Shown here: positions 1 through 64,000 of the stretch, in pieces
How the letters are laid out: the number at the start of each line of letters is the position of its first letter
Numbering within the stretch: the stretch's first letter is position 1
NCBI GenBank assembly: GCA_963674945.2
Contig: CAXXWQ010000002.1
Location: forward strand, 352,001 to 416,000
Reading direction: 5' to 3'
Source of the DNA: an uncultured Desulfosarcina sp.
Lineage (GTDB): Bacteria > Desulfobacterota > Desulfobacteria > Desulfobacterales > Desulfosarcinaceae
Length of the DNA: 64,000 bases
Translations under genes and position numbers: made by a program
The notes under the pieces: model-generated
The model's database searches: none
What the model was told of the DNA's origin: nothing
The model's input: only the letters and a program-made list of their open reading frames with translations

Positions 1-99
1 AGATGAAGTCGTGTCGGACCTGTCCTGTCTTCAAAAAGATTCTTGAGAAGATCGACGACCATGAGTGAGCATCGGCGCTCCGGTGGGTCGCGTGGAAAA

Positions 100-330
100 A
101 ACGCCCTCGCCATCGCATTCAACGAAGTGGCCCGGCAGTCCACCATGGCCGATCCCAATTGGAAAAAGGGGGATTACCCTTTCCGATTTCAGGCGCTATG
201 CCAGGCGGGTGGGGTTTACCATCGTCAAAGAGGTGGGCATCAACACCCGCAGACAGGATCGATCCGGGAAGGTGGTGCGCTTCTGGCCGGATCTGTTCGC
301 CTTTTATGGGTGTTTATGATTACCGGATAG
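100..330 (+). pseudogene. Fused remnants of homoserine O-acetyltransferase (MetX-like) and MetW-like genes
   Basis: One frame reads ALAIAFNEVARQSTMADPNWKKGDY (MetX-like). From ~172 another frame reads ITLSDFRRYARRVGFTIVKEVGINT..VVRFWPDLFAFYG (MetW C-terminus-like), and the tail is frameshifted. Confidence 0.55.
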
Positions 331-336
331 AATTAT

Positions 337-717
337 TTATCGGGTGCACTGGGCGTTCTTGACGCAACCTTGTTTTTTTTCATGATGCTGAATGGCCCGT
401 TTGCGTGTAATTCCCGCTACGAGCAAAAGGGTGATCCCTAAAAACAGGATGCTGACGGCTTCGTCAGACGGACTGAAAGATCCAGCTGTCGGCGATGCCT
501 TGACGGGTTGTGCCAGGGCCGGGGCAGTTCCACCAAACGCCTTGCTCGTATCTACAAGGTAAGCAAGGTCGGCCACCGGTTTGCCTTCTTGCAGCCCCAT
601 TGATTTTTCTTGGGAAAGGGGACCGGTCATTGAAAAACCACTTTTTGCAAAGCTGACGATTGCAGCGATAATTAGGACGACTGTTAGGACAATTGAATAT
701 CTACTTCGCACTCCCAT
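337..717 (-). CDS. Small exported protein with a degenerate PEP-CTERM-like sorting tail
   Basis: N-terminal signal peptide; C-terminal SPSDEAVSILFLGITLLLVAGITRKR (motif, TM helix, basic cluster); GAGGA RBS; divergent from an exosortase locus. Confidence 0.6.
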   Translation of the reverse strand: MGVRSRYSIVLTVVLIIAAIVSFAKSGFSMTGPLSQEKSMGLQEGKPVADLAYLVDTSKAFGGTAPALAQPVKASPTAGSFSPSDEAVSILFLGITLLLVAGITRKRAIQHHEKKQGCVKNAQCTR

Positions 718-843
718 TATATTTTCCTCTTAAGAAATTCTGACCAAATGGCGAATAAGAGATCACACGTATCGTTATCGCAGGCGTTTCATATGGTTTT
801 TTGAATGGATCCAGAACTAATACGTAAGCGACACGCAGTTATA

Positions 844-860
844 TTCAATCGACATGCCAA
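844..860 (-). promoter_or_regulatory. Possible sigma-54 promoter for the PEP-CTERM-like gene
   Basis: Minus strand reads TTGGCATG-TCGA-TTGAA versus consensus TGGCACG-N4-TTGC. Confidence 0.4.
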
Positions 861-1323
861 TAAAATGTAAAAATGTTTGTATGGGGGGTATGGTCTTTAA
901 ATCAGAGCAGATTCGAAATGTTTTGATATTTGATTATATCTGGAGCCGTTGATGTATTGGCTGTGATTGTGAAATATGTGTAATAGAAAGTGTGTAATTA
1001 TGGCATTGGTTACATAGCCGTAACGAGAGTTTTTTAAGCTATTTGACAAGTAAAAAGTACGTACCTTAAACACGTTTTGATGCGTTGAACAGCCATTTCG
1101 ACAGAGAAAAGAGGGAAGTGCTTATATTGTCTATGTTTTACATCATTTCTAACTCGTAAAATCAAAGTAGTATTTAGGAGTTTTATATGATATAAGTGGT
1201 GTCTTTTTTAAAGAGTGTGAAAGATTTTTCTCTTTTCTTGGACTGCTTTCGATGACAGACTCCTTTTCGGCGAATCCTGTTTCGCAGCTGCCGAAGAGGC
1301 GTGTAAAGGAGAGGCGTCAAATC

Positions 1324-3309
1324 ATGTGCGGCATTGCCGGAATCGTAAATTTTAACCGACCCGAAGAAAAACGCGCGCTGCTCACCCGAATGGTGGGAAT
1401 GATGCGCCATCGCGGGCCGGATGCGGCAGGTCTGTACATTCGCGGGCCGGCGGGGCTTGCCCATGCACGCTTGAGCATCATCGATCTGAGTCGTGCCGGC
1501 AATCAGCCGATTCACAACGAGGACGAGACCATATGGATCGTATTCAACGGTGAAATCTTTAATTATCCGGAACTCAGAACGGAACTGGAGAAAAAGGGCC
1601 ACCGTTTCTACACCCGGACAGACACCGAGGTCTTGATTCACCTTTACGAAGAGTGCGGTACGGATCTGTTTGAACGGCTGAACGGGCAGTTTGCCCTTGC
1701 CATCTGGGACGAAAAACAGCAGTGTCTTGTCTTGGGAAGGGACCGCGTCGGTATTCGCCCTCTCTTCTATCACCATGACGGCGGCCGATTGGTTTTCTCT
1801 TCCGAGATCAAGGCCATCTTCGCCGATCCGAACGTGAACCGGGCATTGGACGCGATTGCATTGTCCGACATTTTTACCTGCTGGGCCCCTTTGGGGCGCC
1901 GTACGCCGTTTCAAGACATCCATCAACTGCTTCCCGGACATTATGCCCGGATAACCCGGCAGGGGATTCATACCGCATCCTATTGGTCACCGCGATTTGA
2001 CCGGCCCGATGACCGGGAACGCCCGCTGAGCGATTGGGTGGAGGAACTTCGGGCGTTGCTTTTGGATGCCGTCCGGATCCGGCTGCGGGCGGACGTGCCG
2101 GTGGGCGCCTATCTTTCCGGCGGAATCGACAGCACCTATATCAGTTCCGTGGTGAAGCGAAACTTCAACAACCGGCTTCGAACCTTCTCCGTCCGGTTTT
2201 CAGACCATCGTTTCGATGAATCCTCCTATCAGCGCATGGCCATCGATGCCCTCGGAACCGATCACCGGGATATCCAGTGCGAGGAGGGGGAAATCGGCGC
2301 CCTTTTTCCGAAAATCGTCTGGCACACCGAGGCACCGATCATCAGAACCGCACCGGTCCCCCTTTTCATGCTCTCCAAACTGGTGCGGGAAAACGATTTC
2401 AAGGTCGTCCTCACCGGAGAAGGTGCCGACGAGATCTTCGCCGGCTACAACATCTTCAAAGAAGACAAGATCCGACGCTTCTGGGCGTGCCGGCCCGATT
2501 CCCGGATCCGCCCACGGCTGCTGGCGCGGCTATATCCCTATATTTTTTCGGCGGATAACAGCCGATCGCGAAAATTTATGGAAGGATTTTTCAAAAAAGA
2601 TCTGACCAACACGGATTCACCCTGCTATTCCCACCTGCTGCGGTGGTCCAATACATCGCAGGTTCAGTCTTTTTTTTCCGAAGACGTAAGATCGGCGGCC
2701 GGGACCACGGACGGTTTCATCGAACGCTTTCGTGCCATGCTGCCGGACCGGTTCATGTCGTGGGATCCTTTGTCACGGGCCCAATACACGGAAATTCGCA
2801 TCTTTCTTTCCAACTATCTGCTGTCGTCACAGGGAGACCGCATGGCCATGGCCAATTCCATCGAAGGCCGTTTTCCCTATCTGGATCACCGGGTGATCGA
2901 ATTTGCCGCAATGGTGCCCCCGGCGCTTCGCATGCGGGGCCTGGACGAAAAATTTATTCTGAAACAGGCCGCCCGCAACCAGATCCCGGATGCGCTCATT
3001 TCCAGGCCGAAGCAGCCGTACCGAGCGCCCATCAGCAGCTGCTTTTTCGGTGATCGAAAGCTGGAATACGTGGCGGAGCTGCTGTCCGAAACACGGATCG
3101 CGGAAGGTGGATATTTCGACCCCGAGAAAGTATCACGACTGATTGCCAAATGCCGTTCCCAACGGGGGAGCCTTTTAAGCGAGCGGGAGAACATGGCCCT
3201 GGTGGCGATTTTGTCGACGCAATTGATCGACCAGCAGTTTATCCGTGCGTTTCCGGCCCATCCGGCTGTGATGCCGGAACATTGTATCATACACGGAGAC
3301 CTAAGCTGA
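1324..3309 (+). CDS. asnB: Asparagine synthase (glutamine-hydrolysing)-family amidotransferase
   Basis: N-terminal MCGI (Ntn Cys), HRGPD, LSGGIDS, GEGADE, EGRFPYLD; AAGGAG RBS before ATG 1324. Confidence 0.93.
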   Translation: MCGIAGIVNFNRPEEKRALLTRMVGMMRHRGPDAAGLYIRGPAGLAHARLSIIDLSRAGNQPIHNEDETIWIVFNGEIFNYPELRTELEKKGHRFYTRTDTEVLIHLYEECGTDLFERLNGQFALAIWDEKQQCLVLGRDRVGIRPLFYHHDGGRLVFSSEIKAIFADPNVNRALDAIALSDIFTCWAPLGRRTPFQDIHQLLPGHYARITRQGIHTASYWSPRFDRPDDRERPLSDWVEELRALLLDAVRIRLRADVPVGAYLSGGIDSTYISSVVKRNFNNRLRTFSVRFSDHRFDESSYQRMAIDALGTDHRDIQCEEGEIGALFPKIVWHTEAPIIRTAPVPLFMLSKLVRENDFKVVLTGEGADEIFAGYNIFKEDKIRRFWACRPDSRIRPRLLARLYPYIFSADNSRSRKFMEGFFKKDLTNTDSPCYSHLLRWSNTSQVQSFFSEDVRSAAGTTDGFIERFRAMLPDRFMSWDPLSRAQYTEIRIFLSNYLLSSQGDRMAMANSIEGRFPYLDHRVIEFAAMVPPALRMRGLDEKFILKQAARNQIPDALISRPKQPYRAPISSCFFGDRKLEYVAELLSETRIAEGGYFDPEKVSRLIAKCRSQRGSLLSERENMALVAILSTQLIDQQFIRAFPAHPAVMPEHCIIHGDLS

Positions 3310-3880
3310 ACGATTGTTTCGGGATGCAAACGCGTGGACGATACGGAGGCCGGGGTGATCGTATGTAGATTTGATACAGGACATGGGCTTGTCCTGCTGA
3401 ACACGGGGGAGGCGGACGGGAGTGCCTTACGTGCGCCAAATTGCCTAAAGTTAAGGTATTCTCCCTTTTCCATAAAACGGCGAAGGGAAACGACGCCCGA
3501 TAGCTGCGGCAAGCTCGACAATCGCTCACTTCGGCTTGACTAAGGTCTGGAAATTGTTTTATTAAAATGCGTTTTCATATGGCAGCGCCCTTTAATACCT
3601 GTCCGAATAGGAAATATTTTTCACAATATGATATCTATTCGCTATTCTTGAGGATTGAAAGCCGGCCAAATGGCGCGTCGGGACGAGTGGACACGGATTT
3701 TGGGTGCAGATATAACCAATTTATATATAAGTGTATATGAATTAGGGGGAGATTATTGGACAGTTTCTTTCCGGTTTTTTCCATTTCCTGGTACAAAAGT
3801 TGAATCAAACGGAATTTCCAGCTTGATGATCACCATTCGGTTCCTGAACAGGCTTCCTGGAACCGATACGAAAAGGGACG

Positions 3881-5500
3881 ATGACCATGGCCTCACAGCC
3901 CATTCCCATGGACCCCAAATATATTATCGATCTGCTGATTAAACGTCGGTGGATACTCTTGGTCCCTTTTTGTCTGGCCATGATTGCGGGTATCTACCTG
4001 GCCATCACACTGCCAAAAATCTATGAAGCCAGCACGCTGATTTTAATTCAACCCCAGCGGGTTCCGGAGAACTACGTCCAATCTCTCGTCGAGGATGAGC
4101 CCAGCGAGCGGATCAACACTTTGTCCCAGCAGGTGCTCAGTAGGACCAATCTTGAAAATATCATAAATGAATTCAATCTGTTTGCATCTGCTGAGTACCA
4201 GGCGATGTACATGGAAGAAAAGGTTGGCCAGCTTCGTAAGCAAATATCGGTCAATGTAACCAGTGACAGGCGCAGGGGGACCGACTCCTTCTCCATATCG
4301 TTTCGGGGAAAAGATCCCAAAACCGTCATGCATGTGACCAATGCCCTGGCGTCCTATTTTATCGATGAGAATATCCGTCAACGAGAAGCTCAGGCCATCG
4401 GTACCAGCGACTTTCTTGATGCGGAGTTGAATAATATGAAGGGGCGTTTGGAAGAGGTCGAGGCTCAACTGAAGCAGTATCGCGAATCCTTCATGGGAGA
4501 ACTTCCGGAACAGCTGGATTCAAATCTGAGAATTCTCGATCGATTGCAGGAGCATCTTGGAGAGAGCCAGCAAAGCCTCAGTGAGGCGAAGATTCGATTC
4601 GCCGCCTTGCAAAGCGAGGTGGCTGTCACCAGAACTCAACCCACTGCAACGGTTGTGGGTTCAGAGCCCCAGGAAACCGTAACCGACATCGTCCAGATGA
4701 AGGCCCAACTGGATGCCATGCTCGCCCGGTACACGCCCCGTCACCCCGATGTGTTGCGATTGCAGGCGAGAATCGAGGAGTTGGAAAGACAAGCTCGGAT
4801 GATTGCCGAAACTGCCGAGACGGAGTCGAAAGAACAACAAACCGGTGAAGCAACTTCGCTCCCCCCCGATTCTGCCGTTTCCCCAGAGTACCGGGCGCAA
4901 TACACGGAGATCACCCAGGAGATGCGTCGCCTCGAGGCGGATGTCGAAGATACGAAGCGTCAGATCGCAATCTATAAAAAAAGAGTGGAAAACACACCCA
5001 AAAGAGAGCAGGAGTTGCTTTCTCTTCGACGGGATTATCAAAATATCCAAACCACCTATGACTCCTTGCTGGCCAGAAGGCTCGAGGCGGAAATTGCCGT
5101 AAACATGGAGCGCAAGCAAAAAGGCGAGCAGTTTAGGATCCTTGATCCGGCCAGGCAACCGCAAAAACCGGTGGAACCGGATATGAAAAAGCTGTTTATG
5201 ATGGTCGTCGGCGCCGGACTGGCCATCGGCTGTGGCATCATATTCCTTTTGGAGTATTTGAACAGTTCATTCAAGCGGCCCGAGGATATCGAAGAAGATC
5301 TTCAATTGCCGGTGCTGTGCTCGGTTCCAGAAATCATAGACCGAAAGCGGCGCATCTTGCGCCGTTTCGAATACGGCTTTTTTAGCATTTTTTTCATGAT
5401 CGCAGTGATTCTGTTCGGTGGTTTTACATTGCTTTCCCTTAAGGGCGTGGAACCCACCTTTGAATTGGTGAAGAGAATAGGAAGCGTGGCAGGCGTATAA
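3881..5500 (+). CDS. Polysaccharide chain-length determinant (Wzz/GumC, XrtA-system type)
   Basis: Two TM helices flanking a coiled coil; YTPRHPDV and GEQFRILDPA motifs. Confidence 0.9.
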   Translation: MTMASQPIPMDPKYIIDLLIKRRWILLVPFCLAMIAGIYLAITLPKIYEASTLILIQPQRVPENYVQSLVEDEPSERINTLSQQVLSRTNLENIINEFNLFASAEYQAMYMEEKVGQLRKQISVNVTSDRRRGTDSFSISFRGKDPKTVMHVTNALASYFIDENIRQREAQAIGTSDFLDAELNNMKGRLEEVEAQLKQYRESFMGELPEQLDSNLRILDRLQEHLGESQQSLSEAKIRFAALQSEVAVTRTQPTATVVGSEPQETVTDIVQMKAQLDAMLARYTPRHPDVLRLQARIEELERQARMIAETAETESKEQQTGEATSLPPDSAVSPEYRAQYTEITQEMRRLEADVEDTKRQIAIYKKRVENTPKREQELLSLRRDYQNIQTTYDSLLARRLEAEIAVNMERKQKGEQFRILDPARQPQKPVEPDMKKLFMMVVGAGLAIGCGIIFLLEYLNSSFKRPEDIEEDLQLPVLCSVPEIIDRKRRILRRFEYGFFSIFFMIAVILFGGFTLLSLKGVEPTFELVKRIGSVAGV

Positions 5501-6352
5501 ATGGGAAAGATCACAAAAGCTTACGAAAAACATGATCAGGAAAGGGACATGAAGGTTGCGCCTGCCATCACCCCCTTGTCCGTGAACCGTCGGGCGACCA
5601 CCCGGAAGATCAGGGTGATCGACACCAACGGGAACTCGTCCGGGAGAAGAATGAAAGATATGCGTCTCGATCCCCACCTGATAACGTACCACGATCCAAC
5701 CGGTGTCGAGGCGGAGATTTTCAAGATTCTGCGCACCAACATCCTGTTTCCCAAGAGCGGTCGGCCACCCCGCACCATCATGGTGACCAGTGCGATCCCC
5801 GGCGACGGAAAATCCTTTGTCGCCGCCAATCTGGCCATCAGCATCACACACGGCATCGAAGAGCATGTGTTGCTGATCGATTGTGATATGAGACGTTCGG
5901 CGATTCACACCCGCTTCGGATTTCCGGATGATACGCCGGGGCTGAGTGACTACTTGGCAGGCAAAAAGCCCCTGGCGTCGATGTTAAAGAAAACAATCGT
6001 CGACAAGTTGACGATCCTGCCGGGTGGCCAACCACCGCCGAATCCATCGGAACTCCTGTCGAGTCAGGCCATGAAGCAATTTCTGGAACAGGCCAAAAAT
6101 CGATACGACGACCGATACATCATCATCGATTCGCCTCCTCCCCAGATGTCGGCAGAGACCACTGTATTGGCCAATTACATCGATGGGATCATCTTGGTGG
6201 TAAGATACGGATCGACCCCCAAAGATTTAATAAAAGCGCTATTGGAAAAGTTAGGCCGGGAAAAGGTGATCGGTGTGGTCATGAACGGGTATCGCGTTCC
6301 GACCACCGAGCGCTATGGCTACGGAAAATATAAAAAATACAAAAAATACTGA
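5501..6352 (+). CDS. Polysaccharide biosynthesis tyrosine autokinase (CpsD/CapB, Wzc kinase domain)
   Basis: Walker A GDGKS, LLIDCDMR, IIIDSPP, Tyr-rich C-terminus. Confidence 0.92.
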   Translation: MGKITKAYEKHDQERDMKVAPAITPLSVNRRATTRKIRVIDTNGNSSGRRMKDMRLDPHLITYHDPTGVEAEIFKILRTNILFPKSGRPPRTIMVTSAIPGDGKSFVAANLAISITHGIEEHVLLIDCDMRRSAIHTRFGFPDDTPGLSDYLAGKKPLASMLKKTIVDKLTILPGGQPPPNPSELLSSQAMKQFLEQAKNRYDDRYIIIDSPPPQMSAETTVLANYIDGIILVVRYGSTPKDLIKALLEKLGREKVIGVVMNGYRVPTTERYGYGKYKKYKKY

Positions 6353-7734
6353 TGCTTCACCTATTTAAAAAATACTATCCGGTTCGCAATGCTTTTTTTG
6401 TCGTCGGTGAAGGGGTGTTCATCTTTCTTTCGGTGATGATTGCCAGTGCCATTCTCATGGATGGTAATTTGTTTTTACCGAATCAGGCGATATTATTAAA
6501 AACCTGCCTGATTACCATCGTATGCCAGTCGAGCCTATACTATTTCGACCTATACGATCTCAATGTAACAAATTCATACCAGGAACTTTTCATCCGTCTT
6601 CTTCAGTCCCTGGGATCTTCCGCCATTTTTCTATCCCTCGTCTATTTTGTATTTCCCATCTGTATCATCGGCAGGGGGATCTTCTTTTTCAGTATATGTA
6701 TTCTCATTGGTTTCATTTCACTGTGGCGGGTCGCCTATACCCATGTTCTCAACCTGGGACTCTTCGATAAAAAGATTATCCTTCTGGGATCCGGTGACCT
6801 CGCCCAAAATATCGCCAAAGCCATTGAATCCAGTCGCGATTGCGGGTACCAGGTTGCGCAGGTCATCAACGATGACGCTCAAAAGGCCATTTCTTCGGTC
6901 GAAATTGGCCTGAATGGATACGACAACCTGTGCCAGGAGGCCAAGGATCATCATATCGATAAGATCGTCGTCGCAATCGAAGATCGTCGGAGTACATTTC
7001 CCACAGGACAATTGCTTCAATGTCGGGTCGAAGGTATCGAGGTGCTCGAAGGAACCAGTTTCTACGAGATGCTCACCGGGAAATTGATCGTCGAAAACAT
7101 TAACCCGAGCTGGCTGATCTTTTCCGACGGATTCAGGACGTCGTGGTTGAGAAGTTTCATCAAGCGATCCGTGGATTTGACACTCGCGGTGATCATGCTG
7201 ACAGTCCTTTCGCCGGTGTTGATTGCGACGGCGATACTCATCAAAGTGGACTCCAAGGGGCCGGTCTTCTTTTCCCAGGAGCGCGTGGGGCAAAACCGAA
7301 AACCGTATATGGTTCACAAGTTTCGTTCCATGGTTGATAATGCCGAAAAAGAGAGTGGGCCCGTATGGGCCAAAAATAATGACACCCGAATCACGCGGGT
7401 GGGGAAGTTCATTCGAAAATGGCGCATCGATGAATTTCCCCAATTGTTCAATGTGATCAAGGGTGAGATGAGTTTCGTGGGGCCCCGTCCGGAGCGGGAA
7501 TTTTTCGTCAAAGAGCTGGAATCCCAGATTCCCTATTATGGTGAACGTTTTTCCGCCAAACCCGGGGTCACCGGATGGGCACAGGTTTGTTACTCTTACG
7601 GGGCATCGGTGGAAGATGCCGTGGAGAAGCTCAAATACGATCTGTTTTATATCAAAAACATGTCCATCTTCATGGACTTGATGGTGATCATGAGAACGGT
7701 GAAGACCGTACTATTCGGGGAAGGGGCAAGATAG
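6352..7734 (+). CDS. PEP-CTERM/XrtA-system priming sugar transferase
   Basis: N-terminal TMs; KFRSM, DEFPQLFNV, GEMSFVGPRPE, PGVTGWAQV. Confidence 0.92.
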   Translation: MLHLFKKYYPVRNAFFVVGEGVFIFLSVMIASAILMDGNLFLPNQAILLKTCLITIVCQSSLYYFDLYDLNVTNSYQELFIRLLQSLGSSAIFLSLVYFVFPICIIGRGIFFFSICILIGFISLWRVAYTHVLNLGLFDKKIILLGSGDLAQNIAKAIESSRDCGYQVAQVINDDAQKAISSVEIGLNGYDNLCQEAKDHHIDKIVVAIEDRRSTFPTGQLLQCRVEGIEVLEGTSFYEMLTGKLIVENINPSWLIFSDGFRTSWLRSFIKRSVDLTLAVIMLTVLSPVLIATAILIKVDSKGPVFFSQERVGQNRKPYMVHKFRSMVDNAEKESGPVWAKNNDTRITRVGKFIRKWRIDEFPQLFNVIKGEMSFVGPRPEREFFVKELESQIPYYGERFSAKPGVTGWAQVCYSYGASVEDAVEKLKYDLFYIKNMSIFMDLMVIMRTVKTVLFGEGAR

Positions 7735-7739
7735 CGGCC

Positions 7740-7868
7740 ATCCAGAAATGGCCAATTTGCCCGATATCGGCGTTACACAAAAAATTTTATCCTCGGAATA
7801 TCAACTATATACCTGTGGTAAAATTTTTTGTGCGCCTTGATTTCGACCAAATTTTCCTATTTCTGGAT
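7740..7868. repeat. ~129-bp palindromic MITE-like element after the sugar-transferase stop
   Basis: ATCCAGAAAT...ATTTCTGGAT ends; internal CACAAAAAATTTTA/TAAAATTTTTTGTG inverted pair. Confidence 0.7.
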
Positions 7869-8271
7869 AAACACAGTAAATGTAAATTTAGGTAATGGGT
7901 GATAGGCGATAGGTCAAAACGTAAAATTTACGGATCATCCCTTCTGTCTTATAGCTAACGGGCGATAGTCAATGGGTTATAGACAGGGAGCTTGGAGCGG
8001 GGAGTAGCAGAAAATTAGTTGATCGATGACGAGCGGTGCGCAGTGGGAGATAGGTGATAGCTCATAGCTGATAGATCATAGTTCAAAGGCAACACAATAT
8101 GAGTCATTACCTTTTACAGCGAGTCGAAGACAGACGGCAATCTTGTTGCTGTTTGATAGAAAAGAAGATTTATACGGTTGGTTCTGGCCAAAGATGGCTT
8201 GTAACCCACCAGGCGGAGCTATGTAGAAAAGGGATGAAGAGCAGGCTGTAGGCGGGGAGCGTAGAGGGGGC

Positions 8272-8350
8272 GAAAAGCGGAAGATCGGAAGAGCCGAAGA
8301 GAGAAAGTTGGGAAAATCGGAAAAGCGGAAGATTGAAAGAGCGGAAAACC
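8272..8350 (+). repeat. 8-nt-period tandem array (GAARAGCG-like), left arm of four-helix-bundle gene 1
   Basis: gaaaagcg gaagatcg gaagagcc gaagagag aaagttgg gaaaatcg gaaaagcg gaagattg aaagagcg. Confidence 0.8.
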
Positions 8351-8565
8351 ATTGGATAGAAAACGGGATATTAGACATTTCAGGGATTTGGACGTTTACC
8401 GATTGGCCTTTCAATGTGCCATGATAATATTTGAAATTACCAAGTCCTTTCCCGCTGAAGAGCGATATTCTATGATTGATCAAATCAGACGATCCTCAAG
8501 ATCTGTTTGCTCCAATCTGGCTGAAGGATGGCGAAAGAGAAAATATGAAGCTGTTTTTAGGAATA

Positions 8566-10221
8566 CCTGAATCAGTGGCCTAATTTTTGCTGTTAGGATT
8601 GGCGCGGGGCGATTGCCTCACACACCATCATTTGTTGATAATTTTTCTCACTATTTTCAAATTTCGAAGGAATTTTGCTCCTGTTTCTCATTCTTTAGCC
8701 ATAGCAAATCACCAAGCAAATGCCTGTAAAATTGTTCTTTTAAAAATTATAGCTACTTCATAGCGGAAAGCAAATTCAGACGAAGATAAATCCGATCCAT
8801 CAGTTTGGAAAATGGATTGAGTTGGCCAAAGGATATGTACCATTTTCTACTTCTGGTTACTAATCGACCGGCCATATACATCAAGTCCTGCATGACTGTC
8901 CGGATTCGACGCCGGGTAACTTTCTTCCGGCGTATACCGGGCAATTCAGTCGGATCACTCTCTTCGATGCTGATTTGTCCGATAATCCGTAGCATGTTGT
9001 ACGTCAGCATCGCCAAATGAAGAATCAAGCTATTGGTGGAAAAATGACCGCTCGGCAAGCGCTCCAGGCCCATGTCGGATTTGAGTTCGGAGTGAAACTG
9101 CTCGCTGGTACCGTGATCGTGATAAAGTCGAATCACCTCATCCGGTGGCAACTGTGCGAGGCTGCACCAATAGGTATCGATCTGATACTCGGGGAACAGC
9201 AGTACTTGGCCCTTTTTGGTATGCCTTTCGGTAACCTCAAAGATGATTGGGTAGCGCAATGGATTGCCGTTGATGTCTTCAATCGTCTTTCCGATCCATA
9301 CACATTTTCCTGAGCGGCAATGCTGTTGCTTGCCGGATTTTTTTGCCAGATCAACCCACTTTTGAACAGATTCTCTACGCAAATTGCGTTTGATGATAAA
9401 GTGGACATTCTTTCGTGAATCGTCAGGAAAGTTGTCTTGACTGTCGTTTCCTGAATCCAACCTCATCAAAATAGGCTGATCGGTAATTTGCCTGGCATAA
9501 TCCAAGGTGGCGTTGATAAATTCGGGGGTGTTTTTCTGGCAGTGTTGTTTTCCTTCTCTGAACTCAAGATTCACCAGATACCCCTCGGTGCCCAGGTAGG
9601 CAAAGATCGGAGCGAAGCCATCCGTGCCTTTGTAGGTTCTGGAAACGCCTTCCTTTTGAGTCTTTGAGTTGTCAAACGGACTCACATCCATATCCAAAGG
9701 AAGGAAATCACCCGCACTGGTTTGGATGGGTGAAATCGCCGGAGCGCAGGATCGAACCAAATCAACGCCTGCATCCTTAATCAGCTTATCGGCTTGGTTG
9801 CCGATCAAATCGATTCGCTGACGCAATGTCGGGCTTGACGGGCATGCACGATTGCCAATGGCCTTGTTGAAAAATTCTTGCTTCTCACGAAAAATCTCGA
9901 TCGCATCGTAATCAGGTTTACCAATACTCATGAGAGCAATCATCGAAGCTAAAATGTCACCATGAGAAATTTTCGGGTCTACACAATGGACGCCGTTGAT
10001 CTTTTCGAAACGGAACCTGAAATTTATCGCATCAAGTAATGCGCCGATATTGATCAATCCGCTATGACTGGCAAGTTTTTCCATCTCGTGTTTTATGGTG
10101 ATCGGACGCCGCATTGATTTCACCTCCGAAGTGAGCGTTTAGTGCCCTAATATTACCATAATATATATGTTTTATCAATTGGTTATAGTGTTTTAATCAG
10201 GTTTTGTGCCACGGAAACAGG
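8566..10221 (-). mobile_element. IS1380-family insertion sequence
   Basis: Imperfect IRs CCTGAATCAGTGGC / GCCACGGAAACAGG; 5-bp TSD GAATA at 8561-8565 and 10222-10226. Confidence 0.9.
8753..10123 (-). CDS. IS1380-family DDE transposase
   Basis: LDMDVSPFDNS, MRLDSGND, YHDHGTSEQFHSELKSD motifs. Confidence 0.92.
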   Translation of the reverse strand: MKSMRRPITIKHEMEKLASHSGLINIGALLDAINFRFRFEKINGVHCVDPKISHGDILASMIALMSIGKPDYDAIEIFREKQEFFNKAIGNRACPSSPTLRQRIDLIGNQADKLIKDAGVDLVRSCAPAISPIQTSAGDFLPLDMDVSPFDNSKTQKEGVSRTYKGTDGFAPIFAYLGTEGYLVNLEFREGKQHCQKNTPEFINATLDYARQITDQPILMRLDSGNDSQDNFPDDSRKNVHFIIKRNLRRESVQKWVDLAKKSGKQQHCRSGKCVWIGKTIEDINGNPLRYPIIFEVTERHTKKGQVLLFPEYQIDTYWCSLAQLPPDEVIRLYHDHGTSEQFHSELKSDMGLERLPSGHFSTNSLILHLAMLTYNMLRIIGQISIEESDPTELPGIRRKKVTRRRIRTVMQDLMYMAGRLVTRSRKWYISFGQLNPFSKLMDRIYLRLNLLSAMK

Positions 10222-10410
10222 GAATAAATTGACTGATTCCATGCAGGAGGCGTCTGAGACACAATGCTGGATCGAATTCGCACATGCCTGTTCCTACATA
10301 ACAGCATCTACTTTCAGTGAATTGGACAAGGAATACGAACGAATTATTGCGATGCTAAATGGCATTGAGAAGCAAGCCAAGAAGTTCTGTTATTAATCAC
10401 AGTGAAAATC

Positions 10411-10442
10411 GGCTTTTCGGCTCTTCCGAGCTTCTTATCTTC
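10411..10442 (-). repeat. 8-nt-period array, right (inverted) arm of four-helix-bundle gene 1
   Basis: ggcttttc ggctcttc cgagcttc ttatcttc, the reverse complement of the 8272-8350 units. Confidence 0.75.
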
Positions 10443-10489
10443 GATGTTGCTGTAAGTTTAAGCTCCAAGCCATAAAACCGGGGGGCAAG

Positions 10490-11074
10490 ATGAACAAACA
10501 CCTTCAATACGCTATCTTTTTTATTGTCATCCTGATTCTGGCAACCTCCGTTGCCTATTCCCAAGAGACGCCGAAAGAAGAGTCAAAGGATATTTATGTC
10601 ATCGGAAATGGTGATGTTCTCGAAATCGTGACATGGAAAGAACCGGACTTTTCCCGGGAAGAGATCCTGGTTCGACTGGACGGCCGGATTTCCTTTCCAC
10701 TTCTTAACGATCTGGTTGCGGCCGGCAAAACCCCCATTCAATTGAAATTTGAAATCGAGAATCAGCTCAAGGATTTCGTAACCGATCCCAATGTTACCGT
10801 TACGGTGACGATCGGGGCGAGCAAACGGTTTTACATTTTGGGGGAAGTGGTCAATACGGGTGAATATCCTCTTGTAAAAAAGCTCACTGTCTTGCAGGCG
10901 TTCGCGGTTGCCGGTGGTTTCACCGAATGGGCATCCAAGAAAGAGATCATTTTGTTTCGACGGGAGGGCAAGAAGGAAACCGTTCTCAGAATCGATTACC
11001 GGGATATTATAAAGGGCAAGGACTTCAGCAAGAATGTGGAAATCCAGCCTGACGATACGATCATCGTACCGTAG
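10490..11074 (+). CDS. Polysaccharide export protein (Poly_export + SLBB, Wza-like)
   Basis: YVIGNGDVL, VRLDGRISFPL, GEVVNTG, GGFTEWA. Confidence 0.9.
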   Translation: MNKHLQYAIFFIVILILATSVAYSQETPKEESKDIYVIGNGDVLEIVTWKEPDFSREEILVRLDGRISFPLLNDLVAAGKTPIQLKFEIENQLKDFVTDPNVTVTVTIGASKRFYILGEVVNTGEYPLVKKLTVLQAFAVAGGFTEWASKKEIILFRREGKKETVLRIDYRDIIKGKDFSKNVEIQPDDTIIVP

Positions 11075-11452
11075 AATTCGCCACGGCCCCACACGGACGC
11101 ACACAGATAAAAGAGAAAAGATAATTCGCCACGGACCCACACGGACGCACACGGACAAGAAAGAAAAGATAATTCGCCACGGCCCCACACGGACGCACAC
11201 GGACAAGAAAGGAAAGATAAATTGGCCACGGACCCACACGGACCCACACAGACAAAACAAGTAAATACTTGCCTTCGGCAAAAAACAAAGAAGCCCATAA
11301 AAACGCAGAAGTTGATCATTCGGTTTACGTTTTTCCAGCCGCAGGCTGCAGTTAACCCGTCCGTGTGCGTCCGTGTGTGTCCGTGGCCAATTTCCAGCCG
11401 CAGGCTGCAAACATAACCCGTCCGTGTAAGTCGGTGTGTGTCCGTGGCAAAA
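11075..11452. repeat. Family-A element, copy 1 (CACACGGAC left arms, conserved core, GTCCGTGTG right arms)
   Basis: Four ~48-nt left units, ~110-nt core (TACTTGCCTTCGGCAAAAAAC...GTTGATCATTCGGTTTACG), right units with CAGCC-GNA-GGCTG hairpins. Confidence 0.9.
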
Positions 11453-11472
11453 ATTAAAAAACAGGAAAAAAG

Positions 11473-12462
11473 GTGAAAAAAAATTTTAACGAAGCGATCC
11501 TGAAGCTCGATCCGGAAGTTGAAGCCGAAGCCATCTGCAATCAGATCAAAACCCTCATGGCCAGACAGATCAAACGGCGTGGTCTTGTGGTCGCTCTTTC
11601 CGGCGGTATCGACAGCAGTGTCAGTGTGGCACTGGCAGCAAAGGCGTTGGGACCCGAACGGGTCGTCGCCCTCTTGATGCCCGAACGGCACTCGTCGGAG
11701 AATACCCTGGACCTGAGTCGATCGGTCGCCGAGGCCTTCGGGGTGAAATGGTTCCACGAGGACATCTCCGGCGTTCTCGAGGCGTTGGGGTTCTACCGGC
11801 GATACGACGATGCGGTCCGCCGGGTGATACCCGAGTATGGCGATGGATGGAAATCCAAGATCGTCATTCCAAACGTGATGGACTCCAAAGGGTTCAACCT
11901 GTTTTCCATCGTGGCCCAGCGTCCCGATGGGAGCCAGCTCCGAAAGCGGCTGCCGCTTACGGCCTATCTGGAGATCGTCGCCGCCACAAACTTCAAACAG
12001 CGGACCCGTAAGATGTTCGAGTACTATTACGCCGACCGCTTCAATTATGCCGTGGTGGGAACGCCCAATCGACTGGAATACGACCAGGGGTTCTTCGTCA
12101 AGCTCGGCGATGGTGCCGCCGACATCAAGCCCATCGCCCACTTATACAAGACGCAGGTGTACCAGATGGCCAAACACCTGGGTGTGCCGGAGCGAATCTG
12201 CCATCGGCCGCCCACCACCGACACCTATTCCATGGCCCAGGGGCAGGACGAATTCTACTTTTCCCTGCCGTACCACAAGATGGATCTGTGCCTGTACGGC
12301 AAGAATAACGGCTACGCACCCCATGAGATTGCCGATACCCTGAACTTGACCGCCGAACAGGTCCAGCGGGTGTACGACGATATCGACACCAAGCGATCGA
12401 CGACCCGATACCTGCATCTGGCACCGCAGCTGATCCGGGATGTGCCTGAGATTAGAAATTAG
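11473..12462 (+). CDS. nadE: NAD+ synthetase-like (NadE family) protein, EPS-locus type
   Basis: LSGGIDSS, NFKQRTR, GTPNRLE, GFFVKLGDG, PIAHLYKTQV. Confidence 0.85.
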   Translation: MKKNFNEAILKLDPEVEAEAICNQIKTLMARQIKRRGLVVALSGGIDSSVSVALAAKALGPERVVALLMPERHSSENTLDLSRSVAEAFGVKWFHEDISGVLEALGFYRRYDDAVRRVIPEYGDGWKSKIVIPNVMDSKGFNLFSIVAQRPDGSQLRKRLPLTAYLEIVAATNFKQRTRKMFEYYYADRFNYAVVGTPNRLEYDQGFFVKLGDGAADIKPIAHLYKTQVYQMAKHLGVPERICHRPPTTDTYSMAQGQDEFYFSLPYHKMDLCLYGKNNGYAPHEIADTLNLTAEQVQRVYDDIDTKRSTTRYLHLAPQLIRDVPEIRN

Positions 12463-12751
12463 CCACAGGCACACACAGACGAAAAAGAGAAGATAAATTG
12501 GCCACGGACGCACACGGATAAAAGAGAAAAGATAAATTGGCCACAGACCCACACGGACCCACACAGACAAAACAAGTAAATACTTGCCTTCGGCAAAAAA
12601 CAGAGAAGTCCATAAAAAAGCGGAAGTAGATCTAGATCATTCGGTTTACGTTTTTCCAGCCGCAGGCTGCAGTTAACCCGTCCGTGTGCGTCCGTGGCAA
12701 AACTTCAGCCGAAGGCTGCACGCATAACTTGTCCGTGTGTGTCCGTGGCAA
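12457..12751. repeat. Family-A element, copy 2
   Basis: Same arms and core; overlaps the nadE TAG. Confidence 0.9.
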
Positions 12752-12780
12752 TAAGTTAGAATCAGGAGCAAGTACATATA

Positions 12781-13026
12781 ATGAGTGAAACGAAAACGAA
12801 AATCAGAGAATTCATCGTAGAAAACTTCCTCTTCGGCAACGCCAATGGCCTTGCCGACGACACCTCTTTCTTGGAAGAGGGGATCATCGATTCAACCGGC
12901 GTGCTGGAGCTGGTCACGTTTCTGGAAGAGACGTTTGAAATTCAGGTGGACGACGAAGAGCTGATCCCGGAAAACCTCGATTCCATCGGCAACGTTACGG
13001 CCTATCTGGAACGTAAATTGGGGTAA
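12781..13026 (+). CDS. Acyl carrier protein
   Basis: GIIDSTGVLELV phosphopantetheine motif; acidic 81 aa. Confidence 0.9.
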   Translation: MSETKTKIREFIVENFLFGNANGLADDTSFLEEGIIDSTGVLELVTFLEETFEIQVDDEELIPENLDSIGNVTAYLERKLG

Positions 13027-13049
13027 AAATAGACTCTCGCAGCGTCGCA

Positions 13050-13277
13050 GAGCCCATAAAAACGCAGAAGTTGATCATTCGGTTTGCGTTTTTCCAGCCA
13101 ACGGCTGCATTTAACCCTTCCGTGTGGGTCCGTGTGGGTCCGTGTGGGTCCGTGTGTTTTCGTGGCCAATTCCAGCCGTAGGCTGTAAAAAAACCGTCTG
13201 TGTGAGTCCGTGTGTGTCCGTGGCCAATTCCCAGCCGCAGGCTGAACAAAAACCCGTCCGTGTGCGTCCGTGGCAAA
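13050..13277. repeat. Family-A element, copy 3 (partial core and right arms)
   Basis: AGCCCATAAAAACGCAGAAGTTGATCATTCGG core followed by GTCCGTGTG units. Confidence 0.85.
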
Positions 13278-13290
13278 ATAATATAGCCAC

Positions 13291-13680
13291 CTACTGCCAA
13301 GAATATAGTGACAGACCGGCAATATTTTGTAACAGTTCGAAATGATGGTCGAACGAAAAAAGTGTGCATTGGTGTTGGACAGCATTCTGAGCGATGATTA
13401 AATCGGGAACCCCGATTCCATTTATCCCGTTTTTCAAACATCTGTATTGCCAATGGACAAGTTGATGCCATTGGATGTTGATGTCAAGCCGATAGATGCT
13501 ATGTAACAACCCGATGAGTTTCCGTTGATTGCGGAGCCTTAGAAAAGGGACGAGTTCGGTAAGAATCATATCATTGATGGCAACAAGGTTTTCATCGATC
13601 AGAAAATTCAGCTGCGTGTCATCGCCATCACCCCTGAAATAGGCGATCCAAACTGAAGAATCGATAAGAACCGTCATCAT
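13291..13680 (-). CDS. vapC: PIN-domain toxin (VapC)
   Basis: VLIDSSVWI, TEL, PDLIIA, FSFDHHF. Confidence 0.88.
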   Translation of the reverse strand: MMTVLIDSSVWIAYFRGDGDDTQLNFLIDENLVAINDMILTELVPFLRLRNQRKLIGLLHSIYRLDINIQWHQLVHWQYRCLKNGINGIGVPDLIIAQNAVQHQCTLFSFDHHFELLQNIAGLSLYSWQ

Positions 13681-13871
13681 CGGCCCCGTAAATGATTCAG
13701 GTCAATCTCCAGATCTTTCAAACTACCTTTAAATTGTTTTAATTCAGCGATCTTGGTTTTGCGGATCAGTTCTTCCAACGCGACGATAATAACCTTGGTT
13801 TTTGTGTTAATGCGCGTTGCCTTCATTGCCTCGACCAAAAGATCGTTCGGTAAATCCAATGTCGTTCGCAT
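13677..13871 (-). CDS. vapB: VapB-family antitoxin
   Basis: MRTTLDLPNDLLVEAM..TKTKVI; overlaps the toxin start. Confidence 0.85.
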   Translation of the reverse strand: MRTTLDLPNDLLVEAMKATRINTKTKVIIVALEELIRKTKIAELKQFKGSLKDLEIDLNHLRGR

Positions 13872-13983
13872 GATAGCTTCCTGTTAAGATTGGAACATTG
13901 GTTAACTTTATGCATAAAATTAACAATTAATGCATATATAGTCAAACACATTCGTCCGTGAGTGCCTTTGGCAAAAGAATAGA

Positions 13984-14320
13984 TTGCCACCGACCCACAC
14001 AAACGGCCACCGACAAAAAAGAAAAGATAAATTCGCCACAGACCCACACAAACGGCCACAGACATAAGAAATAAAAGGTAACCTTCGACAAAATAACGAA
14101 TAAAATAGCGAGAACTACCGTTTCGACCGTATTTGCCTGTAACTAACCTGTCATTCAGCCGCAGGCTGAACAAAAACCCGTCCGTGTAGGTCCGTGTGTG
14201 TCCGTGGCCAATTCCAGCCGCAGGCTGTAAAAAAACCGTCTGTGTGAGTCCGTGTGTGTCCGTGGCCAATTCCCAGCCGAAGGCTGCAAGTTAATATGTC
14301 CGTGTGTGTCCGTGGCAAAA
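13984..14320. repeat. Family-A element, copy 4 (divergent core)
   Basis: CCACAGACCCACAC left arms, an unrelated core, three right-arm units. Confidence 0.8.
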
Positions 14321-14409
14321 ATAAGAAAATAATCAAAATGCTCTGCGCCTCAGCGTTCTCGGGCGAAGCGGGCGAGAGATAAAGTAAGAATCTATGCCCA
14401 ATTATTAAA

Positions 14410-16077
14410 ATGTTAATTCATCAATTCTTAGAAAAATCCGCCAAACGCTATCCCGACAAGGTGGCCGTCGTTCACGAGAAGACGCGTGCTACCTACAGGC
14501 ATATAAACGAGAATGCAGAAAGACTTGCATCCTTTCTGATCGGCCGGGGCGTTACAAAAGGCGACCGGGTCGTGATCCAGCTGGAAAACAGCGTCGAATA
14601 CATCGTCGCCTACTACGGCATCCTGAAGGCCGGCGCCGTCGCAGTTCCCCTGAGCACGGACCTGAAGCCGGAAGGTCTCAACCCCTTGCTGGCAGAACTC
14701 GGACCTTCGGCGATCATTTCTGCTGCCCGTTTTGAGAGACTGCTGCAGGCGTCGGACCTGACCGTTCCCAATCTGAACACCCTGATCATCCATAACCCAA
14801 AGTTAAGCTGGGACGATCAGCCAATCACCGTCATCGCCTTCCAAGCCGTTATTGATCCAATAACGCTTCATAGAAATAAGATTCCGGCTCCAGATCAAGG
14901 CGGAGCCGAGTTTCAACCCGCAGTAATACAAAAGTATGTCGAGGACTTGGAAGGAGGCTCCAACGCCGATATTGAGCTGGAAGCTGTTTCGGTTACTTCT
15001 TCAGATATGGCCAGTATAATCTACACCTCCGGTTCTACCGGCAAATCCAAGGGGGTCATGCTCACCCACGGCAACATCGTCGCCAATGCGAATTCCATCT
15101 GCCAATACCTGCAATTGAGGGAGAGCGATATCCAGATGGTGGTGCTGCCGTTTTTCTATGTGATGGGAAAATCGCTTCTCAACACCATCATCGCCATCGG
15201 CGGAACGCTGGTGATCAACAATACATTCGCATTCCCCGCATCGGTGATCAACCAGATGATCGAAGAACGGGTTACCCTCTTTTCCGGCGTTCCTTCTACC
15301 TATGCGTACCTGCTTCATCGGTCACCTTTGAAAAAGAGCAGAGAGAAGCTTACAGATCTGCGAATGGTCACCCAGGCAGGCGGACACATGGCCCATTCGT
15401 TAAAAAAGCAATTGCAGGCCGCGCTCCCCGAACATACCCGGATCTGCATCATGTACGGTGCCACCGAGGCTTCGGCCCGTTTGACCTATTTGGATCCGGA
15501 TCGTTTCGAAGAGAAGATTGATTCCATCGGCCGGGCCATTCCCGGCGTGACAATAACCATCCGCGATGCCAATGGAGAAATCGTGCAACAGGGGGGGAAA
15601 GGGGAGATCGTCGCCACCGGTCCGAACATCATGCGGGGGTATTGGCAAGATCCCGAAGGGACGAAGGCCGTCCTGGATCAACATGGTTATCACACCGGCG
15701 ATATGGGATGGCAGGATGAACAGGGATTTATTTTCGTCGAAGGTCGGAAAGACGACATGCTCAAGGTGGGCGGGCATCGAATCAATCCCCAGGAGATCGA
15801 AGATGCGGTCCTGGCGACGCAGCTGGTTGTGGAAGCGTCGGTGGTGGGCATACCGGATTCCCTTCTCGGTACCCGCATGGCCGCCCTGGTCGTTTTGCTA
15901 AACGGCGATGTCTCTATCACAACAATCATGGAAAAATGCGCTGGGACCCTGCCCAAATACAAACTGCCAAGTGAAATCAAGGTGGTTCGATCCTTGCCGA
16001 AAAACGCCAACGGTAAAGTCGACAAGAAGAGGTGTATGGAAATTCTCACCAAAGAGAATTTAGCGAATAGCTCATAG
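14410..16077 (+). CDS. AMP-forming acyl/aminoacyl ligase, EPS/exosortase-associated
   Basis: YTSGSTGKSKG, MYGATEA, HTGD, GRKDDMLK, PKNANGK. Confidence 0.9.
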   Translation: MLIHQFLEKSAKRYPDKVAVVHEKTRATYRHINENAERLASFLIGRGVTKGDRVVIQLENSVEYIVAYYGILKAGAVAVPLSTDLKPEGLNPLLAELGPSAIISAARFERLLQASDLTVPNLNTLIIHNPKLSWDDQPITVIAFQAVIDPITLHRNKIPAPDQGGAEFQPAVIQKYVEDLEGGSNADIELEAVSVTSSDMASIIYTSGSTGKSKGVMLTHGNIVANANSICQYLQLRESDIQMVVLPFFYVMGKSLLNTIIAIGGTLVINNTFAFPASVINQMIEERVTLFSGVPSTYAYLLHRSPLKKSREKLTDLRMVTQAGGHMAHSLKKQLQAALPEHTRICIMYGATEASARLTYLDPDRFEEKIDSIGRAIPGVTITIRDANGEIVQQGGKGEIVATGPNIMRGYWQDPEGTKAVLDQHGYHTGDMGWQDEQGFIFVEGRKDDMLKVGGHRINPQEIEDAVLATQLVVEASVVGIPDSLLGTRMAALVVLLNGDVSITTIMEKCAGTLPKYKLPSEIKVVRSLPKNANGKVDKKRCMEILTKENLANSS

Positions 16078-16249
16078 GGGGTAGCGTCTATGAAAGAAAA
16101 AACCTTCATATAAACTATTGACATTGCATAAGTTACAAGGAAATCAGCTATCAGCTGTCACGTCCGTGTGAGTCTGTGGCGAAATTTAGAATTCAAAACT
16201 CAAAATTAATAATTGCTGATTGATGGTGTGTCCGTAGCCAAAGATAAAA

Positions 16250-17107
16250 ATGCCCAAGACCAATATCACCAATTATCTAACCATCGACGTCGAGGATTAT
16301 TTTCAGGTATCGGCCTTTGAAAAGGCGATCGATCCAGCATCCTGGGATACGTATGAATCCAGAGTTGTCGATAACACAAAGTTATTGCTTGATATTTTAT
16401 GCGATCGAGGCGTGAACGCCACTTTTTTCATCGTGGGCTGGATCGCCGAACGCTATCCAAAGATGGTTCGCATGATATGCGACCAGGGCCATGAAATCGC
16501 CTGCCACAGCTATATGCATCGAAAGGTGTATGACCTGGGGCCGAAATCCTTTATGGCTGATACCATCCGGGCCAAATCGACCTTGGAGGATATTATCGGG
16601 GATCCCGTCATCGGGTATCGGGCACCGAGTTATTCCATCACCCGCAAATCGTTGTGGGCATTGGATATTTTGGCAGAATTGGGATTCGAATACGACTCCA
16701 GTATCTTTCCCACCTACCACGACAATTACGGCATTCCCGATGCGCCACGATTCGCCTATACCTTGCCGAAACAACAGATGACCGAGTATCCCATCTCCAC
16801 GTTACAATTTATGGGGAAAAACGTTCCCGTATCCGGCGGCGGCTATTTCCGGCTGTTTCCCTATGCAGTCACGAGAAAGGCCCTGAAACGGATCAATGAG
16901 AAGGAGAGACAACCATTCGTTTTCTATCTTCATCCCTGGGAGGTCGACCCCGATCAACCGCGCGTTCGAAATTCCAGTCCCCTGTCCCGTTTTCGACACT
17001 ACATTAACCTGAAGTCGACGCGAGACAAGTTCCAACGATTGTTGGATGATTTTTCATTTGGCCCTTTCAGGAAATTAGCCACAGACACACATAGAAGCAT
17101 CAGCTGA
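16250..17107 (+). CDS. XrtA-system polysaccharide deacetylase
   Basis: TIDVEDYFQV, HEIACHSYMH, GYRAPSYS, GGGYFRL, FYLHPWE. Confidence 0.92.
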   Translation: MPKTNITNYLTIDVEDYFQVSAFEKAIDPASWDTYESRVVDNTKLLLDILCDRGVNATFFIVGWIAERYPKMVRMICDQGHEIACHSYMHRKVYDLGPKSFMADTIRAKSTLEDIIGDPVIGYRAPSYSITRKSLWALDILAELGFEYDSSIFPTYHDNYGIPDAPRFAYTLPKQQMTEYPISTLQFMGKNVPVSGGGYFRLFPYAVTRKALKRINEKERQPFVFYLHPWEVDPDQPRVRNSSPLSRFRHYINLKSTRDKFQRLLDDFSFGPFRKLATDTHRSIS

Positions 17108-17140
17108 TAGCTCATAGCTGATAAGCTTATAGTGAATAGC
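17103..17140 (+). repeat. Heptamer array GCTSATA, left arm of four-helix-bundle gene 2
   Basis: gctgata gctcata gctgata a gcttata gtgaata gc. Confidence 0.8.
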
Positions 17141-17145
17141 AATAT

Positions 17146-17505
17146 ATGAAACTTTCTTTCGAAAATCTCAAAGTTTACCAAAAGGCTTTAGATTTTTCAG
17201 TAAGCGTCATAGATGCAATTGAGGAATTTGAAACACCACGAAAACATTATCGGCTGATAGAACAACTGGAGGCAGCATGCACGTCAATACCGATGAACAT
17301 TTCGGAGGGAAAGGGTCGTTACTCAAAGAAAGAATTCAAGCACTTTCTTTACATAGCCAGAGGCAGTCTTTATGAGACCGTTACGATGCTCCAAATATTC
17401 AGAAAAAAGGACTGGCCAAAAACCGAGAATTACAATTTATTATACCATGACGCAGAAGAAATAAATAAAATGTTATCCGGCCTGATCGCTACCATCAAAA
17501 CATGA
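17146..17505 (+). CDS. Four-helix-bundle protein (23S rRNA IVP/Avd-like)
   Basis: FENLKVYQKA, QLEAACTSIPMNISEGKGRYSKKEFKHFLYIARGSLYE. Confidence 0.92.
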   Translation: MKLSFENLKVYQKALDFSVSVIDAIEEFETPRKHYRLIEQLEAACTSIPMNISEGKGRYSKKEFKHFLYIARGSLYETVTMLQIFRKKDWPKTENYNLLYHDAEEINKMLSGLIATIKT

Positions 17506-17516
17506 TCTATTTTTTT

Positions 17517-17586
17517 TATCAGCTATCAGCTATCAGCTATCAGCTATCAGCTATCAGCTATCAGCTATGAGCTATGAGCTATGACC
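17517..17586 (-). repeat. Heptamer array, right arm of four-helix-bundle gene 2
   Basis: (TATCAGC)x7, (TATGAGC)x2, TATGACC; reverse complement of the left-arm units. Confidence 0.95.
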
Positions 17587-18927
17587 TATCACATCACCCA
17601 CCTGGGAGCAGAACACTGCGTTACCGGATCATGCCACCTGATCCGGGCCAACGGTCTGACCATCATGGTCGATTGCGGCGCGGCCCAGGGAAGCGATCCG
17701 GATACCCGGATGGACCAATGGCCCGTCAGGCCAAGCGAAATCGACTACCTTTTTTTGACCCACGCCCACATCGACCACATCGGGCGTGTACCGGAGCTGA
17801 TCCGGCATGGTTTCAACGGTGAGATCATCTGTTCCCATCCCACCCGGGCGCTGCTTTTTCCCATGCTGGCCGATGCCATGAAGTTCGCCGATATTTCGGA
17901 AAAGGCTGCCGCAAGCATGCAACAGACCCTCGACGATTTGTCATGGGGTTTCGAATACGAAGAACCCTTCGACCTGGAAAAGGGGATCTCGTTTCAGCTG
18001 AAACGGGCAGGACATATTCTGGGATCCACATTCATCCGCTTTCAGGACGACGCCACCGGGTGGTCGGTGATCTTCTCCGGCGATCTGGGCGCCACGGACA
18101 CTCCCATTTTGCCGGATCCCGATCCTCCCCAATGTGCCGACCTGGTGATCATGGAATCCACTTACGGGGATCGGTTCCATGACGACCGCAAAGAAAGGGT
18201 GCGACGCCTGGGGCAGGTGCTGGCCCATGCACTGGCCGACCGGGGAAAGGTGTTCATTCCGGCGTTTTCTTTGGGACGCGCCCAGGAATTGCTCTATGAA
18301 ATGGACCGCCTGTTTTCGGATCCGGATTACCGGAGTCTGTTTCCCGCGCTCCAGGGCCAGAAACGGCTGCCGGTGTTCGTCGACTCCCCCCTCGGCCTGG
18401 AGATCACCCGGATCTATGCCCGTCTTTCCGAATTCTGGGACAAGGACGCCAAGGATCTTCATCGTGCCGGCGACCATCCACTGGATTTCGAAGGTCTGTA
18501 TGCGGTAGAAAGCCATCGTGATCACCTGGCGCTGTGCGATGCAAACGGTCCGGCGGTCATTCTCGCCGGAAGCGGCATGTGCACCGGCGGAAGAATCCTC
18601 GATCATCTCAAAACGGGAATCGATGATCCTGCCAACGACGTTCTTTTCGTCGGCTACCAGGCCCATGGTACGCCCGGACGAACGATCCGGAATCATGCCG
18701 CCAAGCCTGGTGCGTTCGTCGAACTCGATGGCGCGCATTTTCCCATCAAGGCGCAGATTCATACCCTTTCCGGATATTCGGCCCACGCGGACCAGAAAGG
18801 CCTCATCCATTGGATTGCGTCCATGCCTGGAAAGCCGGGGGCCATCAAATTGGTGCATGGGGAAAAGCGGGCACGTGCGGTACTTGCCGAAGCGTTAACA
18901 AAACGGGGACATTCCATAGCGCCATGA
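17581..18927 (+). CDS. Metallo-beta-lactamase/beta-CASP ribonuclease
   Basis: VTGSCH, THAHIDHIG, AGHILGS, FSGDLG, MESTYG, SGYSAHAD, LVHGE. Confidence 0.92.
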   Translation: MTYHITHLGAEHCVTGSCHLIRANGLTIMVDCGAAQGSDPDTRMDQWPVRPSEIDYLFLTHAHIDHIGRVPELIRHGFNGEIICSHPTRALLFPMLADAMKFADISEKAAASMQQTLDDLSWGFEYEEPFDLEKGISFQLKRAGHILGSTFIRFQDDATGWSVIFSGDLGATDTPILPDPDPPQCADLVIMESTYGDRFHDDRKERVRRLGQVLAHALADRGKVFIPAFSLGRAQELLYEMDRLFSDPDYRSLFPALQGQKRLPVFVDSPLGLEITRIYARLSEFWDKDAKDLHRAGDHPLDFEGLYAVESHRDHLALCDANGPAVILAGSGMCTGGRILDHLKTGIDDPANDVLFVGYQAHGTPGRTIRNHAAKPGAFVELDGAHFPIKAQIHTLSGYSAHADQKGLIHWIASMPGKPGAIKLVHGEKRARAVLAEALTKRGHSIAP

Positions 18928-19187
18928 GGCTGGCGGATAAAAGTGATCAGTGATGGGTGATAGGAAAAGAGGCCGTAGGCGATAGGCTACAGGTTATCGG
19001 CGGACGGTAGCGTGGGCGACAAATGTTGAATTATGAATTGATAATGTTGAATTCAGAACTCAACATGAATAATTGCTGTTTGATGGTGTGTCCGTGGCTA
19101 AAATAAAAGAAACCTCTTTGCGGTCTTGGCGTCTTGAGCAAAGCCGGCGGTGAAAAGAGATGCTTCACAGAAGCCAAAAACGCCGCA

Positions 19188-19234
19188 TTGACATTGCCGT
19201 CAGTAAGATTTATAAATGGTCAAGATGACCATTT
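19188..19234 (+). promoter_or_regulatory. Sigma-70 promoter with overlapping palindromic operator for the Phd/VapC pair
   Basis: TTGACA (19188)-N17-TATAAA (19211); perfect IR AAATGGTCA-aga-TGACCATTT at 19214-19234. Confidence 0.7.
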
Positions 19235-19277
19235 TGACTATCTTTTAGTGATGAACCAGCAAAAAAGTCAGATTCAG

Positions 19278-19402
19278 GATGGCTTCGTAAGAAGTTCGAG
19301 ATCAAGGCTTGCGAGCCCGGAGGAATGAGGCGTATGGTTGGATACGTCGCAATGACGAGGGGTGAAGCGTAACGCAGATATCGGGCTTTTTACGAAGCCA
19401 TC
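19278..19402. repeat. 125-bp MITE-like element in the TA leader
   Basis: Terminal IRs GATGGCTTCGTAAGAAG / CTTTTTACGAAGCCATC. Confidence 0.75.
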
Positions 19403-19419
19403 AAATATGGAGGCACTAC

Positions 19420-19698
19420 ATGCCGACTATATCGGTAGCCGAGGCAAAAAGCCATTTATCGGAACTCTTGGCGAAGAGCGCTTACAATAATGAAAAGTTT
19501 ATCATTACACGTCGCAACAAACCGATCGCCGCACTGGTCAGCATAGATGATTTACGGAAAATCGAACAATACGAAGAAAGAAAAGGGCTTTCCGATCTGA
19601 TCGGAAAATGGAGCGGGTTCGAGGAAATTTCCGAATTTATCGATGATGTAAAGGCCATTCGAAAAAAGGGCGGTACGGGTAGGGATGTATCTTTTTGA
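19420..19698 (+). CDS. Phd/YefM-family antitoxin
   Basis: ISVAEAKSHLSELL..IITRRNKPIAALV. Confidence 0.9.
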   Translation: MPTISVAEAKSHLSELLAKSAYNNEKFIITRRNKPIAALVSIDDLRKIEQYEERKGLSDLIGKWSGFEEISEFIDDVKAIRKKGGTGRDVSF

Positions 19699-20101
19699 TA
19701 CAGACGTGATCAGCAATATTTTCAAGCCAAATCCATCTGAAGGGCTGCTCGTGAAGTTGGGCGGATTGGCCCAGACGGAGCAATTCATCTCAACGATTAC
19801 GATTTTCGAAATTGTTTATGGTGCAATAAAGAGCGGGCGTGCTGATTACCATTTGAATAATTTGAGAAACATTTTATTGCCCTCCGTCAATATCGTCGGA
19901 TTTGATACCAAAGCGGCTTTCGAATGTGGCCGCATTCGTGCCGAATTGGAAAATCAGGGGCGAAGGCTATCACTTGCGGATCTTCAGATCGCTTCCATTG
20001 CAATGGCCAACGAGTTGACACTGGTAACGGGAAATACAAAGCATTTTACGAGGGTCGATGGCCTGAAAGTTGAAAATTGGTTGCATCCCCTGAAAAAGTA
20101 G
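19685..20101 (+). CDS. vapC: VapC PIN toxin
   Basis: YLFDTDVIS, FEIVYG, ADLQIASIA, LVTGNTKHF. Confidence 0.9.
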   Translation: MYLFDTDVISNIFKPNPSEGLLVKLGGLAQTEQFISTITIFEIVYGAIKSGRADYHLNNLRNILLPSVNIVGFDTKAAFECGRIRAELENQGRRLSLADLQIASIAMANELTLVTGNTKHFTRVDGLKVENWLHPLKK

Positions 20102-20456
20102 ACACGGACCCACGCTGACACTCACAAAAAAATAAATCAGCCACGGACCCACACCGACAAAAAAGAAAAGATAATTCGCCACGGACCCACACGGACGCAC
20201 ACAGACAAAACAAGTAAATACTTGCCTTCGGCAAAAAACAGAGAAGTCCATAAAAACGCAGAAGTTGATCATTCGGTTTACGTTTTTCCAGCCAACGGCT
20301 GCATTTAACCTGTCCGTGTGCGTCCGTGTGTGTCCGTGGCAAAAAATCCAAGCCGCAGGCTGCAAAAAACCCGTCAGTGTGAGTCCGTGTGTGTCCGTGG
20401 CCAATTCCCAGCCGAAGGCTGCAAACATAACCCGTCCGTGTAAGTCCGTGGCAAAA
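20101..20456. repeat. Family-A element, copy 5
   Basis: Same arms and core; begins at the vapC stop. Confidence 0.9.
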
Positions 20457-20557
20457 CTTCGGCCCGAATCCGCTTATGCTCCAAGTGACACCCCATTGTC
20501 CCTGGCTTTATGGTACAATGGCTTTTTATCCTGTCTTACTATAATGGAGTAATATCA

Positions 20558-22204
20558 ATGCCTGAAATTCAGGAAAACATTTCGGTAAGCCCCGATGGTG
20601 AAGCTTTCCCATTACCAACGCCAGCTGACTACGAACAGGAGTCGGTCCGGCTTACCCGGCTCGTCGAACGTCACAAAAAAGAAGGGCGCGAAATCGTCGT
20701 GGTCCAGGGAGTCGGGTTCGTCGGCGCCGTGATGGCCGGCGTCGTCGCCGACTCGACGGACGAAACCGGCAAGCCGGGAAAGTTTGTCATGGGCATGCAG
20801 CGCCCGTCGACGCGATCCTACTGGAAGATTCCCTGCCTGAATCGGGGCGTGGCACCGGTGGAGGCGGAAGATCCGGATGTCGAACCGTTGATCCGGCGTT
20901 GTGTGCTCGAAAAACAGACCCTGACCGCCACCTTCAGCTACGATGCGCTGTCCATGGCCGATGTGGTGGTGGTGGATGTTCAGTGTGACTACCACAAGGA
21001 GACACTGGGCGAGGTGAGAAAAGGGCATGCCGCCATCGGTGCATTGGAGGAAAGCCTGGCCGTGATCGGCGAGAGGATCGATCCCCATTGCCTGGTATTG
21101 ATCGAAACCACGGTGCCGCCGGGAACCACCGAATACGTGGCCTATCCCATCCTGAAAAAGGCGTTCGAGAAACGGGGGCTCAAAGAGGCCGAACCACTGC
21201 TGGCCCATTCCTTCGAAAGAGTCATGCCGGGGCGCAACTATGTCGCCTCCATCAGGGATTTCTGGCGGGTGTGCAGCGGCATCAACCAGGTCGCCCGAGA
21301 CAAGGTGGTCAAGTTCCTGTCGGAAATCCTCAATGTCGACCAATACCCGTTGACCGTTCTGGACCGCCCCATCGAGAGCGAGACCTGCAAGATCGTGGAA
21401 AATTCCTATCGTGCCGCCACTTTGGCCTTTCTGGACGAATGGAGCGTTTTTGCCGAACGAAACGGCGTCGACATCACCAAGGTGGTGGAGGCCATCAAGA
21501 TCCGGCCGACCCACTCCAACCTGATCTTCCCAGGGCCGGGCATCGGCGGTTATTGCCTGCCCAAGGACGGCGGACTGGGCGTGTGGGCCTACCACACGCT
21601 CATGGGCTTCGACGACGACCTGTTCAAGATCACCCCTTTGTCCATCGATATCAATGACACGCGGGCCTTACGGCCTCCCCAGCTGGTGCGGGATGCACTT
21701 CGCAACATGGGAAAGATCGTACCCACCTCCAGGATTGCCGTGCTGGGCATCTCCTACCGCCAGGATGTGGGCGACACCCGCTATTCCGGATCGGAAATCA
21801 TCGTCCGCAAGCTTGCCGAAATGGGTGGGGAAGTCGTCGTCCACGACCCCTACGTCAAGCACTGGTGGGAGTTCGAAAAACAGGATACCTACCCGGCGCC
21901 GGGACACTCGTGGAAACGCTTTTTCAGAAACCAGGACCACCTCGTCGACTTGAGAGTCAAATCCGATCTGGCCGACGCCCTCGAAGGTGTGGACGCGGTG
22001 GTATTGGCCGTTCGGCACTCCGCGTACCTGAACCTCGCGCCGGACCAGGTGGTCGAAATGACCGGCCGGCCCGTGGCCGTCATCGACTGCTTCGGAATTC
22101 TCAGCGATGACCGGATCAGCCGCTATTTTGAGCTCGGCTGTGAAGTCAAGGGGCTCGGCCGGGGGCATGTAAAACGGCTCAAGGATCGGGTGCAAAAAAA
22201 GTGA
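20558..22204 (+). CDS. Nucleotide-sugar (UDP-glucose/GDP-mannose/UDP-ManNAc family) dehydrogenase
   Basis: GVGFVG, ETTVPPGTT, KIVENSYR, GPGIGGYCLPKD, DVGDTRYS. Confidence 0.9.
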   Translation: MPEIQENISVSPDGEAFPLPTPADYEQESVRLTRLVERHKKEGREIVVVQGVGFVGAVMAGVVADSTDETGKPGKFVMGMQRPSTRSYWKIPCLNRGVAPVEAEDPDVEPLIRRCVLEKQTLTATFSYDALSMADVVVVDVQCDYHKETLGEVRKGHAAIGALEESLAVIGERIDPHCLVLIETTVPPGTTEYVAYPILKKAFEKRGLKEAEPLLAHSFERVMPGRNYVASIRDFWRVCSGINQVARDKVVKFLSEILNVDQYPLTVLDRPIESETCKIVENSYRAATLAFLDEWSVFAERNGVDITKVVEAIKIRPTHSNLIFPGPGIGGYCLPKDGGLGVWAYHTLMGFDDDLFKITPLSIDINDTRALRPPQLVRDALRNMGKIVPTSRIAVLGISYRQDVGDTRYSGSEIIVRKLAEMGGEVVVHDPYVKHWWEFEKQDTYPAPGHSWKRFFRNQDHLVDLRVKSDLADALEGVDAVVLAVRHSAYLNLAPDQVVEMTGRPVAVIDCFGILSDDRISRYFELGCEVKGLGRGHVKRLKDRVQKK

Positions 22205-22479
22205 TCTCTCGCAGAGGCGCAGAGAGCATAGAGAATTTAGCATATAGCTCATAGCTGATAGGTTTGAAAAACCTACAAATGACCTGTTCACAGACCATTC
22301 ATGACTTTTGCGCTATCAGCTAAAAGCCTACAGGCTACAGCCTAATCACCTATTTTCGTGAAGCGGGCGAGAGATAATAGAATCAGCCATTCGTCATGGG
22401 GATTGAAAATGGCTATGTAATTGGCTATGTTGGATGGTGGGATTGATATGATGGAAAATTTCAGTAGGGGAACAAAAAA

Positions 22480-22755
22480 ATGGAAACTCAATATACCATA
22501 TCCGAAGCCAAGAACAAGTTGCCGTCGATCATACATTCGGTGGAAAAAGGACCATCTGTAAAATTGACGAGGCGTGGACGACCTGTTGCGATATTGTTGT
22601 CAATTAAGGAATACGAGAAATTAGTACGAAAAAATATCAGCTTCTGGAATGCTTTAACAAATTTTCGAAATAAGGCTGGGGAATTTGAAATTTCAGATGA
22701 AGATTTTGTGGGCCTCCGAGATCGTTCTTCCGGAAGGATAGTTGAATCGTTTTGA
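22480..22755 (+). CDS. Phd/YefM-family antitoxin
   Basis: TISEAKNKLPSII..LTRRGRPVAIL. Confidence 0.9.
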   Translation: METQYTISEAKNKLPSIIHSVEKGPSVKLTRRGRPVAILLSIKEYEKLVRKNISFWNALTNFRNKAGEFEISDEDFVGLRDRSSGRIVESF

Positions 22756-23174
22756 TGAAATATCTATTGGATACAAACGTTATATCGGAGGCAATCAAAA
22801 CGGTGCCCAATCAAAACGTAATGAATCAACTGCAGAAACATCAAGATGAAATTGCAACGGCTTCACTCGTTTGGCATGAACTCCAGTATGGCTGCAGACG
22901 TTTGCCCAATTCCCGAAAACGATCCCTTATCGAATCGTATCTTTCAGAGGTTGTGTGGCATACGATTGCGATACTCCCCTATGATGCGGCTGCTGCAGAC
23001 TGGCATGCCGAACAGCGAGCACAGTTGACCGCCGCCGGCAAGTCTCCCCCCTTCATTGACGGCCAAATTGCCGCCATCGCCAAGGTAAACAATCTGATTC
23101 TCGTGACCCGAAATATATCGGATTATATGTGCTTTCAGGGTGTAACGTTACGAAACTGGCACGTGCGGAATTAA
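22752..23174 (+). CDS. vapC: VapC PIN toxin
   Basis: YLLDTNVISE, HELQYG, DGQIAAIA, LVTRN. Confidence 0.9.
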   Translation: MMKYLLDTNVISEAIKTVPNQNVMNQLQKHQDEIATASLVWHELQYGCRRLPNSRKRSLIESYLSEVVWHTIAILPYDAAAADWHAEQRAQLTAAGKSPPFIDGQIAAIAKVNNLILVTRNISDYMCFQGVTLRNWHVRN

Positions 23175-23317
23175 TTTGCAAACTGGGCGCGGGGAGCTTG
23201 GAGCCGGGAGCGGATAATAACTGACAAAGAGCAGATGTTGGAAGGGACGAAGGCTGCAAAAATTCTTTCCAACTCAAAATTTAAAACTCAAAATTTAAAA
23301 TTAACCGGAGGTCCCCA

Positions 23318-24163
23318 ATGCCCAAAATTCCCCCAATACTAGTCCCACTGCTAATCTCAACATTATTGATGACGATCTCTTGCTCCGGAGGCGAAATGGA
23401 ACAAAAGAAGGAAGAAAAAAAGGTCACCTACAACAGCCTGAAAGATATCCCCGACAGCGCGTGGGAATCCCTTTCCAAGAAGAAAATATACTTTGGCCAT
23501 CAATCCGTGGGCTACAATATTCTCGATGGTGTCCGGGACATCATGAAGGAGAATCCCAAAATCAAATTGAACATCGTCGAAGGCAACGATGCAAACTTAC
23601 TGGTACCAGGGACATTGCTGCATTCGAAAGTGGGAAAAAACACGGAACCGAAAACCAAAATAGACGAGTTCGTTTCATTTGTCGAAAACGGCATGGGAAA
23701 AAAAGCCGATGCGGCCGCATTGAAACTCTGCTACGTGGACATCCGGGAGAATGCCGACCCGAAAGCTCTTTTTGCCGAATACGAAGCGGAAATTGAAAAG
23801 CTTCGAAAGGCGTACCCTGACTTGACAATCATTCATTTCACGTCTCCTTTGACGAAATTGCAGGCCGGCCCGAAAGCCTGGGTCAAAAAAATCATCGGCC
23901 GCACATTAGGTGGAACAAAAGAGAATATTAACAGGCACGCTTACAACGAACTTTTACGTGCCAGGTATAAGGGGAAAGAGCCGATCCTGGACATTGCCGA
24001 GATCGAATCCACGAAACCGGATGGCACCCGTTCTTCTTTCCAAAGCGATGGTAAGACCTATTATTCCATGGTTCCCGAATATACCAATGATGGCGGGCAC
24101 CTGAATGAAGTCGGCCGCAAAAAGGTTGCCGAACAGTTTATTCTTTTGGTGGCCAATCTGTAA
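23318..24163 (+). CDS. Lipoprotein, SGNH-hydrolase-like
   Basis: Lipobox TISC; FGHQSVG and DGGHLN motifs. Confidence 0.7.
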   Translation: MPKIPPILVPLLISTLLMTISCSGGEMEQKKEEKKVTYNSLKDIPDSAWESLSKKKIYFGHQSVGYNILDGVRDIMKENPKIKLNIVEGNDANLLVPGTLLHSKVGKNTEPKTKIDEFVSFVENGMGKKADAAALKLCYVDIRENADPKALFAEYEAEIEKLRKAYPDLTIIHFTSPLTKLQAGPKAWVKKIIGRTLGGTKENINRHAYNELLRARYKGKEPILDIAEIESTKPDGTRSSFQSDGKTYYSMVPEYTNDGGHLNEVGRKKVAEQFILLVANL

Positions 24164-24486
24164 AAAGATAATTAGCCACGGACCCACACGGACGCACACG
24201 GACAAAAGAGAAAAGATAAATCAGCCACAGACCCACACGGACCCACACAGACAAAACAAATAAATACTTGCCTTCGGCAAAAAACAGAGAAGCCCATAAA
24301 AACGCAGAAGTTGATCATTCGGTTTACGTTTTTCCAGCCAACGGCTGCATTTAGCTCGTCCGTGTGCGTTCGTGGCAAAATTCCCAGCCGCAGGCTGTAA
24401 AAAAAACCGTCCGTGTGCGTCCGTGTGCGTCCGTGGCCAATTCCCAGCCGCAGGCTGCAAAAACTTGTCCGTGTGATTCAGTGGTA
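24164..24486. repeat. Family-A element, copy 6 (upstream of GxxExxY)
   Basis: Same arms and core. Confidence 0.9.
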
Positions 24487-24496
24487 AAAATCAAAA

Positions 24497-24859
24497 ATGA
24501 AAGAAGATAAACTAACCTATGAAATAAACGGTGCTGTTTTCGAAGTAAACAAGGTGCTCGGCGCTGGTTTTCTTGAAAAGGTCTATGAAAATGCACTGAT
24601 AGAGGAACTCAAGGCGAGGGGAATTAAAGCAGAAAGCCAAGTTCCAATCAAAGTACAATACAAGGAAAAAATTGTCGGCGAATATTTTGCCGATATTTTA
24701 GTCGAAAATAAAATTATCCTTGAGATTAAAGCAGTAGAAAGATTGTCCGGTATCCACGAAGCCCAAATTTTGAACTACTTGAAAGCCACCGATTACAAAG
24801 TTGGTTTGCTGATTAATTTCACCTACCCAAAGGCTGAAATAAAACGATTTGTTGTTTAA
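24497..24859 (+). CDS. GxxExxY protein (PD-(D/E)XK nuclease-like fold)
   Basis: LGAGFLEKVYENAL; YFADILVENKIILEIKA; HEAQILNYLKAT..GLLINF. Confidence 0.93.
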   Translation: MKEDKLTYEINGAVFEVNKVLGAGFLEKVYENALIEELKARGIKAESQVPIKVQYKEKIVGEYFADILVENKIILEIKAVERLSGIHEAQILNYLKATDYKVGLLINFTYPKAEIKRFVV

Positions 24860-25166
24860 TTCGCCACGGACCCACACAGACCCACACAGACAAAAAAAGA
24901 AAAGCGAATTGGCCACGGACGCACACGGACGCACACAGACAAAAAAGAAAAGATAAATTGGCCACGGACCCACACGGATGCACACGGACAAAAAAAGAAA
25001 AGATAAATCAGCCACAGACCCACACGGACCCACACAGACAAAACAAGTAAATACTTGCCTTCGGCAAAAAACAGAGAAGCCCATAAAAACGCAGAAGTTG
25101 ATCATTCGGTTTACGTTTTTCCAGCCAACGGCTGCATTTAGTTCGTCCGTGTGCGTCCGTGGCAAA
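24858..25166. repeat. Family-A element, copy 7 (downstream of GxxExxY)
   Basis: Four left units starting at the GxxExxY TAA, core, one right unit. Confidence 0.9.
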
Positions 25167-25423
25167 CATTGCGGTTTATGTGCCTCAAATGAAAAGGCCG
25201 AGATGAAGTAGCCCAAAAATCATGAATTTTCTCCCAAATTTAATTAACTTTTTAGTGATTTCAGCCGATTTTATTATGTGTCCATCCCAAAGCTGGTGAC
25301 GCGCCTCGGAATCCAGGCGGCGGAGCTTTGTACTTGATTCCCACCTGTTTCATCCTGCACCGCAAAGACGCAGAGTGCGCAAAGAGGGCAAACATTATTG
25401 GGCATCGCCGAAAGATACAAAGA

Positions 25424-25692
25424 ATCAGCCACAGACCCACACAGACCCACACAGACAAAAAAGTAAATACTTGCCTTCGGCAAAAAACAGAGAAGCCCAT
25501 AAAAACGCAGAAGTTGATCATTCGGTTTACGTTTTTCCAGCCAACGGCTGCATTTAACTCGTCCGTGTGTGTCCGTGGCCAATTCCCAGCCGAAGGCTGC
25601 AAAAAACCCGTCAGTGTGCGTCCGAGTGTGTCCGTGGCCAATTCCCAGCCGAAGGCTGCAAACATAACTCGTCCGTGTGAGTCCATGGCAAA
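25424..25692. repeat. Family-A element, copy 8
   Basis: Same arms and core. Confidence 0.9.
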
Positions 25693-25730
25693 AACTCAAA
25701 AATTAATAATTACTGTTGGTAGAGGCAACC

Positions 25731-27143
25731 ATGTATGACGACAAAATGATCGAGATGAGCAGGGTCGTGTACCTTTTTGATCTCCTCATTACCAATATCG
25801 CGTTTGTACTGGCCATTTGGGGTCGCCAATTATTACTGCCTGACGGCAATATCGATTTTTACACCCATTTATACATCCTCCCCTTGCTCCTATTTTTCAC
25901 CATTGGTTTTTTCTTTTACACCGGTGTCTACAGCAACCCGCGATATACGACGCTAATTGATTTCGCCAAGTCGATATTCAAGGCCGTTGTCCTTTCAATC
26001 GGCACGATGCTGACGCTTCTGTTTTTTCTTAAAGTCGATTTCATCAGCCGCGCGGTAATTCTGAATTTTTCGGTGATCGAGTTTTTTTTGGTATTCACTT
26101 ATCGAGGTTTCATAAAATCACATTATGAAAAAATAGCAAAAGATGGATCGGGAGCGCTTCATGTGCTGATCATCGGAACGGGGGAACGGGCAAAAGAGTT
26201 ATCGGCCATGCTTCGGGAAAAAGCCGAATTGGGAATAAAGATTATCGGCCACCTGGATCCGGATCCGTCGTGTGTCGGAAGTACGGTTCTTGATGTCCCG
26301 GTTATCGGTGTGGTTGACGATATCAGTTCAGTGCTGGAAAAAAACGTGGTCGATGAAGTCATCATCGCCATCCCGCGGACCATGCTGCAAGACGCTGAGC
26401 CCATCGCCCATGCCTGTGAAGAGGAGGGGATCAAGCTGAGACTGATGGCGGATGTGTTCAACCTGAATACGGCGAGAATTCGATTGAAAGAACTCGGAAA
26501 AACGCCGTTGTTGACCTTGGAGCCGGTGGCACAGGATGAGATCAAGTTACTGGTAAAACGTATTTTCGATTTTGCCGCTTCATTGACCCTTCTCATCATC
26601 GCTTTGCCGGTGATGGTTATTGTTGCCATTGCCATAAAATTGGATTCGACGGGGCCGATCCTTTTTGTTCAACAGCGGGTGGGCTTGAACAAAAGACGTT
26701 TTCCCATGTTTAAATTTCGATCCATGTGCGCTGATGCGGAGAGCTAAATGCGTGATCTGGAGGCGCTGAATGAAGCAGAAGGTCCCATTTTCAAGATAGA
26801 ACATGACCCGCGGATAACCCGTGTCGGCAACTTTATCCGAAAAACAAGCATAGATGAATTGCCCCAGCTCTTCAATGTATTGCGGGGAGAAATGAGTCTT
26901 GTGGGTCCGCGGCCCATGTCCATCCGCGATGTGGATCGGTTCGATCAAGGCATTCAGCGAAAGCGCTTCAGTGTCAAGCCTGGACTCACGTGCATCTGGC
27001 AGGTGTCGGGCCGTAGCAATTTGCCGTTTGAAAAGTGGCTGGAATTGGATCTTGAGTATATTGAAAATTGGGGCCTGTTGTTAGATCTTAAGATCTTGTT
27101 TAAAACAATTCCAGCGGTATTGATGACAAAAGGGGCGGCGTAA
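25731..27143 (+). pseudogene. WcaJ-like polyprenyl glycosylphosphotransferase with an internal TAA
   Basis: KFRSMCADAES-TAA(26745-26747)-MRDLEALNEAEGPIFK..DELPQL..GPRP..PGLTCIWQVSGR, all in one frame. Confidence 0.85.
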
Positions 27144-27193
27144 GAAAAGCGCATACCTCATGGCTAATAGCAGTCGAAGAACTGGAAACAATA

Positions 27194-27400
27194 ATTGGCC
27201 ACGGACCCACACGGACGCACACAGACAAGAACAATAAATTTACATGGCCTTTGGCCAAAAAAGCATTGTATCAATAATAAGCCTATTTTTTTTCAGCCGA
27301 AGGCTTACCCGAGTTGCTGTCCGTGTGAGTCTGTGTGTGTCCGTGGAAAAACCCCAGCCGCAGGCTGAATAAAAACCTGTCCGTGTGTGTCTGTGGCAAA
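27194..27400. repeat. Family-A element, copy 9 (divergent core)
   Basis: CCACGGACCCACACGGACGCACAC left arm; GTCCGTGTG right arms with CAGCCGNAGGCTG. Confidence 0.8.
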
Positions 27401-27415
27401 GAATTCTTAAAAAAC

Positions 27416-28546
27416 ATGTCTAAAGAAGCAAACACAGTCATAATCGGTGCCGGCGTGGTCGGCCTGGCGATTGCGGCAGAATTATCCCGAGAACGCAAAA
27501 ACATATTCGTTATCGAGAAAAATGGCCGTTTCGGCCAGGAAACAAGCAGTCGCAACAGTGAAGTGATTCATTCGGGGATATATTATCCGCCTGGCTCACT
27601 CAAGGCAAGTCTTTGTGTCGAGGGCAACCGACAATTGTATGAGATTTGCGAAAGGCATCGCATCCCTCACAACAAATGCGGCAAAATCATCATTGCTACT
27701 CGCGAAGATGAGGTGGAGCAACTCTATCGGATTCGTAAGAATGCGCAAAAATGCGGTGTCGACAACCTCTCGTTTTTATCTGCCAAAGACATAAAAGCCT
27801 ATGAGCCAACTGTTACGGCAGTCGCAGGTCTTTATTCGCCAGACACCGGTATCATCAATGCGCATCAACTCATGCGGCTCTATTTCGCCCAATCACAAAA
27901 AAACAAGGTCAATTTTGTTTTTCATGCGGAAGTGGACCAAATCAAGCCGGCCTCGCGTCAGGGATACATCATTCGTGTGATCTATCCCGACGGACAGAGC
28001 GACAGCCTGGAAACCAGCCACCTGATCAATTGCGCCGGATTGGAATCGGACATGGTTGCGCAAATGATGGGTGTCGATATCGATAAACACAACTTCCGTC
28101 TGCAATACTGGAAAGGGGACTATTTTTCTTTAGACTCAAAATTTACCTTCAAACATCTTGTGTATCCGGTTCCACGCCCAAACAATGAGGGGTTGGGCAT
28201 TCATTTAACAATCGATTTAAGCGGAAGGTCAAAATTGGGGCCGGATGCAGCATATCTTCCCGAAAGAAATATCGACTATTACGTATCGGAAGACAAAACA
28301 GATGCATTTTTAAGAGCCGTAAAATGTTATTTGCCATTTATTGAGCGGGGCCATCTTAAACCGGACATGGCGGGCATTCGCCCCAAACTTCAAAAACCGG
28401 GGGAGGCTGTCAGGGATTTTATCATCCAGGAAGAGTCAACCAATGGTTTGCCTGGAGTAGTAAATTTGATCGGTATTGAATCCCCAGGATTGACCTCAAG
28501 CCCCGCAATTGCCAAATATGTGGGTAACCTTCTGGCTGGAACGTAG
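27416..28546 (+). CDS. FAD-dependent oxidoreductase, L-2-hydroxyglutarate oxidase (LhgO)-like
   Basis: IGAGVVG, ETSSRNSEVIHSGIYY, GIESPGLTSS. Confidence 0.88.
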   Translation: MSKEANTVIIGAGVVGLAIAAELSRERKNIFVIEKNGRFGQETSSRNSEVIHSGIYYPPGSLKASLCVEGNRQLYEICERHRIPHNKCGKIIIATREDEVEQLYRIRKNAQKCGVDNLSFLSAKDIKAYEPTVTAVAGLYSPDTGIINAHQLMRLYFAQSQKNKVNFVFHAEVDQIKPASRQGYIIRVIYPDGQSDSLETSHLINCAGLESDMVAQMMGVDIDKHNFRLQYWKGDYFSLDSKFTFKHLVYPVPRPNNEGLGIHLTIDLSGRSKLGPDAAYLPERNIDYYVSEDKTDAFLRAVKCYLPFIERGHLKPDMAGIRPKLQKPGEAVRDFIIQEESTNGLPGVVNLIGIESPGLTSSPAIAKYVGNLLAGT

Positions 28547-28556
28547 TACCCATATT

Positions 28557-29433
28557 CCAAGTCATCTCAAAATAAACGAAACAAAATTATAGAGCATCCA
28601 AGCTGGACGAGAGCGAGAAAATTCTCAACATGGTATTCATACCTCACAACCAAGCGCCTGAAGTTTTGAATCCAGGCAAAAAGACGCTCAACCTTCCATC
28701 TACGCTGATAACGGCGAAGTTTACGGCCATCTTGGGTACGCAACCTTTTTCGGTTCCGTTTATGGGGCGCGATCAATTCAATGGCGCGCTCATCAGAAAG
28801 CTGTTGATCAAGTTTATCGCTGTCATAAGCCTTATCGCCAATAAGACGATCAGGTGCATAATATGTGAACCCGCTGTCGATCGTCGCTTCAACCAGTTTT
28901 ACTTCGTGGGGAGAAGCGCTTTCAACGTGAGCGGCGACAGGAAAACCAGCAGCGTCTGCGATGGCCATGATCTTGGTACCTTTGCCGCGCTTTGTCTTGC
29001 CGACAGCAAGACTCCTTTTTTTGCCGGCACAAAAGTTCCGTCGATAAAGGCTTCGCGGATGTAAATACCGCCTCGCTCATACAGATCTTGTGCAAGCTCA
29101 TGGGCGATACGCCTAAAGGCGCCTTGTTTAACCCATTGCTGGAACCGTCTGTGGCATGTCTGGTATGGCGGGTACCTTGCTGGTAAATCCTTCCAAGGTG
29201 CGCCGGTTCGTAATATCCATAATATCCCGTTCATGACTTCTCGGGGATCACGTGCTTTGCGACCCCTTGGATCTTTACCAGGAGTTGTTGAGATAATTAT
29301 GGGCTCTATCCGATTCCATTGTTCGTTTGTTAGTTCCATCCTGATTATATAGTATATTCAGGACGTTATGTCTAGTTTTAAATTTGTTGTGAATTCAATT
29401 GGTTAAGGCTTATTTTTTTTTGAGATAGGTTCT
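28557..29433 (-). mobile_element. IS5-family element with a two-ORF frameshifted transposase
   Basis: IR cores ATCTCAAAA (28564-28572) / TTTTGAGAT near 29418-29426; orfA 29339-28899 and orfB to 28567; no TSD recognised. Confidence 0.8.
28567..29339 (-). CDS. IS5-family transposase (OrfA/OrfB, probable -1 frameshift at A7)
   Basis: [27 protein letters not shown] (gcaaaaaaagg), [15 protein letters not shown]. Confidence 0.85.
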
Positions 29434-29441
29434 CATAAAGG

Positions 29442-29663
29442 ATCCGCGATGTGGATCGGTTCGATCGAGGCATTCAGCGAAAGCGTTTCAGCGTCAAGCC
29501 CGGACTCACGTGCATCTGGCAGGTGTCGGGGCGGAGTAATTTGCCGTTTGAAAAGTGGTTGGAGCTGGATCTTAAATACATCGAAGATTGGAGCCTTTGA
29601 CTGGATATAAAGATTTTGTTTAAAACAATTCCTGCAGTATTGATGACAAAGAGGGTGGCGTAA
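29442..29663 (+). pseudogene. Duplicated, decayed 3' end of the WcaJ-like sugar transferase
   Basis: Diverged copy of 26922-27143 with an internal TGA; starts a few bp after the IS5 end. Confidence 0.85.
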
Positions 29664-29713
29664 GAAAAGCGCATAGCTTATGGTTAATAGCAGTCAAAGA
29701 ACTGGGAACAATA

Positions 29714-30048
29714 ATTGGCCACGGACCCACACGGACGCACACAGACAAAGGAAAAAAAGGTAGAAGGTTGTCGGTGCAAGGTGGCGCTAAAGCTGACAAG
29801 CGATCAACAACACTCCAAATACAATTTTTATCACCTCCGCGCCTCCGCGTTCTCGAGCAAAGCGGGCGTGAGATAAAAATAATAGCTTCTCGCAGAGCCG
29901 CAGGGCTCACAGAGAGTAACAGCAGTATTTTGGGCCTATGCCCAAAAAACAGTTGCAGACGCACTAAGGCAAAAGAATCAAATAAACGTCCCAGCCGCAG
30001 GCTGCAAATATAACCCGTCTGTGTGAGTCCGTGTGGGTCCGTGGCAAA
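29714..30048. repeat. Family-A arms (copy 10) enclosing Family-B arms
   Basis: Left arm at 29714, right arm 29990-30048; internal CTCCGCGCCTCCGCG..GAGCAAAGCGGGCG and CTCGCAGAGCCGCAG. Confidence 0.75.
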
Positions 30049-30059
30049 ATAGCGAAAGA

Positions 30060-30464
30060 ATGAAAGTGAATCCCAGATTCGCCATACCAGCAATAATTAT
30101 CACCCTGCTAATTTTCTACGCATCATCCGTTCCGGACATGACCATCGTTTCTGCGAACGAACATGTTGACAATATCGTGTCAAATCTTGCCCACATACCG
30201 GCCTTTATGTGTCTGAGCTTCCTTTGGTTGTTTGGATTCAGTAATAAACAAAGTAAAAAGAAAGAGATTGGAATCCTGATCTTCCTTTTGCTTTTTGCAA
30301 CATCAGACGAAATTCACCAATCCTTTGTTCCTGGACGTACTGCAGCAATATCTGATCTGATCCTCGATGCTATAGGGATATCGTTTGGATATATTTTGTA
30401 TCGGTTTTGGGGAAGGAACAACTTCATTTTGCACCGCAAAGACGCAAAGTGCGCAAAGGAGTAA
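30060..30464 (+). CDS. VanZ-family membrane protein
   Basis: HIPAF, SDEIHQSFVPGRTA..DLILD. Confidence 0.85.
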   Translation: MKVNPRFAIPAIIITLLIFYASSVPDMTIVSANEHVDNIVSNLAHIPAFMCLSFLWLFGFSNKQSKKKEIGILIFLLLFATSDEIHQSFVPGRTAAISDLILDAIGISFGYILYRFWGRNNFILHRKDAKCAKE

Positions 30465-30531
30465 GGGGTTTCCCCACAGGGGAAAAGGAAGACCCTCTGC
30501 GGTCTCTGCGTCTTGAGCGAAGCGAGCGGTG
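30431..30531. repeat. Family-B hairpin element (CACCGCAAAGACGCA...CTCTGCG..GAGCGAAGCGAGCGGTG)
   Basis: Complete copy; second complete copy at 35136-35239; partial arms at 13034, 14340, 19114, 22206/22359, 25357, 29835. Confidence 0.8.
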
Positions 30532-30571
30532 AAATAAAAAATCCTGAAAATCCAGTAAATCCTGTCTATAA

Positions 30572-31636
30572 ATGAAAGACGGTATAGTCAAAATCAGAAT
30601 CGCCACCGACGCAGACCAGAAGCGATGGGACGAATTCGTTCTACAACATCCCGAGTCATCGCCTTATCATCTGTGGGCATGGAGAAAGGCAATTGAGGAA
30701 TCCTACGGACACAAGTGTATTTATTTCTACACCGAACAAAACGATGAAATCACAGGTATATTACCAACAGTTCGATTTCATGTACCAGGAATAATAAATC
30801 AAATCGTAGCCCTTCCATTTTGTGATGTTGGGAACTGCGTTGCTGATAAAAGCGAAGTACAGGACTTACTAATAAGTGAGATCTTAGAATATTGTAAAAA
30901 TAGGAAGATTAAGAATCTTCAGTTTCGAGGTGATTTATTACAAACAGTACTTATCCAGACTAGATTGGAAATAGTTGAAACCAACAAAGTTCGCATGTTC
31001 CTCAACTTACCATCTACAGCCAACGATCTGCTAAAATCTTTCAGATCAAAACTTCGCAGTCAGGTTAGAAAGGCAGAAAAAAATGGCGTAACCTTTCGTT
31101 GGGGAAATATTGAAGACATCGAAAACATTTTTCGTGTCTTTTCGAAAAATATGCATGAACTTGGTTCACCCGTCCATTCAAAAGCCTTTTTGAAATCAGT
31201 TTTGGAGCAATACGATGAACGAGCAAAAGTTGGGATAGCTGAATTTGAGAATAATATTATCGGAATAGGGATAATCTTGCTTGGTGCAAGGGGCGTTTCC
31301 ATTCCATGGGCATCGACTCTGAGAGAATATAATCGGCTCAGTCCAAATATGCTGCTATACTGGAATTTATTAAAATATAGTGCCGACAATGGATATGAGT
31401 ATTTCGATTTCGGACGATCATCTGAAGGTGAAGGGACTTACAGGTTTAAAAAACAATGGGGTGCGATTTCAAAGCCATTGGTCTGGTATGAATTGAAAGA
31501 TAACGACAAGAAAGAAAAGTCATCGAAGGAATCGAAGATTGACAAGCGTGAACTGTTGGCGGGAATGTGGCGAAAGCTTCCGCTTGGAATGGCAAATGTT
31601 ATCGGTCCGCACATCCGTAAATATATTAGCCTGTAA
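30572..31636 (+). CDS. FemAB-related protein, PEP-CTERM/XrtA system-associated
   Basis: KLRSQVRKA, LGSPVH, PNMLLYW, FDFGRS, TYRFKKQWG. Confidence 0.88.
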   Translation: MKDGIVKIRIATDADQKRWDEFVLQHPESSPYHLWAWRKAIEESYGHKCIYFYTEQNDEITGILPTVRFHVPGIINQIVALPFCDVGNCVADKSEVQDLLISEILEYCKNRKIKNLQFRGDLLQTVLIQTRLEIVETNKVRMFLNLPSTANDLLKSFRSKLRSQVRKAEKNGVTFRWGNIEDIENIFRVFSKNMHELGSPVHSKAFLKSVLEQYDERAKVGIAEFENNIIGIGIILLGARGVSIPWASTLREYNRLSPNMLLYWNLLKYSADNGYEYFDFGRSSEGEGTYRFKKQWGAISKPLVWYELKDNDKKEKSSKESKIDKRELLAGMWRKLPLGMANVIGPHIRKYISL

Positions 31637-31743
31637 GGGCAGGTATAAGGCAGACGGTATGAGCAATAAGAAAAAAACTAATTTATACAGCTGTTTAGGG
31701 GTTCTGGTGTTTTGGGTTCAGGTGTTAATGAAACTGGATTGCA

Positions 31744-32133
31744 ATGGCTATAAACCGATTTGAGGATATTGAGGCATGGCAGCGATCAAGAATCCTTGCT
31801 CGCAAGGTTTATAGTTTAACTAATAATGCCAGTTTTTCTCGTGATTTTGGTTTGAAGGGACAGATTCAAAATGCAGCTGGTTCAACCATGCACAATATTG
31901 CGGAAGGATTTGATTCTGAATCAAACTTTGAATTTGTTCGATTCCTCCGTTACGCTAAACGATCTTGCACTGAAGTTCAAAGCCAGCTTTATATGGCATT
32001 AGACCAAAAATATATAACGAATGAAGAATTTCAGGATGTTTATGACCATGCCGGACGAACACGAGCAACTATTCGTGGCTTCATTAAGTACTTGATTGAC
32101 TATGAACAAAAACAAAAGAATAAGAAACGCTGA
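31744..32133 (+). CDS. Four-helix-bundle protein (23S rRNA IVP/Avd-like)
   Basis: FEDIEAWQ, DFGLKGQIQNAAGSTMHNIAEGFD..EFVRFLRYAKRSCTEVQSQLY; flanked by GTTCAGG-like and CCTGAAC-like arrays. Confidence 0.92.
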   Translation: MAINRFEDIEAWQRSRILARKVYSLTNNASFSRDFGLKGQIQNAAGSTMHNIAEGFDSESNFEFVRFLRYAKRSCTEVQSQLYMALDQKYITNEEFQDVYDHAGRTRATIRGFIKYLIDYEQKQKNKKR

Positions 32134-32182
32134 ACTTCCAATCCATTATCTTGAATAGCCCTGAACGGTGAACTCATAACCT

Positions 32183-33361
32183 GTGAACGTCAATAATTTC
32201 CTAAGAAATTTTTATTGGTACCCTCCAGCAGAGACAAAAATACCCTGGTCGGCAATTTTTTCGGCCTTTGGCAAACAACCAACCGATTTCAAATCCGTTT
32301 TATGCAACTACTTGGGTATCAAAAATTGCGTTCTCGCCGAAAGTGCAAGAGCTCTATTATTCAAATTGCTGAAAGTCTTAAAACAAAAAGACAACGGTCA
32401 GCGTAACGAAGTACTAATCCCTGGCTACACATGTTATTCGGTTGCTGCGGCTGTTGCCAGGGCGAATTTACAAATCAGCGTATATGACATTGACCCAGCA
32501 ACCTTATTGCCAGACACGGATTCAGTAAGAAAGGCAATTTCAGAAAATACACTTGCAGTTGTTGCGCAGCACTTATTTGGATTTCTCACACCGCTTGATG
32601 AGATTAAGAAGACAGCAAGTAATAATGGTGCCTATCTAATTGAAGATTCAGCGCAGGCAATGGGCTCTGTAAAGAACATCCCGAAGCCCGGGACCATAGG
32701 TGATTTCGGCCTTTTCAGCTTTGGTCGTGGCAAGCCGTTGCCAGTTGGTGGTGGTGGCGCTTTGGTTTCCGCAGATCATTTTGATGTTTTTGATACAATC
32801 AAATTCGGATCAAAAAAAAAGGGATACAAGCAGGCGTTAGAATCAGCTTTCGTACAGGTGGTTTCTAAACCGTATCTTTACTGGATACCGGAGATGTTAC
32901 CACTTGGACTTGGTGAGACGGTGTTTGATCCTGAGTTTGAAGTTGAAGAATTGTCGGAATCAGTTGAAACATTGCTTTGCAATGCCTTACCAACCCTTGA
33001 TCGTTTGAATGAACACAGAACATATATGGCCGATGTGTATGCGGCGAATATCAATGACCACCTATTAATTAAACAGCCTAAACATGCGTCTTCGATTATC
33101 CGTTTTCCGGTAGTTCTACCTAAGACAATTCTCAAAAAAGACCTTAAGCGTTTTGGCGTGCGGCGAATGTATCCCAAGGCGATCATTGATGCAGTAGAGA
33201 TAAAACCGTTCTTAAAGGAAAACCAAAAACCAACTCCTGGTGCTATTGAAATAGCTAATCGTCTTATCACTCTACCAACACATATGGGAATTAGCGATTC
33301 GACGGCCAAGGACATTTCTATTTTAGTGCAAAAAACAGTCAGACAGGATCTACAAGATTAA
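32183..33361 (+). CDS. DegT/DnrJ/EryC1/StrS-family PLP aminotransferase
   Basis: IPGYTC, IEDSAQA, FSFGRGKPL..GGG, TLPTH. Confidence 0.85.
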   Translation: MNVNNFLRNFYWYPPAETKIPWSAIFSAFGKQPTDFKSVLCNYLGIKNCVLAESARALLFKLLKVLKQKDNGQRNEVLIPGYTCYSVAAAVARANLQISVYDIDPATLLPDTDSVRKAISENTLAVVAQHLFGFLTPLDEIKKTASNNGAYLIEDSAQAMGSVKNIPKPGTIGDFGLFSFGRGKPLPVGGGGALVSADHFDVFDTIKFGSKKKGYKQALESAFVQVVSKPYLYWIPEMLPLGLGETVFDPEFEVEELSESVETLLCNALPTLDRLNEHRTYMADVYAANINDHLLIKQPKHASSIIRFPVVLPKTILKKDLKRFGVRRMYPKAIIDAVEIKPFLKENQKPTPGAIEIANRLITLPTHMGISDSTAKDISILVQKTVRQDLQD

Positions 33362-33525
33362 CCGCAGGATAAAAAAGTTGTCGCTTCGCGAAAAAAAAGC
33401 CTTGGTTTGACAGGATTAACATGATGGACAGGATTGCAGGTAGAAGGGTGAATAATACCAATTTCATATTATGAATTGATAATTTTAGAATTAGGCCAAA
33501 GCATTAATTTCTTAATAAATCTTTC

Positions 33526-35091
33526 GTAACCGTTCACGGGGCATTTTAGGGCTGACATCATGGCCTTTAACCCATTGAAAACAAAGCATAAATTGTGTGC
33601 ACCGTAACTGCCTGAAATAATTTAAAATAAATCTAGATTTTTTCTTTTAACTATGTTAGAGTGCTTTTCATGGCACTCAAAAGACCATTTTCAGAACTCG
33701 ATTGGCAACTGACACCAGAGGCGGTGAGAAATTACATCCTATATCTGGAACAGGCGCTTCATGATATGCAAAAATGGGTTGAGACCCATGAAAAACGCAT
33801 AGAGAAACTTGAAGTCCAGACCAAAATGAATTCTCGTAATTCCAGTAAACCGCCCTCATCCGATCCGCCTTTTAGCAAGCAGAAAAGAAAACAGAAAAAG
33901 AGCAAGCGATCCAAAGGCGGACAAAAAGGACACAAACCGCACCAGCAACAACTGCTCGAGCCGACAAAGCAACATTCGTTGATGCCAAAATGCTGCAGTT
34001 GTGGTCATTCGGTGTTCGATCAGGAAAAGATGAAGCCTTTTTACACCCATCAACAGATCGAACTTCCCAAAATCGAAATGGAAGTCAGCCACTATATTCT
34101 GCACAAGTGCGATTGCCCCAATTGCGGGAAGGTTGTCAAAGCCAAGCTGCCATCTGCCCTGTCGAGCGGATACGGTCCCCGATTTACCGCATTTGTTGGT
34201 GAATTAAGCGGTATTAAAGGGATGAGCCGAATGGACGTAAAGCAGTTATGCGACTCTGTGTTAGACATTCCCATTGCTACGGGGACGATCCAAAAAATCG
34301 TTGACCGCACTTCAATGGCGATTTTGCCTGTGTATGAACGTATCGGGGGTATCGCCAGAAGTTTCTGGTGCAATTATATCGATGAGACCTCCTGGTTTAC
34401 AGAAAACGATCTGCACTGGCTGTGGGCCATGGTCAACGAGCGGGTTGCTTTCTATCGCATAGACCCGCATCGCTCCAAGGTGGCTTTCGAAGCACTCATC
34501 CAGGACTGGAACGGCATTCTGGTCAGCGACGGTTACGGCCTGTATCAAAAATGGGTTCACCGCCAGACGTGCCTGGCTCATCTAATCCGTAAGGCCGATT
34601 CTCTGGCGGAGAGAAAGAAGCCGGATTTACGTCGCTTCGGAGAAATCGTCGCCGCTTGGTTGAGACAACTGGTATCGTTTGCCAAAGAGCCACCCGACCC
34701 AAAGCAATGGTCGGATTTTTATACATTCTTCTTGTTTACCGTGTCCCTTTGGGAACCCGATAAAACGGATGCAGGAAAACTCGCTCGGCAGATCATCCGG
34801 GAAATGAACAACCTATGGGTGTTTATGGATCACAAGGGCGTCGATCCCACAAACAATCGTGCCGAAAGAGCGCTACGCTTTGGTGTATTGTGGCGGAAAC
34901 GAAGCCTTGGCACCCAAAGCGAGAAAGGAAACCGTTGGGTTGAGCGGATATTGTCACTGAAAGAAACCTGTCGCTTACAAGCAAAGCAGACTTTTCCTTT
35001 TCTCGTGGAGTGCATTACTTCCTATTTTCGAAATTTAGAGCCAAACCTTTCCTGGATTTAATCCAATGGGTGTTACCCTGTGAATGCGTAC
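33526..35091 (+). mobile_element. IS66-family element (single ORF, ISBst12-like organisation)
   Basis: IRs GTAACCGTTCACGGG / CCCTGTGAATGCGTAC; 8-bp TSD AATCTTTC at 33518-33525 and 35092-35099. Confidence 0.92.
33670..35061 (+). CDS. IS66-family transposase
   Basis: NSRNSSKPPSSD, GGQKGH, DETSW, SDGY, CLAHL, PTNNRAERALR. Confidence 0.92.
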   Translation: MALKRPFSELDWQLTPEAVRNYILYLEQALHDMQKWVETHEKRIEKLEVQTKMNSRNSSKPPSSDPPFSKQKRKQKKSKRSKGGQKGHKPHQQQLLEPTKQHSLMPKCCSCGHSVFDQEKMKPFYTHQQIELPKIEMEVSHYILHKCDCPNCGKVVKAKLPSALSSGYGPRFTAFVGELSGIKGMSRMDVKQLCDSVLDIPIATGTIQKIVDRTSMAILPVYERIGGIARSFWCNYIDETSWFTENDLHWLWAMVNERVAFYRIDPHRSKVAFEALIQDWNGILVSDGYGLYQKWVHRQTCLAHLIRKADSLAERKKPDLRRFGEIVAAWLRQLVSFAKEPPDPKQWSDFYTFFLFTVSLWEPDKTDAGKLARQIIREMNNLWVFMDHKGVDPTNNRAERALRFGVLWRKRSLGTQSEKGNRWVERILSLKETCRLQAKQTFPFLVECITSYFRNLEPNLSWI

Positions 35092-35135
35092 AATCTTTCC
35101 AGTTCAAAACTTAAAATTAATAATTACCATTTATT

Positions 35136-35239
35136 GCACCGCAGAGCCGCAGAGCACGCTAAGTGTTGTTAGGGTTCCCCGGAGGGGAAAAAGAAAAAAC
35201 CTCTCTGTGCACTTTGCGACTCGAGCGTAGCGGGCGGTG
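35136..35239. repeat. Family-B hairpin element, complete copy
   Basis: GCACCGCAGAGCCGCAGAG...CTTTGCGACTCGAGCGTAGCGGGCGGTG; loop GGGTTCCCC..GGGGAAAA shared with the 30431 copy. Confidence 0.8.
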
Positions 35240-35300
35240 AATAAAAAATTCTGTGAGTCATGTAAATCATGTTAATCCTGTCAGAAAGTTTTTAAAAACA

Positions 35301-36575
35301 ATGCTCGAATTCATCTTCTGGTTTTCAGTCTTCATGATCTTCTACGTCTATTTCGGCTACCCTCTTTGCTTGATGGGAATATTAGCATGGAGAAAGCTTA
35401 AATCCCTCTTTTCATATAAAAAGGAAAGAAGTCAAAATTTAGACTCTGAGCTATCAGCTGTCAGCTATCAGTTTCCCTCCGTCTCCTTCATAATAACAGC
35501 ATACAACGAAGAAAAAAGAATCGAAGATAAAATAAAGAATTCATTAGCTGCAGATTACCCAAAGGATAAATTGGAAATCATCGTCGCATCAGACTGCTCA
35601 AACGATAAAACAGATGAAATTGTCCAATCATATGCGGATAAAGGCGTGAAACTTGTCAGGGCACCAGAAAGAAAAGGCAAAGAAAACGCACAAAAATATG
35701 CAGTGGATGCGTCAAAGTCTCAAATCCTGATATTTTCGGATGTAGCTACGATTTTAAAACCTGATGCTATTTCAAATATTGTACGAAATTTCGCTGATCC
35801 TTCGGTTGGGTGTGTCAGCAGTGAAGACAGATTTATTGATAAAGATGGAAATGTCAGCGGTGAAGGGGCTTACGTGAAGTATGAAATGTTTCTGAGGGGC
35901 TTGGAAACGAAAGTCAATACGCTTGTTGGTCTCAGTGGATCATTCTTTGCTGCAAGAAGATCGGTATGTGAAAATTGGGCCGTTGATCTGCAAAGCGATT
36001 TCAACACACTGATAAATTCTATAAAATTCGGTTTGCGTGGCATATCTGATTCCAACAGCATCGGTTATTACCAAAACCTTGCCGATGAAAGAAAAGAATT
36101 TCAACGAAAAGTCAGAACAGTACTTCGTGGAATTTCAGTATTAATGCGTAACCTGTCATTGTTCAATGTTAAGAAATACGGATTGTTTTCATGGCAATTG
36201 TTCAGCCATAAACTATGCCGTTGGATGGTCCCCTTCTTTTTGATTCTGGCTTTTTTATCAAATCTGTTATTGGTAGCCGGCACGGGAACCTATATCCTAT
36301 ATCTATTATTACAGGTAATATTTTATTCTTTTGCATTATTTTATTATTTATCTGAAGTTAAACAAAAAACTATCTTCCCTCAAATACAAAATACAAAATA
36401 CAAAATTATTAATTTAGTTTTCAGTTTTCTTAAACCTTATACCTTAAAGCTTCAACCTTATTTCAAACTAACCTATTTCTTCACAACCGTAAATTATTCC
36501 ATCCTTGTTGCATGGTTAAAATATTGGAAAGGCGAAAGGGCAACTTTGTGGGAGCCTTCAAAACGCTTGGTATAA
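35301..36575 (+). CDS. GT2 glycosyltransferase, membrane-bound
   Basis: IITAYNEE, SDCSND, FSDVAT, EFQRKVRT, FSHKLCRW. Confidence 0.9.
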   Translation: MLEFIFWFSVFMIFYVYFGYPLCLMGILAWRKLKSLFSYKKERSQNLDSELSAVSYQFPSVSFIITAYNEEKRIEDKIKNSLAADYPKDKLEIIVASDCSNDKTDEIVQSYADKGVKLVRAPERKGKENAQKYAVDASKSQILIFSDVATILKPDAISNIVRNFADPSVGCVSSEDRFIDKDGNVSGEGAYVKYEMFLRGLETKVNTLVGLSGSFFAARRSVCENWAVDLQSDFNTLINSIKFGLRGISDSNSIGYYQNLADERKEFQRKVRTVLRGISVLMRNLSLFNVKKYGLFSWQLFSHKLCRWMVPFFLILAFLSNLLLVAGTGTYILYLLLQVIFYSFALFYYLSEVKQKTIFPQIQNTKYKIINLVFSFLKPYTLKLQPYFKLTYFFTTVNYSILVAWLKYWKGERATLWEPSKRLV

Positions 36576-36784
36576 AAGACGGGTTGCTCTTTTTGATTGG
36601 ACCCTCGTATTTTTTCAATATATCCGGGTCTGATCATGATCGAAACATGGTGGAACGATATCAACAATTCACTCTGATGTTGATTAATACGCTATTGTTG
36701 GCAAGTTTCTACATCTCATCTCATGTTTTGTAGTTATTGTATGAATTCAATCACATTTTGTGCCACGGATTTAGGTATATTATA

Positions 36785-37345
36785 ATGTTTGAGAACATTC
36801 GAAAGGATTATACACGCTATGTTGAGAATGCGGGTACTATTGATTTTAGATTCTTTTTAAATATGTTTCTGACTATGTTAAAATCACCTGGTTTTTTTAC
36901 GACTTGTGTCCACCGGTTTGGTTTCTGGATTGACAATTATGTAGAAAAATCTGAAGTAAAAATCGTCAGATACCCTTTAATTATTGTTTATAATATCGGT
37001 AAATATTTTTCAGTGGTTTTCTGCAAAATTATGATTGAAGAAAGTTCTGACATCGGGCCAGGACTTTATCTTTCTAAAAACGGTGGAAGTATAATAGGTG
37101 TAAAAAAAATGGGTAGAAATTGCTCTATTCATGAAAAAGTGACCATAGGCTTGGGTATAGAGCAAGAAGCACCTATTTTAGGTAATAATGTTACTGTAAA
37201 CAAAAATTCGGTTATATATGGAAAAATTTCAATTGGCAGCAATGTCGTTATACACCAAGACACCGTTTTGAGCAAAAGCGTTCCGGCCAATTGTGAAATA
37301 GAGGGTAATCCTGGCCGAATTATAAAAATTGATATTCCGAAATAA
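36785..37345 (+). CDS. Serine O-acetyltransferase-like left-handed beta-helix protein
   Basis: Hexapeptide repeats, IGPGL, GNPGRII. Confidence 0.75.
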   Translation: MFENIRKDYTRYVENAGTIDFRFFLNMFLTMLKSPGFFTTCVHRFGFWIDNYVEKSEVKIVRYPLIIVYNIGKYFSVVFCKIMIEESSDIGPGLYLSKNGGSIIGVKKMGRNCSIHEKVTIGLGIEQEAPILGNNVTVNKNSVIYGKISIGSNVVIHQDTVLSKSVPANCEIEGNPGRIIKIDIPK

Positions 37346-37371
37346 TTGAGTAACGTATTTTAGTATTGGCC

Positions 37372-38013
37372 ATGTTTGAAAATTTAAAAGCTGATTTTAG
37401 AAGATTTTATATCATCGAGGGCGGAAAAGAAAACCCGCCCTCAATACGGAAAATAAAAATTGTAATTTTTTGTTACGGTTTACAGGCACTGATTGTTTAC
37501 AGGTTTGGAGTATGGGTAGAAAATAATTTTACATCCATAATTTTGCGGCCAATTAAGTGGTTATTATCTCGTAGCTATCACTGCCTTAATTTTATGGTAA
37601 TAAAGATGTATGGAATCCGATTAGAAAAAAAAGCTCAGATTGGAAGAGGTTTTTACATCGGTCATTTTGGCGGGATCGATATAAACTGCTGTCATATAGG
37701 AAAAAACTGTTCAATTCACCAAAATGTTAGGATTGGTAACTCACATTCAGGTATCAGTGAAATTGCCCCAAATATTGGTGATAATGTTTGGATTGGTGCC
37801 CACGCGGTTGTCGCAAATGAAACTAATATTGAAGATTATTCAACTATTTCCGCCGGAACACTCGTCGGGTCGGGAAAAACTGTTCAGAAATATTTTCTTG
37901 TTATGGGGCCTAAAGCTCGTGCTGTTAGAAAGGATTATGATAATACAATTCTTCTGGGGGTAACTAAAGATGAAAAAGACTTATTATCTAAATATAAAAC
38001 GTTTCGATACTAA
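37372..38013 (+). CDS. Serine O-acetyltransferase-like left-handed beta-helix protein
   Basis: IGRGFYIGHFGGI, IGDNVWIGAHA. Confidence 0.8.
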   Translation: MFENLKADFRRFYIIEGGKENPPSIRKIKIVIFCYGLQALIVYRFGVWVENNFTSIILRPIKWLLSRSYHCLNFMVIKMYGIRLEKKAQIGRGFYIGHFGGIDINCCHIGKNCSIHQNVRIGNSHSGISEIAPNIGDNVWIGAHAVVANETNIEDYSTISAGTLVGSGKTVQKYFLVMGPKARAVRKDYDNTILLGVTKDEKDLLSKYKTFRY

Positions 38014-38142
38014 ATCTTTTTAGTATTGACCATGTGAATCAATATTTTTAATACGTTAAAAACGTTGATGGATAACACTCTGTAAGAGTATAAATAACAT
38101 CATAAAGAATATAAAGAAAGACCTAATTTAAACCGCTATATT

Positions 38143-38961
38143 ATGAAGATAATCTATGCTATAATTTTTCTCTCTATTACATTTTTTACGACCTATCATG
38201 ATGTTATATACTGGATGTATAATAGATATATAAGCCCTGATTCATACTATTCTCACGCATTTTTTATCCCTTTTATCTCTGGCTTTTTAATATATAAAAA
38301 AAAGGACGAATTAATAGAGATACAGCCCGAATGCTCTTTGTTAGGACTCCTGATTATAATCCTTTCATTTGTTTTACATGTTTTGGGTACAATCTTATAT
38401 GTATTTTCAATTTCTGGTTTTTCCATATTTATCTTGTTAATAGGTATTTCGCTTTATATTTTTGGGGAAAAAATTTTTAACATAATATTTTTTCCAATCG
38501 TTTTTATGCTTTTCATGTTTCCGCTTCCGCTTGCTTTCATATCAAAACTTTCATTTCCACTAAAAATGATAGTTGCGAAGGGAGGTGTTTGGATCGCAAA
38601 ATTATGGGGATTTCCAATATTAAGAGAAGGATTTTATATTACGATTCCTGCTGGAAATCTCCTGGTAGGGAATCCTTGTAGTGGTTTAAGATCTATAATC
38701 TCATTTTTAGCGCTTGGATCTATATTTGCCTATATTATAGATACTTCAACATCTAAAAAATGGTTGATTTTTATAATATCTGTACCTATCGCGCTGCTTT
38801 CAAATATAGTTCGTATTTTCATACTTATTTTAATATCTCAATATTGGAGTATTGAGGCGGCATCTCCTGAATCTGTTTTGCATAATGCTTCTGGTATTTT
38901 TGTTTTTATTTTAGGATTGAGCTTACTTTTTTTCTTTGGGAAAATAGTTGAAAAAATATGA
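38143..38961 (+). CDS. Exosortase (EpsH family)
   Basis: YYSHAFFIP; catalytic PCSGLRS, NIVRI and LHN; multiple TM helices. Confidence 0.92.
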   Translation: MKIIYAIIFLSITFFTTYHDVIYWMYNRYISPDSYYSHAFFIPFISGFLIYKKKDELIEIQPECSLLGLLIIILSFVLHVLGTILYVFSISGFSIFILLIGISLYIFGEKIFNIIFFPIVFMLFMFPLPLAFISKLSFPLKMIVAKGGVWIAKLWGFPILREGFYITIPAGNLLVGNPCSGLRSIISFLALGSIFAYIIDTSTSKKWLIFIISVPIALLSNIVRIFILILISQYWSIEAASPESVLHNASGIFVFILGLSLLFFFGKIVEKI

Positions 38962-39599
38962 ATAAAATTATTAACAGATATTTTGTTTTAGTTGTCCTTT
39001 TTATTATAACAGGCATAATAGTTAATTATTTATCTTATGATAAAGATGCTGATTATATAGAAATTGATAAGGTGATAAATAATATTCCCTTAGATATCGG
39101 AAATTGGAAAGGAAAAGATGTCAAATTAAAAGAGCAAATTTTTAAAATACTTGAAACAAGATCTATCATTCACCGGGTTTATTACACAGATGATAGCCAA
39201 CTCTTTCTTTCTATAGTCTATTATCCGAAAACCAAAGTGGATTTTCATGCACCTGAGGGTTGCCTGGCAGGGAAGGGAATTCAGTTAAGTAAAGTGACGA
39301 AGGATTTATATATTGATTATAATAACGAAAAGTTTAAAATAAGAACCAACCAGCTGTTAAGAAAATCTGATGAAACAGATGAATTGATTTACTATTTTTA
39401 TAAAGCCGGGGATTTTGTTGGAGAAAATTACATTAAATTACGATTTGCTCTTGCTTTGAATAAATTTGGCAGCCAGAAGAAAAGTGGTTCGCTTATCAGA
39501 GTATCCACACCTATTTTTCAGAATGACGAAAGAGATTCTCATAATCGTCTTGTTGAATTCATAGAAGATTTATATCCCTTTTTAATAAAATATTTATAA
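38958..39599 (+). CDS. epsI: Exosortase-associated EpsI-family protein
   Basis: P..IGNWKG, HAPEGCL..G, GSLIRVS; adjacent to exosortase. Confidence 0.85.
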   Translation: MNKIINRYFVLVVLFIITGIIVNYLSYDKDADYIEIDKVINNIPLDIGNWKGKDVKLKEQIFKILETRSIIHRVYYTDDSQLFLSIVYYPKTKVDFHAPEGCLAGKGIQLSKVTKDLYIDYNNEKFKIRTNQLLRKSDETDELIYYFYKAGDFVGENYIKLRFALALNKFGSQKKSGSLIRVSTPIFQNDERDSHNRLVEFIEDLYPFLIKYL

Positions 39600-39607
39600 A
39601 TTTAATT

Positions 39608-41146
39608 ATGATCTTAATCACTGAAGTAAACAATAAAAAGGAACTAATAGAATCTGAAGAAAGATGGAATAGGTTTTTATTAAAAACATCTTTCACAGCA
39701 CCTTATTATTGTTATAATTGGTATTGTTCAGCTTTAAAAACAATAGATAATAATAAAACTCCGCTATTATTGTTCTTTTCATTATTTGACCAGGACATTG
39801 CTTATGCACCATTAGTATATGAGGAAAAGAAAATAATGGGCATTACTTTTTTTTATATTAGCTTTATCCAAAATGCCTATACACCTTACCAAGGTATTGT
39901 TTACTTGGATTCATTTGAAGATGTGATTTTATCTCTAATTAAATATCTGGATAGAAAGTTTCATAAAAGATATGTTATTAACTTAAATGAAATGCGGTTA
40001 AATACAACAGAAAAGAAAATCTTTAATAATCTATTGAACAAAAAAGTCATTTATATAAATAAAGAAGAGGGAGAAAATAGCAGGTATTTAAAACTAAATA
40101 ATACCTTTCATGAAACATTAAAGCTTTTAAAAAAGAAAACACAAAAAGAATTCAAGCGAAAGATAAAAAGAATTTCCGAATTAGGAAATATTAATTTAAA
40201 GCAAATAAAGGGAAAAAAACTCGTATCGGAACATTTAGAAAAATTTTTTCAGCTATATGCTCTCACTTGGAAAGGTAAAGAACCATTTCCTGAGTTCTAC
40301 TTTAATATTTGTAAGAAGTTTGGCGAATCTGGGCAACTATATTTATTTTGTTTATATGTCTGTAATAGACCTGTTGCATATTTGATTAGCATTTTATGTG
40401 GAAAAAAATTATATGGTATAAAAACAACTTATGATCCTGCATTTTGTGCATTTTCACCAGGCGTTATATTATTTTATAAGTGTATTGAAGAATTATTCTC
40501 AATTGGGGGAGTTGAGGAATTTGACATAGGAAGAGGGAACGAGCAATTTAAACGTGAATGGACGAATTTATATCATGAACAAATTAGAATGGAACTTTTC
40601 CCTTGCACTCTTTTTTGGCGACTAATAAATCAAATGCGATTTTATATATTGCCATTTTTTAAAAAGAACAAAACCTTTACTAAACTATACGATTGTTTAA
40701 GAGTTCGTACCTTGAATTCATATACCGATAATAGCAGCATATGTACAGTAAAAGAACTTTCAGTATTAAGAAAAAGGTTTGAACTATATAAACTCCCAAC
40801 ACAAATATTAATAAACGATAAAATTTCGACCAAATACGCTGTGAAGAGTGACAAATATCATTTAGCTGTCGCTATGGGTTCTAAAAATATAGATGGAATA
40901 AGTAATCGACTGGAAAACAATAAATGTGTGTTGATGATAAAAGAGTCATGGGTGGTAGGATACTTTTGGCTTTCCTATTCAGATGATAGGGATGAAAATG
41001 GAAATCATGGACCTGGAATAAACATAAATGATTGGAATATTGCAGACTATCAAAATGATAAAAGCCTTTCTGAGATATGTATTAATAAATTATGTAAATT
41101 TTTAAAAGAAAATGAACCTCAAAACTCATATTTGGTACTTTACTAA
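39608..41146 (+). CDS. GNAT-family (CelD/BcsL-like) acyltransferase
   Basis: KTTYDP..FSPGVIL, FDIGRGNEQFKREW. Confidence 0.8.
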   Translation: MILITEVNNKKELIESEERWNRFLLKTSFTAPYYCYNWYCSALKTIDNNKTPLLLFFSLFDQDIAYAPLVYEEKKIMGITFFYISFIQNAYTPYQGIVYLDSFEDVILSLIKYLDRKFHKRYVINLNEMRLNTTEKKIFNNLLNKKVIYINKEEGENSRYLKLNNTFHETLKLLKKKTQKEFKRKIKRISELGNINLKQIKGKKLVSEHLEKFFQLYALTWKGKEPFPEFYFNICKKFGESGQLYLFCLYVCNRPVAYLISILCGKKLYGIKTTYDPAFCAFSPGVILFYKCIEELFSIGGVEEFDIGRGNEQFKREWTNLYHEQIRMELFPCTLFWRLINQMRFYILPFFKKNKTFTKLYDCLRVRTLNSYTDNSSICTVKELSVLRKRFELYKLPTQILINDKISTKYAVKSDKYHLAVAMGSKNIDGISNRLENNKCVLMIKESWVVGYFWLSYSDDRDENGNHGPGININDWNIADYQNDKSLSEICINKLCKFLKENEPQNSYLVLY

Positions 41147-42582
41147 TGATCATTTTAATTCGAGTAAATAGTGAAGAAACAATTAATAATCCGCCTTTAG
41201 GATTGTTATATGTTGGTGACGCCTTGAAAAAGGCCGGGTATGATGTGAAAGTATACCATGTCTCTGAAAATGATATTCTTTCTTTTACAGAAGAAATCAT
41301 TAGCCTGAATCCTTTATGGGTTGGTTTTTCCGTAAACACGGGTTGGTCAATGAGAGCCGCATTGAGATTGACCTCCATAATCAAGGATGCAGGGATCCCC
41401 ACCGTTTGGGGAAATGCGCACGCGTCCATTTTACCTCACCAATGTTTACTGGAAGTCGCAATAGATTTTGTGGTTATTGGTGAGGGAGAGGTTACCGCAG
41501 TGGAGCTTTCCAAGGCCATAGCAAAAAAGGCTGATTATCATGATATTAAGGGAATAGGTTTTAAGGAGAGCGGTGGTCGAATTATCATTACGAAGAGCAG
41601 GGAACTGATAGAAGATCTGGATCAATATGAAATGGACTGGACACTTCTGGATCCTGATGCTTATGTCTTTGAAGCACCACAATTCGGCATGAAGCGGGCA
41701 TTCCAGTTTATTACTTCCCGTGGATGCCCACATTCATGCGGGTTTTGTTTTAATCAAGAGTTTAACCGAGGCCGCTGGCGCGCCCACTCGGAACATTTTG
41801 TTATAGATAAAGTTCTGGCATTAAAAGAGAAACTCGGACTCGACGGTATCCGTTTCTGGGATGATAATTTCTTCACAAATAGAAAACGTGCATTTCGCAT
41901 CCTCGATGCTATTGGCCTACCATATACCTCCGAGATACGTGTGGACTATTTTAATGAAGAATTTGCCAAAAAACTTTCCGCATCAGGATGCAAAATGGTA
42001 CTTTTGGGACTTGAATCGGGAAGTGATCGGATACTTAAATTAATTAATAAGAATACCACTCGGAAGGCAAACTGGGAAGCTCTCAAACTCCTAAATCGTT
42101 ATCCGCAGATATCAATCCATCCGTCTGTTATTGTAGGGTTCCCGTCTGAAACGGAAGATGAATATAAAGAGACATTAGATATGTTTGCCGAAATGATTCG
42201 TACGCATCCTAATTTTTGGTTTGTCAGATTGGGTATCTGGGTACCATATCCTGGGTGTGATCTCTATAAAAGAGCTGTTGCAGATGGAATAAAGATGCCG
42301 GCCCGGATCGAGGAGTGGGATGATTTGCTTTTCGATACATCTAAATCAAAGTCCCTTGTATGTGTGGACTGGATTGCCGATAAGAGAGACATTGAGATTG
42401 ATGAAGAATATCTGGTTATGCTAAACAAAATGGTCCATTCTCGCATCCCTTACGGACCTTTAATACATTTGTTGCATTGGAGAATAAAAAATCGTTTTTA
42501 CGGGTTTCCTGTGGAAAAGACGATATTTCATATTGTAGGCTCTTTATTAAAAGGTATCCGTAAATTAGTTTCACGTTTTTGA
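41146..42582 (+). CDS. B12-binding radical SAM enzyme
   Basis: PPLGLLY, GEGE, TSRGCPHSCGFC, DDNF, GLESGS. Confidence 0.92.
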   Translation: MIILIRVNSEETINNPPLGLLYVGDALKKAGYDVKVYHVSENDILSFTEEIISLNPLWVGFSVNTGWSMRAALRLTSIIKDAGIPTVWGNAHASILPHQCLLEVAIDFVVIGEGEVTAVELSKAIAKKADYHDIKGIGFKESGGRIIITKSRELIEDLDQYEMDWTLLDPDAYVFEAPQFGMKRAFQFITSRGCPHSCGFCFNQEFNRGRWRAHSEHFVIDKVLALKEKLGLDGIRFWDDNFFTNRKRAFRILDAIGLPYTSEIRVDYFNEEFAKKLSASGCKMVLLGLESGSDRILKLINKNTTRKANWEALKLLNRYPQISIHPSVIVGFPSETEDEYKETLDMFAEMIRTHPNFWFVRLGIWVPYPGCDLYKRAVADGIKMPARIEEWDDLLFDTSKSKSLVCVDWIADKRDIEIDEEYLVMLNKMVHSRIPYGPLIHLLHWRIKNRFYGFPVEKTIFHIVGSLLKGIRKLVSRF

Positions 42583-43121
42583 AATTATGGGAGGATATCA
42601 TGCTATGCCAATTGAAAGGTATTGAAGAAGCGCTTGTTAATTTTTCGTTTTTTGACAGACTCAAAAGAAAAATTATATATTTACTATGTTTTATAAAATC
42701 CAAAATATATAAGGAAAACAGCACCTACTCTCAAAATACTAATAACATCTCTTCGATCAAAACGCCTTCACAAAATTGTGCCAATAAAATCATCCCATTA
42801 AACCTTAGGGCTGGTGAACTTGTAAAAGTAAAGTCGGTTGAAGAGATAAAAAGAACACTTGATCAAAATAATAAATATCAAGGGCTAGCATATACGCCGG
42901 TTATGTGGAAATTCTGCGGCGGCACATATACCGTCCTCAAAAAAGTAGAACTGGTATTTGATGAGCGAAAATGGAAGTTGTCAAAGGTAAAAAATATCGT
43001 GTTGCTTGATGGCGTGTTTTGCGATGGAGTCGGTGGTATCGAAAAAGCATGGGACGGTTGTGACCGGACATGTTTTATCTGGTGGAAAGAAGGATGGTTG
43101 GAAAGGCTTCAGGATAAGTAA
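42579..43121 (+). CDS. Conserved hypothetical Cys-containing protein
   Basis: LNLRAGELVKVKS..EI..TLD, MWKFCG, C-terminal GCDRTCFIWWKEGWLER. Confidence 0.7.
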   Translation: MKLWEDIMLCQLKGIEEALVNFSFFDRLKRKIIYLLCFIKSKIYKENSTYSQNTNNISSIKTPSQNCANKIIPLNLRAGELVKVKSVEEIKRTLDQNNKYQGLAYTPVMWKFCGGTYTVLKKVELVFDERKWKLSKVKNIVLLDGVFCDGVGGIEKAWDGCDRTCFIWWKEGWLERLQDK

Positions 43122-43127
43122 AAAGGC

Positions 43128-44039
43128 ATGAGAATATTTATCCAATATAGTTTGATTTTTTTGTGTATTGTGATTGTTTCAGGATGTTCAGCTCGGAAAA
43201 AAGTTGAAAAGAATCCACTAATTGACTCAATTATTTCAGAAGTGTCGACACAGAATATTAAATCTTCAATTACCGATCTGGTTGGGTTTGAAACCCGTTA
43301 TCCATACGATAAACAGATTAAATCCGCTGAATACATTTACGAGCGCTTATACCAATACCTTGATAAAGTTAATTACCACACGTATGAATACTGGGGTGTT
43401 GAATGGAAGAATGTAGTCGGTACCATTGAAGGGAATAAATATCCGGAACAGACTATCGTTGTCTGTGCACACTTTGATACTAAATCTGAGAAGCAGCTCG
43501 TCTATGCACCTGGTGCTGATGATAATGCAAGTGGCTGCGCTGGCGTAATTGAGCTTGCCCGAATCCTTTCAAAATATTCATTCGAAAAAACATTAAAATT
43601 CATTTTCTTTTCACGAGAGTCAACAGGACAAAATGGAAGTAACGCGTATGTTAAAAGCATTAACAGGGACAAGCTAAAAATCATTGCCGCGCTCAACATG
43701 GATATGATTGCCTATGGGCCGGCTGATGAGGATATCGATCTAGTAACGCGACCAGAGTATGCATGGCTTGCTGATACTGCTTTTTCCGTGAGCCGGGCAT
43801 ATGGGTTCAACGTGCGAAAAATAGTTAAAAAACAGTGTTACTGAGGAGATGAAGCTGCCTTCTGGTCAGAAGGTTATCCGGCACTGATCCTCATCGAAGA
43901 CTATCCGATAACTGAACACAACCCGAATCGGGATACGATAAATGATATCATATCCACCCTTAATTATGATCTTGCTGGAAGATCGACGAAAGTTGCGGCT
44001 ACTATTCTATGCTATCTTGCCGGGATAACAGAAAAATGA
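43128..44039 (+). CDS. M28 peptidase-like lipoprotein with in-frame TGA (candidate selenocysteine at codon 239)
   Basis: Lipobox VSGC; CAHFD, GADDNASG, NMDMI. The frame continues past TGA 43842-43844 as GDEAAFWSEGYPALILIED..NPNRDTIND..LNYD to TGA 44039. SECIS-like hairpin at 43857-43874. Confidence 0.75.
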
Positions 44040-44055
44040 CATATTACCTCAAACT

Positions 44056-45165
44056 ATGACGACGAAAGATAATACTGTTACATTAATGGCTGTTGGCGAT
44101 ATCATGCTTTCTGAAAACAGGGGAACAGGAAAAGCTATAAATCGTCATGGGCCTGAATATCCATTTTTAAAAATTAGAGAGTATCTTCAACAAGCGGATA
44201 TTCTTTTTGGGAATCTTGAAAGTCCTATCTCAAATAATGGAACCCCTTATCAAAAGCAAGATCCACATATGACATTTCGATCAAACCCCATATCTGTAAG
44301 GGGATTATCGTATTGTGGGTTCGGTGTATTATCACTTGCAAACAATCATACCCATGATTTTGGCAATGATGCGTTCTTTAATACCTTATCTATTTTAAAT
44401 GAAAATGAAATTAAATACGTGGGGGCTGGAATTGATGCTTTAACGGCACGAAGACCCGTGATGATTGATAGTTGTGGAATAAAAGTAGCATTTATAGCTT
44501 ATTCATGCTTCCTTAACCCGGCAACAAGGATTGCAAAAAAAAAACAAGGTGGAATAGCACATTTTAGAATAAAAGATGCTATAATAAATATTCAAAATAT
44601 TCGTACTAAAGCTGACGTTATTATAGTTTCAATGCACTGGGGACTTGATTTTTTGGAATACCCTATTCCGTTTCAGATGCAATATGCACGAGAAATGATT
44701 GATAACGGGGCGCATCTTATTATTGGCCACCATCCGCACTGCCTACAAGGAGTCGAAAAATACAAAAATGGAATCATTGTGTATAGCCTTGGAGACTTTA
44801 TTTTCGATGAACCCGATCAAGATACCTGTATTTTAAAATGCGCCATTTCAAAACAGGGTATTTACGATTTTGAAATAATTCCTGCTGTAATAACGAATAA
44901 TTTTCAGACTGAGATAGCTGTTGAAGACAGAGCAGAATATATTACAAGTAAAATTCTATCTCTTTCAAAAAAATATGAATGCATGAATTCAGATATTTCA
45001 AATGATATATTGAATAGATATATCTATATTAACTTATACGTATTCAAGCTGTCTTGGAATTTGGATGTATTGAAAAATTTGGGATCTTCATTTATAATAA
45101 GAAGGATCTTTCACCATTTATTTAAAAAGGTGATCAAATTCATTTTTCCCATTCTTAAAATTTAA
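44056..45165 (+). CDS. CapA/PGA_cap-family metallophosphoesterase-like protein
   Basis: GDIM, GNLE, LANNHTHD, MHWG, GHHPH, YSLG. Confidence 0.88.
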   Translation: MTTKDNTVTLMAVGDIMLSENRGTGKAINRHGPEYPFLKIREYLQQADILFGNLESPISNNGTPYQKQDPHMTFRSNPISVRGLSYCGFGVLSLANNHTHDFGNDAFFNTLSILNENEIKYVGAGIDALTARRPVMIDSCGIKVAFIAYSCFLNPATRIAKKKQGGIAHFRIKDAIINIQNIRTKADVIIVSMHWGLDFLEYPIPFQMQYAREMIDNGAHLIIGHHPHCLQGVEKYKNGIIVYSLGDFIFDEPDQDTCILKCAISKQGIYDFEIIPAVITNNFQTEIAVEDRAEYITSKILSLSKKYECMNSDISNDILNRYIYINLYVFKLSWNLDVLKNLGSSFIIRRIFHHLFKKVIKFIFPILKI

Positions 45166-45191
45166 AGGCAGTAGCTGATGAGGACTATTCT

Positions 45192-46367
45192 ATGAGTAAA
45201 GAAAATCCAGTTCTTATCTTAGGCCTTTATCAAGGTGGCTTAGACATTGCGCGTAGTCTTGGAAAAAAAGGAATAAAGGTTTTTGGCATTGACAATGCCG
45301 AAGAAATAATCGGATCTTTTTCAAAATGGATAACAAGGCTTCATGCGCCTAAAAAGAATGAAGAACTCAGGGATTATTTAATTGAGTTCTCAAAAAGGTG
45401 CAACTCGAAACCAGTGTTGTATACAACAAGTGATACTTACCTTGTACTGGTTTTAAAATATCATGATATATTGTCGAAATATTTTTGTTATCCTGATAAT
45501 TTTAATGTCGCAAAAAAACTTGTATCCAAAGTTGAAACAGCGAAGCTTTTTCAATATTTAAAAATAAATTGTCCTAAAACATATATTATAAAAAAGGGTT
45601 TTCAATCAATTCCGCAAATAAACGATATTAAATTTCCAGTCATATTAAAACCTGATTATCATGATCTTTGGCAGGAGGAAAAAAGCATAGTAGAGTATAT
45701 AGGTCGGGGGCAACGTGTTAAGATAATAAAAGATGGGAACGAACTTGAATCGGCTGTAAATATGCTGGGTTCGTTTAGTGATATGGTTCTTCAGGAGTGG
45801 ATACCAGGCCCCAGTAAGAATAGTTTTTACTATACTGGTTATAGATCTGAAAATAGTAGAACTACGATAGCATGTGTAGGACAAAAAATAAAAACGTATC
45901 CCAATGGTACGGGGTCGGAAGTTCTTTTGACAGCAGTTAACATTCCTGAGATTAAAAAACAGGGAAATGAGATTCTTGATAATCTTAATTATATAGGTCA
46001 TGCCGGGATCGATTTTAAATACGATGATTACGATAAGAGTTTTAATGTAATTGAAATAAACAGTCGTTTTGGAATTAATGACGGATTTTGTGTCGACTTT
46101 CCATATATATATTATCAAGATATGCTGGGAGTACTCACAGAACAGCAATGCAATTATCCTGACGGCATTACATGGTGTGATTTTGAGAAAAACATCGAGT
46201 GGATAATAGAATATGGGAAAATGAAAGATATATTTACCTTTTTTATATCAATGTTGAAAGGTTATGATAAATATGCATTGTTTGATTGGAAAGACATGAA
46301 TCCTTCAATGAAAGAATGGAAGAGTTTCTGTATAAGAGTTATTAAATATACTGGGGTATGCACTTGA
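45192..46367 (+). CDS. ATP-grasp carboxylate-amine ligase; last codons replaced by IS1595 sequence
   Basis: IARSLG, FPVILKP, LQEWIPG, IDFKYD, IEINSR. The reconstructed pre-insertion end is IKYILKS-stop. Confidence 0.82.
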   Translation: MSKENPVLILGLYQGGLDIARSLGKKGIKVFGIDNAEEIIGSFSKWITRLHAPKKNEELRDYLIEFSKRCNSKPVLYTTSDTYLVLVLKYHDILSKYFCYPDNFNVAKKLVSKVETAKLFQYLKINCPKTYIIKKGFQSIPQINDIKFPVILKPDYHDLWQEEKSIVEYIGRGQRVKIIKDGNELESAVNMLGSFSDMVLQEWIPGPSKNSFYYTGYRSENSRTTIACVGQKIKTYPNGTGSEVLLTAVNIPEIKKQGNEILDNLNYIGHAGIDFKYDDYDKSFNVIEINSRFGINDGFCVDFPYIYYQDMLGVLTEQQCNYPDGITWCDFEKNIEWIIEYGKMKDIFTFFISMLKGYDKYALFDWKDMNPSMKEWKSFCIRVIKYTGVCT

Positions 46368-47398
46368 CTCCAGTGGCCACAACATATAGTGTACCAGTCT
46401 ATGGAGGAAGATTACCCCAGAACGTTGATAGAATTTGAAAAACGATTTAGCTCTGAAGCTGGATGCACTGACTATTTGATGGCTCTTAGATGGCCCGAAG
46501 GCTTCCGTTGCCCTCATTGCGGTTCTGCATCCTCGTGGAGAACTAAACGATCCCAGTTTCATTGTACTGATTGTGGAAATCAATCTACGATAACTTCCGG
46601 TACAATTTTTCACGGCACCAGAAAGCCCTTGTCTCTTTGGTTTCGGGCTATGTGGCACATTACAGGTCAGAAGTACGGAGCTAATGCACTTGGGCTTCAG
46701 AGAGTACTTAACCTTGGGAGTTATAATACCGCCTGGCAATGGCTCCATAAACTTCGAAGAGCAATGGTTCGTCCAGGACGTGACCGATTGTCCGGGATTG
46801 TTGAAGTTGATGAAACCTATGTCGGTGGGAAAAAGTCTGGAAAACGCGGTCGGGGTGCTGAAGGTAAAGCTTTGGTCGGTATTGCCGTGGAGGATAAAGG
46901 CCGAAAAGGAATTGGGCGAATTAGACTCTGGCACCTCGAAGACGCATCGGGAGATAGTCTGACTCAATTTGTACAAGAAATCGCCCAGCCAGGCAGCACC
47001 ATCAGGACGGATGATTGGCCCGGCTATAGCAGCCTTGGCGATAAAGGATTTAAGCATATTGCGATTCCATCGCATGACTTGAAGATTGTACATTTGGTAG
47101 CGTCGCTCATGAAACGATGGTTACTTGGTACTTATCAAGGGGCGGTCAGACCGTCTCATTTGATGTACTATTTGGATGAATTCACATTCAGGTTCAACCG
47201 TAGAACATCAGTGTCTCGCGGAAAACTATTTTACAGGCTGGTCCAACAGGCCGTGATGGTGGACCCTGCCCCAGCTAGTACTCTTAAAGGTGCATCGTTA
47301 CCGTTTTTGGAAGGGGCAGCAAATTTAAATCTCGATCCAATTGACGATGACCTGGGCCACAACATATAGTATGTGCTGGATTTAAGTGCATACCCCAG
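46351..47398 (+). mobile_element. IS1595-family insertion sequence
   Basis: Perfect IR CTGGGGTATGCACTT / AAGTGCATACCCCAG; direct repeat TTAAATATA at 46342-46350 and 47399-47407. Confidence 0.92.
46401..47369 (+). CDS. IS1595-family transposase
   Basis: Zn ribbon CPHC/CTDC, VEVDETYVGG, TD, YLDEFTFRFNRR. Confidence 0.92.
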   Translation: MEEDYPRTLIEFEKRFSSEAGCTDYLMALRWPEGFRCPHCGSASSWRTKRSQFHCTDCGNQSTITSGTIFHGTRKPLSLWFRAMWHITGQKYGANALGLQRVLNLGSYNTAWQWLHKLRRAMVRPGRDRLSGIVEVDETYVGGKKSGKRGRGAEGKALVGIAVEDKGRKGIGRIRLWHLEDASGDSLTQFVQEIAQPGSTIRTDDWPGYSSLGDKGFKHIAIPSHDLKIVHLVASLMKRWLLGTYQGAVRPSHLMYYLDEFTFRFNRRTSVSRGKLFYRLVQQAVMVDPAPASTLKGASLPFLEGAANLNLDPIDDDLGHNI

Positions 47399-47643
47399 TT
47401 AAATATATTTTAAAAAGTTGATATATTATTTTTTTAATATAGAAAATATCTTGGAAAGATCTATATTAAATTACGTTTCGCATTGAGTGTAAACAAGTTT
47501 TCAAGAAGCGAAAAAAGAGTGATTCATTGATTTGAATATCAACAAATGTTAGAATGATAATTTTCAAACAGCGGATGAAGTTTTGAAAGAGCTTTTTGAA
47601 GGCTTATATCTATATTAATTATGTATTTGTTAAATTCAAGATA

Positions 47644-48201
47644 ATGATTCTAAATTCCTTATTTAATAAAAGTTATCAATATTTATTAAAGAACAAAAGA
47701 CAAAGATACATTTCCTCCTTAGTAAAAAAGGGTCTAAAATTAGGAAAGAATATATCAATTATAGAGGATTTTTTTTTTGATCCTTCTCACTGCTTTTTGA
47801 TTTCAATAGGCAGCAATACAACAATTTCTCCAAATGTCCGTTTGATTGCTCATGATGCAAGTACAAAAAAAATCCTTGGTTATACGAAGATTGGTAAAAT
47901 TGATATCGGTGAAAACTGTTTTCTTGGGGATTCAGTGATCGTTCTTCCAAAAGTAAAAATAGGTTCTAATTCTATTATTGGTTCCGGTTCTGTTGTGACA
48001 AAAGACATTCCTCCAAATTCTATTGTAGCGGGAAATCCTGCTAAGGTTATTTCTAATCTCGATGAATACAAAAACAAAATTAAAAATATAGCGGAAAACA
48101 AAAAAGTCTTTGACAAGGAATATCATATTGAAAAACTTGATAATGAGAAACGAAAAGAAATTATTCAGTCCATTGGAAACTCAATAGGCTTCATTGTATA
48201 A
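47644..48201 (+). CDS. Hexapeptide-repeat sugar O-acetyltransferase
   Basis: IAHDAS, IGSGSVVTKDIPPNSIVAGNPAK. Confidence 0.85.
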   Translation: MILNSLFNKSYQYLLKNKRQRYISSLVKKGLKLGKNISIIEDFFFDPSHCFLISIGSNTTISPNVRLIAHDASTKKILGYTKIGKIDIGENCFLGDSVIVLPKVKIGSNSIIGSGSVVTKDIPPNSIVAGNPAKVISNLDEYKNKIKNIAENKKVFDKEYHIEKLDNEKRKEIIQSIGNSIGFIV

Positions 48202-48309
48202 TTCAATCAGATAAAAACTTGAATGATAACTCATTGTTTCTATGTAATAAGGGCAAAAACAAATATTATACCGTAATTTGTATGAGTGGATTGAATTAAA
48301 GCCATTTAA

Positions 48310-50208
48310 CGTACATTCCGCACCCTTTTTCGAGGCTCTCTGTTCATTTTTTTTACTTTTACGGATTGAAAAATACTTCCGGACTGACGTTCAGCGCCGT
48401 TAGAAATTCAAGCTGAACAGTCCTTAGCGGTTTTACCAATTGTCTTCGTTTTCCTGATTTTGCTACCAGAATGCTTAAGAACTTCGTCGTCATCATAAAA
48501 GAGGTCGGACGCTTGGTTGGGCGGTTTTTCCATCCGGTGATTTCGCTTTCCGTTTTTTCTAAATGAAGCCGCATGCAGCGTTCCATCAAACGCCAAATGA
48601 GAAGTGCAATGAGCAGCACCAACCCGAGCACCTCAATACGGTTCGGCTTTTTCAAAAAGATGCTGTTGACGATAACCGGATCTTTCAAGAATCCAAAGTT
48701 TTGCTCGATGCCGCTCTGGTTTTTGTATAACGTTAAAAGGGTGACGGCAGGCCATTGGTACAACTCCTGTTGGCCGGACAGGTTGGATAGTAATACAAAG
48801 CATCCGGCTTCAAGACGTAGGGGCGCGACGGCATCCGCATCCACATCGATCTCTACATCGAGAAGATATTCATAACCGATTGGCGTGCGTGTTTTCCCTT
48901 TGGCGGGCCGTCCCCTGGGATATTTGGGCTCTTCTTTGATTTCATATTGTAGCTTGTGATAGCTGCGCTCAGCGGCTTTTTGGATTTTTTCGGCTGCCGC
49001 CTCGGCATCCGCCAGACAATAAAAAGGGCCTGCGTTGATTTTTTTGCAGTTTGTTTCAAGCTCCTTGCGTTTTTGCCCAAGCAATCGATCGATCAATACG
49101 CTTATGGCGCCTTTTATCATGCGCGGAGGAGTGAATAACGATAGCGCGGTACGTTTCATCGTACAGCTCAACGGTGGTTTCAAAGCCACGGTAATACGCT
49201 GCGGGACGTTTTTTCGTGGCCGGCGTTTCATTGAGTTTGCCCAAATCGATCCAGTTATCGGCGGCTACAGCATCAAAAATGGCACGGCCGCACTCCTTGT
49301 AGGTGGCCGGTAGCCGTGTCAGAAATTTTACATTTTTCTCTTTCGCTTTCACCAGATTGTCAGGCGTGACAAAGGCCGAGTCCGCGACATAAACGAAAGC
49401 CCCTGGTTCGAGACCGTGTCGGGCCATGTGCCGGGAGACACCTGCCAACAGTTCGTTGTTCAACGTCTTGTCCGATGCGTTACCGTCCTCGCATGTCCCC
49501 AAAATGGGAATATTGCGATCCACGCACAGCATCGAAACGAGAAACTGTTTCAGATCGGGTCGCTTGTCTTTGCTATGGCCATACGTGATCTTCAGCGGAG
49601 GATCGCTAAAATCATAATCCCCGAAAACGCTGATGGAGGTGGTATCAAAATGCAAACGACGGGGATCGATGTCAAAGATGCCAATCGCGTTTTGCGCAAT
49701 CTGTGAGAACACCTTTTGCGTACCGGTGTCGAATATCTTGTCCAGCACGCGGCCCAGATTGTAGTCACAGAAAAGTTCCGGTTCGACATCGTGGCCCAAA
49801 ATCAATTCGGCATCCTTTTCCTGGAAAAATTCTTCAAGCCGGTACAAAGGGGTTCTTCCCGAAAGTGTATCCAACACCATGGCCAGAACAGCGATTCCCG
49901 GTGAAAGTTCCATTTCACTGTCGACCATGGCGTCCAATGTTTCAACCAGCTTGATCTTTTTGGCAAAGTCTTTGATGATCGGTAGGTGGCCGACCTCGGA
50001 GAACGTCAGATTTTCAGGAACCAGATTGTCCATTTTGTCCTCTCAGCGTTTGAGTTGAAGCCTGTGAGGACATAACTACCAGAAATTACTATCAATGTCT
50101 ATGCATAAATTATTTCTTGTTATATCAATATGTAAAATATTTTATCCTCTTGGAGTTATTACAAAATAAATTCATCTGGAATCGTCTAAAAATGGTGTCG
50201 AAAGTAAG
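48310..50208 (-). mobile_element. IS1634-family insertion sequence
   Basis: IRs CGTACATTCCGCACC / GGTGTCGAAAGTAAG; 6-bp TSD ATTTAA at 48304-48309 and 50209-50214. Confidence 0.9.
48359..50033 (-). pseudogene. IS1634 transposase frameshifted by a 4-bp duplication
   Basis: HFDTTS, GHSKDKRPDLKQ, VADSA in 50033-49056; YKNQSGIEQNFGFLKDP in the other frame; junction ATCGATCGATC at ~49084-49094. Confidence 0.85.
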
Positions 50209-50274
50209 ATTTAACTTATCAGCTACAACCTACAACCAATGATCTATGAACTAATATAATTAAAAATTGACTTT

Positions 50275-51396
50275 ATGTTCTCATCCCATCGAAAAACGCG
50301 CATTATGCAGATAACTCATGATCTTGCAATTGGCGGACTTCAGCAGGTTGTAGTTAATATCTGCAGGACAATAAACAAAGAAAAATTTGATATATCTGTT
50401 CTTTGCCTTCGTGAACTAGGGGAGTTTGTTCCAGATGTTGAAAAAATTGGAATTAAGGTTTTCTATCTTCCTCAGAAAAATATTGGTACGGATTATTTTG
50501 CTTTTCTGAAAGTAGCTAACATTTTAAATCGTGAGCGGATAGATGTTATTCATACCCATAATACTCAGCCATTCACTGATGGAACTCTTGGTGCACTTTT
50601 AGCAGGTGTAAAAAATATTGTTCATACAGATCATGCTAGAAATTTTCCTGATAAAAAGAGATATATGTTTTCAGAGTGGTTTATGTCTCATTTCGCATAT
50701 AAAGTTGTAGGTGTTTCAGATCATACATCAAATAATCTTATGAAATATGAATATATATCTCCAAAAAAGATAGTAACCATTACCAATGGTATTGATGGTT
50801 CAAGATATGACATTACTATAGATAAAAATAAGAAGAGACAGGAATTAGGGATTAATTACGATGGCCCTGTAATAGGTCTCGGTGTAAGACTTTCGCCTCA
50901 AAAAGGAATTACATATCTTCTAAGGGCTATGCCGGATGTTATAAACAAATTTCCTAATATTTCACTTATAATCGCTGGAAAAGGAGAACTTGAAAGGGAA
51001 CTAAAACAGGAAGCTATTAATCTTGGAATTAATAACAATGTTTTTTTTGTTGGCCCAAGGCTTGATATACCGGAACTTTTGAAATTGTTTGATTTATATG
51101 TTCTTCCCTCACTTTGGGAAGGTCTGCCAATGGTATTAATTGAGGCAATGGCGGCTGGTTGTCCTATAGTTGCTACTGACGTAGGGGGAAATTCAACTGT
51201 TATAAAGCATGGAAACAACGGTTCCCTAATTCAGTCAGAAAGTCCACATTTATTAGCTTCAGAAATTATAAAAATATTGTCTGAAAATAAGCTAAAGAAT
51301 AAATATATTTCAAATAGCCTCGAAATTTTTCAAAAGAAGTTTAGTTCAAAGATAATGACAACAGAATATGAGAAACTATATTTAAGATCTGATTGA
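50275..51396 (+). CDS. GT4 glycosyltransferase
   Basis: GGLQ, HTHN, PSLWEGLPMVLIEAMA. Confidence 0.92.
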   Translation: MFSSHRKTRIMQITHDLAIGGLQQVVVNICRTINKEKFDISVLCLRELGEFVPDVEKIGIKVFYLPQKNIGTDYFAFLKVANILNRERIDVIHTHNTQPFTDGTLGALLAGVKNIVHTDHARNFPDKKRYMFSEWFMSHFAYKVVGVSDHTSNNLMKYEYISPKKIVTITNGIDGSRYDITIDKNKKRQELGINYDGPVIGLGVRLSPQKGITYLLRAMPDVINKFPNISLIIAGKGELERELKQEAINLGINNNVFFVGPRLDIPELLKLFDLYVLPSLWEGLPMVLIEAMAAGCPIVATDVGGNSTVIKHGNNGSLIQSESPHLLASEIIKILSENKLKNKYISNSLEIFQKKFSSKIMTTEYEKLYLRSD

Positions 51397-51447
51397 TAAA
51401 CATTATTGAACCACAAGAATATTTATGAGACTATAAAGGGGGAAATA

Positions 51448-52482
51448 ATGACAGAAAAAGTTTCATTTTCTGTTACAACCTACGAGGGTCATGAAAAAGA
51501 AGTCCTTGAGATTTTAAATAGGAATAGACCTGAAAAGTTTTCGGTTAAATATTTAAACTGGCGCTATTTGGGAGAGAAATCGCCTATACCTCCGATCGTT
51601 TTTTGGATACATTCAGAAGATGGCACCCGTATAGGTATGTCTGCTCTAATATTTCGTTCTTATTGGGTAAACGATAAAAGACATTATTTTGCAATTAGCG
51701 GAGATACTTCAATAAGTAAGGAATGTCGAGGAAAAGGTGCTGGTAAAAAATTATTTAAATTCAAAACTGCATATATAAAAGATAAACGATATACTTGTGC
51801 ATTTGGAATTGGAACTCCAGCTGCGGTTAGAGTTGTTTCTCATGCTGGGTGGGAGACTGTAGACAATCTCTCTCCATATGTATATCTGATAAATATCTCG
51901 GGCAAAATATATAAAGTTATTAAAAATAAAAGTTTAGCAAAAATTATTGAGTATCTTTACGTCTTATGCAGTAAAACCAAATTGTTTTTATTAAAAAATA
52001 GCTCTTATAATTTAATAGCAGTTGAAGACTTCGACGACTCTTTTGATTCTTTTTGGGTGGAATTAGACAAAAAAAATATTGTCCTACGAGATAGAAGTTC
52101 TGCTATACTACGCTGGAGATACTCTACACACCCTTTTGAAAAAATATCAACATATAAAATTATTAGGAACCAGAAATTTGTGGGTTATATTATTTGGAAG
52201 CAATTAAACAATATGGTTATTATATATGATTTAATTGTTATTGAAAAAGACCATATAAAGCCTTCACTAAGATTATTTATTAAGGAAATCTTAAAAATAA
52301 AAGAAATTGAATCGATAAGAATTCCTTTGATAAACGTTAACCATCCATATGCTTCAAAATTAATAAAAACCGGTTTTATAAAAAGATCTGATGAGGGGGT
52401 CTTTCAAATTTATTCACCTACTAACACTGAAGAATATATTTCAAAGAAATGGTTTGTTTCCAATGTTGATAAAGATATATAA
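51448..52482 (+). CDS. GNAT-family acyltransferase
   Basis: YLNWRY, CRGKG acetyl-CoA loop, LRWRY..HP. Confidence 0.75.
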   Translation: MTEKVSFSVTTYEGHEKEVLEILNRNRPEKFSVKYLNWRYLGEKSPIPPIVFWIHSEDGTRIGMSALIFRSYWVNDKRHYFAISGDTSISKECRGKGAGKKLFKFKTAYIKDKRYTCAFGIGTPAAVRVVSHAGWETVDNLSPYVYLINISGKIYKVIKNKSLAKIIEYLYVLCSKTKLFLLKNSSYNLIAVEDFDDSFDSFWVELDKKNIVLRDRSSAILRWRYSTHPFEKISTYKIIRNQKFVGYIIWKQLNNMVIIYDLIVIEKDHIKPSLRLFIKEILKIKEIESIRIPLINVNHPYASKLIKTGFIKRSDEGVFQIYSPTNTEEYISKKWFVSNVDKDI

Positions 52483-52554
52483 GTAATTTACAAAATATAA
52501 CTCATAAATATAAGAAAATAAAAGAAGCAAATTATTCTTTCAAGGATCAGTTCT

Positions 52555-53745
52555 ATGTCACAAGTCAAAATAGTAGTTGAAAGTGAATTTGTAGGCTTTA
52601 ATTCAGGTTGGCCGACAAGATATATTGGTTTGATCACAGAGTTATACAAAAAACATCAACTGACAATATTCGCCCCTGGCGATACATCATTGTTTAAGAA
52701 ATTATTCCCAGAATCTTCAATTTGTGCAAAAACTGACTTGCCAACAGAAAATAATACTATCAGTCGTTTTAACTTATTCAAAGAACTGATATTTCCTTCA
52801 AGGAATAAGCCATTGAAATCAATTTTTCCTTACTGTCCGAAACTTCATGAAATAATAAAACAGGATCCGAACATTTATAACGTGTCAATTTATTTTGGTA
52901 GGAATTCATTTGTGTATTATGGTGAAGAAGATTGCAGCTCTAATATACTGTGTGATTTTTGTGATTCATTTCTACGGCATTTATATAATGAGCTAAGTAA
53001 TACACAGAGTATTCACGGGAAATTAGGAATCATTTTTGATATTTTCTATGCTCGAAGATTTAAAAAAAAATATTTTACACCCAATATAACTATCCTTTCC
53101 ATCACAAAAAAAGACAGTAGCTATATCTCATCAGTATTATCTAAAAATATGGTTTATACTATTCCGAACGGAATTAAATTACAGGATATTGATTATAAAA
53201 GCGATTTGTTGAAAAAAAAATACATTTCTCCATACATTATATTTATTGGGAGCCTTGATTATGAACCAAACATAAAGTCAATTCTTTTCTCGTTGGAAAA
53301 TCTATGGCCGGAAATACATGCAAAATTTCCTGAGATGATTTTCAGAATTGTTGGACGATCACCGGCACAAAGACTAAAACGAGTTGTAAAAGATATTAAT
53401 GGCGTTGAGCTCGTTGGACCAGTAAAAAGTGTTGAGGAATATTATCTTAATGCAAAGTGTTTTCTGGGTCCAATTTTTTCTGGTGGTGGTTTAAAGAATA
53501 AATTTTTAGAATCTATAAATACAGGTACTCCTGTTATAACAACTTCAGAAGGTTCTTTTGGAATTGGTATGGTTTCTAAGAAGCATGGTATAATCGCTCA
53601 AACAAAATCTGATTTGATTGGCGGGACTTTGGAACTGTTATCTTGTTCAGAAAGAGAATATTTTCAATATGTCAATGAAAATCTTATTTTGGCGAAAGAG
53701 TATAGCTGGGAAAAAGTAGGTGAGTTATTTGATAGAATTTTGTAA
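52555..53745 (+). CDS. GT4 glycosyltransferase
   Basis: IPNG, FIGSLDYEPN, GGGLKNKFLES. Confidence 0.85.
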   Translation: MSQVKIVVESEFVGFNSGWPTRYIGLITELYKKHQLTIFAPGDTSLFKKLFPESSICAKTDLPTENNTISRFNLFKELIFPSRNKPLKSIFPYCPKLHEIIKQDPNIYNVSIYFGRNSFVYYGEEDCSSNILCDFCDSFLRHLYNELSNTQSIHGKLGIIFDIFYARRFKKKYFTPNITILSITKKDSSYISSVLSKNMVYTIPNGIKLQDIDYKSDLLKKKYISPYIIFIGSLDYEPNIKSILFSLENLWPEIHAKFPEMIFRIVGRSPAQRLKRVVKDINGVELVGPVKSVEEYYLNAKCFLGPIFSGGGLKNKFLESINTGTPVITTSEGSFGIGMVSKKHGIIAQTKSDLIGGTLELLSCSEREYFQYVNENLILAKEYSWEKVGELFDRIL

Positions 53746-53836
53746 TATGGGCTTGGTTGAAACAGGTATAAATTAAAAAACCGATTCGTTCAACTCATGT
53801 AAATTGGGGCTTGATAATATAGGATTTGGAGAAAAA

Positions 53837-54688
53837 ATGAAAACAATATTGCGTGGATATTTTGGGCACCATAAGTGTGCTTCATCATGGATCAATGGCA
53901 TCCTGCAAGGATTTTTACTTGATACTGGTTATATTTATAAACAAGTCTTTAGATCTAAAGACTTTGAAAAAGATTTCAATAAATATATTTACGATAATAA
54001 TATTGACTTTATATCTTATACAAACGCTAATTATGCATGTGTGAAAACCATAGACGTTTACAAAGGTTTTCACGTGATAAGAGATCCGCGTGACATGGCT
54101 GTATCGGGGTATTTTTCTCATTTAAACAGTCATCCGACTGATGATTGGCCTGAATTAATACCACACAGGGAAGCTTTGAAAAAGTTAACAATTGAAGAAG
54201 GGCTCATCATGGAATTTGAATTTTCAAGGCAGTTTTATGAGCATATGTACGACTGGAATTATGAGCAGTCAAATATACTTGAATATAAAATGGAGGAATT
54301 TACTAAGGATCCTTTTAACAATTTTATTGAAGTATTGGACTTTATGGGTTTAGTAGATTTAGATGAGTTCACCACCAAAAAAAGGATAAAAGATTTACTA
54401 ATAATCTTATCAAACAAAATGTATCGAAACTATCAAAAATATGGTTCATTCCATTTAAAGTACAAAACAATACCTGCTGAAAAGTTATTTGGCAAAATAT
54501 TTAATCATCGATATTCCAAGTTGTCAGGTGGCCGTACTAAAGGTAAAGAAGATGTAAAAAAACATTATCGGAAAGGTGTTCCCGGAGATTGGAAAAATTA
54601 TTTTACCGGTGAACATCGTGAATATTTTAAAAAAGAATATAACGATCTTTTATTGAAGTTGAGGTATGAAAAAGGTAGTAATTGGTAA
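53837..54688 (+). CDS. Sulfotransferase-domain protein
   Basis: HHKCASSW, IRDPRDMAVS, YRKGVPGDWKNYF. Confidence 0.88.
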   Translation: MKTILRGYFGHHKCASSWINGILQGFLLDTGYIYKQVFRSKDFEKDFNKYIYDNNIDFISYTNANYACVKTIDVYKGFHVIRDPRDMAVSGYFSHLNSHPTDDWPELIPHREALKKLTIEEGLIMEFEFSRQFYEHMYDWNYEQSNILEYKMEEFTKDPFNNFIEVLDFMGLVDLDEFTTKKRIKDLLIILSNKMYRNYQKYGSFHLKYKTIPAEKLFGKIFNHRYSKLSGGRTKGKEDVKKHYRKGVPGDWKNYFTGEHREYFKKEYNDLLLKLRYEKGSNW

Positions 54689-54935
54689 AAGTTTATTGCC
54701 GCTGCTGAAGGAAGAAGCAACCTAATTATTCCACATGATATCAGATTTATAATCTATTTTTACTTCTCATTATTTGCTTTGATAAAAATATTTCAGAAAG
54801 TTTTGAAGAAAAAACGTTAATAAATCTTGGGTTTTTATAATGTAAACACACGAAATCGCGCGATCCATTGGCGCACGGGCATCCGGCTCACTGAATGATA
54901 TTCATCGTGTGTCTACAGTTATACAGAAGGCGAAG

Positions 54936-55931
54936 ATGAGAGTCAAATTTATCGACAATGCAAAGGCAATTGCGATCTTACTTGTTGTTATAGGTCATAC
55001 CGATGGAATATCAAAAAATTTAGAAAATTTTATTTTCAGTTTCCATATGCCAGCATTCTTTTTTATTTCAGGTTTCCTACTAAAAGACAAGAAACTTAAT
55101 CTAAGCTCAATTAACTATTTATGGATTCAAATCAAAAGCCTGGTTGTTCCATACTGTTTTTTTGGTATTATTTCTATTTTATATTTGTTTGTAAATAGTT
55201 TCGTAAAGGGTCTGGATATCGATATTTACAAAATAGTTGTTGGTTTCATATATGGTAATAGCGAGGGGCTAACTAATAAAGTTTTATGGTTTTTTACCAC
55301 TCTATTTTCTACATCTATTCTCTATTATTTTCTTTCTAAGAAATTTAGAAATGGATACATATTTATTATTTCGCTTGTACTAAGTTTTATTGTAGTTAAC
55401 TTTTATAAGAACATTAATTTCCGGCCACCATGGAATATTGATCTATCAGCAATAGCAATGATTTTTTATACTGCGGGAAAATATTTCTCGTGCAAAAAAT
55501 ATTCTATTGACTCTTCGGTATTAAATAAAATATTAAAAATTGTTTTATTTGTTTTTTTAGTGATAGGTCTATTTTTCATATCTGGTCTCAATGGCAGAGT
55601 TGATATGGCTTTCATGACGTTTAAAAATCAAGTGCTTTTTATAATTAATGCTTTTATTGGGATATCAATATTATTACTTTTGGGATCATCTTTTCCATCT
55701 AATAAAGTATCCTTATATTTGTCAAAAAATACGATAATAATATTCCCCTTACATCCCATTATTTTTAGTATTTTTACTGGATTAGGAATGATCGTCTTCA
55801 CTCAGCCTCATGATTTTCAGAACAACATAATTTGGTCCATAATTTATACTTGTGGCGCACTAATATTATGCCACCCGATATCTGTTTTCTTATTTAGATT
55901 TTTTCCTATAATGTTAGGTGGTCGGAAATAA
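54936..55931 (+). CDS. Acyltransferase-3 family membrane O-acyltransferase
   Basis: IDNAKAIAILLVVIGH, FHMPAFFFISG, LWF. Confidence 0.88.
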   Translation: MRVKFIDNAKAIAILLVVIGHTDGISKNLENFIFSFHMPAFFFISGFLLKDKKLNLSSINYLWIQIKSLVVPYCFFGIISILYLFVNSFVKGLDIDIYKIVVGFIYGNSEGLTNKVLWFFTTLFSTSILYYFLSKKFRNGYIFIISLVLSFIVVNFYKNINFRPPWNIDLSAIAMIFYTAGKYFSCKKYSIDSSVLNKILKIVLFVFLVIGLFFISGLNGRVDMAFMTFKNQVLFIINAFIGISILLLLGSSFPSNKVSLYLSKNTIIIFPLHPIIFSIFTGLGMIVFTQPHDFQNNIIWSIIYTCGALILCHPISVFLFRFFPIMLGGRK

Positions 55932-56268
55932 AAGGATTGGTGCTTAATGAAAACAGTAGTTTTAGTGATGCGTAATGCGTGATAAGTGAAGGACTAAAGG
56001 ATATAAACAATAGGAGGGAATAGACAGTAGGCAAAGACCTTGGAGATTGGATCGGGGGACAAAGAACGAAAACTAAGTGATGGTAATGAATTATGAGTAA
56101 TGAGAGGTTTAAAAAAACAACCTCTTCCTCTTATTATGATCTGAGAAATTTGAAAAATTTGAAATTTTCCTGATTTTAAGATTTTGGGCCCGAAATTTTT
56201 TGAAATAAAACAGAAGATGCAAAAGCACGTAGCAATAAACCTAATAAAAATAGGCAAATAAGACTACT

Positions 56269-56568
56269 TTAAAGCAAAAATATCCTCAATAAGAGGGCGC
56301 TGATGAGGTGCATCCCCCGGAAATTCAGCCACCGGACCCACCACTGCCCGTAGAAAGCATAAGCCTTTTTGATTTTAAGACCCCGTTGAATATTGTAAGC
56401 TGCCTGCAGCATCAGGCAGTCAAACTTGATTTTGGCGATAGTCGTGAATCTGGCCCTTTGAGCATTGTCGTGAAGATGACTCAAGCCGAAATACTGCTCA
56501 ACAATATTGCGTACCATGGTGGTCTGTTTTTTTCTGCATTTTTCAAATCTGTAAGGTCTCAATTTCAA
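56269..56568 (-). pseudogene. C-terminal DDE transposase remnant
   Basis: VRNIVEQYFGLSHLHDNAQRARFTT..AAYNI; the 5' part is missing. Confidence 0.6.
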
Positions 56569-56664
56569 TATGTTATATTATTATGTTTATACATTTGATT
56601 TCAAAGTTTTACAAGTGCTTGGCCGCCTCGTGAATAAATACGAAAAAAGAATACTGTTTTTAAT

Positions 56665-58122
56665 ATGTCAATAGTCCATAAAGCTTTCAAGCAGGTGTCA
56701 TGGCTTGCTCTATTCAAATTAGTAAGTCAGATTTTTTCATGGCTAAGTACTATTATTGTTGCGAGATTACTCTTGCCAGATGACTATGGCCTTATGGAAA
56801 TGGCAACAATTTTTACTGGATATGCTGCAATGTTTAGTGAGCTAGGATTAGGTTCTGCCATTATACAACGCACCAAACCAACACAACATCAACTATCATC
56901 ACTATTTTGGTTTACTGCCTTTATTAGTCTATTTTTTTCATCAAGTTGTTTCGTGTTAGCCTATCCCACAGCATTCATTTTTCATGAGCCACGAGTAATC
57001 CCACTCACACAAATGGTTTCGGTTATTTTTCTGACTGATGGTTTGCAGATTGTTCCTTTAAGTCTAATGAAAAAAGAATTAAATTTTAAGTTATTAGGAT
57101 TAATTGAGATGTGGAGTGTGTTTATTTCATGCATTAGTATGATTACCATTGGATACTTAAATGGGGGAGTTTGGACACTACTTTATGGGTACATCACAAG
57201 ATCTTTTACTAAACTTATTTTAATATTTTTTTTTCAAAAATGGAGTCCGAAATTTTCTTTTGAATATAAAGAAGTTAAAGATTTTATAAAATTCGGTGTA
57301 GTGGTTTCTTTAGGGCGCTCTCTTAATTATATGTTTGAAAAGTCAGACAGGTTCTTTGCTGCTCGGGCATGGTCTTCTAAAGTGTTGGGGCAATATGCAT
57401 TTGCATTTCAGCTTGCACAATTACCCACTGAAAAAATAGTTTCATTAATTACTCAAGTTTCTATGCCGGTGTTTGCTCAACTTCAAAACGATAAAATTAA
57501 TTTTAATGATTTTTATTTAAACGTAAATAAAGCCATTATTTCTTTTGTTTTGCCATTGTTTTTTGGGGGATTTCTTCTCGGAGAAGATTTAATCAAAATA
57601 GTTCTTGGAGAAAAATGGATCCCAATAACCTTTTTATTCAGGGTGCTGTGTTTATCACAAATTTTTATGGGGATAAGCTCAATTAATAATACGACGAATA
57701 TTGCACAAGGGCGCCCGATATGGAATATGTATTTTACAGGAGCATGTGCTATTTTAATGTCAGTATCGTTTTTTATTGCTGTTCAGTACGGCTTAAATGC
57801 TATTTTAATTCCTTGGTTAACAATATATCCCACATTATGCTTTATATTATTAATTGCTACTATTAATAAAATCGGAATTAATATCAAACAATATTTATTT
57901 AATGTAATAACCCCATTTACAGCTATTGTTGCTATGACCATATCTATTTATTTTTGTGATAGAATTCTTATCTCGTTGTTAGATGAAAAAATAATATCAG
58001 TTTTTACTCTACTTATTAAAATCATAACTGGTGGGGGAACCTATATTGGTGTTTATTTGATTCTTGATAAAAAATTTATAAAGAAATTTTTTACAATGAT
58101 AAAAAGGGATCTTAATAAATGA
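56665..58122 (+). CDS. wzx: Wzx flippase (WzxC-like)
   Basis: ARLLLPDDYGL, LGLGSAIIQ, LGQY; many TM helices. Confidence 0.9.
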   Translation: MSIVHKAFKQVSWLALFKLVSQIFSWLSTIIVARLLLPDDYGLMEMATIFTGYAAMFSELGLGSAIIQRTKPTQHQLSSLFWFTAFISLFFSSSCFVLAYPTAFIFHEPRVIPLTQMVSVIFLTDGLQIVPLSLMKKELNFKLLGLIEMWSVFISCISMITIGYLNGGVWTLLYGYITRSFTKLILIFFFQKWSPKFSFEYKEVKDFIKFGVVVSLGRSLNYMFEKSDRFFAARAWSSKVLGQYAFAFQLAQLPTEKIVSLITQVSMPVFAQLQNDKINFNDFYLNVNKAIISFVLPLFFGGFLLGEDLIKIVLGEKWIPITFLFRVLCLSQIFMGISSINNTTNIAQGRPIWNMYFTGACAILMSVSFFIAVQYGLNAILIPWLTIYPTLCFILLIATINKIGINIKQYLFNVITPFTAIVAMTISIYFCDRILISLLDEKIISVFTLLIKIITGGGTYIGVYLILDKKFIKKFFTMIKRDLNK

Positions 58123-59312
58123 ATTGTTTATGTCCTAAAACTAAAATATTATTGGTGGGTGCTGGGCCTTTTGCTTTAAAATCAAGAATTAAAAATGACA
58201 AATTGTTTTACTTAAGCCAAAATTTTGCATGTAGTTATATTACCCCTCTTTTTCAAGCTGAACATTATGAAATAAAAAAAAATATTGGGATTGATAAAAT
58301 TATAGTTGATGGAGTTAAAATATACTCTTATCCTTATTATTTGGGGAATAGTTTGTTGAGAAATTTTATTTCTGGTTTTCATATTATTTCTAAAGCCTTA
58401 AAAATTAATTATAAGGAAAACATGAAATATAAAGTTATCATTTCAACAAACCCTCTTTTTATAGGATTGATTGTTATCATCGTCGGTGCGATTACAGGTG
58501 CAAAAACAATTATTGAAGTTAATGGTAATTTCGAGGATGCATTTAAATATGGATATACATACGATACAAAATTAAAAACCTTTGAAAAAATGAAGGAGAA
58601 AATTTCTAGGCTTATTATTACTATTGTTGTGAAAAGAGCCGATATGGTAAGACTTCTTTATGATAAACAGCTACTTCCTCTTGGTTTAAGTGAAAGAAAA
58701 TTTCCCAATATAATAAGTTTTTCAGATTTTGTTCCAGTAGAACAATTTGTAAAAAGTAAAAAATCAGATAATAAATATATTCTGTTATTGGGTTTTCCAT
58801 GGTACTTGAAAGGTGTTGATATTTTAATTAAAGCATTTAAAAAAATTCACATTTATATTCCTGAATATAGACTAAAGATTGTTGGTTGGTGTCCTGAAGG
58901 ACGGGAATACTATGAAAATTTAGCAAAAGGTAACTCTAATATAGATTTATGTAATCCGGTAAATTATAAAGAAGTTATTCCTTTAATGGCAAAGTGTTCT
59001 TTATATGTGTTAGCTTCTCGTACTGAAGCCATGGGGAGAGTCTTAATTGAGGCAATGGCCTGCAAAAAGCCAATAATAGCTTGCGATGTGGGAGGCGTTT
59101 CATGTATTGTAAAGAATGGATTTAACGGCTTGTTGTTTGAAAAAGAAAATGTTGATGATTTAGCTGAAAAAATAAAAATTGTTTTGTCGGATCAAAAATT
59201 AGCATTTGAATTAGCTGAAAACGGATATCAATTTGTTCAAGCTATGTTGTCCGAAAAATGTTATGTTCAAAACTTTAGGAATATGATCGAGAAAGTTGTT
59301 AAGAATAATTAA
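58119..59312 (+). CDS. GT4 glycosyltransferase
   Basis: KGVDILIKAF, SRTEAMGRVLIEAMA. Confidence 0.9.
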   Translation: MNCLCPKTKILLVGAGPFALKSRIKNDKLFYLSQNFACSYITPLFQAEHYEIKKNIGIDKIIVDGVKIYSYPYYLGNSLLRNFISGFHIISKALKINYKENMKYKVIISTNPLFIGLIVIIVGAITGAKTIIEVNGNFEDAFKYGYTYDTKLKTFEKMKEKISRLIITIVVKRADMVRLLYDKQLLPLGLSERKFPNIISFSDFVPVEQFVKSKKSDNKYILLLGFPWYLKGVDILIKAFKKIHIYIPEYRLKIVGWCPEGREYYENLAKGNSNIDLCNPVNYKEVIPLMAKCSLYVLASRTEAMGRVLIEAMACKKPIIACDVGGVSCIVKNGFNGLLFEKENVDDLAEKIKIVLSDQKLAFELAENGYQFVQAMLSEKCYVQNFRNMIEKVVKNN

Positions 59313-59715
59313 TACTAATATTGAGCATGGGACAAATATGAACCTGTACAGTACAGCAACTTATATTGGATTATTAGAAATAATATTATGAATTTTGCCT
59401 TCATCGAAATTATATAGGGCACAAATTGTCTTTGGCGGCACCCATATAATTGTTTGTTTAATCTAAAGCAACAAGAAAAAGAGAGTTCTTGGCTTAACAA
59501 ACTTGGGATCTTTGAATAAGGGAATTAAATTTATTTTAGATGGTTTGTTTATAAAATAGTTGAAGCAATTATCAATTTCAATATACTTGTTATGTTGGTG
59601 AGATTATGACTCTCGCGAATTCAAACGGAGGGTAAAACCAATACGTCAATATGCCCCCCACAATTTAAATGCTCTCCATTCAAAATGGTATTTTTTTACA
59701 ATTCTTTTCATTATT

Positions 59716-60852
59716 ATGGATTATGCTCGCCTTTATAATCTATTACACTTAGGTTTTCTGCGGCCATTATTATTGAACACCTTAGTTTTAATTTTCTTTA
59801 TTCTTAAATTTACTGACTGGAATAGTGTTAAATGTAAACAGATAAAATATCTCTGGCTATTTGTTTTTCTTCTTTCTATCTATATACCATTTGCAATGAA
59901 TAACAGTTTTGCGTATCGGGCATTTAAAACACAAGTCTTGTATATGCCTTTTATTTTGTCAACAATGATTTGTATTAACTCGATACAACGTTTAAGAAAT
60001 TTTATTCTCATTTGTATTTGTATAGAGATTTACATTTCTATATATGCTATAAACCATAATGGATTAGGGCCAGGAAATTATTTTGGTGATGAAAACGATT
60101 TGGCGTTGTATATTAATATGTGGTTACCATTTTGTTTTATTTTATATTTTTCAGATAAAAACAAAATTCATAGAGTTATATATATTGTAGGTTTAGCATC
60201 AGGTCTTATAGCTATTATTGTTTCGTTTTCAAGAGGAGGTTTCGTTGGTTTAATTGCAGTCGCTTTTACATTGTGGTCTTTTTTTAATAAAAAAATATTA
60301 ACTTTAGTATTATTGAGTTCTATACTTTTCCTTATGCTTGTAATTGGTGCTGATAAATATTGGGAAGAAATGTCTACAATAACAAATACAAAAGAAGAAA
60401 CAGCAAATACAAGACTTTTATCTTGGGAGGCAGGTTGGAAAATGTTTCTCGACAATCCATTAGGGGTTGGGGGATATAATTTTCAAGTTCGATTTCCTGA
60501 ATATCAATCAAAAGAATTCACTAGAAATATGTGGGGACGTGCTGCACATTCACTTTGGTTCACCCTCTTTCCAGAACTTGGGATTTTGGGCATCTATATT
60601 TATTTTGTTCTCTTATATTATAACATAAAGGATATTTTATTTATTAAGAAAATAGAAATAGAGGATAGTAATGATGACATGCAATATCTTAATCATCTAT
60701 CTGTTGCATTTCTGGCTTCATTAGCAGGATATTTTGCATCAGGGACCTTTTTATCTGTTCTATACTATGCTCATTATTGGTATATGACTGGTATTATTGT
60801 TGCTGCAAACAAAGTTACAAAAAAATATGTGGATTTAATGCGTTATGAATAA
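59716..60852 (+). CDS. O-antigen ligase/Wzy-family polymerase (true start possibly ATA at 59641)
   Basis: DENDLA, SFSRGG, RLLSW, GVG, AHSLW..ELG. Confidence 0.85.
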   Translation: MDYARLYNLLHLGFLRPLLLNTLVLIFFILKFTDWNSVKCKQIKYLWLFVFLLSIYIPFAMNNSFAYRAFKTQVLYMPFILSTMICINSIQRLRNFILICICIEIYISIYAINHNGLGPGNYFGDENDLALYINMWLPFCFILYFSDKNKIHRVIYIVGLASGLIAIIVSFSRGGFVGLIAVAFTLWSFFNKKILTLVLLSSILFLMLVIGADKYWEEMSTITNTKEETANTRLLSWEAGWKMFLDNPLGVGGYNFQVRFPEYQSKEFTRNMWGRAAHSLWFTLFPELGILGIYIYFVLLYYNIKDILFIKKIEIEDSNDDMQYLNHLSVAFLASLAGYFASGTFLSVLYYAHYWYMTGIIVAANKVTKKYVDLMRYE

Positions 60853-61933
60853 AATAAATTATAGTAAAACAAAAATATCCATTGCGGCCGTGGGTGATAT
60901 TTGTTTAGCAGATCATATACTTTGTACAGGATTTGGCGTGCGTACTAATATTGAAAAACATGGTTATGATTTTTTATTTAGAAACGTTAAAAAATACTTT
61001 ACTAATAATGATATTAATTTTGGTAATTTAGAATGTGTTCTCTCGGATGTTGGTCTTAAAAAAGACGATTATTATAGTAAATTATTTCGTGGAAAGCCTG
61101 AGTATGTAAAAATTCTTAAAAACGCTGGTTTCAATGTAATAAATATTGCTAACAATCATACAATGCAGCATGGACCAGAAGCCTTTAATGATACAATAAA
61201 CATTTTAAAAAAAAATTCTATACATCCTTTGGGGACCAAAGGGACTTTTGGCTATAGTACAGAGCCAGTAATAATACAGAAAGGAAACATTAAATGTGCA
61301 ATGCTTGGTTACTATTTTGGGAGGGATCAGTTCTGTGCTGATCCACTTTATGCTTTGGGAAATTTATCAAAAATTAAAATTGATATTAAAAAGGTAAAGA
61401 AAAAGTCTGACTTGGTTATTTTATCTTGCCACTGGGGTTTAGAATTAATGAACAGGCCATCACCCAATACAATAAAAATAGCCAGAGATTTTATTGATGC
61501 TGGAGCGGATATAATTTTAGGGCATCATTCTCATACCGTGCAGGGTGTTGAAAATTATAAAAACAAACTAATATTTTACAGCTTAGGAAATTTTATTTTC
61601 GACCTTTTATGGGATAAATATTTAAGAAATACCGGCATATTTAAGATTGATATTAATAATAAATTATTTAATTATTGTATTTTCAGATGTTTTGTGAATG
61701 ATTCATGCCAACCTCAACCCATTGGCCCACTAGTTGGTAATTTGTCGAAATATCAAATAATAGAAGATCCAAACGAGAATATTGAATATAATAATTTTGA
61801 GTATTACAAAGAGTTTAATAAAAGAGAGAATAAAAATCAAATTAATAAGGTACTTTTTGTGTTAAAAAACATAAATAAAATCCCAATAAAAGTACTATTT
61901 TTATTATTTAAAAGAAAACTCAAAAATAGATAA
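60845..61933 (+). CDS. CapA/PGA_cap-family protein
   Basis: GDI, GNLE, IANNH, CHWG, GHHSH, YSLGNF. Confidence 0.88.
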   Translation: MNKINYSKTKISIAAVGDICLADHILCTGFGVRTNIEKHGYDFLFRNVKKYFTNNDINFGNLECVLSDVGLKKDDYYSKLFRGKPEYVKILKNAGFNVINIANNHTMQHGPEAFNDTINILKKNSIHPLGTKGTFGYSTEPVIIQKGNIKCAMLGYYFGRDQFCADPLYALGNLSKIKIDIKKVKKKSDLVILSCHWGLELMNRPSPNTIKIARDFIDAGADIILGHHSHTVQGVENYKNKLIFYSLGNFIFDLLWDKYLRNTGIFKIDINNKLFNYCIFRCFVNDSCQPQPIGPLVGNLSKYQIIEDPNENIEYNNFEYYKEFNKRENKNQINKVLFVLKNINKIPIKVLFLLFKRKLKNR

Positions 61934-61935
61934 TA

Positions 61936-63039
61936 ATGAATAAAATAAGAGTATTACATATTATTCATTGGCCCAAAAGTGGTATAGTTAATCTTGTTTA
62001 TAATCAAATTGCTTGTAGTACGAACACTAATATTGAATATAAAGTTGGATTTTTTATAAAAGATACTGCAACAACAACAAAATTTAAAAATCTTGGTGTA
62101 GAAGTAACGAATTATGAATATAATCCATTGAAATTATTAATAACATTATTTAATATACATAAGGATATAAAAAAAAATAAGCCTAACATAATACATACGC
62201 ATTCCTTTTTACCAGGAATTTTTGTTAGGATGCTTTCAGTTTTCTTTTCAAACTCTAAACTAATTTCTACTATTCATAATAGTTATCCATACTTTGAAAA
62301 AAAAACGTTGAGAGATAAAATAAAAGCTAATCTTGAAATTACTTCGTTAAATCAAAAAAATTCATTGGTTATAGTGGTATCCAATTATGTAAAAAAATTT
62401 ATAATTGAGAATACAAATATTGCACCATCGTTAATTCAAGTCGTTTATCCTGGAATTGCGATAGAAAACAATAATATTTCCTCTCAGCAAAATGAGTTGG
62501 GTACAAAAAATGTTATTATTGTTGGCAGGTTAGACAAACAAAAAAGGCACGATAGACTATTATATATATGGAAGAAAGTATTAAATGAAATTCCAGACGC
62601 TCAGTTGCTCATTGTCGGTGATGGTTCTGAAAAAGAAATGCTAAAAAAAATCACAAAGGCTTTGGATATTGAAAATAATGTAAAGTATTATGGGTTTAGA
62701 ACCGATATATCAAATCTTTTAAGAAGTTCAAATGTTTTTGTTCTTACTTCTGATCATGAGGGTTTGCCTTTAGTCATCATAGAATCATTTTTACAAAAAA
62801 TACCGGTTATTGCTTTTGATATCGGACCGATGAAAGAGATAATTGATAGTAAATGTGGAATCCTTGTTAAAGCATTTGATTTAGATGATTTTGCACAAAA
62901 AATTGCTTTTTTGTTAAAGACTCCAAAATTATCAATGAATTTAGGAAATAATGGTTTTAAAAAAGCAGTTACTAATTTTAATATAGAACGAATGGTTGAA
63001 ATAATTGAATATATTTATTTTTATACGGACCCTATGTAA
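61936..63039 (+). CDS. GT4 glycosyltransferase
   Basis: HTHS, VGRLDKQK, TSDHEGLPLVIIES. Confidence 0.9.
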   Translation: MNKIRVLHIIHWPKSGIVNLVYNQIACSTNTNIEYKVGFFIKDTATTTKFKNLGVEVTNYEYNPLKLLITLFNIHKDIKKNKPNIIHTHSFLPGIFVRMLSVFFSNSKLISTIHNSYPYFEKKTLRDKIKANLEITSLNQKNSLVIVVSNYVKKFIIENTNIAPSLIQVVYPGIAIENNNISSQQNELGTKNVIIVGRLDKQKRHDRLLYIWKKVLNEIPDAQLLIVGDGSEKEMLKKITKALDIENNVKYYGFRTDISNLLRSSNVFVLTSDHEGLPLVIIESFLQKIPVIAFDIGPMKEIIDSKCGILVKAFDLDDFAQKIAFLLKTPKLSMNLGNNGFKKAVTNFNIERMVEIIEYIYFYTDPM

Positions 63040-63064
63040 AATACTTTTTGAATAAACTAATAAT

Positions 63065-64000
63065 ATGTGCAACGAAATTCCTAAGGTTTCAATAATTATA
63101 CCTGCAAAAAATGAAGAACAAAGACTTCCTTCATGCTTAAATTCGATAAAACAATTAGATTACAATCATGAATTAATTGAGATAATTGTTGTTGATAATG
63201 GGTCAACCGACAACACAATCGAAATTGCACAAAAATTTAAATGCCGAATTTTTGTAGAACCAAATATTCATATTTCAAAAATGAGAAATATTGGGGCAAC
63301 GCACTCAAAAGGTAAAATTATTTGTTTCGTAGATGCTGATATTATTGTTTCCAAACTTTGGTTAAAATCAGCAATAAAATATTTTGATGATCCATCGAAC
63401 GGTTGTTTAACTGGAATGATAAATATTCCACCAAAACCAACATGGGTTGAAGAAATATGGGCTATGAACAGAAAAATAAGTAAAGATGTTTTTACAGTGC
63501 GTTGGGCTTCATCTATGAATATGATTATGCCTCGGGATGTTTTCATGCAAGTCGGTGGTTTTTCTGTAGCCCTTACCACTGGAGAAGATGTTGAGTTATG
63601 TAGTAAAATTTGTGCACAAGGATTAAATATACTTTTTGATAAAAAGATAAGTGTTACTCACATTGGAGAGGCTAAAACTATAAAGCAGTTTATTAAAAAG
63701 GAACGATGGAGGGGGTATAGTGATATTGATTTACTCATATCAGAAAGTTTTAAATTAAATAATTTGCGACATGGAACTCAGCCCTTTTTTTTCCTTTTGT
63801 CTTTCTTATTATTATTCTGCGCATTTATTTTGCATTCATTATTTCTATTTGTTGTCTCAATATGTGCAATACTATCACTACCCTTAATAAGAACTGCTAT
63901 AATTATAAAAAAACATAAAAAAATAAAAAAATTACATTTGATATTTTTTATATGGTTTGTCTACTATTTTGCTAGAAGTATTTCTATTTTTGATAATTTT
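63065..64000 (+). CDS. GT2 glycosyltransferase, truncated by the window end
   Basis: Translated by eye (not in the ORF track): MCNEIPKVSIIIPAKNEE..IVVDNGSTD..RNIGA..FVDAD..GEDVEL. Confidence 0.85.
   Translation, partial: MCNEIPKVSIIIPAKNEEQRLPSCLNSIKQLDYNHELIEIIVVDNGSTDNTIEIAQKFKCRIFVEPNIHISKMRNIGATHSKGKIICFVDADIIVSKLWLKSAIKYFDDPSNGCLTGMINIPPKPTWVEEIWAMNRKISKDVFTVRWASSMNMIMPRDVFMQVGGFSVALTTGEDVELCSKICAQGLNILFDKKISVTHIGEAKTIKQFIKKERWRGYSDIDLLISESFKLNNLRHGTQPFFFLLSFLLLFCAFILHSLFLFVVSICAILSLPLIRTAIIIKKHKKIKKLHLIFFIWFVYYFARSISIFDNF

Follow-up and report, generated by a model that had tools for sequence, protein, structure and literature searches.

The intervening sequence (IVS) in helix 45 of the Coxiella 23S rRNA contains an S23p open reading frame (ORF), a 28-bp stem and tandem heptamers upstream of the ORF. 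RNase III cuts it at the first heptamer repeat, and the same account mentions an earlier proposal of a role for the ORF in mobility (PMC4990558). The DGR protein Avd is a pentamer that binds RNA and assists a reverse transcriptase (PMC6182149, 10.1101/2023.10.23.563531), with all five protomers contacting an RNA stem-loop (10.1101/2023.10.23.563531), and its likeness to PF05635 proteins has been noted (PMC10053308). REPIN-RAYT systems (PMC3116915, PMC3337134) consist of short intergenic elements with inverted arms, many of them gene-less copies, and one cognate gene encoding a tyrosine transposase. Intergenic heptamer arrays are described as GGGAATC in Xanthomonas and GGGGA(C/T)T in Nostoc (PMC4692102), and as TAACTGA in Beggiatoaceae (PMC4679880); they often form convergent pairs (70-75 cases in Xanthomonas) or adjoin start codons (PMC4692102, PMC4679880). 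The main texts of these two papers interpret the heptamers as G-quadruplexes or regulator sites, name no cognate gene and contain neither of the terms 'S23' and 'helix bundle', a point on which their supplements could bear. No published account of a gene-plus-heptamer cassette outside rRNA was found in the literature covered, the main texts of mostly non-subscription papers.

The window analysed here is a stretch of 64,000 nucleotides from an uncultured Desulfosarcina sp. (assembly GCA_963674945.2, contig CAXXWQ010000002.1, positions 352,001 to 416,000 of the forward strand), and the locus of interest in it is an exopolysaccharide cluster. As in the 23S rRNA IVS, terminal inverted repeats form a stem whose loop contains an ORF of the PF05635 family; unlike the IVS, the cassette of the window sits between protein genes and not inside 23S rRNA. 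The interval 15500-20600 has no rRNA match, and Rfam gave only two weak, sub-threshold matches. The left arm (17102..17140, + strand) comprises about five heptamer units, three of them good (GCTGATA/GCTCATA) and the two inner ones degenerate. The right arm (17517..17591, +), preceded by a T8 run, reads (TATCAGC)7(TATGAGC)2 followed by TATGACC and TATCAC, and Tandem Repeats Finder reports its array as 10.7 copies at 95%. The only ORF of family size between the arms is a four-helix-bundle gene of 119 aa (17146..17505, +), identified from the ORF list and from matches to the PF05635 and TIGR02436 profiles, for which no Shine-Dalgarno sequence is evident by eye. In a repeat scan of 16500-18200, the top inverted pair at the cassette has arms of 23 nt that are 96% complementary and 391 nt apart, and the same scan contains no long repeat pair of the template/variable type. 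The first-pass annotation had described a lone 119-aa gene enclosed by inverted heptamer arrays, and the sequence, repeat scan, ORFs and profile matches confirm that this observation is real.

Both neighbours reach into the arms. The upstream host gene, an XrtA-system polysaccharide deacetylase (profile match, TIGR03006; 16250..17107, +), has its stop TGA (17105-17107) within the left arm. The ATG (17581) of the downstream host gene, which encodes a beta-CASP metallo-beta-lactamase-fold protein (profile match; 17581..18927, +), falls in the last unit of the right arm, and the arm encodes the first codons of that gene. The window query finds the beta-CASP gene in 13 of 31 genus genomes, where its neighbours vary and repeat arms often supply its start. 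The cassette folds with a z-score of -4.9 on the sense strand and -3.6 on the antisense strand, and none of 100 shuffles is as stable on either. Short-read contigs agree with the window at 15800-17546 and 17553-19310 with zero differences; their breaks fall inside the right array, the unit count of which comes from the assembly alone. Contig depth is raised over 16891-17507 in run X3. The contigs of four runs hold no clean joint spanning the cassette, the skips present being short-sided or repeat-derived.

Several elements are stacked at the window site. The left arm is directly preceded by the remnant of a decamer-type arm (CCACAGAC/CACGGAC; 17073..17099, +; seen in the sequence and in a tandem repeat scan). 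This remnant, absent from the first-pass annotation, codes for most of the extra C-terminal residues of the deacetylase, and this composite junction is also present in the relative G009. Further upstream is a gene-less arm pair (16063..16161, +) with the word family of the main cassette, its left arm holding the stop TAG (16075-16077) of an AMP-binding-enzyme gene. A second cassette (31697..32190, +, limits set by eye) has an intact PF05635 gene (31744-32133) and an arm word of the GGTTCAG/TGAAC type. The third (8271..10440, +, right end set by eye) has octamer arms and a PF05635 gene split into two parts (8382-8561 and 10214-10363) by an insertion with a DDE_Tnp_1_4 transposase (8753-10123, minus strand).

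Other small genes accompany repeats in the same region. A GxxExxY / PD-(D/E)xK gene (24497-24859), the genome's only PF13366 match, lies inside inverted decamer arrays spanning 24358-25039, which are of the TCCGTG type on the 5' side and the CACGGA type on the 3' side. Gene-less decamer elements occupy many gaps of the window locus, and in relatives (L073, L075) this gene, again with decamer arms, adjoins the beta-CASP gene. The GxxExxY nuclease and its decamer arms are possibly a parallel class. Three PIN-toxin/antitoxin pairs are interspersed among the repeat elements (13291-13871, 19420-20101 and 22480-23174), and in relatives the adjacent junctions hold different small pairs of the toxin-antitoxin-like kind. 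A repeat of ∼120 nt with very high contig depth (19277-19399), just 5' of a toxin-antitoxin pair, is probably a high-copy miniature element.

The 119-aa protein matches PF05635 with E=5e-31 (107.5 bits, cut-off 33.8) and TIGR02436 with E=1e-31 (109 bits, cut-off 24). The predicted model consists of four long helices (pLDDT 95.9) and finds its best fold match in XCC0516 (Z 19.6, rmsd 1.3, 29% identity), followed by BT_0352 (Z 15.7) and Avd (Z 14.5-14.7, rmsd ∼2 Å, 11-12% identity); the entries below these three stand at Z 11.8. XCC0516 and BT_0352 are uncharacterised proteins, no catalytic fold is known for the window protein, and HEPN-type nucleases are absent from the best 50. The solved relatives 2GSC and 2RLD have five chains each, and by analogy the protein would be a homopentamer. 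In an alignment of 103 sequences S47 is invariant and Q40, N51, E54, G55, S74 and E77 are nearly so. The median dN/dS of 0.09 (30 of 47 close pairs, those with finite dS only) points to purifying selection on the PF05635 gene.

The arrangement extends well beyond the window. Family ORFs were pooled from the source genome, from a part of the genus and from 57 public loci; 148 were found and 129 kept, the other 19 being left out as fragments or for short flanks or runs of N. With an arm filter relaxed from a stricter first version, an inverted tandem arm pair flanks 80 of the 129 full-length genes, and its period is 7 in 67. Same-orientation pairs were counted at 15/129 and mismatched pairs at 23/300. 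The comparison with control genes, proposed in the first-pass annotation, revealed an enrichment: in the source genome the filter is passed by 31 of 1059 small ORFs and by 16 of 600 ORFs taken at random, nearly all with weak 6-mers, and among the 31 a period of at least 7 is found in only three, two of which are family genes. By local alignment, 104 of the 129 score above the 95th percentile for mismatched pairs. The strict arm test is failed by 49 of the 129, in part because start codons were often picked too far upstream; several genes, among them one subgroup (L090, L093-L096 and L098 are examples), lack a downstream arm by eye. The source genome alone has ten PF05635 matches, most of them flanked by inverted arrays with units of 7 or 8 bases, which use several different words.

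The median stem of the arms is 31 nt long. This equals 4-5 units and would fit a ring of five, though it is suggestive only. Variant units are mirrored in register between the two arms (score 1665, against 1652 for the best of 100 shuffles). Upstream stops could be scored at 49 of 58 dereplicated loci: in 36/49 the stop is found between -30 and +20 nt from the outer end of the left arm, in 14/49 it is inside the arm, and the downstream ATG lies inside the right arm in 5/44. The cassette therefore abuts stop codons, and its arms often, not usually, replace them. The earlier claim that the arms supply the stop of one neighbour and the start of the other is accurate for the window locus but not a rule for the family.

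The arm word tracks the protein. Across the 85 arm-bearing loci, median arm similarity is 0.62-0.80 between genomes at a protein identity of at least 60%, and 0.01-0.03 within one genome at a protein identity below 50%. Arm and protein similarity correlate with a Mantel r of 0.67 (0/999 permutations); since a single genus supplies 57 of the 85 loci, the counts lack independence, and the correlation shows joint inheritance and is not proof of co-evolved binding. The three nearest relatives of the window gene (65-73%, one of them a Myxococcota record) share its arm word. These comparisons show that the arms belong to the gene lineage or cassette and not to the host genome.

Orthologous junctions, two of them in other phyla, show how quickly such cassettes turn over. 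At a Nonlabens junction, for which 30 of 37 matching genomes were compared, there are 16 cassettes of three arm words, one bare TAATG overlap and 13 other spacers or genes. The cassette proteins are 39-100% identical and the neighbour gene 87-100%; two cassettes have nested or chimeric ends. The state of the junction changes 11 times on the neighbour-gene tree, in some cases between well-supported sisters. Set against the bare locus L197, which is from a different species, L206 and L209 read TA[G...C]ATG with no duplication, and a TA target duplication is not supported by this comparison. At an Acidobacteriota junction (30 of 48 matching genomes compared) there are two cassettes, three bare TAATG overlaps, two short spacers and 23 gene-less hairpins, most of which appear by eye to be heptamer runs of many words; the evidence for target duplication at these junctions is mixed. 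On the 5' side of the orthologue of the window's beta-CASP gene, the junction is a bare ATGA overlap in G041 and holds an unrelated cassette in G009, the arms of which are 9-mers. The deacetylase has three orthologues in the genus (70-72%), which adjoin different neighbours or a stack of gene-less elements. The search for empty orthologous sites, also proposed earlier, thus succeeded in part: bare TAATG or ATGA overlaps exist at three junctions, but an exact empty allele of the window site was not found among the relatives examined. The junctions show that cassettes are gained, lost, nested and replaced at single sites.

The source genome also holds many reduced copies. One arm family consists of 53 elements, among them a gene-bearing copy with a core of 457 nt, deletion forms and 46 short cores of less than 100 nt; conserved flanking sequence blurs the boundaries from which its ends and target duplication would be read. 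The gene-less cores keep the subterminal motifs of the gene-bearing copy, and the series shows short gene-less copies with the same ends arising by internal deletion. A few gene-less copies bear the word family of the window cassette itself, and of the PF05635 copies in the source genome, about half are truncated, frameshifted or split. Relative to host genes, 21 short copies are reversed and 6 forward, and the gaps that they occupy are convergent in 15 cases and divergent in 4. Where a copy bears the gene, it points the same way as the upstream gene in 45 of 53 such cases, which is what borrowing of the host transcript would predict.

The gene-less elements show some further peculiarities. 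An element of ∼70 nt lies inside an arm of several of them (G000 C1:8805-8980, C2:182515-182686 and C4:2247710-2247885), which suggests one element targeting another. Perfect arrays of ∼27-40 units, always right arms (G000 C2:446182-446396, C2:621061-621249 and C2:632045-632329), are either real expansions or long-read assembly artefacts. The element at G000 C2:639707-640233 and its gene-less family have a subterminal CUUCGG-type tetraloop and a GCGAAGC-type mini-hairpin, both of which are unusually stable structures.

In several respects the cassette resembles known mobile elements, and it behaves like an autonomous/non-autonomous pair. It shares with REPIN-RAYT the short intergenic elements with inverted arms, the many gene-less copies and the single cognate gene (PMC3116915, PMC3337134). 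Here, however, the cognate gene encodes a four-helix bundle in place of a tyrosine transposase, the arms consist of tandem heptamers, and the gene lies inside the element and is itself turning over. By eye, no heptamer arms occur within 500 nt on each side of the source genome's two Y1-transposase (PF01797) matches. Terminal inverted repeats are also the hallmark of TIR transposons and MITEs, but the only ORF of the cassette is PF05635 and not a known transposase. The fold is shared with the DGR protein Avd (PDB 4DWL, 8UB7), a pentamer that binds structured nucleic acid; unlike a DGR, the cassette has no adjacent reverse transcriptase, and the window protein is much nearer to XCC0516 than to Avd. 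The three reverse-transcriptase matches of the source genome are partial and lie on other contigs, with PF00078 found only on C3 and C4. In contrast with the 23S rRNA IVS, the cassette class has many arm words, dispersed gene-less copies and fast turnover. The cassette is a variant of the ORF-bearing IVS design.

Gene and arms together probably form a mobile cassette. The first-pass annotation had left two options, an mRNA intervening sequence that is looped out or excised and a minimal mobile cassette. The latter is supported by the family-wide arms, the arms tracking the protein, presence, absence and replacement at single junctions, and the gene-less derivatives. The former gained no support from the strand-symmetric mismatches or from gene-less copies in both orientations. 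The preferred reading, with a probability of slightly more than one half, is a widespread four-helix-bundle cassette: a selfish element, which likely moves as DNA and whose protein is predicted to recognise its own arm word. The cassette gene would lack a promoter of its own and be transcribed from the host operon, and its product would assemble into a ring of five, as in the solved relatives, that binds the periodic arms. The protein, or a host enzyme that it recruits, may then copy full and gene-less elements to sites just behind stops. A 7-base period brings a stop- or ATG-bearing word into all three frames within three units, and insertions would survive since 7-base arrays leave the neighbours an end and a start. 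Any cutting of the transcript stem by RNase III would be a side effect, and a 23S rRNA IVS would be a cassette of this kind that landed in rRNA.

Whether the arms act as DNA or as RNA can be approached through their mismatches: if the stem were kept for mRNA pairing, G.U-type mismatches should exceed A.C-type ones. The counts are 95 G.U against 98 A.C at the 85 arm-bearing loci and 69 against 66 at the 58 dereplicated ones. In 23 gene-less hairpins they are 20 against 15, compared with 9 against 1 in a terminator-like control from the source genome, and the test is blunted by the ambiguous register of tandem arrays, by neutral decay and by the size of this positive control (14 hairpins). The sense strand is the stabler one in 13 of the 23 gene-less hairpins. 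A test of G/C polarity relative to transcription was dropped, polarity being identical on both strands of an inverted element. Mismatch symmetry and copy orientation weigh against a selected mRNA intervening sequence. They bear less strongly on an RNA intermediate, because the arms may decay neutrally and the register of tandem arrays is ambiguous.

An RNA route of mobility is unlikely but has several points in its favour. An Avd-like ring seated on the arm stem of the transcript would recruit a distant reverse transcriptase, and the resulting copy would be inserted behind a stop. Such a route is consistent with the fold match to Avd, with the contact of all five Avd protomers with an RNA stem-loop (10.1101/2023.10.23.563531), with the apparent lack of a target duplication at the Nonlabens junction and with the landing of the family in 23S rRNA (PMC4990558). 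The co-orientation of gene-bearing copies with their operons (45/53) fits it as well. The lack of a G.U bias speaks against it, as do the short copies, mostly reversed relative to host transcription, and the three reverse-transcriptase matches, partial and on contigs other than that of the window.

A function for the host at the RNA level is improbable. On this view RNase III would cut the unit as an mRNA intervening sequence, or its stem would join stop to start, and expression of the polysaccharide operon would be tuned. The stable sense-strand fold (z -4.9), the position of upstream stops at the outer end of the left arm (36/49), the presence of a cassette or hairpin in 25 of 30 genomes at the Acidobacteriota junction and the RNase III cut at the first heptamer of the Coxiella IVS (PMC4990558) would all suit such a role. 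Yet the mismatches are strand-symmetric, the sense strand is hardly favoured in the gene-less hairpins (13/23), and the antisense strand of the cassette also folds. Bare TAATG or ATGA overlaps occur at all three junctions examined, and fast swapping of arm words and genes is unexpected for a tuned host signal.

That the arrays are simple repeats made by the host through slippage and quasi-palindrome copying in variable operons, with the gene as a frequent passenger, is very improbable: the locus is full of periodic hairpins, toxin-antitoxin pairs and the PD-(D/E)xK gene, and some long perfect arrays, of 30-40 units, resemble slippage products, but heptamer arms are almost never found at control genes, gene-less copies retain the subterminal motifs of the gene-bearing copy, and this reading is largely refuted by the arm words, which go with the protein from genome to genome and are diverse inside a single genome.

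The preferred reading, a selfish cassette moved at the DNA level, can be carried a step further, though only tentatively and at less than even odds. PF05635 bundles may be the mobility proteins of an undescribed transposase-free class, in which each pentamer reads its own 7-base word, with roughly one unit for each subunit, and distributes full as well as gene-less hairpins among stop/start junctions. Such a class would be the source of the heptamer excess and of the ORF-bearing 23S IVSs, and a relative of the DGR Avd. If so, Q40, S47, N51, E54, S74 and E77 would mark a new active or binding site, and the GxxExxY nucleases, with their decamer arms, would form a class in parallel. The elements rewrite the ends and starts of genes, as they do for both neighbours at the window locus, and so mislead annotation. 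Because each protein subfamily is paired with a 7-base word of its own, the question can be tested directly. If the reading is true, it would tie together the excess of heptamer repeats in bacteria, the origin of ORF-bearing rRNA IVSs and the kinship with the DGR Avd, and a large orphan protein family would gain a job.

Follow-up and report, generated by a model that had tools for sequence, protein, structure and literature searches.

The locus analysed here raises a question of decoding and, with it, one of function: whether a TGA triplet in an otherwise open frame ends a short protein or is read as selenocysteine (Sec), and what such a residue would do in a protein of the M28 peptidase fold. 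The window, a 64,000-nt stretch of genomic DNA, holds an ATG at 43128 followed by 238 codons, an in-frame TGA at 43842-43844, 64 further open codons and a terminal TGA at 44037-44039; 16 nt separate this end from the ATG of the next gene (44056), which lies in a different frame. Re-derivation of these coordinates reproduces the 64-codon extension and the 16-nt gap given in an earlier note on this DNA. The Sec read-through proposed there is strongly supported by the conserved TGA, the conserved downstream frame, the hairpins, the Cys homologs and the sel genes of the host. We regard recoding of the triplet as virtually certain and, judging from sequence comparison, put the probability that it is read mainly as Sec at about nine in ten.

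The read-through protein matches the Pfam M28 family (PF04389) over residues 95-292, covering profile positions 1-191 of 193, with a score of 110.3 bits against a cut-off of 21.3; together with a fold resembling that of the Vibrio aminopeptidase, this bears out the M28 assignment made earlier. Between the UGA and the end of the read-through frame there is no in-frame ATG, GTG or TTG, and the tail was accordingly rejected as a separate downstream gene. Contigs of runs X1, X2 and X3 span the TGA with no alternative letters, X1 and X2 being a single sample, possibly the origin of this DNA; since all three read TGA, the triplet is not an assembly error. A separate X1/X2 contig matches the window at 43841-43873 only, the 33 nt of UGA plus hairpin. 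Beyond this stretch it reads on into a further C-x-U-G-D-E gene, which makes it a second member of the family in that sample; its DNA is most alike over the recoding signal. Across the host genome, a further open stretch of at least 60 codons and a hairpin of this kind follow 45 of the 2867 long frames that end in TGA; with TAA as the stop the count is 24 of 2118, and with TAG 14 of 1434. The features of the window alone are weak, and on the alignments it is conservation across species that lifts the observation above chance.

Table 1. Coordinates of the features discussed; positions are those of the window, or of host genome G000 where a contig (C1, C3, C4) is named.
Position	Strand	Feature	Basis
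8753-10123, 33661-35061, 46389-47369, 48359-50033		Transposase genes interrupting the island	Two by Pfam (DDE_Tnp_1_4, IS66), two judged from translations, the last in two overlapping frames
38143..39599	+	Exosortase and EpsI genes, markers of a PEP-CTERM-type exopolysaccharide locus	Pfam/NCBIfam
39608..41146	+	Acetyltransf_6 GNAT gene	
41146..42582	+	B12-binding radical SAM gene	
42579..43121	+	180-aa protein, no Pfam/NCBIfam family, upstream	
43128..44039	+	Read-through CDS, M28-fold (seleno)lipoprotein, 303 aa	ORF, Pfam, alignment, model
43128..43187	+	Probable signal peptide with lipobox V-S-G-C20	Sequence pattern, by eye
43470..43472	+	His115 = AAP His97, metal site 1, kept	Alignment
43521..43523	+	Asp132 = AAP Asp117, bridging ligand, site 2, kept	Alignment
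43617..43622	+	Glu164 = AAP Glu151, kept; Ser165 = AAP Glu152, site 3, lost	Alignment
43701..43703	+	Asp192 = AAP Asp179, site 4, kept	Alignment
43836..43838	+	Cys237 of the C-x-U motif	Cys in 61/62 database proteins ending here and in 16/16 TGA loci
43842..43844	+	Recoded UGA, predicted Sec239, aligned to AAP Cys227	TGA-locus alignment, database protein ends, AAP alignment
43857..43874	+	bSECIS-type hairpin, 7-bp stem, GGUC loop at 43864-43867	19 nt after UGA
43932..43934	+	Asp269, replacing AAP His256, site 5	Alignment
44056..45165	+	CapA/PGA_cap family gene, next downstream	
45192..46367	+	ATP-grasp-like gene; homologs beside L014 and L093	Weak Pfam match
G000:C3:572702-572793	-	Second UCA tRNA (L007)	
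G000:C3:570739-572658	-	Second selB (L003)	
C1:209660-211018		Second cysS	Matches nearly full model
G000:C4:690457-691728(-), 686998-688269(-), 2158796-2160040(+), 655749-657008(-); C3:263005-264261(-)		URO-D-like copies (L205, L206, L208)	
G000:C3:2604395-2606839	+	Glycyl radical enzyme, PFL2/3-like (L207)	One in-frame TGA, at codon 347; open stretch of 815 codons

A protein search with the read-through query yields 47 near-full-length clusters at 46-63% identity, all of which stop at the codon before U; their last two residues are C-Y in 35, C-F in 8, C-H in 2, and C-A and V-Y in one each. Of 440 fetched proteins, 62 terminate at this codon, and 61 of these have Cys two residues before U. 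At the DNA level, TGA occupies the Sec column in 10 of 164 anchored loci and in 6 of 29 further ones, 16 of 193 in all (one additional locus without an anchor lies outside the 164); these 16 are not independent, as one is the window itself, six come from one genus and five match database proteins already counted. All 16 encode C-x-U-G-D-E, at 30-61% identity to the window protein where measured, and in the first ten the frame stays open for 57-121 codons past the UGA. The TGA and its companion Cys are thereby conserved among homologs, which the earlier note had named as a check on its proposal. Beyond the hairpin, identity to locus L093 at the first, second and third codon positions is 0.66, 0.85 and 0.28, a pattern like that of the upstream part; on this sequence evidence the downstream frame is under purifying selection. 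The scan of genome contigs recovered homologous loci with an alignment as query and none with a single sequence. Four TGA and one TAG matches in the phylum search fell off the Sec column, at natural C-termini or upstream, and were left out of the counts.

The remaining 154 outgroup loci all lack Cys at the Sec column and carry Tyr, Ala, Trp, Arg or other residues before [SGD]-D-[HQN]. Three full-length Cys homologs (P0124, P0129 and P0170) read C-G-C-G-D-E; none was seen in the protein search inside the close subclade in which metal-site His has become Asp. Longer fused forms with C-x-C-G-D-E are absent from the best 120 matches, all of them outgroup-like multi-domain M28 proteins, which is weak evidence. 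In a quick IQ-TREE phylogeny of 57 hand-chosen rows, with the motif columns left in, the Sec/Cys family separates as a single clade from the 20 rows of the outgroup (SH-aLRT 99). Within it the Asp forms cluster (94), the two Cys forms included fall separately among the Sec forms, and the C-G-U loci L156 and L174-L179 join the clade of the window gene, itself part of a subclade that has C-[YF]-U and the change of His256 to Asp. In one distant member (genome G017, L009:876-1241) the frame past the UGA encodes a C-terminal extension with repeats that resemble dockerin or EF-hand repeats by eye.

It is extremely improbable that the UGA is instead a true stop, with the protein truncated or the gene a pseudogene, or that it stems from misassembly or encodes Trp. 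Databases all call the 238-aa form, and one MAG with the TGA (G302, completeness not given, which carries L014 on a 2.1-kb contig) yielded no selA, selB, selD or tRNA-Sec; its one tRNA candidate for the latter was rejected as a tRNA-Ser. A true stop, however, would have to recur as the same TGA across 30-61% identity ahead of a conserved frame, and truncation there would remove metal site 5 and the last helix. Agreement of the contigs speaks against an assembly error. As for Trp, TGG does occur here in 15 of the 154 outgroup loci, but always in a W-S-D-H context without the Cys; the host has a tRNA-Trp(CCA), and the gene's own end is TGA. The Trp reading was rejected on the confinement of TGG to these outgroup loci, and the situation that the earlier note had said would overturn its proposal, Trp in homologs with TGA unique to this assembly, is not the one observed.

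Sec insertion would be achieved by SelB bound to a hairpin downstream of the UGA and delivering Sec-tRNA to codon 239. The hairpin G-CCTTCT/GGTC/AGAAGG-T had been reported to have its loop starting 20 nt after the UGA, and it does, as 19 nt intervene and the loop begins at the 20th. We tested it with our own implementation of the bSECIS rules in section 5 of PMC13188914: a loop of 3-9 nt, G in the first two loop positions, a spacing of 16-37 nt and an MFE of at most -7.5 kcal/mol. The window hairpin satisfies every rule, as do the hairpins of all 16 TGA loci, in which 18-19 nt separate loop and UGA; of the 154 outgroup loci 28 pass, 13 of these at a spacing of 17-22. The bSECIS prediction suggested earlier is thereby borne out, and the hairpin is kept across loci. 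In loop, G position, spacing and MFE the window hairpin agrees with the bacterial consensus of the E. coli fdhF type, from which it differs in a short stem that is partly dictated by the F-W-x-x-G codons. Its fold has a z of -1.0 against dinucleotide shuffles, and 19% of synonymous recodings fold as well; the real hairpin is among the best 5% of synonymous recodings at 5 of 10 loci, the window not being one of them. The rules are also passed by 16-61% of synonymous recodings because the F-W-x-x-G codons favour the stem. In an alignment without gaps 84% of cells are paired, a fraction also reached by 25 of 500 shuffles; the covariation signal is modest. The window hairpin alone is not significant, and conservation carries the case; support for a SECIS element from these comparisons is real but modest. 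Hairpin loops lie at 18-23 nt in the selD and fdhA-like genes of the host.

The host genome encodes selA, two selB genes, a selD with its own in-frame TGA, and tRNA-Sec, so that selA, selB, selC and selD, named for checking in the earlier note, are all present. Among nine other genomes with the TGA form, six of them of one genus, selA occurs in eight, selB in seven and selD in eight. The host has two UCA tRNAs in total. The second has U73 and an A1:U72 pair and lies directly upstream of the second selB, the arrangement described for selC*/selB* in the part of PMC5389517 consulted. A SelC*/SelB*-like tRNA of this kind could insert Cys at UGA, a live side route by analogy. It is possible, though we think it unlikely, that a tRNA-Cys(UCA) of the SelC* type, acting with the second SelB, lets the host translate this UGA, in part at least, as Cys, for example under selenium shortage. 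Such a reading is compatible with Sec insertion, and the existence of Cys homologs favours it along with the tRNA. Against it, no cysS* was found beside the second selB, and the second cysS, close to the full model, is on another contig; most other TGA genomes have one full selB; and the host has a normal tRNA-Sec and selA. We retain Sec as the main product of decoding.

Other host genes also have in-frame TGA codons. A family resembling URO-D (weak PF01208 match) has 15 host paralogs that carry, in the same column, TGA in five, Cys in nine and Ser in one, with a GUU-loop hairpin 20 nt downstream in four of the five TGA copies; it is a strong candidate for a further selenoprotein family and is absent from the 119-family table of PMC13188914. 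In the glycyl radical enzyme L207 the TGA may have arisen by nonsense mutation or may mark a new Sec site: its hairpin passes the SECIS rules, and nine paralogs lack Cys at that column.

What the residue does depends on the protein that bears it. Behind a hydrophobic N-terminal stretch the product has Cys20, shared by at least 90% of the 48 sequences aligned; it is probably a lipoprotein anchored by this residue and would face out of the cytoplasm. Its predicted model (pLDDT 95.9) finds its best fold match in the Vibrio proteolyticus aminopeptidase (AAP, also of Aeromonas proteolytica; family M28; PDB 1amp and 3b3v), with a TM of 0.81 and, against 1amp, Z 36.9 and an rmsd of 2.5 over 274 residues at 23% identity; the ESM Atlas returns generic M28 clusters only. 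The window protein shares with AAP the fold, the counterparts of His97, Asp117, Glu151 and Asp179, and, by prediction, export; it differs in having Sec for Cys, C-x-U for C-x-x-x-C, G-D-E for S228-D-H, Ser for Glu152 and Asp for His256, and in being a probable lipoprotein encoded in an exopolysaccharide locus. By alignment, and with the ligand table in the part of PMC7522609 consulted, two of the five AAP ligands (His97, Asp117, Glu152, Asp179 and His256) are altered.

His115, Asp132, Glu164 and Asp192 are invariant among the aligned family sequences, and Glu164 is the counterpart of AAP Glu151, which we take to be the general base. At site 5, Asp is found in the seven closest TGA loci (7/7 of the subclade) and His in the other 9 of 16. 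At site 3, Ser is found in 7 of 47 close proteins, and Glu-Glu in 154 of 154 outgroup loci. Members with His at site 5 keep all five ligands; since Sec also occurs with the full set, it did not arise to replace lost ligands, and we infer that the ligand change came after Sec, within the His-to-Asp subclade. From the sequences, a plain two-zinc aminopeptidase is doubtful for this subclade, whose metal site has been remodelled. The Cys form P0129 has Glu at site 5, a second and separate loss of the His.

U239 aligns with AAP Cys227, as the earlier note had held in placing the UGA at the Vibrio Cys before S-D-H. The analogy stands for this position and fails for the partner: Cys237 falls on Tyr225, giving CxU in place of CxxxC; AAP Cys223 aligns with a residue other than Cys; and Ser228-Asp-His has become Gly-Asp-Glu. 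More broadly, the earlier reading was sound on Sec and had missed the altered metal site, the exopolysaccharide context and the second UCA tRNA.

The alignment with Cys227 invites a structural explanation, the version of the earlier note with its possible Cys-Sec bond, in which a Cys237-Sec239 bridge would stiffen the active-site loop of an ordinary exported aminopeptidase as the Cys223-Cys227 disulfide does in Vibrio. That disulfide stabilises the AAP loop, which corresponds to DapE loop V overhanging the dinuclear active site, according to the part of PMC4012986 consulted. Export of the protein, although itself predicted, and retention of the site-5 His in 9 of 16 TGA loci agree with such a role. 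The spacing is nevertheless i,i+2 and not i,i+4, no Cys stands at this column in any of the 154 outgroup loci, and S-D-H is replaced by G-D-E in every member. Loss of His256 throughout the subclade and of Glu152 in some of the close proteins, against the uniform Glu-Glu of the outgroup, also fits poorly with an ordinary aminopeptidase. Sec is generally retained for chemistry, which we count against a structural role, and we consider such a role unlikely, if a serious contender. That Sec is chemically active rather than structural we hold to be slightly better than an even bet.

A further reading, which we think improbable, takes the M28 fold as a scaffold at the cell surface for a binding or redox module, non-catalytic or with a single metal, in which C-x-U would serve for thiol/selenol redox reactions or for binding metal. 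Two of the five ligands are indeed altered in the window protein, the transferrin receptor, a non-catalytic M28 fold, is among the fold matches, and most selenoproteins catalogued in the part of PMC13188914 consulted are redox proteins; yet His115, Asp132, Glu164 and Asp192 do not vary, Asp too is a metal ligand, and the members with site-5 His retain all five. M28-type glutaminyl cyclases and GPAA1, the one-zinc or synthetase members of the family, put the M28 fold to amide chemistry other than that of an aminopeptidase. With zinc at sites 2, 3 and 5 (Table 1 of PMC7522609), they are the mirror image of the window protein, in which sites 3 and 5 are altered (Ser, Asp) and 1, 2 and 4 kept; by alignment, the single-zinc set of the glutaminyl cyclases (Asp, Glu and His at sites 2, 3 and 5) is not the one it carries. 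We found no report of Sec in M28 glutaminyl cyclases or GPAA1.

The genomic setting bears on the substrate. The gene lies in a Wzy/exosortase exopolysaccharide island (window 1252-63039) of low GC content, which is 33.8% at 36-46 kb while the genome as a whole has 51.2%. The island includes an asparagine-synthase-like amidotransferase, several GNATs, two CapA-family genes, an ATP-grasp-like gene, a sulfotransferase and an FAD oxidoreductase, a content that suggests a polymer decorated with an amino acid or amide. Of the 15 other TGA loci, searched over 46 kb of flanking DNA with 20 window proteins as baits, 9 have at least one match; of 177 outgroup loci, covering 1.24 Mb, 2 have one. The neighbours in common are Acetyltransf_6 GNATs (5 loci), the 180-aa protein (3), ATP-grasp-like (2) and DegT-like (2) proteins, and polysaccharide deacetylase and Wzy genes flank other TGA loci; the sharing is partly due to kinship. 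The 180-aa protein has a Cys-rich C-terminal half, is 47% identical to the gene at the same position in L093, has homologs in L096 and L177, and matches unnamed clusters only in the ESM Atlas. The M28 gene itself is patchy, occurring in none of seven same-genus genomes and in 2 of 401 genomes of the class searched, the host counted, a distribution that fits transfer with the island.

In the mechanism we propose, the Cys-x-Sec pair would sit on a loop overhanging the M28 metal site and take part in chemistry there as a selenolate nucleophile, a metal ligand or a redox switch. We picture the enzyme as a metal-dependent amidohydrolase or acyl-transferase acting to modify amino-acyl or amide groups, either of the exopolysaccharide or of the PEP-CTERM surface layer that the neighbouring genes produce, and with its second metal site rebuilt in this subclade (His to Asp, and Glu often to Ser). 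A role in tailoring a surface polymer outside the cytoplasm is the candidate function we favour, with reasonable if limited confidence. The full proposal, a selenium-dependent metallo-amidohydrolase or acyl-transferase using Sec239, paired with Cys237, as nucleophile or metal ligand at an M28 site with a rebuilt second metal pocket to edit amino-acyl or amide groups of exopolysaccharide or PEP-CTERM proteins, is tentative and in all its particulars rather doubtful. If true, it would tie selenium to the biosynthesis of cell-surface polymers and place non-redox Sec chemistry in a peptidase fold.

Catalogued selenoproteins with C-x-U, namely UshA-like (NF041198), rhodanese form 3 (NF041203), ferredoxin-thioredoxin reductase (NF041072) and thioredoxin-like Sec.1, share with the window protein this motif and a prediction by comparative genomics, as listed in the part of PMC13188914 consulted, and differ from it in domain family. 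The 119 entries in Table 1 of this 2026 catalogue, in which the families of Haft and Tolstoy 2025 appear, include no peptidase family, whether M28, M20 or another, and no M28 or peptidase selenoprotein is mentioned in its sections 5 and 6 or the part of section 7 consulted. Term searches found no peptidase family in the BSepDB main text, as far as available, or in the deep-Sep main text and four supplements. No selenoprotein model of NCBIfam 20.0 scores above its cut-off for the window protein, which matches two aminopeptidase models only, both below cut-off. Literature searches for such an M28 selenoprotein returned nothing on point, though the candidates of Deng et al. 2026 could include it.

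The locus very probably belongs to a conserved, apparently uncatalogued selenoprotein family of the M28 fold, with at least 62 database clusters wrongly annotated as truncated proteins. The family would be an addition to a catalogue of 119 prokaryotic families (PMC13188914) that is mostly redox and has no peptidase fold. New from this locus are the His-to-Asp subclade and the link to exopolysaccharide: Sec would be placed beside a metal centre with changed ligands, and selenium use would be linked to mobile exopolysaccharide loci. With natural Sec, Cys, His-site and Asp-site versions of a small single-domain protein at hand, the family makes a role of Sec outside redox catalysis directly testable.
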